This document shows positions 1 to 32,704 of a stretch of DNA of 32,704 nucleotides, piece after piece; position 1 is the stretch's first letter, and the number at the start of each line of letters is the position of its first letter. The stretch comes from Deltaproteobacteria bacterium. Its GTDB lineage: Bacteria; Desulfobacterota; SM23-61. The stretch lies in the NCBI GenBank assembly GCA_026388915.1, contig JAPLIW010000750.1, positions 1 to 32,704 on the forward strand, written 5' to 3'. The notes below the pieces were generated by a model. That model had not been told where the DNA came from. It did not search any database and saw nothing but the letters and a program-made list of their open reading frames with translations. A program made the position numbers and the translations under genes.

Positions 1-204
1 CTTGCCCTCCAGGAAGCATCGGCAACTCTCCTGTTGGTCATTCCCGGAAGGGAGATGATGACCGGGGGGATCTTCAATTTCTACATCGGGGGCTCGGTGA
101 ACGAAGCGGCGGCCCTCGGCTTAATCCTGATCATCCTCGGCGCTTTTTGTCTGTGGCTGATCAACCGGCTGGCCGGCTCGCGCATGGGGGGGGTCTTTGG
201 GTAA
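1..204 (+). CDS. C-terminal fragment of an ABC-type transporter permease (5' end outside the window)
   Basis: Frame 1 is open from base 1 to TAA at 202-204. Translation ...LALQEASATLLLVIPGREMMTGGIFNFYIGGSVNEAAALGLILIILGAFCLWLINRLAGSRMGGVFG ends in a hydrophobic helix like the last TM segment of binding-protein-dependent permeases. It is missing from the ORF track because it has no start in the window. The family call rests on remembered resemblance only. Confidence 0.4.
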   Translation, partial: LALQEASATLLLVIPGREMMTGGIFNFYIGGSVNEAAALGLILIILGAFCLWLINRLAGSRMGGVFG

Positions 205-233
205 TGCGGAATGGCGAATGTGGAATGCGGAAC
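203..233. repeat. Tandem 7-bp repeat, about 4.4 copies (AATGCGG AATGGCG AATGTGG AATGCGG AAC)
   Basis: Read directly from the sequence, starting in the stop codon of the permease fragment. Related CGGAAT-containing words recur in other intergenic regions (about 5210, 5285 and 10905-10920). Confidence 0.8.
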
Positions 234-240
234 AGGTATT

Positions 241-273
241 GGACACGGATGAACACGGATCAACACGGATAAT
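241..273 (+). repeat. Decamer-array arm, forward orientation (GGACACGGAT GAACACGGAT CAACACGGAT AAT)
   Basis: Three head-to-tail 10-bp units ACACGGATNA. Inverted partners lie at 397-419 and 458-488. Confidence 0.85.
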
Positions 274-396
274 CAAGATTTTAAGGAGAATTTTAATCTT
301 CGTTTTTCTGCGTTGATTTTTGTTCTATACTGTCTTATGGAGCGGATAATAATTTTTGAAATTGAGGAGCAGGGAGTTTTGAAGGTTCAAAAGAAT

Positions 397-419
397 AATC
401 CGTGTTCATCCGCGTCCCA
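397..419 (-). repeat. Decamer-array arm, reverse orientation, two units (AATCCGTGTTCATCCGCGTCCCA)
   Basis: Its reverse complement, TGGGACGCGGATGAACACGGATT, matches the first two units of the 241-273 arm with one mismatch. Confidence 0.8.
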
Positions 420-457
420 TTAGGGCTTTGGACTTCACGTTTTTTGCGAATAAAAAA

Positions 458-488
458 CCTGTGTTTATCTGTGTTCATCTGTGTCCCA
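458..488 (-). repeat. Decamer-array arm, reverse orientation, three units (CCTGTGTTTATCTGTGTTCATCTGTGTCCCA)
   Basis: CAG-type variant of the same unit. It ends 5 nt before the ATG at 493 of the ArgH-like gene. The ORF-track start at 481 lies inside the repeat. Confidence 0.85.
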
Positions 489-492
489 ATCT

Positions 493-1840
493 ATGAAGAC
501 GAATAAACTTTGGGGAAAGAGGTTTGAAAAACAGCCGTCGACTCTGGCTGAAGCCTTTACTTCAGGCAGAGACGTTCGTGGGACACCCCCGGCGGATGAA
601 CGGCTGATCCCCTACGACCTATGGGGGAGCCGGGCTCATGTGGTCATTGGGAATCGAGGTGGGGGGGAAACTGCACACCGCCCGGAGCCGAAACGATCAG
701 GTAGCCCTGGACATGCGTCTGTACCTGAGGGAGTGCGCTCTCGACTTTATTTCCAGCCTTTCTTCCCTGAACCGTACACTCATTCGCCAGGCTCGAAAAC
801 ATCGGGAGGTCATCACCCCCGGATACACCCACCACCAACTTGCCCAGGTAACCACCCTGGGGCATATCTGGCTTTCTTTCGCCGAAGCCTTCTCCCGGGA
901 TGTGCGGCGATTTCAGGACTGGTACAACCGGTTTAATGAGAGCCCGCTGGGATCCATGACCGGATACGGAACCAGTTTTCCCATTGATCGCCATCTTTCC
1001 TCGAAACTCCTGGGATTTGACCGACCCTGCTCCAATTCCCTTGACCCCCTCCAGAACCGCTGGGAGGCCGAAGGAGAGCTGGGCTTTGCGGTTTCCGCCA
1101 TGATGAACCACCTGAGTTCCATGGCTCAGACCCTCATCCTTTTCAGTACCGGCGAATTCGGCCTGATCAAACTGGACGATGCCTACAGCACGGGAAGCTC
1201 CATGATGCCCCAGAAGCGCAACCCCGATCCGCTGGAGGTGATAAAGGCCAAGACTGCGGTAGCTCACGGGCTCCTGGCATCTCTCCTTTCCATCGGCAGA
1301 GCGCTCTTTTTGGGATACAACCGGGACACCCAGTGGACAAAGTACCTAGTCATGGACCTCGTGGATGAATGCCTTTCCGCCATCCCGCTCATGGGGGAAA
1401 TAGTCTCTTCGCTCAAGATAAACCGGAAAGAAATGGAGGCCCGAAGCCAAGCCGGGTTTATTACCGCCCCTGAGCTCGTGGAGCAGATGGTTCGAGAGTT
1501 TAAGATTTCCTTCCGGCAGGCCAAAGGGGCCGCGGAGAGGGCGGTCCGATACGCGGAGAAAGAGGGCGCAGAAGAAATCACCCTTCCTGTGCTGCGGCGG
1601 GCGTTGCAGGAAGAAGGATTAAAAATCAGAATGACCGGGGCCTTTTTGCATAAGGCTCAAGAAGCGCGGGTCTTCATTGCCCAAAGAGCCGCGGCCGGCG
1701 GCCCTTCGCCCCAGTCCTTGGATAAGAATATTTCCAGCCTGAAACAAACCCTCCAGGAATTCCACCGCTGGCTCAAGCAGAAAAACACGCGGCAATCCCT
1801 CGCAAGAACAAAGCTGGCCCGGATGGAACGGGCCATTTAG
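493..1840 (+). pseudogene. argH: Argininosuccinate-lyase-family (fumarate-lyase superfamily) gene, frameshifted and short at the N-terminus
   Basis: The N-terminus MKTNKLWGKRFEK...YDLWGSRAHVV is in frame 1 (ATG 493). The rest is in frame 2 (ORF 638-1840): GGKLHTARSRNDQVALD, PGYTHHQLAQ and the GSSMMPQKRNPD signature. The frame change lies at or just before a G7 run (661-667). Removing one G gives one 448-aa ORF. The product is still about 50 aa shorter than canonical ArgH between the GSxAH and GGKLHT motifs. Confidence 0.8.
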
Positions 1841-1884
1841 AGGGAAGACTTCACCCCTTCATCCATGGAAAAACCAACCCCCAC

Positions 1885-3402
1885 TTAATTCGCTTTTCCG
1901 TGCTCCGCTTTGACCTTCTCGCGGTCTACCGAACCATCCTGGGTCTTGGGAAGGACGGGGACGAAGTCCACATACTTCGGCTTTTTATAACGGGCAATCC
2001 TGGAGGCCACGAAATCGATCAATCCCTGCTGGGTCAGGGAACTGCCGGGTTTTCTCACGCAGACAGCCTTGATCGCTTCTCCCCACTCTTTGTCCCGCAC
2101 GCCGATGACCGACACAGCGGCAACTTCCGGATGCTCCAAAATTACTTTTTCCACTTCGGCGGGGTATACATTTTCTCCCCCGGGCTTGATCAATTCCTTT
2201 TCCGCCTTCCGTTTCACATACCAGAGATATCCGTTCTCATCGAGGCGTCCGATATCCCCCGTGTGGTGCCACCCTTCACGGAAGGTGTAGCGGGTGTCCG
2301 CTTCCAGCTTCCAGTACCCCAAAAAAACCAGGGGGCCCCGAACGCAAATCTCTCCCGGTGTTCCCGCCGGCACTTCGCGTTCATGATCATCGACCAGTTT
2401 GATTTTTGCCAGAGGCCCTTCTTTGCCCGCGGAACCCGGTCTTTCGGTGTAGGCGCAAACCGTGACCATGCCGGTGGTTTCCGATTGCCCAAAGCCAATC
2501 CAGAATTCAACGTTGGCTTTTTTCTTGAATTTTTCAATGTTCGAAGGGTGATCGATTCCGCCCACGTGTTTCAAAGAGGAAACGTCGGAATTCTTGCTCT
2601 CCAATTTTTCCAGGAGCATTCCCAGCATGGGTGGGAATTCGCCGAGGCAAGTGATTTTTTCTTTTTCGATCGACTGCAGGGCAAGTTCAGGATCAAATTT
2701 GGTCATGAGGACATTCTTTCCCCCGGCGTGCATGACCGCGAAGGAGAGAGCCAGGTCGGCAATGTGAAAGAGGGGCAGCATATGAAGGTAGCTGTCATCT
2801 TCCCGCAAACCCATGGTGACCATGTGCTGCAGGTTTCCGGCAATGATGTTCCCGTGGGAAAGCGTGGCCCCCCTCGGTTTTCCGGCCACCGCCGCGGTGT
2901 GGATGATCAAATAGGGATCGCTCGCCAGAATATCTACTTCCTTAGCTTTTCCCCCTTCTTTCATCAAAGGGTTGAAGGCTTCATAATCAGCTTCCGCCGA
3001 TCCAAGGGCATAAAATTTTTTTATGAATCCCAGCTTGGGCATTAAATCCCGGATTGTGGTTTTATAATCCGGCCCCACAAAAAGAAAGCGGGGCTGCCCG
3101 TCGGTGAGGATGTATTCCACCTCCGGCGCGGAGAGGCGCCAGTTGATGGGGAGCATAATGGCCCCCAACCTGGCGGCGGCTCCGTAAAGGAGGACGAATT
3201 CATAACAATTCTGGGATAATATTCCTATCCGGTCTCCTTTATTAAGGCCGGCCTTCTCCAAAGAATATGATAATTTATTGATGTCATTGAAAAAATCAAG
3301 GAAGGTAATTCGGCGTTGGTCAGTGATCCAAGCTTCCCGGCGGGCAAAGATGCGAGCATTGCGGGCGATCAGGTCGTAGACGGTGAAATCTTGAAGCCCC
3401 AT
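1885..3402 (-). CDS. AMP-dependent synthetase/ligase (acyl-CoA synthetase family)
   Basis: 505-aa ORF with a typical adenylate-forming C-terminal half (TGDIGRLDENGYLWYVKRK, PGGENVYPAEVE, KKPKYVDFV). The P-loop is degenerate (IIHTAAVAGKPRGA). The substrate cannot be inferred. Confidence 0.85.
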   Translation of the reverse strand: MGLQDFTVYDLIARNARIFARREAWITDQRRITFLDFFNDINKLSYSLEKAGLNKGDRIGILSQNCYEFVLLYGAAARLGAIMLPINWRLSAPEVEYILTDGQPRFLFVGPDYKTTIRDLMPKLGFIKKFYALGSAEADYEAFNPLMKEGGKAKEVDILASDPYLIIHTAAVAGKPRGATLSHGNIIAGNLQHMVTMGLREDDSYLHMLPLFHIADLALSFAVMHAGGKNVLMTKFDPELALQSIEKEKITCLGEFPPMLGMLLEKLESKNSDVSSLKHVGGIDHPSNIEKFKKKANVEFWIGFGQSETTGMVTVCAYTERPGSAGKEGPLAKIKLVDDHEREVPAGTPGEICVRGPLVFLGYWKLEADTRYTFREGWHHTGDIGRLDENGYLWYVKRKAEKELIKPGGENVYPAEVEKVILEHPEVAAVSVIGVRDKEWGEAIKAVCVRKPGSSLTQQGLIDFVASRIARYKKPKYVDFVPVLPKTQDGSVDREKVKAEHGKAN

Positions 3403-3448
3403 AGTCCCCCCCTATTCTTGCGATTTGATTCCGTCCCTGAGGAAGATC

Positions 3449-4849
3449 CTATTTTCCGCTATTTCTAATGAATTCCCATTCTTTAACCACCCCGTTTTCG
3501 AAATAGACATAAGATTTGGGAAAGGGAGGCTCTCCGTATACCCACTGCTCGTGAACACCGACCAGCGTACGGGTGGTATTCACATGATCGGGCCGCCCCC
3601 AGGAAAGAACCACCTGCTCACGGGTAAAACCCTGACGGATATATCCTTTCAGGATATCTTCCTGGGTAGGCAGGGGCCACATGGTCTTGGACAGGTCTTT
3701 CAGAAGAGTCCTCATCTCATCTTTGTTTTTTGTGCTCCGGCGGATTCCATCTGCTTCTTCCACCCATCCAAAAATCTCCTCCCGGATGGTGGTATTCATC
3801 CCGTAGGTTACTTCATAAAAGGTAAGCTTCAGGGGGGTGACAGATGCCTTCCCAGTGAACTGAACATCTTCCGGCTTAATCTTTAAAGGCTTGACATTAT
3901 TAATATTTCCGATATCTCCCGGATAAACCCAAGCCAGTAATTTGTTTCTTACCCAAAAGGGTTTTTCCTCCGGGGACCAGCCGACCTTTTTCCCCCTCTC
4001 CGATATCACCCGCTCGCCTACAAAAACCTGGAACCATCTGTTTCCGGATTCATTGTTTTTTGCATTGATGACGTCGAAAATGTCATATTTGATAGCCCGG
4101 GCGATGGCCTTGGAGTTTTCTCGGGGCTCTTCTGAAATCCGGGCCTCTTTCATGACCATAAAAACGCCGCTTTCCGTAACCTTGGGTAGCAGAGTGGGAG
4201 GAGGAGGAAGGGGTGATGAGTCTTCTTTTTGCCCTGTTTTATAGTATCGTATTTTTCGCTCTTCTTCGGAAAATTTACGCTGCTCTTCGGCAATTCTTCT
4301 CTGGCGCTCCTCCTCGACTCGTCTCTTTTCCTGCTCAATCCGACGTTGTTTTTCCGCCTCCAGCCTTTTCTTTTCGGCAATCTCCGCCAGGATCAGGTCT
4401 TTTTGAGACCGGGCGCTCCTTAATTCTCTCTCCAGCTGCATCCTTTCCCGAACCAGGCGGCTCTTGTATTCTTCTACCCGGGAATGTTCCTCCCATACCT
4501 TTCTTTCAATACATGCCCAGATGCGCCTGCGATCATCGCCCGACAGTTTCTTTTCCACCGGAGTATCGAGAATCGTTTGAATGCTTACCAGGACAGGATT
4601 CTTCTGCGGTTCTTCCACAAAATTCAAAACTCTGTTTTCACAGAGGTAGATAAGCCGGAAAGAGTATCCTTCGTCAAGAAGGAGAGAGTAATCGCTCTTT
4701 CCCTCCCGGGCAAAGACTTCCTGAATAACCGCGGGGGGCTCAACCAAGTCTCTGACCAGAATGCTGCTTTTGGGTTGCGATGCGCAGGAGATCGAGAAAA
4801 GAAAAAAAGACAGCAGCGAGAGGAGATAAAACCCATCCCGCAAGCTCAT
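3449..4849 (-). CDS. Predicted lipoprotein with an E/R/K-rich helical linker, an SH3b-like middle region and a BamE/SmpA-OmlA-like C-terminus
   Basis: The ORF is open to 5008. Met54 (ATG complement at 4847-4849) begins MSLRDGFYLLSLLSFFLFSISCAS, a signal peptide with a lipobox-like SISC. Charged run EKKRLEAEKQRRIEQEKRRVEEERQRRIAEEQRKFSEEERK, then SSPLPPPP. The C-terminus GFTREQVVLSWGRPDHV...EQWVYGEP...YVYFENGVVKEWEF resembles BamE-like folds. The start is uncertain (4849, 4894 or 5008). Confidence 0.7.
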   Translation of the reverse strand: MSLRDGFYLLSLLSFFLFSISCASQPKSSILVRDLVEPPAVIQEVFAREGKSDYSLLLDEGYSFRLIYLCENRVLNFVEEPQKNPVLVSIQTILDTPVEKKLSGDDRRRIWACIERKVWEEHSRVEEYKSRLVRERMQLERELRSARSQKDLILAEIAEKKRLEAEKQRRIEQEKRRVEEERQRRIAEEQRKFSEEERKIRYYKTGQKEDSSPLPPPPTLLPKVTESGVFMVMKEARISEEPRENSKAIARAIKYDIFDVINAKNNESGNRWFQVFVGERVISERGKKVGWSPEEKPFWVRNKLLAWVYPGDIGNINNVKPLKIKPEDVQFTGKASVTPLKLTFYEVTYGMNTTIREEIFGWVEEADGIRRSTKNKDEMRTLLKDLSKTMWPLPTQEDILKGYIRQGFTREQVVLSWGRPDHVNTTRTLVGVHEQWVYGEPPFPKSYVYFENGVVKEWEFIRNSGK

Positions 4850-5103
4850 CGATTGGGGGCCTTTAATGCCTTCTTTTGGGGTTTCCCTACCCATGGCTTG
4901 GGGCGATGAGTAATACGTTTGCCCAACTTTTGATTTAGAAATCGAATCCCTTTTTTCATCGAAGGAAATGGAAATGGAGGACACTCTCCCCCTGTATACC
5001 AAATCCATGGAGAAAAGTCAATCATTCCCCGTCTCTTGCCCCCCCTCACTTTTCGCCAAGTAGGCAGAAAATGGATTGAATTTCAGGCGGTGCCCGGCCC
5101 GGA

Positions 5104-5125
5104 AATCCCGCCTCTGGCGGGATTG
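5104..5125. other. Perfect 9-bp-stem hairpin AATCCCGCC-tctg-GGCGGGATT in the divergent intergenic region
   Basis: Read directly from the sequence. Function unknown. Confidence 0.6.
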
Positions 5126-5222
5126 TGCGGGAAAAGCATCGGCGGGAAAATAATTCTAGCCGGAGATCCCCCCGTGCTTCCGCAGAATGGCAGGCCCATC
5201 GGACAATGCAAATTCGGAATGC

Positions 5223-5248
5223 GCCCTGAACCATGTAAGGTTCAGGGC
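5223..5248. other. Perfect 10-bp-stem hairpin GCCCTGAACC-atgtaa-GGTTCAGGGC
   Basis: Read directly from the sequence. A second hairpin follows immediately: CCCTGC (5253-5258) with GCAGGG (5273-5278). Function unknown. Confidence 0.6.
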
Positions 5249-5605
5249 CATGCCCTGCACTGATTATATAGGGCAGGGGGGATTTCGGAATTAATTCTTT
5301 TCCAATCCTCAATCACGCCTTCCGCCTCTACCGATGAAAGCAATACCGCCTTATCATGCCAAGAAGCGCAGCCTTGCACCCAGGTCAGAAAATTAATCTA
5401 AGTTTATGATTTTTGTATGAATTTTGAAAAACAAAATGAAAAAACACCCGTTTTTGGAAAAAGCCTCTTGCTCCAAGGAAGATACAAGAACAATAAGCGG
5501 GCTCGAAGGAAGGGCCTTTCGGAACGACTGGAAAACAGAACCCGTAATTCATTCAATTTGTTAGAAAACGGGATCGGATCTAGGTTTATATACAAAAAAG
5601 AATGG

Positions 5606-5634
5606 TTGACAAAATTTAATCCCGGTGATATTAA
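5606..5634 (+). promoter_or_regulatory. Sigma70-like promoter candidate for mnmG (TTGACA, 17 nt, TATTAA)
   Basis: TTGACA at 5606-5611, a 17-nt spacer, then TATTAA at 5629-5634, in an AT-rich stretch about 90 nt upstream of the mnmG start. Motif match only. Confidence 0.4.
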
Positions 5635-5677
5635 AAAGTATATTATTTTTGGCATGTTAGATAGAATTTATACCCTA

Positions 5678-5693
5678 TGTTCCACGTGAAACA
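5678..5693. promoter_or_regulatory. parS: parS centromere site TGTTCCACGTGAAACA
   Basis: Exact 16/16 match to the widely conserved parS consensus TGTTNCACGTGAAACA. It lies 32 nt upstream of mnmG, and parAB is 3 kb away. Confidence 0.85.
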
Positions 5694-5724
5694 TCTTTGC
5701 CCTTATACTTTTTAGGGAGAATTC

Positions 5725-7617
5725 TTGGACACTTATCCTACCCAATATGGGGTCATCATAATCGGAGCCGGCCATGCCGGGTGCGAAGCAGCGCTGGCCT
5801 GTTCCCGGATGGGCCATTCCACCCTGCTCCTTACCATCAGCCTGGAGGCGGTGGCCCGGATGTCCTGCAACCCGGCTGTCGGGGGATTGGCCAAAGGACA
5901 ACTGGTGAAGGAGATCGATGCTCTGGGTGGGGAGATGGGAAAAAATACGGATGAGACCGGAATCCAGTTCCGCCGGTTGAATACCAAAAAAGGGCCGGCA
6001 GTCCGGTCTTCCAGAGCCCAATCGGACATGCATCTTTATCACCTGCGAATGAAGAGGGTGCTGGAGCGCCAGAAGAATCTTTTCCTGCGGCAGGCCCTGG
6101 TGGATGATCTCTTTATTCACGACGGAAGGGTGGAAGGAGTCGTTACCAACGTGGGAGAGAGGTTTCTGTCCAAAGCGGTAGTCATAACCACCGGGACCTT
6201 TCTCCGCGGGCTCGTCCATATCGGCTTGAAGAATTTCCCCGCAGGAAGAATGGGGGACCTCCCTTCCATCAAATTGTCCGAAGGTCTCATGAAACTGGGG
6301 TTCACTCTGGGACGCCTCAAAACCGGCACCTGCCCCCGGCTGGATGGAAGGAGCATAGACTTTTCCGGGCTTCAGGAACAGCAGGGTGATCATCCACCCA
6401 GGCCTTTCTCCTTCAGCAACCAGACGGTTCCTCTGCGGCAGGTCCCCTGCCACATTACTTATACCAACTCCCGAACGCATGAAATCATCCGCTCCGGTCT
6501 GGACCGCTCCCCCCTCTATTCCGGGGTGATTAAGGGGACTGGAGCCAGATACTGCCCTTCCATCGAAGATAAAACCGTCCGCTTCGCGGAGAAGGATCAA
6601 CACCAGATTTTTCTGGAACCCATGGGATTGGATACCCTGGAGGTCTATCCCAACGGGCTGGCCACCAGCCTTCCCATGGACATTCAGGTGCGAATGCTCC
6701 GTTCCATCCCCGGCCTGGAGAGGGCTGAGGTTGTCCGCCCCGGGTATGCCATCGAATATGACTATGCCGATCCGGTCCAACTGAAGCCTTCGCTGGAAAC
6801 CAAACTCGTGGAGAATCTCTTCTTCGCCGGACAGATCAATGGCACCTCCGGATACGAAGAAGCGGCCGCTCAGGGGCTGATGGCCGGCATCAACGCGGTC
6901 CTGAAAATCCGGGGGGAAGACCCTTTTATCCTGAGAAGGGATGAGGCTTATGTCGGGGTGCTCATCGATGACCTGGTAACCAAGGGGACGAAAGAACCCT
7001 ACCGGATGTTTACCTCCCGCGCGGAATATCGTTTGTTATTGCGGGAAGACAATGCCGATCTGCGATTAAGAGAGAAGGGCAGGTCTCTGGGACTGGTAAA
7101 TGACCAAGATTATCATGGATTTATCAAAAAAAAGGGCAGCATACAAGCAGAGCTGGAGAGGCTGGGGAAAATCATCCTATACCCGACTCCCGGGGAGCAT
7201 GACCGGATGAAAGCCATGGTGACCGCCCCGATTAAGAACCCTATGGCTTTGACGGAGCTTCTCCGCCGCCCGGAAATCTCCTTCAGGGATTTGGCAAAGT
7301 TTGATCCGGAATGCGCCTGCACGGCGGAAGAAGTATCCGAGCAGGTGGAGATTCAGGTTAAATACGCGGGTTATATCCAGAGGCAGGAAGAGCAGGTGGC
7401 ACGGCTCAAAAAGCTGGAAGAAATGAGGCTTCCACCAAGGATGGACTATTACTCTATCCCGGGCCTTTCGACCGAAGTGAGAGAAAAATTGAACAGGGTC
7501 AGGTCGCTATCCATCGGACAGGCTTCACGAATATCCGGTATTACGCCCGCCGCCCTCTCAATTCTGATGGTCTATTTAAAGAAGGAGTCGGAAATGAAGG
7601 AAGGAGCCCAGACGTAG
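5725..7617 (+). CDS. mnmG: tRNA uridine 5-carboxymethylaminomethyl modification enzyme MnmG (GidA)
   Basis: 630 aa, TTG start after AGGGAGA. N-terminal FAD fold [18 protein letters not shown], and full-length resemblance to GidA (...[23 protein letters not shown]...). Confidence 0.95.
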
Positions 7618-7835
7618 AAATCGTTTCTTTTTTTAATAGTTGCCTTACGTAAGTCCCTGGCTCTGCCGGGCACAGAGTTTCACATTTCGGGCAGGCTTGA
7701 GTCGTGGCCGGGGCGCAAGGGCCTTGTGCTCAAAAAGCCTCAGGTGGCTCCTCGACTGAATCCGCTTTGAACGGTTCACGTTTTCAAGGCCCCGGCTCTG
7801 CCAGAGGCCATGACTTGATTTCAAAGGGCTAAATC

Positions 7836-8492
7836 ATGACGGCCAAGGAACCATGGAACCTCCTACTCGAAGGGGCTGCCATCCTGGGAATCTCATTGAC
7901 CCATGACCAAATGAAGGCCTTCGAACTCTACCTGAAGGAATTGAATCTGTGGCGGAAAAAAATCAACTTGGCCAGCCGGAAAGATGACCGGGAGGTCATC
8001 CTTAAAGATTTTTTGGATTCCTTGACTCTGCTAAAATACCTTCCCCAGGAGAAATCCGTCCTGGATTTGGGATCCGGGGCCGGGTTTCCGGGGATTCCTT
8101 TGAGAATTGTACGCCCCGATCTAAAAATTGTATTGCTGGAAGCGACCCGGAAAAAAGTTTTTTTTCTGAAGGAGGTTTTGAGAATTTCAAAATTAAGCGG
8201 AGTCGAAGTTCGCTGGAGCGGGGAAGATGGAGGGATTGAGGGTTTATCCGCGACCTTTGATTTTGTCATATCCCGGGCTTTCGGCTCCCTCTTGGCCTTC
8301 GCCTCCGAGGGCGTCGATTTTCTAAAAAAAGGGGGAATCCTGTTGGCCATGAAAGGGAAGAAAGGGCGGGAGGAGTTGGAGGAGAGCCTCGCTTCCCTGA
8401 AGGATATGAGCCTGGAACCGAATTTTCTTGAGGCGATCCAGCTTCCTTACCTGGGCCATGAACGAAACCTCATAGGCTTGAAGAAGAAATAA
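7836..8492 (+). CDS. rsmG: 16S rRNA (guanine527-N7)-methyltransferase RsmG (GidB)
   Basis: 218 aa with SAM motif VLDLGSGAGFPGIPL, in the conserved position downstream of mnmG. Confidence 0.9.
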   Translation: MTAKEPWNLLLEGAAILGISLTHDQMKAFELYLKELNLWRKKINLASRKDDREVILKDFLDSLTLLKYLPQEKSVLDLGSGAGFPGIPLRIVRPDLKIVLLEATRKKVFFLKEVLRISKLSGVEVRWSGEDGGIEGLSATFDFVISRAFGSLLAFASEGVDFLKKGGILLAMKGKKGREELEESLASLKDMSLEPNFLEAIQLPYLGHERNLIGLKKK

Positions 8493-8498
8493 GTTGAT

Positions 8499-8514
8499 TG
8501 TTCCACGTGGAACA
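8499..8514. promoter_or_regulatory. parS: parS centromere site, perfectly palindromic variant TGTTCCACGTGGAACA
   Basis: 15/16 match to the parS consensus and fully self-complementary. It lies 7 nt after the rsmG stop and 168 nt upstream of parA. Confidence 0.8.
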
Positions 8515-8531
8515 CGGATATTTTCGTTTTT

Positions 8532-8603
8532 GGATCATCTCCAAATAAGTTTAGAGCCAAAGAGCTGGTAGATTCGAAATGTCAGGTGATTTGGAGATAA
8601 TCC
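8532..8603. repeat. 15-bp inverted repeat (GGATCATCTCCAAAT / ATTTGGAGATAATCC, 14/15) with a 42-nt loop
   Basis: Read directly from the sequence in the rsmG-parA spacer. A second inverted repeat (GAAATGTCAG 8576-8585 with CTGGACATTTC 8610-8620) competes with it. Confidence 0.6.
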
Positions 8604-8681
8604 TTGTTTCTGGACATTTCACTTTTCTCTTGAAATTTATGGGCTGAATGGGATAAGTAATCGGACTGGAGAAAAACCTTG

Positions 8682-9455
8682 ATGGGACGAATCATCAGCG
8701 TGGCCAACCAAAAAGGGGGCGTGGGAAAGACCACCACTTCGGTGAACCTGTCGGCATCGATGGCGGTGGCCGAGAAGAAAACCCTCCTTATCGATATCGA
8801 CCCCCAGGGAAACGCCACCAGCGGTCTGGGGCTCACCAGAGAGAAACGATCGGGCAAGTCCATCTATCATGCCCTGATTGACCAGGCCAATTTGAAGGAC
8901 CTGATTCAGGACACGGAGCTTGATTTTCTCAAGATCATCCCCTCGGACATGGACCTGATTGGTGCGGAAATAGAGCTGGTTCCCTTCCCGGACCGGGAAG
9001 TCCGATTGAAAAGGGCACTCAAAGAAGTGAAGGAGGCCTTCGATTACCTAATCATCGATTGCCCCCCTTCCCTGGGACTTATCACCGTGAATTCCCTAAC
9101 CGCGTCGGATTCCGTGTTGATTCCTCTCCAGTGCGAGTATTATCCTATGGAAGGACTATCGCAACTTGTTAAAACTATTAGGTTAATTAAAGAAAACCTA
9201 AACCCGGACCTTACTATTGAGGGCATCCTGCTGACCATGGTGGACAAGCGGAATAACCTATCTCACCAGGTCACCGAAGAGGTTCGAAAGCATTTTCCCG
9301 ACCTGGTTTTCAACACCATGATCCCCCGAAACGTTCGCCTGAGCGAATGTCCAAGTTTTGGTAAACCCATCATTTTGTATGATGCCAACTCCCGGGGGGC
9401 GGAGAGCTACCTGGAGTTGGCCAGGGAGATTATCGCTCGCCGCGCGAAGGGCTAA
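8682..9455 (+). CDS. parA: Chromosome partitioning ATPase ParA/Soj
   Basis: Deviant Walker A at the N-terminus (MGRIISVANQKGGVGKTTT), length about 257 aa, followed by parB. The ATG at 8682 is preferred over the TTG at 8679. GGAG lies 10 nt upstream. Confidence 0.93.
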   Translation: MGRIISVANQKGGVGKTTTSVNLSASMAVAEKKTLLIDIDPQGNATSGLGLTREKRSGKSIYHALIDQANLKDLIQDTELDFLKIIPSDMDLIGAEIELVPFPDREVRLKRALKEVKEAFDYLIIDCPPSLGLITVNSLTASDSVLIPLQCEYYPMEGLSQLVKTIRLIKENLNPDLTIEGILLTMVDKRNNLSHQVTEEVRKHFPDLVFNTMIPRNVRLSECPSFGKPIILYDANSRGAESYLELAREIIARRAKG

Positions 9456-9472
9456 AAATATATATTTTTCCT

Positions 9473-9502
9473 TTGACATTTTTCTTTTGTTTATTTTAAA
9501 GT
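9473..9502 (+). promoter_or_regulatory. Weak sigma70-like promoter candidate between parA and parB (TTGACA, 18 nt, TAAAGT)
   Basis: TTGACA at 9473-9478 and TAAAGT at 9497-9502, in the 101-nt AT-rich parA-parB spacer. Motif match only. Confidence 0.25.
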
Positions 9503-9556
9503 GAATCGTCATTCATTTTTGGGAAAAAATTCCCGGCAAAGCATTAGCAAGGATCG

Positions 9557-10408
9557 GTGAATTTGACCGCGCGGCAGGCATTGGGAAAAGGGCTCGGGGC
9601 TTTGATTCCGGAAAAGGGAGTCCCCGAGGGGGAAGGGAAAAAAGCCCTTCAGCAGTGCGGGATCGAGGAAGTTCAGCCCAACCCATTTCAACCCCGGAAG
9701 ACTTTCTCCGACGAACAACTCCAGGAGCTGGTTGATTCCATCCGGGAAAAAGGAATTCTCCAGCCTCTGCTGGTCCGGCGCAAGATCGACGGTTATGAGC
9801 TGATCGCCGGTGAAAGAAGGTGGCGGGCAGCCCAGCGGGCGGGCCTGAGAGAAATCCCCATCCTGGTAAGGGACGTTTCCGACTCGGAGATGCTGGAGCT
9901 TTCCCTCATCGAGAATATCCAGCGAGAGAACCTGAACCCCATCGAGGAGGCCGAAGCCTATAAACGACTGGTGGAGCAATTCCATTTCACCCAGGAAGAG
10001 ATCTCCAAGAAGGTAGGGAAGGACCGGACCACGATTGCCAACACGGTCCGGCTGCTGAGACTCCCGCCGGAAATCAAGCTGAGCCTGGCCGAAGGCAAGA
10101 TCACCATGGGCCATGCGAGAGCTTTCCTCAGCCTCGACGGAGTCGATAAACAGAAGCTTTTATGGAAAAGGTTACTCGCGGGTGGCCTGTCGGTCCGCCA
10201 GACCGAAAGCCTGGTCAAAAGGCTGCGGACCCGAAGTTCCCCCACTCCCCGCCGGTCCAACCCGGAATGGAGCGCGTTGGTCGAAGAACTCCAGCGGGCC
10301 CTGGGCACGAAGGTGCGGATTGTGGGAAAGCGAAAACGGGGGAAGATCGAAATCGATTTCTTTTCCCCCGATGAATTGGACCGAATCATTGAGCTCCTGC
10401 GGAGATAA
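9557..10408 (+). CDS. parB: Chromosome partitioning protein ParB/Spo0J
   Basis: 283 aa, GTG start. N-terminal ALGKGLGALI, ParB box LIAGERRWRAAQRAGL, HTH region and C-terminal dimerisation segment. Confidence 0.93.
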   Translation: MNLTARQALGKGLGALIPEKGVPEGEGKKALQQCGIEEVQPNPFQPRKTFSDEQLQELVDSIREKGILQPLLVRRKIDGYELIAGERRWRAAQRAGLREIPILVRDVSDSEMLELSLIENIQRENLNPIEEAEAYKRLVEQFHFTQEEISKKVGKDRTTIANTVRLLRLPPEIKLSLAEGKITMGHARAFLSLDGVDKQKLLWKRLLAGGLSVRQTESLVKRLRTRSSPTPRRSNPEWSALVEELQRALGTKVRIVGKRKRGKIEIDFFSPDELDRIIELLRR

Positions 10409-10474
10409 AAAGGGAAAGGGGGGACCGACCTGAAAAAGAACCCGCAGAATCCCAGCGAAGAGATCAACGCCCTT

Positions 10475-10816
10475 TTGGGCGGGGGGACGGAATTCGACGG
10501 GAAATTGTCCTTCGAAGGAGCGGTCCGGATCGACGGGAAATTCACCGGCCAGATCCGCGGCGAGGGAATGATCATCGTGGGGGAAAAAGGGAAAGTGCAG
10601 GCCGAAATTGAAACCGGAGTGGTGATGGTCAGGGGAGAAGTTCACGGAATCATCCGCGCGAAAAACCGCATCGAGGCCTATGCTCCGGCGAAAATTTTTG
10701 GAGACCTTCACGCTCCCGTGCTGGTGTTCGGGGAAGGGGTGATCTTTGAGGGAACCTCGCATATGACCGGCGACCTCGAAAAGGAAGACAAGAAAAAGGC
10801 ACCAGGCCCCCCGTAG
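10475..10816 (+). CDS. Bactofilin (polymer-forming cytoskeletal protein, DUF583 family)
   Basis: Beta-helical repeat pattern FDGKLSFEGAVRIDGKFTGQIRGEGMIIVGEKGKVQAEIETGVVMVRGEVHGIIRAKNRIEAYAPAKIFGDLHAPVLVFGEGVIFEGT with a K-rich tail. The track start is TTG 10475. The frame is open back to the parB stop, so a CTG start at 10430 after GGGAAAGGGGGG is possible. Confidence 0.8.
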   Translation: MGGGTEFDGKLSFEGAVRIDGKFTGQIRGEGMIIVGEKGKVQAEIETGVVMVRGEVHGIIRAKNRIEAYAPAKIFGDLHAPVLVFGEGVIFEGTSHMTGDLEKEDKKKAPGPP

Positions 10817-10937
10817 GAAAAAATTTTTCATGGCCCCAGGGTAAAAATTCATTGGCTTTCGTTTCGGTCATGGGCCATTTAGATTTTGAATAGATTTGGG
10901 CCTTGGAATTCGGAATTTGGTCCCAGGAGATTATTAG

Positions 10938-11366
10938 ATGATCGAGCTCAACTTCACGGTTATTTTTCAGCTGGCCATCGTGTTGATCCTCATGGTTGCC
11001 TTGAGCGGCATAGTCTTCAAACCTTTTCTGCGCGTTCTTCAGGAAAGAAGAGACTGGGTCGAGGGAGCCGAGAAGAAAGCCCGAGAACTCCAGCAGCGCA
11101 CCGAGGAATTGATGGAGCGACACCGGGATTCCATGAGTACGGCCCAGGCCCAGGGGGCCTCGGTCCGGGAAGAGATCCGCAAGGAAGGATTGGCCCGGGA
11201 AGCGGAGATCCTGCAAAAAGCGATGGAAGAAGCCAATCGCTTCCTGGAAGAGATGAAGGGAAAAATCCAGGAGGAAAGCCAGGCCGCCCGGGCCGGCCTG
11301 AGGCTTCAAGCCCGGAATCTCTCCCGTGAGATCGCGGCCAAAATGCTGGGGAGGAGTATTCAGTGA
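10938..11366 (+). CDS. atpF2: F0F1 ATP synthase subunit b'
   Basis: 142 aa with a single N-terminal TM helix (FQLAIVLILMVALSGIVF), then a long charged helix. It is first of two tandem b-type genes ahead of delta. AGGAGA lies upstream of the ATG. Confidence 0.8.
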   Translation: MIELNFTVIFQLAIVLILMVALSGIVFKPFLRVLQERRDWVEGAEKKARELQQRTEELMERHRDSMSTAQAQGASVREEIRKEGLAREAEILQKAMEEANRFLEEMKGKIQEESQAARAGLRLQARNLSREIAAKMLGRSIQ

Positions 11367-11935
11367 AAAAATTCGCCCGCTGGTTGGGTTGGAGCCAAGG
11401 GCTTCAAATATTGGTTACCGAAAATCTCTGGGCCTCCGGGGACGGGCGCGGGGGCGGGTTCTCCATCGAAGTGATCTGGCAGATCATTGCTTTCGCCTTT
11501 CTTTTGTTTTTCCTGGCCAAGATGCTGAAGAAGCCCCTGGGTTCTTTCCTGGTAAAAAGGAAAGAAGGTATCCGCAGCTCTCTGGATCAGGCCTCCCAAA
11601 AAAAGAGTGAGGCGCAAAAGCTGCTGGGGGAGTGGGAGAAGAAACTCGAATCCCTGAGCGGGGAGATCCGTGACCTTCATGAGACGATTCGCCAGGAAGG
11701 CGAAGAAGAACGGAAGAGGATCGTGGAGAGGGCGCAGGAAGAAGGAGAGCGGGTCCGGAAACAGACTCAGATCATCGCCGAGCATGAAGTGAAGAAAGCC
11801 CGGGTGGCGTTGAAGAAGGAAATGGTAGACCTTTCCCTCGAGCTGGCCGAAAAACTCCTGAAGGAAGCCATTCAACCTCAGGACCAGGAGAGGCTGGTCC
11901 GCGAGTATATCGGGAAGCTGAAGGAGATCCGGTGA
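11363..11935 (+). CDS. atpF: F0F1 ATP synthase subunit b
   Basis: 190 aa. The GTG start overlaps the previous stop (GTGA). One TM helix (VIWQIIAFAFLLFFLA), then a charged coiled helix. Confidence 0.8.
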   Translation: MKKFARWLGWSQGLQILVTENLWASGDGRGGGFSIEVIWQIIAFAFLLFFLAKMLKKPLGSFLVKRKEGIRSSLDQASQKKSEAQKLLGEWEKKLESLSGEIRDLHETIRQEGEEERKRIVERAQEEGERVRKQTQIIAEHEVKKARVALKKEMVDLSLELAEKLLKEAIQPQDQERLVREYIGKLKEIR

Positions 11936-12474
11936 TCAGCCTAACCATCGCGCGGAAATATGCCAAGGCCCTGCTGGAGATCGGCCGGCAAGAGAAGAAT
12001 CACGAAGTCCTGGGAAGGGATCTGGAAAGGCTGGCCGGACTTTTTCAAGAAAACAAGGAGCTGAGGGTGGTTCTCTTCAGCCCTTTCTACCCCGCTCCCC
12101 GGAGGAAGGCGATCGCCAGGAGCGTGGGGGAATTGCTGGGCTTAGCCAAAACGACCCTCGATTTTCTGGATCTGCTCATCGAACGAGACCGGATGGACCA
12201 TTTTCCCGCGATGGTCAAGTCCTATGAAGGTCTCGCCGATGAAGTTTCCAATCGCCTCCGGGCGTCGCTGATTTCCGCGGAGAAGCTCCCCTCTCCGCTC
12301 GTGGGGGAGATCAAAGCGCAACTGGAATTTTCCACCGGCAAAGAAGTGATCCTCTCCACCCGGGAGAATTCTTCGCTCATCGGGGGGGGCATAACCAAAA
12401 TCGGAAACGTCATTTATGATGGAAGCCTCAAAACCCAGCTTTTGAAGGCGAAAGAGAACCTATACAAGGAGTGA
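11932..12474 (+). CDS. atpH: F0F1 ATP synthase subunit delta (OSCP)
   Basis: 180 aa, GTGA overlap with atpF. IARKYAKALLEIG N-terminus and GGGITKIGNVIYDGSLKTQL C-terminus typical of delta/OSCP. Confidence 0.88.
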   Translation: MISLTIARKYAKALLEIGRQEKNHEVLGRDLERLAGLFQENKELRVVLFSPFYPAPRRKAIARSVGELLGLAKTTLDFLDLLIERDRMDHFPAMVKSYEGLADEVSNRLRASLISAEKLPSPLVGEIKAQLEFSTGKEVILSTRENSSLIGGGITKIGNVIYDGSLKTQLLKAKENLYKE

Positions 12475-12480
12475 GCCAAG

Positions 12481-13998
12481 ATGGCCGTACAGATTAAAGC
12501 CGACGAAATTACCGCGATCATCCGCAGTCAAATTCAGGGATTCGACCGGAAGCTAGATGTGGCCGAAACCGGGGTCATCCTGTCCGTGGGAGACGGGATC
12601 GCGCGAATCTATGGCCTGGACCGGGTCATGGCCGGGGAACTTCTGGAATTTCCCCACGGCGTCTTCGGCATGGCTTTGAACCTGGAGCAGGACAACGTGG
12701 GGGCGGTCCTCTTCGGCGAGGGCGAGTTGATCAAGGAAGGGGATACGGTCAAGCGGACGAACCGCATCTCCTCGGTCCCCGTAGGGGAGGAGCTCATCGG
12801 GCGGGTGGTGAACTCCCTGGGCCAGCCCATCGATGAGGGGCCGCCGGTGGAAGCCAAAAATTTTCGTAGCATTGAACAGAAGGCCCCGGGAATCGTGGTC
12901 CGCCAGCCGGTGAAAGAGCCGATCCAGACCGGCTTGAAAGCCGTTGATTCCATGATCCCCATCGGCCGGGGACAGCGGGAATTGATCATCGGAGACCGGG
13001 GAACCGGGAAAACGGCCCTGGCCATCGATGCGATCATCAACCAAAAAGGGGCTGGGGTGTACTGTTTCTACGTAGCCATCGGCCAGAAGCGTTCCACGGT
13101 CGCCCGAGTGGTGGACGTTTTTCGAAAATACGGGGCCATGGAATACACGACGGTGGTGGCCGCCACGGCCTCCGACCCAGCTCCCATGCAGTACATCGCT
13201 CCCTATTGCGGCTGCGCCATGGGAGAGTATTTCCGGGATTCGGGAAGACATGCCCTTTGCATCTATGACGACCTTTCCAAACATGCCACCGCCTACCGGC
13301 AAATCTCCCTTCTCCTCCGTCGCCCCCCCGGACGGGAAGCCTTTCCCGGGGACATCTTTTACCTGCACTCCCGCCTGCTGGAGAGAGCGGCGAAGATGCG
13401 CGACGACCTGGGCGGGGGGTCCCTCACCGCTCTGCCCATCATTGAGACTCAGGCCGGCGACGTCTCCGCCTACATTCCCACGAATGTCATCTCCATTACC
13501 GATGGACAGATTTACCTGGAGTCGGAACTCTTCTATTCCGGAGTCCGGCCGGCCATCAACGTGGGACTTTCGGTCTCCCGCGTGGGGGGCAACGCCCAGA
13601 TCAAGGCCATGAAACAGGTAGCCGGAAGCCTCCGCCTGGATCTGGCCCAGTACCGCGAGATGGCCGCCTTTGCCCAGTTCGGCAGTGACCTGGACAAGGC
13701 CACCCAGGCCCAGCTGGCCCGCGGAAGCCGGCTGGTGGAGATTCTCAAACAGCCCCAATACCGACCGCTCCCGGTGGAAAAACAGGTCCTGATCATCTTT
13801 GCTGGCACGAACGGATTCCTGGAAATGTATCCGGAGAGCGCTCTCCAGCGGTACGAGGCGGAGCTCTACGAATTCGTGGAAAAGAAGTCTTCCGAGATAT
13901 TGAGAGAAATCCGGGAAAAGAAGACCATCGACGCGGAATTGGAGAAGAAGGTGAAGACCCTTCTGGAAGAGTTCAAAGGGAAATTCAAGGCGGAGTAA
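12481..13998 (+). CDS. atpA: F0F1 ATP synthase subunit alpha
   Basis: 505 aa with Walker [10 protein letters not shown] and full-length alpha-subunit resemblance. Confidence 0.97.
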
Positions 13999-14004
13999 GC
14001 AGCC

Positions 14005-14892
14005 ATGCCCAAAGAAAGCCTGCGGGACATTCGAAAGCGGATCGCCAGCGTTCGGTCCACCCAACAGATCACCAAGGCCATGAAGATGGTGGCCACGGCA
14101 AAACTGCGACGGGCTCAGGAGAACATCCTGGCCACCCGTCCTTATGCCACCAAGATGTTCGAAGTTCTTAGCAGCCTAGCCGCAAGGACCTCGCCCGAGG
14201 CCCATCCGCTGTTATACCGGAGGGAACCGAAACGGGTGGAAGTTGTGGTCTTTACCTCGGACCGGGGCCTCTGCGGGGCTTTCAACATGAACCTCATCCA
14301 GCGAGCGGAGAAATTCCTGGAGGAAGAAAAGACCCGGACCGAAGAACTGGCCTTATCCTTCATCGGACGCAAGGGCCGCGATTACTTCCGCAAAAGAAAC
14401 GTAAAAATGCGGCGGGAATACGTTAACCTTTTTGGAAAGGTGGATTTTCCCCTGGCGGCCCGCATCGGGGAGGACCTGGTCCAATCCTATATCGCCGAGC
14501 AGGTGGATGCCATTTACCTGCTCTACAGTGAATTTCGGTCGGCCATTCAGCAGCGGATCGTCCTGGAGAAGATTCTTCCGGTAACCCCCAAAAAAGCCGC
14601 GGAAGGGGAGGAAGCGCCCAAAGGACCGACGGCCGTAGAATATATCTATGAACCCTCCGAGGTGGAGATCCTGGGAAAAATTCTGCCCATGTACGTAGAG
14701 GTACAAATATACCGGGCCCTTCTGGAATCCGTGGCCTCCGAGTTCGGGGCCCGGATGACGGCCATGGAGAATGCCACCAACAATGCCCGGGATATGATTG
14801 AAAAGCTGACCCTGGTGTACAACAAAGCCCGCCAGGCCTCCATCACCAAAGAGCTGATCGAGATCGTCAGCGGGGCCGAGGCTTTGAAGTAA
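14005..14892 (+). CDS. atpG: F0F1 ATP synthase subunit gamma
   Basis: 295 aa. N-terminus LRDIRKRIASVRSTQQITKAMKMVATAKLRRAQ and C-terminus ARQASITKELIEIVSGAEAL. Confidence 0.95.
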   Translation: MPKESLRDIRKRIASVRSTQQITKAMKMVATAKLRRAQENILATRPYATKMFEVLSSLAARTSPEAHPLLYRREPKRVEVVVFTSDRGLCGAFNMNLIQRAEKFLEEEKTRTEELALSFIGRKGRDYFRKRNVKMRREYVNLFGKVDFPLAARIGEDLVQSYIAEQVDAIYLLYSEFRSAIQQRIVLEKILPVTPKKAAEGEEAPKGPTAVEYIYEPSEVEILGKILPMYVEVQIYRALLESVASEFGARMTAMENATNNARDMIEKLTLVYNKARQASITKELIEIVSGAEALK

Positions 14893-14904
14893 AAACAATT
14901 GAAC

Positions 14905-14931
14905 CGCAGAGCACGCAGAGGGCGCAGAGGA
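14905..14931 (+). repeat. Nonamer-array arm, forward (CGCAGAGCA CGCAGAGGG CGCAGAGGA)
   Basis: Three head-to-tail 9-bp units CGCAGAGNN, starting 13 nt after the atpG stop. Confidence 0.8.
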
Positions 14932-15003
14932 TTTAAACAGTCAAAAGTCAATCATCAAGGGCATAGAGCCTTGCGCCATTCTTAGGGGAAGCAGACGAAT
15001 TAA

Positions 15004-16491
<1,488 letters not shown>

Positions 16492-16502
16492 AGGAAACGG
16501 GC

Positions 16503-16919
16503 GTGGATAAGACTTTCCTGCTAGAGGTTGTTACTCCTCACGGCCTGGTGGTCAGCTCCAAAGTGGAGGAGGTTTACGTCCCGGGGAGCCAGGGAGATTT
16601 CGACGTTCTTCCGGGACACGCTCCGCTGCTCACCTCTCTAAGAATTGGGGAACTCCACTATAAACTGGATAAGGGGGTCCATTACCTGGCGGTCAACCGA
16701 GGGTTTGCCGAGGTCACTCCGGCCCGGATCACCATCCTGGTGGATACGGCCGAGTCCGCCGGAGACATCGATGTGGACCGGGCCCGGGCGGCGAACGCCC
16801 GGGCGGAGGAAAAACTGAAGACCCTGACTCCCAAAGACCCTGCCTATCCGCAGGAACTGGAAGCCCTGGAGCGGGCCAAGGTTCGACTCCGGGTTGTGGA
16901 GAGGGCTGCCCGAGAATAG
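16503..16919 (+). CDS. atpC: F0F1 ATP synthase subunit epsilon
   Basis: 138 aa, GTG start. FLLEVVTPHGLV...GDFDVLPGHAPLLT beta-sandwich followed by a helical hairpin. Confidence 0.92.
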   Translation: MDKTFLLEVVTPHGLVVSSKVEEVYVPGSQGDFDVLPGHAPLLTSLRIGELHYKLDKGVHYLAVNRGFAEVTPARITILVDTAESAGDIDVDRARAANARAEEKLKTLTPKDPAYPQELEALERAKVRLRVVERAARE

Positions 16920-17009
16920 GATTCATCCTGGGGGTTGCTGTCTAAATCCCCGCGGGCGCCCGTCTGCGGGAAGGGTTCGCGGCCGCCGGATTCAACATTC
17001 TGCAAAAGC

Positions 17010-17948
17010 ATGGCCAAATGGTTTAAGATCGGGGTGGCTCTGGGAGGGGGGGGAGCCAGAGGGCTAGCTCATCTGGGGGTCCTCTGCGCCCTGGAGCAGG
17101 CGAAGATCCCCATCGATCTCCTGGCCGGCACATCCATGGGAGCCCTGGTGGGTGCGGCATACGCCTTGACTCCCCAGTGTTATTTTGTGGCCGAAAGGTT
17201 CGCGCGCTACCTGGAGAGTAAAGAGTTTCAGAAGACCAATCCGGATTTTCTCCGCGAGCCCGACCAGGAAACAAAACCGACCTTTACGGGAATTTTCCAC
17301 CGCTTTGCCACCTTCATCAAGAAAGGGGTCTTCTACACCCAGTCCTTGACCCGACAAGCCCCGATCTCGGAAGAGGATTTCATCCAGAACATCAATTTTT
17401 TACTCGACCCGGTTAACATGGAAACAACGGCGATCCCCCTGGCCGTGGTGGCCCTGGATCTGAAGACCGGCGAAGAAGTGGTGTTGAGGGAAGGGGCGCT
17501 GCAGAAGGCGGTGAGTGCCAGTTGCGCCATCCCCGGGATCCTTCCCCCGGTGATCATGGGGGATAAATGTCTGGTGGACGGCGGCTGGATCAACCGCGTT
17601 CCGGTCGGCCCGCTGCGCAAGATGGGGGCGGATTTAACCATTGCCGTGGATGTGGCCGAAGGGATCAACGAATCTCTGGATTTTGACACGGGACTGGATA
17701 TCGTCCTTCGGACCTACGACATCACCCAAAGCAGCCTGAGTCAATTGCAGTTGAAAGAGGCGGATATCGTGATCCGCCCGTCCCTGGCAGGGATTCGCTG
17801 GGCGGATTTTCACCGTTTCGAAGAGTGCCTGAAAGCCGGTGAGGAAGCAGCAGGAGAAAGATTGGACGAAATCCGGAGCCTCACCCGGAGAAAAAAAATG
17901 AAAAAAGCTCTTTCCTTCCGCGGCTGCCTGTCCGCTTCCCGATCCTGA
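17010..17948 (+). CDS. Patatin-like phospholipase family protein
   Basis: GxGxxG oxyanion motif GGGGARG, GxSxG nucleophile GTSMG and the catalytic Asp motif VDGG. The ATG at 17010 (MAKWFKIGVALGGGG) is preferred over the upstream track start at 16935. Confidence 0.88.
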   Translation: MAKWFKIGVALGGGGARGLAHLGVLCALEQAKIPIDLLAGTSMGALVGAAYALTPQCYFVAERFARYLESKEFQKTNPDFLREPDQETKPTFTGIFHRFATFIKKGVFYTQSLTRQAPISEEDFIQNINFLLDPVNMETTAIPLAVVALDLKTGEEVVLREGALQKAVSASCAIPGILPPVIMGDKCLVDGGWINRVPVGPLRKMGADLTIAVDVAEGINESLDFDTGLDIVLRTYDITQSSLSQLQLKEADIVIRPSLAGIRWADFHRFEECLKAGEEAAGERLDEIRSLTRRKKMKKALSFRGCLSASRS

Positions 17949-17952
17949 AAGA

Positions 17953-18912
17953 ATGAATTCCATCGCCACCTTCCGGGTTCATCCCCAGGATTCCGCCAAG
18001 CGATTGGATGTCTTTCTCTCCGAGAGGGACCCGGCCCTTTCCCGATCCCGGATCAAACGGCTCATTGAAATGGGCAAAGTCCAGGTCGGGGGACGGAAGG
18101 CCAAGGCAGGCTTGAGGCTCCGGGAGAACGATGAGGTGACCCTCACCCTCCCTGAGGTGCAGAGGCTGGAAGTCCAGGCGGAGGCCATTCCCCTGAAAGT
18201 TCTCTACGAAGACCTTCACCTGATCGTGGTGGACAAGCCCGCGGGCATGGTGGTCCATCCGGGAGCGGGGAACGATTCAGGGACCCTGGTCAATGCCCTT
18301 CTCCATCGCTGTCCGGACCTGGCGGGCATCGGCGGAGTTCTCCGGCCGGGGATTGTGCATCGCCTGGACAAAGATACGTCCGGTGTTCTGGTGGTGGCCA
18401 AAGACGACCTGGCCCACCGGTTCCTGTCGGAACAATTCAAGAAGCACACCGCGAAAAGAGAATATAAGGGCATCGTCTTCGGCCAGCTGCCGGATGAGGG
18501 GCGGGTGGACGCCCGTATCGGGAGGCACCCGGCCCACCGGAAGAAGATGTCGGCGCGCCCCCGAAAAGGGAGGGAAGCCCGGACCTACTGGAGGGTCCTG
18601 GAACGCTTCCGGTCTTTTAACCTGGCGGAGTTCCGCCTGGAGACGGGACGGACCCATCAAATCCGCGTTCACCTCTCTTCCATCGGGCATCCGATCCTGG
18701 GCGACCCCCTGTACGGCGGGCGGAAGAGGCTGGCCTCCATTGAACCTTTACCCCTCCGGCAGGGGCTTCAGAAAATGTGGCGCCAAGCCCTACATGCGGC
18801 CACTCTCGGTTTCGTTCACCCCACTACGGGAGAAACCCTGGAGTTTTCTTCACCCCTCCCCGGGGATCTGGCAGAAGCCATCGTCCTTCTTAGAAAGATG
18901 GACAAGGAATGA
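17953..18912 (+). CDS. rluD: 23S rRNA pseudouridine synthase, RluD/RluA family
   Basis: 319 aa. N-terminal S4 domain (RLDVFLSE...SRSRIKRLI) and catalytic HRLDKDTSGVLVVAK motif. Confidence 0.92.
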   Translation: MNSIATFRVHPQDSAKRLDVFLSERDPALSRSRIKRLIEMGKVQVGGRKAKAGLRLRENDEVTLTLPEVQRLEVQAEAIPLKVLYEDLHLIVVDKPAGMVVHPGAGNDSGTLVNALLHRCPDLAGIGGVLRPGIVHRLDKDTSGVLVVAKDDLAHRFLSEQFKKHTAKREYKGIVFGQLPDEGRVDARIGRHPAHRKKMSARPRKGREARTYWRVLERFRSFNLAEFRLETGRTHQIRVHLSSIGHPILGDPLYGGRKRLASIEPLPLRQGLQKMWRQALHAATLGFVHPTTGETLEFSSPLPGDLAEAIVLLRKMDKE

Positions 18913-18998
18913 CCCATGGGGGTTGTGGGATTAAAGGATTGACCGCCCAGTGGAACTTCGTAATTTCCATCCGCTGGGGGAGGAGATAAGAGCTGGTA

Positions 18999-19763
18999 AT
19001 GATGAATTGGGAAATGATCCCGGCGAAGGGACCCGGATTTCTTGAAGTCGAGGCCTGGAAGGGGAAGAATAACAAAATTGCCCATGGATTTGGGAGGAAG
19101 AACCCGGGGGGGGAGAAAAACTCCCGCAAAGACTGGCATGGAAAGTCGGTCAACGCGGGGGAAGAAATTTTTCCTTTACTGTCCCTACGCCAGGTCCACG
19201 GAGATCGAGTCGTCCTCTTTGAGGAAAATGTGCAGAAGATCGAAGAAGTCTGGCGGCTAGAGGGGGATGCCCTCCTCACCCGTACCCCGGGGGTTGCCCT
19301 GGGGGTCTTCACCGCCGATTGCCTGCCGATTTTTCTCTATGATCCCATTCAGGGGGCGATCGGGATTGTCCATGCGGGCTGGCGGGGAACGGCCGGGGGA
19401 GTTGCCGGAAAAGCCGCGGAAAAAATGGGGGAAATTTTCCAGTCCAAAAATTCAAATATCCTGGCCGCGTTGGGACCTTGCATCGGTCCTTGCTGCTATG
19501 AGGTAGATGGACCGGTGAAAAATGCATTCGTCTCCGGAGGATTCCCGTGGGACCTGATTTCCCGCCCCCGGAGGGAGGGGAAATGGCTCCTGGACCTCTA
19601 CCGGGCCAACCTCTATCTTCTGGAAAGGTATGGAATTTCAAAAGAAAATATACAGGTCTTAAAAATTTGTACTTCCTGCCATGGGGATACTTTTTATTCT
19701 TACCGAAATGCCGATAAAACCGGAGGGAGACAGTTGAATTTCATTGCCCTGAGGAAGGAATAG
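18999..19763 (+). CDS. pgeF: Purine-nucleoside phosphorylase / peptidoglycan editing factor PgeF (YfiH, DUF152 laccase-domain) family
   Basis: Motifs QVHGDRVV, TADCLPIFLYD, HAGWRGT and GPCIGPCCYEV. It sits in the conserved position after rluD. The exact start is uncertain (18999, 19002 or 19017). Confidence 0.88.
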   Translation: MMNWEMIPAKGPGFLEVEAWKGKNNKIAHGFGRKNPGGEKNSRKDWHGKSVNAGEEIFPLLSLRQVHGDRVVLFEENVQKIEEVWRLEGDALLTRTPGVALGVFTADCLPIFLYDPIQGAIGIVHAGWRGTAGGVAGKAAEKMGEIFQSKNSNILAALGPCIGPCCYEVDGPVKNAFVSGGFPWDLISRPRREGKWLLDLYRANLYLLERYGISKENIQVLKICTSCHGDTFYSYRNADKTGGRQLNFIALRKE

Positions 19764-19830
19764 GCGGGGGCCCCCGATGGGTCGCGGGGCGGGGAAAGCC
19801 CATAACCCCAGAAAAGCTCCAAAATTTTGC

Positions 19831-19859
19831 TTGACAAAGGCTTACGCTGTTCTTAAAAT
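19831..19859 (+). promoter_or_regulatory. Sigma70-like promoter candidate for rho (TTGACA, 17 nt, TAAAAT)
   Basis: TTGACA at 19831-19836, an exact 17-nt spacer, then TAAAAT at 19854-19859. This implies a leader of about 300 nt before the rho ATG at 20163. Confidence 0.5.
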
Positions 19860-20162
19860 AAGTGAGTAAAATCCTTCCACAGGGATTGGCCAAAAAATCT
19901 GCCTTGAAATCTGATCCAGCGAAGTCCTTTCTGAGAATCCGAATAAGGTTCTCATGCTCAGCTTAGGATTCAGTAGATTTTAATGTAAAGCGGTGGTGTG
20001 AAAATCGATCAGGCCTTTAAGACCGTAGACTTTTCCCCCTCCCAGTACAAGGACCCGAAAAGAAATCCACAAATGGATCAATCTGGAAGAGTCTCTCTCA
20101 CCACTTCACCGTGATACCGGCCGGCAATTTTTTAAAATTACAATTATTTTTGAGGAGTACAA

Positions 20163-21413
20163 ATGAATATTGTTGAGCTGAAAGAAAAAAAGATCAATGA
20201 GCTGAACAAATTGGCCAGGCAGCTCAACGTCGAAGGGTCCAGCGGGATGCGCAAGCAGGATCTCATCTTTGCCATCTTGCAGGCCCAGACCGAGAAGAAC
20301 GGCCTGATCTACGGCGAAGGGGTTCTGGAGACCCTGCCCGACGGGTTCGGCTTTCTCCGTTCCCCCGACTTCAACTACCTTCCCGGCCCCGACGACATCT
20401 ACGTCTCGCCCTCCCAGATCCGCCGATTCAACCTGCGCACCGGAGACACCATCGCCGGACAGATCCGGCCCCCCAAAGAAGGGGAGCGCTACTTCGCCCT
20501 CCTGAAGGTTGAGGCGGTCAACTTCGAGGAGCCCGACCTGGCCAGAGAGAAGATCCTCTTCGACAACCTCACCCCCCTCTACCCCAATTCCCGCCTCAGC
20601 CTGGAAGTTCCGGGAGAGGACAACAAATCCATGCGGGTCATGGACCTGCTGACTCCCATCGGGAAAGGCCAGCGCGGATTGATCGTCAGCCCTCCGCGGG
20701 CCGGCAAGACCATGATCCTCCAGTCCATCGCCAACAGCGTGGCCCAGAACCACAAAGATACGGTCCTGATTGTTCTGCTGATTGACGAGCGGCCGGAAGA
20801 GGTCACGGACATGCAGCGTTCCGTCCATGGAGAGGTGATCAGTTCCACCTTCGACGAGCCCGCCCAGCGCCACGTCCAGGTGGCCGAGATGGTGTTGGAG
20901 AAAGCCAAACGGCTGATCGAGCATCAGAAAGACGTGATTATTCTCCTGGACAGCATCACCCGTCTGGCGCGGGCCTACAATACGGTCATCCCTCCCAGCG
21001 GAAAGATCCTTTCGGGCGGGGTGGATTCCAACGCCCTGCACAAGCCCAAACGGTTCTTCGGCGCCGCCCGGAACGTGGAGGAGGGAGGGAGCCTGACCAT
21101 CATTGCCACCGCCCTGGTTGATACCGGCAGCCGGATGGACGAGGTAATCTTCGAGGAGTTCAAAGGCACGGGCAACATGGAGATTGTCCTGGACCGCAAG
21201 CTGGCGGACCGGCGGATCTTCCCGGCCATCGATATCAATAAGTCGGGAACCCGGAAGGAAGACCTTCTTCTGAGCTCCTTGGAGCTCAACCGGGTGTGGA
21301 TTTTACGGAAGCTTCTCCAGCCGTTGAATTCCATCGATGCCATGGAGTTCCTGCTGGATAAGATGAAAGGAACGAAAGACAATAAAGAGTTCCTGGATTC
21401 CATGAGCAAGTAG
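20163..21413 (+). CDS. rho: Transcription termination factor Rho
   Basis: 416 aa. N-terminal [26 protein letters not shown]-binding domain GFGFLR, Walker A PPRAGKTM, and full-length resemblance. Confidence 0.97.
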
Positions 21414-21493
21414 AAAAGCAGCGGTCCGCAAGCAGCTAAAGGCAAGGATATCATGGGTTCTATTTTTGCAGATCGCTTTTTAGGGAGGACTCA

Positions 21494-21709
21494 ATGAAGA
21501 AGGATATTCATCCCAAGTTTGTAGCGTCGATCATCAAATGCGCCTGTGGGAACGAGATCCGGACGCAGTCGAATCGGAAGGAAATCTCGGTGGAAATATG
21601 CTCCAAGTGCCATCCCTTTTTCACCGGGAAGCAGAAACTGATCGACTCGGCCGGACGGGTGGAGCGCTTCCAGAAGAAATACGGCCTGAAGAGCCAGAAG
21701 TCTGCCTAG
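21494..21709 (+). CDS. rpmE: 50S ribosomal protein L31 (Zn-binding type)
   Basis: 71 aa. MKKDIHPKF, CxC...CxxC cysteines (CACGNE...[10 protein letters not shown]) and [10 protein letters not shown]. Confidence 0.95.
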
Positions 21710-21898
21710 GCGTCATAGCGGTGGAAGGGGCCGAGGCTTCCGGGATTCAAGGAGGCGGGAGAAGAAAGCTGGATTCTCCGCCTTGGCCCCCGGATCCCTT
21801 GGCCCCCTTTTTTATTTCGGGTCGGATGCACCGGGAGGGGCATCGGGCCCCGGTAAATTGAAGGGGGACGGGGCTTTTTTCTCCCCGGCTTTGGTATT

Positions 21899-22837
21899 AT
21901 GTCCAAGATTGCTGTCGGAGGACAGGCCGTCATCGAAGGCGTGATGATGCGGGCTCCCAACGCCCTGGCCATTGCGGTGCGCAGGCCCAATGGTGAAGTG
22001 GTGGTGAAGGAAGACGTATGGCGGTCCCTGTCCAACCGGTTCAAATTCCTGAAATGGCCGCTGATCCGGGGTTCGGTGGTTTTGATCGAAACCCTGATCA
22101 ACGGCCTCCAGGCCCTTTCTTTTTCCGCCAATCAGGCGCTGGAAGAGGGGAAGGGGGAGGATAAGCTCAGCTCCTGGGCCATCGGCTCGGTCATGGCCCT
22201 GGCCTTCGGGATCGGGATTCTCTTCTTCGTCGTCCTTCCCCACTATCTGACCGGCTTCCTGGGTGATTTTTTTGGGCGGGAGCTGGGCGTGGAGAGCGTT
22301 CTCTTCCATCTGATCGATGGTCTGATCAAGGTCCTCTTTTTAGTCGGCTATATATACCTGATCTCGCTCATGAAGGACATCCAGAGGATTTTTCAGTATC
22401 ACGGAGCCGAGCATAAATGCATCTTTGCCTATGAGGCGGGAGAGGAACTGACCGTGGCCAATGCCCGCAAGTACTCCACGCTCCACCCCCGGTGCGGGAC
22501 GGCCTTCCTGCTGATCGTGGTCATCGTCAGCATTTTTCTTTTTTCCGCCATCTTTCCTTTTCTGCCCAAGTTTCCGTCTTTGGGGAAGGCGCTTACCAAC
22601 CTGATTTATGTGGGCATCAAGCTTCCGCTCCTTTTTCCCATAGCCGGGCTGGCCTATGAGGTGATCAAGCTCAGCGGGAAGAAAGCCGATCATCCCCTCC
22701 TGAAATGGATCATCGCCCCCGGCCTCTGGCTGCAGCGCTTGACCACCCGCCCGCCGGCCGATGACCAGATCGAAATCGCCCTGCGGGCCCTCCAGGGAGC
22801 CCTGCGGATCGAAACCGGCCAGAAGACAGTTCTTTAA
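21899..22837 (+). CDS. DUF1385-family membrane protein (YqhQ-like)
   Basis: 312 aa. N-terminal VGGQAVIEGVMMR, several TM helices and the YHGAEHK motif. The rpmE-DUF1385-prfA-prmC gene order is recurrent. Confidence 0.85.
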   Translation: MSKIAVGGQAVIEGVMMRAPNALAIAVRRPNGEVVVKEDVWRSLSNRFKFLKWPLIRGSVVLIETLINGLQALSFSANQALEEGKGEDKLSSWAIGSVMALAFGIGILFFVVLPHYLTGFLGDFFGRELGVESVLFHLIDGLIKVLFLVGYIYLISLMKDIQRIFQYHGAEHKCIFAYEAGEELTVANARKYSTLHPRCGTAFLLIVVIVSIFLFSAIFPFLPKFPSLGKALTNLIYVGIKLPLLFPIAGLAYEVIKLSGKKADHPLLKWIIAPGLWLQRLTTRPPADDQIEIALRALQGALRIETGQKTVL

Positions 22838-22847
22838 AGAATGAATT

Positions 22848-22879
22848 GGACACAGATGAACACAGATAAACACAGATAA
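22848..22879 (+). repeat. Decamer-array arm, forward (GGACACAGAT GAACACAGAT AAACACAGAT AA)
   Basis: Three 10-bp units starting 11 nt after the DUF1385 stop. Confidence 0.9.
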
Positions 22880-22925
22880 AAGAAAGCGACGGAAACCACA
22901 ATTATTTTCCTTTTTTTCCCATGCC

Positions 22926-22958
22926 TTATCTGTGTTCATCTGTGTTTATCTGTGTCCC
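22926..22958 (-). repeat. Decamer-array arm, reverse (TTATCTGTGTTCATCTGTGTTTATCTGTGTCCC)
   Basis: Inverted partner of 22848-22879 with a 46-nt spacer. It is identical to the 33-mer at 25078-25110 and ends 15 nt before the prfA ATG. Confidence 0.9.
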
Positions 22959-22973
22959 ATTAATTTTGAATTT

Positions 22974-24038
22974 ATGTTCCAGAAATTAGACCAGGTTGAA
23001 AAACGATTCCAGGAGATCGAACAGCTCCTGGCGGATCCCAAGACCCTGGGCAATCCCAAGGAGATGCAGAAGCTTGCCCGGGAGAGGGCAGAAATCTCCA
23101 AGTGGGTGGAGACCTACCAGGCTTACAAGAAGGTAAAGGAGGAGATCCAGCAGAGCCAGGAGTTGCTCCAGGAATCCGATGAGGAGCTGCGGGACTTGGC
23201 CAAGGCCGAGCTTCAGACGCTGAAGGAGCGCTTGGCCAGCCTCGAAGAAGAGCTCAAGATCCTCCTTCTGCCCAGGGACCCGCGGGACGAGAAGAACATC
23301 TTTCTGGAGATCCGCGCGGGAACGGGCGGAGAAGAGGCGGCTCTCTTTGCCGCCACCCTTTTCCGGATGTATGCCAAGTATGCGGAAAAGAAACGATGGC
23401 GGGTGGAGGTGATGAGTGAAAACCCCACGGGCCTCGGAGGGTTCAAAGAGATCATTGCCCTGGTGGAAGGCAAACGCGTGTTCAGCGTCCTGAAGCACGA
23501 GAGCGGCGTGCACCGTGTTCAGCGGGTCCCCGTGACCGAGGCCTCGGGCCGGATCCACACCTCCGCCGTGACCGTGGCCGTGCTTCCGGAGGCCGATGAA
23601 GTGGAAGTGGAGATCAACCCCAACGATTTGCGCATCGACGTCTACCGGTCCTCGGGCCCCGGAGGACAGAGCGTGAACACGACGGATTCGGCGGTGCGCG
23701 TGACCCACATCCCTACCGGAATGGTGGTGACCTGCCAGGATGAAAAGTCCCAGCATAAAAACAAGGCCAAAGCGCTGAAGGTCCTCCGCGCGCGCCTGCT
23801 GGACAAGTTGACGGAAGAGCAGCAGACCGAAATATCGGAACAACGAAAGAGTCAGGTGGGGTCCGGAGACCGGAGCGAACGCGTGCGGACCTATAATTTC
23901 CCCCAGAATCGGATCACCGATCATCGCATCAATCTCACCCTATACCGCCTGGACGGCGTTCTGGATGGGGACCTGGATGAAATGACCCATGCCCTGACTG
24001 CTCATTTCCAGGCCGAGGCGCTCAAATCCGGGCAGTGA
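22974..24038 (+). CDS. prfA: Peptide chain release factor 1
   Basis: The ATG at 22974 gives [22 protein letters not shown]. PxT-type domain, and the GGQ motif [11 protein letters not shown]. The track start at 22932 would translate the repeat arm ([10 protein letters not shown]). Confidence 0.96.
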
Positions 24039-24048
24039 GGGGGATCCT

Positions 24049-24966
24049 TTGGGCCAGACCGAATGGACCATCCTGGCGCTCATCCGCTGGGCCGATGAGC
24101 GCTTTAAAAAAGAAGGTATGGCCACTCCCCGCCTCGATGCCGAAGTCCTTCTGGCCGAAACGCTGGCCACCGACCGGGTCGCCCTTTACACCCACTTCGA
24201 CCAGCCCCTGCAACCGGATGAATTGGCCCGGTTCAAAGAGCTCATCCGGAGGCGCCTCCGCCGAGAGCCGGTGGCTTACATCCTCGGGAAGAGAGAGTTC
24301 TGGTCCCTCCCCCTCCGCGTCACCCCGGATGTCTTGATCCCCCGTCCGGAAACGGAAACCCTGGTGGCCGAAGCGCTGAAAATACTGACTCCCGCAGAAG
24401 GAAAGGATTTCCACATTCTGGAAATCGGAACCGGCAGCGGCGCGATCAGTATCGCCCTGGCCAGGGAATTACCCGCAACCAAGGTGGTGGCCACCGACCT
24501 GTCCCCCAAAGCCCTTGCCGTGGCCGAGGAAAACGCCCTGCGGAGCGGAGTCCGGGAACGGATTCGGTTCTTGCAGGGGGACCTGTTTCATCCGCTGGAA
24601 AAGGGAGAGACCTTCAACCTGATCGTGACCAACCCGCCTTACATCCCGCGGGGACAGTTTCCTTCGCTCCTGCCGGAAGTTCGAGATTATGAACCCAAAG
24701 TCGCCCTTGACGGAGGGAAGGATGGACTGGATTTCTTCCGGCGGGTTTTGCCCGCAGTGGATGAATATTTGCTCCCGGGGGGTTGGTTCCTGGCCGAAAT
24801 GGGCGCCGGGCAGGATCCGCAGATTTTAAAGATCGCCGAAAAAAACCCGGACCTGGACTCTTTCACTTTCGCCAAAGACCTGGGCGGCATCAACCGCGTC
24901 TTCAAAGCCCGAAAGAGAGTAAAAGATTTTCATGGGACACAGATGAACACAGATGAACACAGATAA
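24049..24966 (+). CDS. prmC: Release-factor glutamine N5-methyltransferase PrmC (HemK)
   Basis: SAM motif ILEIGTGSGAISIALA and catalytic TNPPYIP. TTG start. The last ~11 codons (GTQMNTDEHR) are read from the decamer repeat arm. Confidence 0.9.
   Translation: MGQTEWTILALIRWADERFKKEGMATPRLDAEVLLAETLATDRVALYTHFDQPLQPDELARFKELIRRRLRREPVAYILGKREFWSLPLRVTPDVLIPRPETETLVAEALKILTPAEGKDFHILEIGTGSGAISIALARELPATKVVATDLSPKALAVAEENALRSGVRERIRFLQGDLFHPLEKGETFNLIVTNPPYIPRGQFPSLLPEVRDYEPKVALDGGKDGLDFFRRVLPAVDEYLLPGGWFLAEMGAGQDPQILKIAEKNPDLDSFTFAKDLGGINRVFKARKRVKDFHGTQMNTDEHR
24935..24966 (+). repeat. Decamer-array arm, forward (GGACACAGAT GAACACAGAT GAACACAGAT AA)
   Basis: Three 10-bp units overlapping the 3' end and stop codon of prmC. 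Confidence 0.9.
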
Positions 24967-25077
24967 TAAATATTGTAGGGGGGCTCACGCCCTTGTCGTG
25001 ATGCCTTCCTAAAATTGGGCTGAATCTTTATGCCATTCTGTGGTAAATTCTTTCCAAAGAAAGGTCGATTTGATGAT

Positions 25078-25110
25078 TTATCTGTGTTCATCTGTGTTTA
25101 TCTGTGTCCC
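25078..25110 (-). repeat. Decamer-array arm, reverse (TTATCTGTGTTCATCTGTGTTTATCTGTGTCCC)
   Basis: Inverted partner of 24935-24966 with a 111-nt spacer. It ends 23 nt before the murA ATG. Confidence 0.9.
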
Positions 25111-25133
25111 AATCGTTTATAGGAAGTCGCCCC

Positions 25134-26387
25134 ATGGAAAAAATGATCATTGAAGGGGGATACCGTCTGGTGGGGGAGGTCCCGGTGAGCGGGGCCAAGA
25201 ACGCCGCTCTTCCGCTCTTCGCGGCTTCCTTGCTGGTAGAGGATGCGATTACCCTCCGGAATGTTCCGGCTCTGGCCGACATCCGGACCGTCGCCCGGCT
25301 TCTTCGCCTGATGGGGGTCAAGACCGAAGGGGACAGCGGGACGGTCCGGCTGAACGCCTCCGGGGTTCACTCTTTCGAGGCGCCGTACAACCTGGTCAAG
25401 ACCATGCGCGCTTCGGTTTTAGTCCTTGGACCCCTGGTGGCCAAGTGGAAACGGGCCCGAGTTTCCCTGCCGGGGGGGTGCGCCATCGGTGCCCGGCCCA
25501 TTAACCTCCACCTCAAGGGCCTGGAAGCCATGGGGGCCAAGGTGGAGTTGAAACATGGATATGTAGAGGCCTCGGCCGACCGGCTGAAGGGGGCCGAAAT
25601 CTATTTCGACATCTCCACGGTGACCGGAACCGAAAATCTCATGATGGCGGCAGCCCTGGCGGACGGAAGGACGGTTTTAAAGAATGCGGCCCGGGAGCCG
25701 GAGGTCGTGGAACTAGCCCAGGCGTTGAAAAAAATGGGAGCCAGGATCGAAGGGGCCGGGGCGGATGTGATGGTGATCGACGGGGTAAAGGAACTTCGCC
25801 CCATCGAGTATCCCATCATGCCCGACCGGATCGAGGCCGGGACCTTCATGGTGGCCGCCGGTATCACCCAGGGGAACGTAAAGCTCTTGAACTGCAATAT
25901 CGGCCATATGGAGGCCGTGGTGGCCAAGCTGAAAGAAGCGGGCCTGGAGATATTCCCGGAAGGGGGCGGGGTGAAAGTCATCGGACCGGTGAATATCAAG
26001 CCCGTGGACGTGAAGACCCTTCCTTACCCCGGTTTTCCCACCGACATGCAGGCCCAGATCATGGCCCTCATATGCCTGGCCAACGGCCTTTCGGTGATTA
26101 CCGAAACCGTTTTCGAGAACCGTTTCATGCATGTGAGCGAGATGCGGCGGATGGGGGCCGATATCCGCGTGGAGGGGAAGAATGCCATTGTGCGGGGCCT
26201 TGCCCATCTCACCGGAGCTCCGGTCATGGCCACCGATTTGCGAGCCAGCGCCTCCCTGGCTCTGGCCGGGCTGGCGGCGGAGGGGACCACGGAGGTTTCC
26301 CGCATCTACCATCTGGACCGCGGATATGAGAAACTGGATCAAAAATTGACCAAACTCGGCGCTAAAATTCGAAGGGTTCAAGAATAA
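25134..26387 (+). CDS. murA: UDP-N-acetylglucosamine 1-carboxyvinyltransferase
   Basis: The ATG at 25134 gives [27 protein letters not shown]. Active-site Cys loop [11 protein letters not shown]. 417 aa. The track start at 25104 lies in the repeat. Confidence 0.96.
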
Positions 26388-26391
26388 GACC

Positions 26392-27708
26392 ATGAGACTG
26401 CTGGTTTCGGGAAAAAGAGATTTCTCCCGGTTTCTAAAAAGTCTCTCCCGGCGGGGAGAGTCGGGCTTTACGCAAGTGGAAGGTCCGGTCAGGAAAATTC
26501 TGGGAGAAGTGAAAAAAGGAGGGGATGCGGCCCTTTTCCGACTCACCCGCAAATACGACGGGTGGCCGCCTTCGTCAAGGAGCATCAGGGTCACATCCCG
26601 GGAAATCCGAAAGGCGCGCAAGGCCCTCTCCCGAGAAGAGAGGGAGACCCTGGAATTCGCTGCCGGGCGGATCGAAAGGTTTCACTCCCTCCAGCTTCAA
26701 AAATCCTGGTCCTTCGCCGAAGAGGATGGAACGATCCTGGGGCAGATCGTCCGGCCCATAGAGCGAGTGGGAATCTATGTCCCTGGCGGGAAGGCGGCCT
26801 ATCCTTCCAGCGTGCTGATGAACGCCATTCCGGCGAGGGTGGCCGGAGTCCGGGAAATCCTTATGACCTGCCCGGCGCCCCAAGGACATTTGAACCCCGC
26901 CGTCCTGGCTGCGGCGCACATCGCCGGAGTGGATGCGATTTTCAAAGTCGGAGGAGCGCAGGCCATCGGCGCCATGGCCTACGGGACGAAGACCATCCCC
27001 AAGGTCGATAAGATTGTCGGGCCTGGGAATATCTACTTGGCCGCGGCCAAACGGCTGGTCTTCGGCGAGGTATCCATCGACTCCATCGCCGGCCCGAGCG
27101 AAATTCTCGTTATTTCGGATGGAAGCGGAGAGCCCTCTTTCCTGGCCGCTGACCTGATCTCCCAGGCCGAGCACGACGAGCAGGCCGCGGCCATCCTGCT
27201 TTGCACTTCAAGAAAGGTTGCCGAAGAAGTCCGCCGGGAAGTTCAGAAACAACTGGCCGATCTTCCCCGGAGAAGGATTGCTGAGCGGTCACTCAAGAGC
27301 TTTGGCGCCTTCCTGATCGTCAAAAGCCTGGCGGAAGCGGCCCGGATCGCCAATGAACTCGCTCCCGAGCATTTGGAGCTGGCCGTAAAGGATCCATGGG
27401 ATCTTCTACCGAGAATTGAAAATGCGGGAGCGATCTTCCTGGGCCAGCTATCCCCCGAGCCCATCGGCGACTATGTGGCCGGCCCCAACCATGTTTTGCC
27501 CACCGGCAGAACGGCCCGGTTTTCTTCCCCCCTGGGAGTTTACGATTTCCTCAAACGGTCCAGCCTCATCTGCCTTTCACCCGATGGCCTGAAAAGGCTT
27601 TCCCCTCCGGCCATGCATCTGGCCCGGATGGAAAAAATGGAAGGCCACCGGCGGTCGATCGAGAAGCGTCAACTCGGCCATAATCCCCGGAACCATCCCG
27701 GGGAATAA
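26392..27708 (+). CDS. hisD: Histidinol dehydrogenase
   Basis: 438 aa. Typical motifs GIYVPGGKAAYPSSVLM, IAGPSEILVISD, QAEHDE and GDYVAGPNHVLPT. Confidence 0.94.
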   Translation: MRLLVSGKRDFSRFLKSLSRRGESGFTQVEGPVRKILGEVKKGGDAALFRLTRKYDGWPPSSRSIRVTSREIRKARKALSREERETLEFAAGRIERFHSLQLQKSWSFAEEDGTILGQIVRPIERVGIYVPGGKAAYPSSVLMNAIPARVAGVREILMTCPAPQGHLNPAVLAAAHIAGVDAIFKVGGAQAIGAMAYGTKTIPKVDKIVGPGNIYLAAAKRLVFGEVSIDSIAGPSEILVISDGSGEPSFLAADLISQAEHDEQAAAILLCTSRKVAEEVRREVQKQLADLPRRRIAERSLKSFGAFLIVKSLAEAARIANELAPEHLELAVKDPWDLLPRIENAGAIFLGQLSPEPIGDYVAGPNHVLPTGRTARFSSPLGVYDFLKRSSLICLSPDGLKRLSPPAMHLARMEKMEGHRRSIEKRQLGHNPRNHPGE

Positions 27709-27778
27709 AGCCCATTTTCCGTTGCTGCCCCCTGCTTATTTTTCCAGCGAGAACCTTGAGCAGCAACGAGGAGAAATA

Positions 27779-29068
27779 TTGCCGCATCAGCAATCAAAAC
27801 CAATTGCCGCGGTTCTGAGAAAATACTGGGGGTACACTTCATTTCTCCCCCTCCAGGAAGAGGCGATCTCATCCATCCTGGACGGTAGGGACACCTTGAC
27901 CATGCTGGCCACCGGAGGGGGGAAATCCCTCTGCTTCCAGCTTCCCGCCCTGCTGCAGGAGGGCCTGGCCGTGGTCATTTCTCCCTTGATTTCTCTCATG
28001 AAAGATCAGGTGGACAGCCTGAAAGACATGGGGATTGCCGCGGCGGTGTTGAATTCGAGTCTTGCCCCCGAGGAACAAGGCCGCGTTGTGGATCGGGTCC
28101 TAAAGGGCAGAGTAAAGCTTTTGTACATTTCCCCCGAACGGCTGCAACAGGAGAGAACTCGGCAACTGCTCCAATCCGTACCCCTATCCTTCTTTGTGGT
28201 CGATGAAGCCCACTGCATCAGCCACTGGGGCCACGACTTCCGGGAAGATTACCGCAACCTTAGGATCATCAAAGAAACATTCAGGCCCATTTCGGTTCAT
28301 GCTTTTACCGCGACCGCGACGGAGGAGGTTCAGAAAGATATTCTGGAGCAGCTCGGCCTGGAAAACCCCCAAAACCATATCGGCCGGGTGGACCGCCCCA
28401 ATCTGACCTACCAGGTGAGACCCCGCACCCAGATTCTCAGCCAGGTAACCGACCTCCTGAAGAAACACGCGGGTGAATCCGGCATTATCTATTGCCTGCG
28501 CCGGGATGACGTGGATACCCTTTCCGCCCGGCTGAATGAACTCGGCTTTAAGAACCTTCCTTATCATGCCGGCCTGGATGATGAAACCCGCCGCCTCCAT
28601 CAGGATCAATTTGCCCGGGAAGAAGTTGAGGTCATGGTGGCCACCATCGCCTTCGGGATGGGGATCGACCGTTCCAATATCCGCTTCGTGATCCATACGG
28701 CCATGCCCAAAAGCATAGAGCATTACCACCAGGAAACCGGCCGGGCAGGGCGGGACGGCCTTCCCGCCCACTGCTACCTGTTCTATGGGGGAAGTGATTA
28801 CCTCACCTGGAAGTCTTTACTGGAGGATTCTCCCCATAAGGAAGTCATGCTGGATAAACTCCAGCGCCTTTATCATTTCTGCTCCCAGCCGCATTGCCGG
28901 CACAAAGTTCTGGCCAACTACTTCGGCCAGGACTATGAGCGGGCCTCCTGCGAAGCCTGCGACTATTGTCTGAACGAGCTGGAGATGGTGGAAGACCCCC
29001 TGATCGTAGGCCAGAAGATTCTTTCCTGTGTCTACCGGGTGCACCAGGTGAGCGGGATCGCTACATGA
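27779..29068 (+). CDS. recQ: RecQ-family DNA helicase, helicase core plus Zn-binding subdomain only (truncated in the winged-helix domain)
   Basis: Motifs ATGGGKSLCFQLPA, VVDEAHCISHWGHDFR, YHQETGRAGRDG and Zn cysteines CRHK...CEACDYC. It reads ...ILSCVYRVHQ, then 6 unrelated codons and TGA. Start TTG 27779 after GAGGAG, or TTG 27722 as in the track. Confidence 0.85.
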   Translation: MPHQQSKPIAAVLRKYWGYTSFLPLQEEAISSILDGRDTLTMLATGGGKSLCFQLPALLQEGLAVVISPLISLMKDQVDSLKDMGIAAAVLNSSLAPEEQGRVVDRVLKGRVKLLYISPERLQQERTRQLLQSVPLSFFVVDEAHCISHWGHDFREDYRNLRIIKETFRPISVHAFTATATEEVQKDILEQLGLENPQNHIGRVDRPNLTYQVRPRTQILSQVTDLLKKHAGESGIIYCLRRDDVDTLSARLNELGFKNLPYHAGLDDETRRLHQDQFAREEVEVMVATIAFGMGIDRSNIRFVIHTAMPKSIEHYHQETGRAGRDGLPAHCYLFYGGSDYLTWKSLLEDSPHKEVMLDKLQRLYHFCSQPHCRHKVLANYFGQDYERASCEACDYCLNELEMVEDPLIVGQKILSCVYRVHQVSGIAT

Positions 29069-29493
29069 TCGAACAACTTGTTGGACAGGGGTATTTACGG
29101 AGAGAGGGAGAGTTTTCCACCCTCTCCCTGACGGATTCAGCCAAAAAAGTCCTGCGAGGAGAACGGGCGCCGAACCTGGTTAAACCGCTGGTGGCGGCCA
29201 AGAAGATGGAGATAACCCAAAAGACCCGGGCGAAAAGAGATAAAGAATGGGCCGGGGTGGACGAGGGGTTGTTCCATTTTTTACGCCAGAAAAGAGCTGA
29301 ATTGGCCCACCAGCAGGGGGTCCCGGCCTTTGTCATCTTCGGCGACAAGTCCTTAAAAGATATGGCCACGATCAAGCCCCAAACCCGGGACGCTTTCGCC
29401 ACCGTCTACGGCGTGGGCGACTACAAGCTGCGCGCCTATGCCGATGCCTTTATGGAGGTAATAAAGAAATATCTCCAAGGGGAAAGAGGGTGA
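29065..29493 (+). CDS. RecQ C-terminal remnant: end of the winged-helix domain plus HRDC domain, in a different frame
   Basis: The ATG at 29065 overlaps the upstream TGA (ATGA). MIEQLVGQGYLRRE...LSLTDSAKKVLRGE aligns with the end of the RecQ WH domain. LFHFLRQKRAELAHQQGVPAFVIFGDKSLKDMATIKP...VYGVGDYKLRAYADAFMEVI is HRDC-like. Whether it is translated is unknown. Confidence 0.6.
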   Translation: MIEQLVGQGYLRREGEFSTLSLTDSAKKVLRGERAPNLVKPLVAAKKMEITQKTRAKRDKEWAGVDEGLFHFLRQKRAELAHQQGVPAFVIFGDKSLKDMATIKPQTRDAFATVYGVGDYKLRAYADAFMEVIKKYLQGERG

Positions 29494-29519
29494 ATGGAGT
29501 TCTTTTGCATTCGGAAGGT

Positions 29520-29542
29520 CCCTCTCCCCTTGCGGGAGAGGG
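29520..29542. repeat. Perfect 9-bp GC-rich hairpin CCCTCTCCC-cttgc-GGGAGAGGG
   Basis: Read directly from the sequence, 27 nt after the recQ-fragment stop. There is no T-tract, so it is not a canonical intrinsic terminator. It may mark the boundary between the core block and the accessory segment. Confidence 0.5.
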
Positions 29543-29573
29543 CGGGGGTAGTTCTTTAACCATCAGCATTATT

Positions 29574-29615
29574 TTGTATGGCATAACCATACAATTGTAT
29601 GGTATAAACATACAA
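29574..29615. promoter_or_regulatory. Two tandem 21-bp palindromic operator-like sites (TTGTATGG-cataa-CCATACAA and TTGTATG-gtataaa-CATACAA)
   Basis: Read directly from the sequence. The two units are adjacent (29574-29594, 29595-29615) and end 1 nt before the ATG at 29617 of the wHTH-nucleotidyltransferase gene. Confidence 0.6.
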
Positions 29616-29616
29616 T

Positions 29617-30204
29617 ATGAACCTCCTGGCTGAGATCCTGTCTTCAAAGATCAGGTCCGAAATCTTCCGATTGCTTTTTGGAGTAAATGAGGAAGCGCTC
29701 CATATGCGGGAGATTGAAAGGCGCTCGGGCTTATCCATTGGAACGATTCAGCAAGAAGTCAAGAAATTACTTCGATTGACCTTGATAATAGAGCGCAAAG
29801 ACGGGAACCGGATTTATTACAAGGCCAACAAGGAACACCCTCTATATGCTGAAATCCGCAGCCTGGTTCTAAAGACAGTGGGCCTTGTTGATTTTTTTCA
29901 GAAAGCTCTGAAGCCCAACCCCAACATCAAGTTAGGTTTCATTTTCGGCTCCATCGCCCTCCATGAGGAAAAAGCTAAGAGCGATGTGGATCTGATGATT
30001 ATTGGTGACATTGGTATGAGGCAACTCACCGGGCTACTTTCGGGGGTATCCGGCCAAATTGGCCGAGAGATTAACCCCCATATCTTAAGCATTAAAGAAT
30101 TCTTGAAGCGAAAGAACGGCAAAGATCATTTTCTAATACAGGTTCTTGAATCACCCAAGTTATTCATAGTCGGAAACGAAAATGAGCTTACAGAGCTGGC
30201 TTGA
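29617..30204 (+). CDS. Winged-HTH fused to a minimal nucleotidyltransferase (MNT-type antitoxin-like)
   Basis: 195 aa. N-terminal ArsR-like wHTH (SKIRSEIFRLLF...MREIERRSGLSIGTIQQEVKKLL...DGNRIYYKAN). C-terminal Pol-beta-type NTase motif FGSIALHEEKAKSDVDLMIIGD. Confidence 0.8.
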   Translation: MNLLAEILSSKIRSEIFRLLFGVNEEALHMREIERRSGLSIGTIQQEVKKLLRLTLIIERKDGNRIYYKANKEHPLYAEIRSLVLKTVGLVDFFQKALKPNPNIKLGFIFGSIALHEEKAKSDVDLMIIGDIGMRQLTGLLSGVSGQIGREINPHILSIKEFLKRKNGKDHFLIQVLESPKLFIVGNENELTELA

Positions 30205-30562
30205 AAATGGTTGGCTTCGCTGGCATAAGACCAGCAAGAAGGAAATTGCCGATCTTCTGAAGATTGTCGAGCGCGACCTGAAAGATGCCGAAGGAGGTAT
30301 TTCGGATGATTGGCGATTTGGTATCGCCTACAACGCGGCCCTTAAGCTTTGCTTAATTTTGCTATACGCAGAAGGATTCAGGCCGGAAAAAACCCTCCAA
30401 CATTACCGCTCCATCCAAGCCCTGCCGTTCATCCTTGGTAAAAGAAGTAAAGCCGATGCGGAGTACCTTGATGCCTGCCGCTCCAAAAGAAATATCGTTG
30501 AATATGACTATGTGGGAGCAGTGACGGGAGATGATGTTCACGAACTCATTGAGTTTGGGTAG
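30182..30562 (+). CDS. HEPN-like all-helical partner of the nucleotidyltransferase (putative toxin), ending at an in-frame TAG
   Basis: 126 aa, overlapping the NTase gene by 23 nt. The size, position and helical composition match HEPN partners of MNT proteins. The best motif candidate is RNIVEY rather than Rx4-6H. The frame continues for 18 sense codons after TAG 30560-30562, to TAG 30617-30619. Confidence 0.6.
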   Translation: MSLQSWLENGWLRWHKTSKKEIADLLKIVERDLKDAEGGISDDWRFGIAYNAALKLCLILLYAEGFRPEKTLQHYRSIQALPFILGKRSKADAEYLDACRSKRNIVEYDYVGAVTGDDVHELIEFG

Positions 30563-30791
30563 GAATTAAGAGTTGCCGTTTTGAATTGGCTGAGAAAAAA
30601 TCATCCGGAATTGATTTAGCCCCAGGAGGAAATAGAAAGAGGCCACTTTTTCTCCAATTCCGGCTAAGGGGGATCGACAAGGAGCAATCGTAACTTTTGT
30701 TCATCGCCACAAAGAAATGTGCGCTCCACATAAGTTTGGAGCCGAATAAAGCCATTTGAGGAACTATCTTTCACAAACCATGGGTTAATTA

Positions 30792-32704
30792 GTGGAAAAT
30801 ATTGAACAAATCGAAAGAAGGCTCTGGGAGGCGGCGGACCAGCTGCGGGCCAACTCCAAGCTGACCTCCACCGAGTACTACATGCCGGTCCTGGGGTTGA
30901 TTTTCCTCCGCCATGCCTTCAATCGATTCCTGGTCGTGAAGGAAGAGGTGGAGAAGAACCTTCCCAAACGGGGAGGCGTTAGCCGGCCCATCAAAAAGGA
31001 TGATTTTGTTCAGAAAAGCGCACTCTTCCTGCGCGAAAAATCCCGGTTTGACTACCTGCTCAACCTTCCAGCCGACAAGGACCGCGGGCAAGCCATCAAT
31101 GGGGCGATGGATGCCATTGAAGAGGATTATGACGGGTTAAAAGGGGTCCTTCCGAAAGATTATCAGATCTTTGAAAGCGATGTCCTGGGCCGCCTTCTCA
31201 AGATCTTCAACGACGAACCCCTGCAGAAAGCCAGCGGGGATGTCTTCGGGAGGATATACGAATACTTCCTCATGAAGTTCGCCATGGGGGGCGCCCAGGA
31301 TATGGGCGAATTCTTCACCCCCATCTCCCTGGTGCAAACCATCGTCAACGTCATCGAACCTGATCACGGCACGGTGTTTGACCCGGCCTGCGGCTCGGGC
31401 GGGATGTTCGTCCAGACCAGCCATTTCCTGGAAAAAGCTGGGAAGGAGACGCCCAAAGTCGTCACCTTCTTCGGCCAGGAAAAAACCGCCACCACGATCC
31501 GCCTGGCCAAGATGAACCTGGCAGTCCATGGTTTAGAGGGCAAGATCGTCGAAGGCAATACCTTCTATGAAGACCACCACGAGCTGCTGGGGAAATGCGA
31601 TTTCGTGATGGCCAATCCCCCATTCAACGTGGACGGAGTGGATGCGGAGAAGATCAAGGCCGACCCGCGCCTGCCCTTCAGCCTGCCGGGGGTAAACAGC
31701 AAGGGGGCGGTGAGCAACGGCAATTATCTCTGGATTTCGTATTTTTACAGCTACCTCAATCCCGCGGGCCGCTCGGGCTTTGTCATGTCCTCTCAGGCGT
31801 CGAGCGCCGGACACGGGGAGAAGGAAGTCCGCCGGAAGATCGTGCAGACAGGCCATGTGGATGTGATGATTTCCATCAGGTCCAATTTCTTTTACACCCG
31901 CACCGTTCCCTGCGAGCTCTGGTTCCTCGATAAGGGGAAGCCCAAGGACATGCGGGACAAGGTTTTAATGATAGATGCCCGGAATATCTACCGCAAAGTC
32001 ACCCGCAAGATCTATGACTTTTCTCCGGAGCAGCTCAAGAATATTTCCGCCATCGTTTGGCTATATCGGGGAAAGACCGGGCTGTTTCTTAAGTTGATCA
32101 GGGAATACTTTGAATCGCTTATTTCCCAATGCGCGGCCATTGGGGAGAAGCTGGTTCCATTCGAAAAGACTTTCGATAATGCCCGCCGAATACTAACAGG
32201 GTCTGTAAAAGCCGCTAAGAAAGACCAGAAGCTTGAGGCTGAAAAGATCGCCCGGCTGGCCGAATCGGTAAAAGAATTGGAGACAGCTGGCGACCTCTAT
32301 CTTACTGACCGGACCGCTCTGCTGGTTGACATTGAAGATTGTTCGGACGATTTCAAGAAATCTTCGCTTGGAAGCAATAAAGAACAGCATAAACTCCGGA
32401 AAGCCTTTGACCCAATCGCCGAAAAGATCAAAGAGGTATCCCGGCAGGTCGAATATTTGAACCAGATGCTTTCCCGGGCCATGGATGCGGCGGGAAAGGA
32501 AATGAATGGCATGGAACCAGCAACCTGGGACAGCCGGGCGATAAATAAAATGAAAAAGGAGCTTGATCAAGGCCGCAAAGAGGCTGTGGAGCAGCTTAAG
32601 CAGGCCGCCTATTTCCACAGACAGATCGTCTGGCTGCAAACCCGGTTCCCTGAAGCGAGGCTGGCCAACGTTGAAGGCCTGGTCAAACTGGTGGACCGCA
32701 AGGA
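30792..32704 (+). CDS. hsdM: Type I restriction-modification system methyltransferase subunit HsdM (3' end outside the window)
   Basis: GTG at 30792, with the frame open to the window end (more than 637 codons, so absent from the ORF track). N-terminal IERRLWEAADQLRANSKLTSTEYYMPVLGLIFLRHA, SAM motif FDPACGSGGMFV and catalytic ANPPFN (31611-31628). A long helical region follows the MTase core. Confidence 0.9.
   Translation, partial: MENIEQIERRLWEAADQLRANSKLTSTEYYMPVLGLIFLRHAFNRFLVVKEEVEKNLPKRGGVSRPIKKDDFVQKSALFLREKSRFDYLLNLPADKDRGQAINGAMDAIEEDYDGLKGVLPKDYQIFESDVLGRLLKIFNDEPLQKASGDVFGRIYEYFLMKFAMGGAQDMGEFFTPISLVQTIVNVIEPDHGTVFDPACGSGGMFVQTSHFLEKAGKETPKVVTFFGQEKTATTIRLAKMNLAVHGLEGKIVEGNTFYEDHHELLGKCDFVMANPPFNVDGVDAEKIKADPRLPFSLPGVNSKGAVSNGNYLWISYFYSYLNPAGRSGFVMSSQASSAGHGEKEVRRKIVQTGHVDVMISIRSNFFYTRTVPCELWFLDKGKPKDMRDKVLMIDARNIYRKVTRKIYDFSPEQLKNISAIVWLYRGKTGLFLKLIREYFESLISQCAAIGEKLVPFEKTFDNARRILTGSVKAAKKDQKLEAEKIARLAESVKELETAGDLYLTDRTALLVDIEDCSDDFKKSSLGSNKEQHKLRKAFDPIAEKIKEVSRQVEYLNQMLSRAMDAAGKEMNGMEPATWDSRAINKMKKELDQGRKEAVEQLKQAAYFHRQIVWLQTRFPEARLANVEGLVKLVDRK

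Follow-up and report, generated by a model that had tools for sequence, protein, structure and literature searches.

Inverted tandem-repeat hairpins beside argH-like, prfA, murA and atpD genes look like ORF-less members of a selfish-element family that also carries a GxxExxY nuclease gene

The window, which is the whole analysed stretch of 32,704 nucleotides of a Deltaproteobacteria contig (JAPLIW010000750.1), contains long imperfect hairpins built of short tandem repeats in the gaps between protein-coding genes. Beside three of them lie genes for a Lyase_1 (ArgH-like) protein, DUF1385, PrfA, PrmC and MurA, and a fourth hairpin of like build, having a 9-bp unit (CGCAGAGNN x3), is found at 14902-14931 / 15019-15047 between atpG and atpD. 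Neither the PrfA of the window nor a 438-aa ORF has an exact sequence on record. Along the window the features are as follows.

238 to 273, forward strand: G-type arm, ATTGG followed by three units of ACACGGAT with linkers GA and CA
397 to 420, reverse strand: G-type arm of two units (ATCCGTGTTCATCCGCGTCCCAT), inner partner of 238-260
421 to 457, reverse strand: conserved linker joining two tandem reverse arms, AAAGAC-rich on the opposite strand
458 to 490, reverse strand: A-type arm, ends GTGTCCCAAT just 5' of the ArgH-like gene start (ATG 493)
14902 to 14931, forward strand: arm of 9-bp units (AACCGCAGAG CACGCAGAG GGCGCAGAG), directly after the atpG stop codon
14932 to 15018, no strand: AT-rich loop of the atpG-atpD hairpin
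15019 to 15047, reverse strand: arm with units of the 9-bp subfamily, directly adjoining the start of atpD
22840 to 22879, forward strand: A-type arm, GGACACAGAT GAACACAGAT AAACACAGAT AA plus an outer palindromic extension
22880 to 22925, no strand: AT-rich loop of 46 nt, weakly homologous to the same-site loops of relatives
22926 to 22965, reverse strand: A-type arm with its GTGTCCC end 5' of the prfA ATG (22974)
24933 to 24966, forward strand: A-type arm, encodes the final 11 codons and the stop of prmC
24967 to 25077, no strand: loop of 111 nt, its core AAAATTGGGCTGAATCT...TGTGGTAA conserved at this site in relatives
25078 to 25111, reverse strand: A-type arm with its GTGTCCC end 5' of the murA ATG (25134)

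The seven arms named in the original prediction were all recovered at their positions, the two reverse-arm 33-mers at 22926-22958 and 25078-25110 are identical as it had claimed, and the distances between GTGTCCC and the start codon are indeed 5 nt for the ArgH-like gene, 15 nt for prfA and 23 nt for murA. The arms cannot be a product of chance, as the three-unit pattern matches six times in the window against 0.00 expected from 100 shuffles and the two-unit pattern 13 times against 0.01. Arms 22840-22879 and 22926-22965 form a pair of 40 nt that is 90% complementary across the 46-nt loop, and arms 24933-24966 and 25078-25111 one of 34 nt that is 97% complementary across the 111-nt loop. Upstream of the ArgH-like gene two pairings are available, 241-266 with 461-486 (separation 194 nt) and 238-260 with 398-420 (separation 137 nt), and in the RNA fold the arm at 458-490 pairs with 241-273 via G.U pairs. 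The doublet 398-490, which consists of an arm, a 41-nt linker and a second arm, recurs in other Deltaproteobacteria genomes with 85.6-88.2% identity. A CRISPR array was rightly excluded, since the units are contiguous inside an arm and the arms are inverted and not direct, and no ORF lies inside the window loops (46-194 nt). Arm 22840-22879 starts 3 nt past the DUF1385 stop codon, and the window prmC runs into the left arm of the murA-site hairpin and terminates ...HGTQMNTDEHR*, where most relatives have ...KARKK*.

Orthologous hairpins are present at three sites (prfA, murA, atpD) in relatives with 72-96% identical PrmC. The proposed pairing is conserved there, with compensatory changes between paired arms: the arms change in concert and the loops drift, double-sided changes are seen in 4 of 17 stem pairs, and pairing is almost never broken. 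At the murA site relatives have one to three tandem reverse arms, and at the atpD site the orthologue in locus L212 (200-400) has CACAGAG-type units in both arms. L212 also carries, at 7469-7777, a 309-nt element that L113, L114 and the window lack. These comparisons establish that the elements persist at orthologous sites while their arms change together, that arm number varies at one site and that one copy is polymorphic for presence and absence. The prfA, murA and atpD hairpins are old and stably inherited, a history that fits a host function as well.

Could the hairpins therefore be intercistronic RNA structures that the host keeps for RNase III processing, for 5' or 3' end protection or for tuning the translation of prfA, murA, argH and atpD? 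The stems are very stable, with folding energies of -53.7 kcal/mol (z -10.2) at the prfA site and -92.9 kcal/mol (z -9.9) at the murA site, and together with the conservation of sites and pairing down to 72% PrmC identity and the position of every window element amid co-directional genes and at 5-23 nt from a start codon, this speaks for such a role. Against it stands that G.U and A.C mismatches are evenly balanced relative to the direction of transcription (56 versus 54 in the ++ context) and that in mixed-type arm pairs A.C on the sense strand is the commoner outcome; with these symmetric counts nothing points to selection on the sense-strand RNA, and it was discarded as evidence. Nor did the window give any hit, rRNA or other, against Rfam at gathering thresholds. 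Over the family as a whole the elements occupy gaps between co-directional (44), convergent (15) and divergent (10) genes, and their distances to start codons, as taken from crude gene calls, are broadly spread. The earlier statements that the pairs always lie between co-directional genes and always end just before a start codon consequently hold within the window and fail for the family in general. Solo, tandem and degenerate arms are moreover frequent, and the identical arm sequence recurs across about nine phyla, at unrelated loci that number in the hundreds, all of which makes a host RNA function unlikely as the explanation of the family.

Conventional regulatory signals did not offer themselves either. 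The terminator scan found no terminator-like site at the elements and a regional count not above that of shuffles, and the combination of a short GC-rich stem with a T-run that marks an intrinsic terminator does not occur at them. The promoter scan gave nothing at the elements. A sigma-54-like motif in the murA loop was dropped because its spacing, judged by inspection, is not conserved among orthologues. Likeness of the arms to the DnaA box, the CsrA site and the E. coli REP motif was set aside since the matches are, as we take it, partial.

How far does the arm family reach? The 30-mer of the window was found in more than 111 genome stretches of about nine phyla, among them Deltaproteobacteria, Alpha-, Beta- and Gammaproteobacteria, Chloroflexota, Planctomycetota and Verrucomicrobiota, and further Nitrospirae, Acidobacteriota, Latescibacteria and Cyanobacteria. 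The carriers are mostly metagenome-assembled genomes, as would be expected if the arms were artefacts of assembly or binning, but cultured strains have them too in their finished chromosomes and plasmids (among the complete replicons are CP019169, CP070811, a Thiodictyon plasmid and a Gemmatirosa plasmid), and eight independent assemblies show them at identical loci, so that an artefact has a negligible probability. Exactly three units make up 205 of 302 arms, with a conserved T-G-G-G head, and adjacent arms are convergent in 73 cases versus divergent in 7, around unrelated loops. Tandem arms have the 41-nt linker in common, and relatives of the window stack multiple short tandem-repeat modules. 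The betaproteobacterial copies, about 190 bp long, form a family in which the loops are conserved in part and inverted repeats of 25 nt lie on the outside. A phage collection searched with the arms yielded no match; a literature search found neither the exact arm sequences nor a publication on the arm family.

Four roles had been put forward originally, namely RNA processing or stability hairpins, modulators of translation initiation, protein-binding arrays and selfish REP/BIME-like elements. The last fits best, because the copies are numerous, are mosaic in build and occur in intergenic regions of every kind and in about nine phyla. Nearness to start codons is not general, and there is no sign of sense-strand RNA selection. 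The hairpins look like a family of selfish elements not described before, rather than like gene-specific regulators.

A gene accompanying the arms was found in other genomes. GxxExxY proteins (PF13366/TIGR04256) constitute a PD-(D/E)XK nuclease family of about 120 aa, and this family identity was confirmed for the ORF next to the arms. Among 65 GxxExxY loci sampled from metagenomes and selected by the protein alone, inverted arrays lie on both sides of the gene (within 150 nt) in 42 and on one side only in 11 more, with 12 genes lacking arrays, at an array background of 0.097 per kb. Conversely, at loci selected for their arms 5 of 5 GxxExxY ORFs are situated at most 100 nt from an arm, and of 55 convergent array pairs spaced by 200-1500 nt nearly all enclose a GxxExxY ORF and none a transposase-like one. 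The full cassette, 410-600 bp in length, consists of a three-unit arm, about 15 nt, the GxxExxY gene of about 120 aa, about 12 nt and the inverted arm. Its arms comprise three units of 9-10 bp with a GG-containing head followed by NCRCNGAT + RA, the same units as in the window arms. At some loci the hairpin stands beside the GxxExxY gene and not around it. The link of the arm family to this gene, the architecture of the cassette and the taxonomic spread are established by these data. The claim that no enzyme is associated with the arms accordingly stands inside the window and falls elsewhere, where such arms enclose a PD-(D/E)XK nuclease gene.

The connection to the window is direct. The 30-mer GGACACAGATGAACACAGATGAACACAGAT of arm 24933-24966 recurs unchanged as the left arm of the L124 GxxExxY cassette, and the cassette at L200 has window-type arms; the window hairpins are therefore ORF-less relatives of cassettes. 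The loops of ORF-less copies have no sequence in common with the cassette interior, and tblastn detected no GxxExxY gene in the window or in its relatives over about 20 kb, for which reason action in trans is assumed. Taken together, the window hairpins probably belong, as members devoid of an ORF, to a family of small palindromic DNA elements that are probably selfish and have the nuclease-gene cassette as their full form.

The reading frame of the nuclease is interwoven with the arm. In many cassettes the ATG of the ORF lies within the last GATGAAC of the left arm, an in-frame ATG within the arm was found in 28 of 42 diverse cassettes, and among the 120 homologues closest to a Brocadia protein about 90% begin with MNTD, MNAD or MDTD, that is with arm sequence. 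E34, D73, E83 and K85 are invariant in GxxExxY proteins, and the catalytic E...D...ExK of the PD-(D/E)XK fold is kept in the cassettes. The AlphaFold2 model is of moderate quality (pLDDT 65), and its Foldseek hits, all with E > 0.005, are generic PD-(D/E)XK folds; the sequence has no match in the PDB. PADLOC gave no match and PHROGs a single marginal hit of unknown function (E 0.0019), so nothing points to a defence or phage family already known. GxxExxY proteins number 19,759 clusters at 50% identity, and they have been described as being of unknown function and as having undergone multiple transfers (PMC3424549). Otherwise the literature searched holds incidental mentions only of GxxExxY, PF13366 and TIGR04256.

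A nucleoid-associated protein or global regulator of the host that binds three phased 10-bp sites per arm, the inverted layout serving to loop or insulate DNA, would agree with the 10-bp period, the fixed number of three units and the symmetric mismatches, which are in keeping with a function at the DNA level. Yet the 9-bp sister subfamily breaks the helical phasing, and the arms of this subfamily in the window match repeats that flank GxxExxY genes in L148, L150 and L174. Spread across phyla and variants tied to one small mobile gene favour a partner encoded by the element; we know of no host factor with a site like the arm unit, and a host DNA-binding protein is thus improbable. A protein-binding role of the 10-bp units as such is plausible, the likeliest partner being the element's own nuclease and not a host regulator, as we infer.

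We propose that the nuclease encoded by the cassette acts in trans and recognizes the arms as arrays of sites, three of which in helical phase on each arm would suit a multimer. The predicted nuclease may cut the arms, their immediate vicinity or an extruded cruciform, and copies may then be spread and homogenized by break repair or gene conversion instead of DDE-type transposition, which would explain both the missing target-site duplication and the concerted switches of arms. Empty hairpins would be deletion derivatives or landing sites. Within operons the element would be co-transcribed and form an RNA duplex of about 30 bp, by analogy with 23S rRNA intervening sequences a candidate substrate of RNase III, and any effect on the expression of prfA, murA, argH or atpD would then be a by-product. 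A stronger version of the same idea is that GxxExxY cassettes are autonomous mobile elements of a new class, the smallest known with their roughly 450 bp, in which the 120-aa nuclease recognizes the end arrays and drives copying to new sites or empty hairpins without target-site duplication, the window hairpins being its non-autonomous offspring; this we hold only tentatively. One exact GxxExxY protein occurs in 10 places with a single shared genomic context, so no recent jump is seen for that protein.

Repeats of the REP/REPIN kind, moved by a RAYT/Y1 enzyme, or MITEs, moved by the DDE transposase of an insertion sequence with the same inverted ends, share several properties with the present family. 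Like REP, BIME and REPIN sequences the elements are extragenic multicopy inverted hairpin pairs, a mosaic of arms and conserved linkers with long vertical persistence, and as in the REP/RAYT system one small enzyme gene is flanked by repeats. Like Correia, ERIC and RU-1 MITEs they are short, non-autonomous, bounded by terminal inverted repeats, inserted near gene ends and probably co-transcribed, and they greatly outnumber the ORF-bearing form; the betaproteobacterial copies with their partly conserved loops and outer repeats agree with an ordinary element of these kinds. REPs are lineage-specific, in contrast to an arm sequence common across phyla. Whereas a REP is a GC-rich palindrome associated with a Y1 transposase, each window arm is a tandem array, not itself palindromic, and the associated gene is GxxExxY; among the 55 ORFs that arrays enclose there is no Y1 (RAYT) gene. 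The REP superfamilies carry a GTAG or CGTC tag (PMC3733652); the window arms lack it, having T/G/G/G at positions -4 to -1, and cassette heads read GGAA. From MITEs the family differs in that loops of different copies are unrelated and that the partner with the same ends is about 450 bp long, its sole ORF being a PD-(D/E)XK nuclease and no known transposase. Moreover, in 130 elements no direct-repeat excess at offsets of 0 to 15 nt was detected that would indicate a target-site duplication, nor did the same test reveal a defined element end. An ordinary REP or MITE is consequently a quite doubtful identification.

The cyanobacterial STRR heptamer repeats are a similar class of intergenic repeats. 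In genomes of the deltaproteobacterium Geobacter, 'multicopy nucleotide sequences' without known function, palindromic families together with direct repeats (6-42 nt), take up about 12% of intergenic regions (PMC2996986), and relatives of the window likewise stack short tandem-repeat modules. That report links its repeats to no gene, in contrast to the present family, and the window arm sequences are absent from its supplementary files.

The closest described architecture is the 23S rRNA intervening sequence excised by RNase III. In Coxiella burnetii this sequence, which encodes S23p, measures 428-444 nt, has a terminal inverted-repeat stem of 28 bp cut by RNase III and a loop with one small ORF of about 125 aa, and is regarded as selfish, horizontally acquired and thereafter vertically stable (PMC4990558). 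The GxxExxY cassette is similarly a small-ORF element with a terminal inverted-repeat stem; the stem is present in the window too, where excision by RNase III is a candidate process suggested by the analogy. In contrast to the intervening sequence, the window elements lie between protein-coding genes and not in helix 25 or 45 of the 23S rRNA, their arms consist of three tandem units and their copies lack the ORF, and the ORF of the intervening sequence encodes a four-helix bundle and that of the cassette a PD-(D/E)XK nuclease. At L200 a PF05635 (23S_rRNA_IVP) gene is located outside rRNA, between inverted tandem arrays and 2 kb from a GxxExxY cassette.

A widespread intergenic repeat is now tied to one gene family, and its arms provide a testable substrate for the GxxExxY protein. 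If the nuclease mobilizes the cassette, this would be a new, minimal kind of mobile element with a cross-phylum host range, and if the cassette is autonomous, about 20,000 protein clusters annotated as unknown would gain a function and the spurious arm-derived peptides an explanation. Inside essential operons (atp, prfA-prmC-murA) the elements alter the ends of genes and bring 30-bp duplexes close to ribosome-binding sites; they may therefore bear on how operons are expressed in many uncultured lineages. As had been suspected, the arms are translated by gene callers, and arm-derived peptides contaminate gene calls, both as ...NTDEHR tails such as that of PrmC and as the MNTD... N-termini of GxxExxY proteins.

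The hairpins in the window share their repeat family with the inverted repeats that terminate GxxExxY cassettes, elements of 410–600 bp in which an ORF of nuclease fold lies between inverted arms, but are devoid of the ORF. An arm is an array of about three tandem 9–10-bp units, ACACRGATNA being the 10-bp type. All seven arms of the original prediction were recovered at their positions: three consecutive ACACRGATNA units match six times in the window and two units 13 times, with 0.00 and 0.01 matches, respectively, expected from shuffles, and Tandem Repeats Finder gives a 10-bp period at each arm. The inverted pairs, the first three delineated by a repeat finder, are:

Inverted arm pairs in the window
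Upstream of prfA: inverted pair of 40 nt, 90% complementary, 46-nt loop
Upstream of murA: inverted pair of 34 nt, 97% complementary, 111-nt loop
238–490, upstream of the ArgH-like (Lyase_1) gene: composite inverted pair
14902–15047, atpG-atpD spacer: fourth hairpin, built likewise but from a 9-bp unit (CGCAGAGNN x3), overlooked in the original prediction

Genes flanking these elements encode DUF1385, PrfA, PrmC, MurA, AtpG and AtpD. As RNA, the element upstream of prfA is predicted to fold with −53.7 kcal/mol (z −10.2), that upstream of murA with −92.9 kcal/mol (z −9.9) and the 238–490 composite with −92.2 kcal/mol (z −4.5). Also overlooked was that the prmC frame of the window enters the left arm and terminates inside it (...FKARKRVKDFHGTQMNTDEHR), whereas PrmC of most relatives ends in ...FKARKK. 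A promoter/terminator scan gave no signal at the elements, and an Rfam search matched no family.

Some further features of the window were observed. A heptamer tandem array (AATGCGG x4.3, 203–232) begins where the preceding ORF stops and adjoins the forward arm that starts at 238; the window shows no inverted partner for it, and similar short-repeat modules stack beside arms in other Deltaproteobacteria. The ArgH-like gene consists of two overlapping frames (481–936 and 638–1840), with a run of eight G near 660–668, and the Pfam match of the second ORF begins only at profile position 99; a frameshift, a pseudogene or an error of assembly accounts for the split. The ORF at 29617–30204 is immediately preceded by two copies of a 21-bp unit (TTGTATGGCATAAACATACAA; 29574–29616), each palindromic in itself, which look operator-like.

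Across the retrieved loci, 302 arms yield the consensus aaTgGG + ACACRGAT gA + ACACRGAT rA + ACACRGAT ww, with exactly three units in 205 arms and no GTAG or CGTC tag at the arm ends. Neighbouring arms of this set are convergent in 73, divergent in 7 and tandem in 49 cases. The loops (6–387 nt) show no relatedness between loci and are often palindromic in themselves, and outward extension of the palindromy is lineage-specific (e.g., GAGTGAYGCNACCCAAAGNC in Betaproteobacteria). Between tandem arms a conserved 41-nt AAAGAC-rich linker is preferred, and 398–490 of the window is such a doublet, with 85.6–88.2% identity to other genomes. Other short tandem-repeat modules adjoin arms in Deltaproteobacteria (CTCACNN, CCTTACG, TGCCTAAAR, CTCCGAA). 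The placement of pairs between co-directional genes, claimed from the window, applies to 44 intergenic contexts, yet 15 are convergent and 10 divergent, and the proposal that an arm always lies just before a start codon does not extend beyond the window, as distances to the next start codon spread widely. No target-site duplication was found around the elements. G.U and A.C mismatches are symmetric relative to the gene strand without sense-strand bias, and this lack of strand asymmetry argues against the main rival explanation, an RNA hairpin selected by the host. In Desulfococcaceae bacterium HSG8 (140–580 of locus L043), hairpins form a head-to-tail series with alternating arm orientation and a recurring 20-nt joint (cctataccgcgggaatcagg) between successive arms.

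When each species was represented by one genome, GGACACRGATNAACACRGATNAACACRGAT was present in at least 111 genome stretches, whose taxa were read from record titles. Among the matches listed are many Deltaproteobacteria (two single MAGs supply 16 and 17 stretches), Betaproteobacteria (among them the complete genome CP019169), Alpha- and Gammaproteobacteria, many Chloroflexota (among them chromosome CP070811 and contigs >1 Mb), Planctomycetota, Verrucomicrobiota, Nitrospirae, Acidobacteriota, Latescibacteria and one cyanobacterium. Such a multicopy, cross-phylum distribution in any orientation likewise speaks against host selection of an RNA hairpin. Arms also occur on finished plasmids of Thiodictyon syntrophicum Cad16T and Gemmatirosa kalamazoonensis, and therefore an assembly artefact is ruled out. 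No arm was found in the phage collection.

How do the elements evolve at orthologous sites? Relatives chosen via PrmC homologues form a graded series (72–99% identity), and their contigs share the order rho, rpmE, DUF1385, prfA, prmC, murA, hisD. The DUF1385-prfA hairpin is kept in all seven relatives with a contig covering the site; its loops drift and both arms change jointly among ACACAGAT, ACACGGAT and ACGCAGAT. Compensatory changes between paired arms, for which the original prediction had proposed a test, were detected here, with double-sided changes in 4 of 17 stem pairs and only two single cells unpaired. At the prmC-murA site the loop core is conserved and tandem reverse arms number one, two or three, and the atpG-atpD hairpin is orthologous in relatives, with CGCAGAG changed to CACAGAG on both arms. 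In L212, the rpmE-DUF1385 spacer contains an element of 309 nt (7469–7777) belonging to the 9-bp subfamily, which is missing in L113, L114 and the window; the junction has a 4-nt overlap. Persistence, joint arm switching and presence/absence together indicate that the elements endure for long, are homogenised in concert and are now and then gained or lost; how old the sites are is the point in favor of a host-selected hairpin. In the same gene region, the rho-rpmE spacer of relatives contains hairpins with stems of CAGC-containing heptamers (GTTCAGC, CGTCAGC and others; L113 1390–1470, L118 1160–1250, L212 7040–7130), of which the window (21413–21538) has only a short version. The otherwise highly conserved leader of about 400 nt before rho carries in L212 (5410–5450) a three-unit array with a single arm (AGCACCCAAA x3) just upstream of a TTGACA, an array that is absent from the window counterpart (19800–19830).

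The connection to GxxExxY genes is evident in L103, where a 387-nt loop encloses a complete ORF that carries the motif G-F-L-E-K-V-Y and is assigned to PF13366 (PDDEXK_3) and TIGR04256 (GxxExxY protein). A tblastn search with this ORF gave five matches in loci selected by their arms; none is more than 100 nt away from an arm, and two are enclosed by inverted arms. For an unbiased test, 80 metagenome loci were retrieved by protein similarity alone. When the two flanks of the gene were compared, the top-ranking inverted repeat was a tandem 9–10-mer array of this kind in about 60 of 72 loci; with a fixed pattern and a limit of 150 nt, 42 of 65 GxxExxY genes are preceded by a forward array and followed by a reverse one, and 11 more have an array on one side only, the background density elsewhere in these loci being 0.097 arrays per kb. 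The L124 cassette carries the exact 30-mer of the window on both sides, the L200 cassette has the arms ttGGACACAGATaaACACGGATgaACACAGAT ... ATCTGTGTcccaat, and the 9-bp arms of the window match arrays around the GxxExxY genes of L148, L150 and L174. No transposase-like ORF was found between the arrays, and a lookup of one exact GxxExxY protein found no multiple genomic contexts. The ORF often starts inside an arm, with an in-frame ATG within the arm in 28 of 42 diverse cassettes. Of the 120 homologues most similar to a Brocadia protein, about 90% have the corresponding N-terminus (MNTD/MNAD/MDTD, equal to ATGAACACNGAT), but only 22 of the 150 best-scoring representatives of 50%-identity clusters do, so that the arm-internal start is clade-dependent. 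According to crude gene calls in L120–L199, the GxxExxY gene tends to be co-oriented with the next downstream gene (43 vs 12) and more weakly with the upstream gene (28 vs 17); if real, this bias may mean that the cassette depends on, or feeds into, host transcription. On a Fusobacteria plasmid (L210), a segment of about 45 nt occurs in direct orientation on either side of the gene (1120–1180 and 1580–1640), both copies ending in ATCCGTGTACCTAT, that is, two reverse-oriented degenerate arms and not an inverted pair.

The GxxExxY protein family comprises 19,759 clusters at 50% identity. E34, D73, E83 and K85 are invariant and constitute a PD-(D/E)XK signature, and the predicted model, with a pLDDT of only 65, contains the alpha-alpha-beta-beta-beta-alpha-beta-beta core. 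Foldseek matches are weak and all PD-(D/E)XK nucleases (Cas4, Hjc, splicing endonuclease, lambda-exonuclease-like). Sequence search found no solved structure of a relative, PADLOC gave no match and PHROGs a single marginal one of unknown function. A superfamily survey lists PDDEXK_3 as of unknown function with multiple transfers between divisions (PMC3424549). Some representatives (P0241–P0245 and about 15 others) have 250–277 residues and two full domains, being either gene-caller read-through of tandem cassettes or genuine two-domain proteins.

We infer that the GxxExxY cassette is a selfish element. Its own nuclease would recognise the arm arrays, and break repair or gene conversion would then jointly explain the spread, the lack of duplication, the arms that switch in concert and vary in number, and the cross-phylum occurrence. 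The Coxiella 23S intervening sequence (428–444 nt, 28-bp terminal stem, one small ORF) is excised by RNase III (PMC4990558), and by analogy transcribed stems of the window elements are probably RNase III substrates. The literature searched contains no description of the arms or of the gene-repeat association; nearest are rRNA intervening sequences that bear an ORF, elements of the REP/BIME/REPIN type and, in Geobacter genomes, the unexplained ‘multicopy nucleotide sequences’. We rate the window elements among small palindromic selfish elements, a known kind, and consider it rather unlikely that the cassette represents a class of autonomous element that is truly new. In L200 (380–880), 2 kb from the GxxExxY cassette, a 127-residue 23S_rRNA_IVP/bAvd-like ORF (PF05635, PF22296), not located in an rRNA gene, lies between inverted arrays of TTGGCAGT, twice per side with a 13-nt period; the architecture is alike and the gene family different, which suggests that hairpin cassettes with a small ORF form a wider class.
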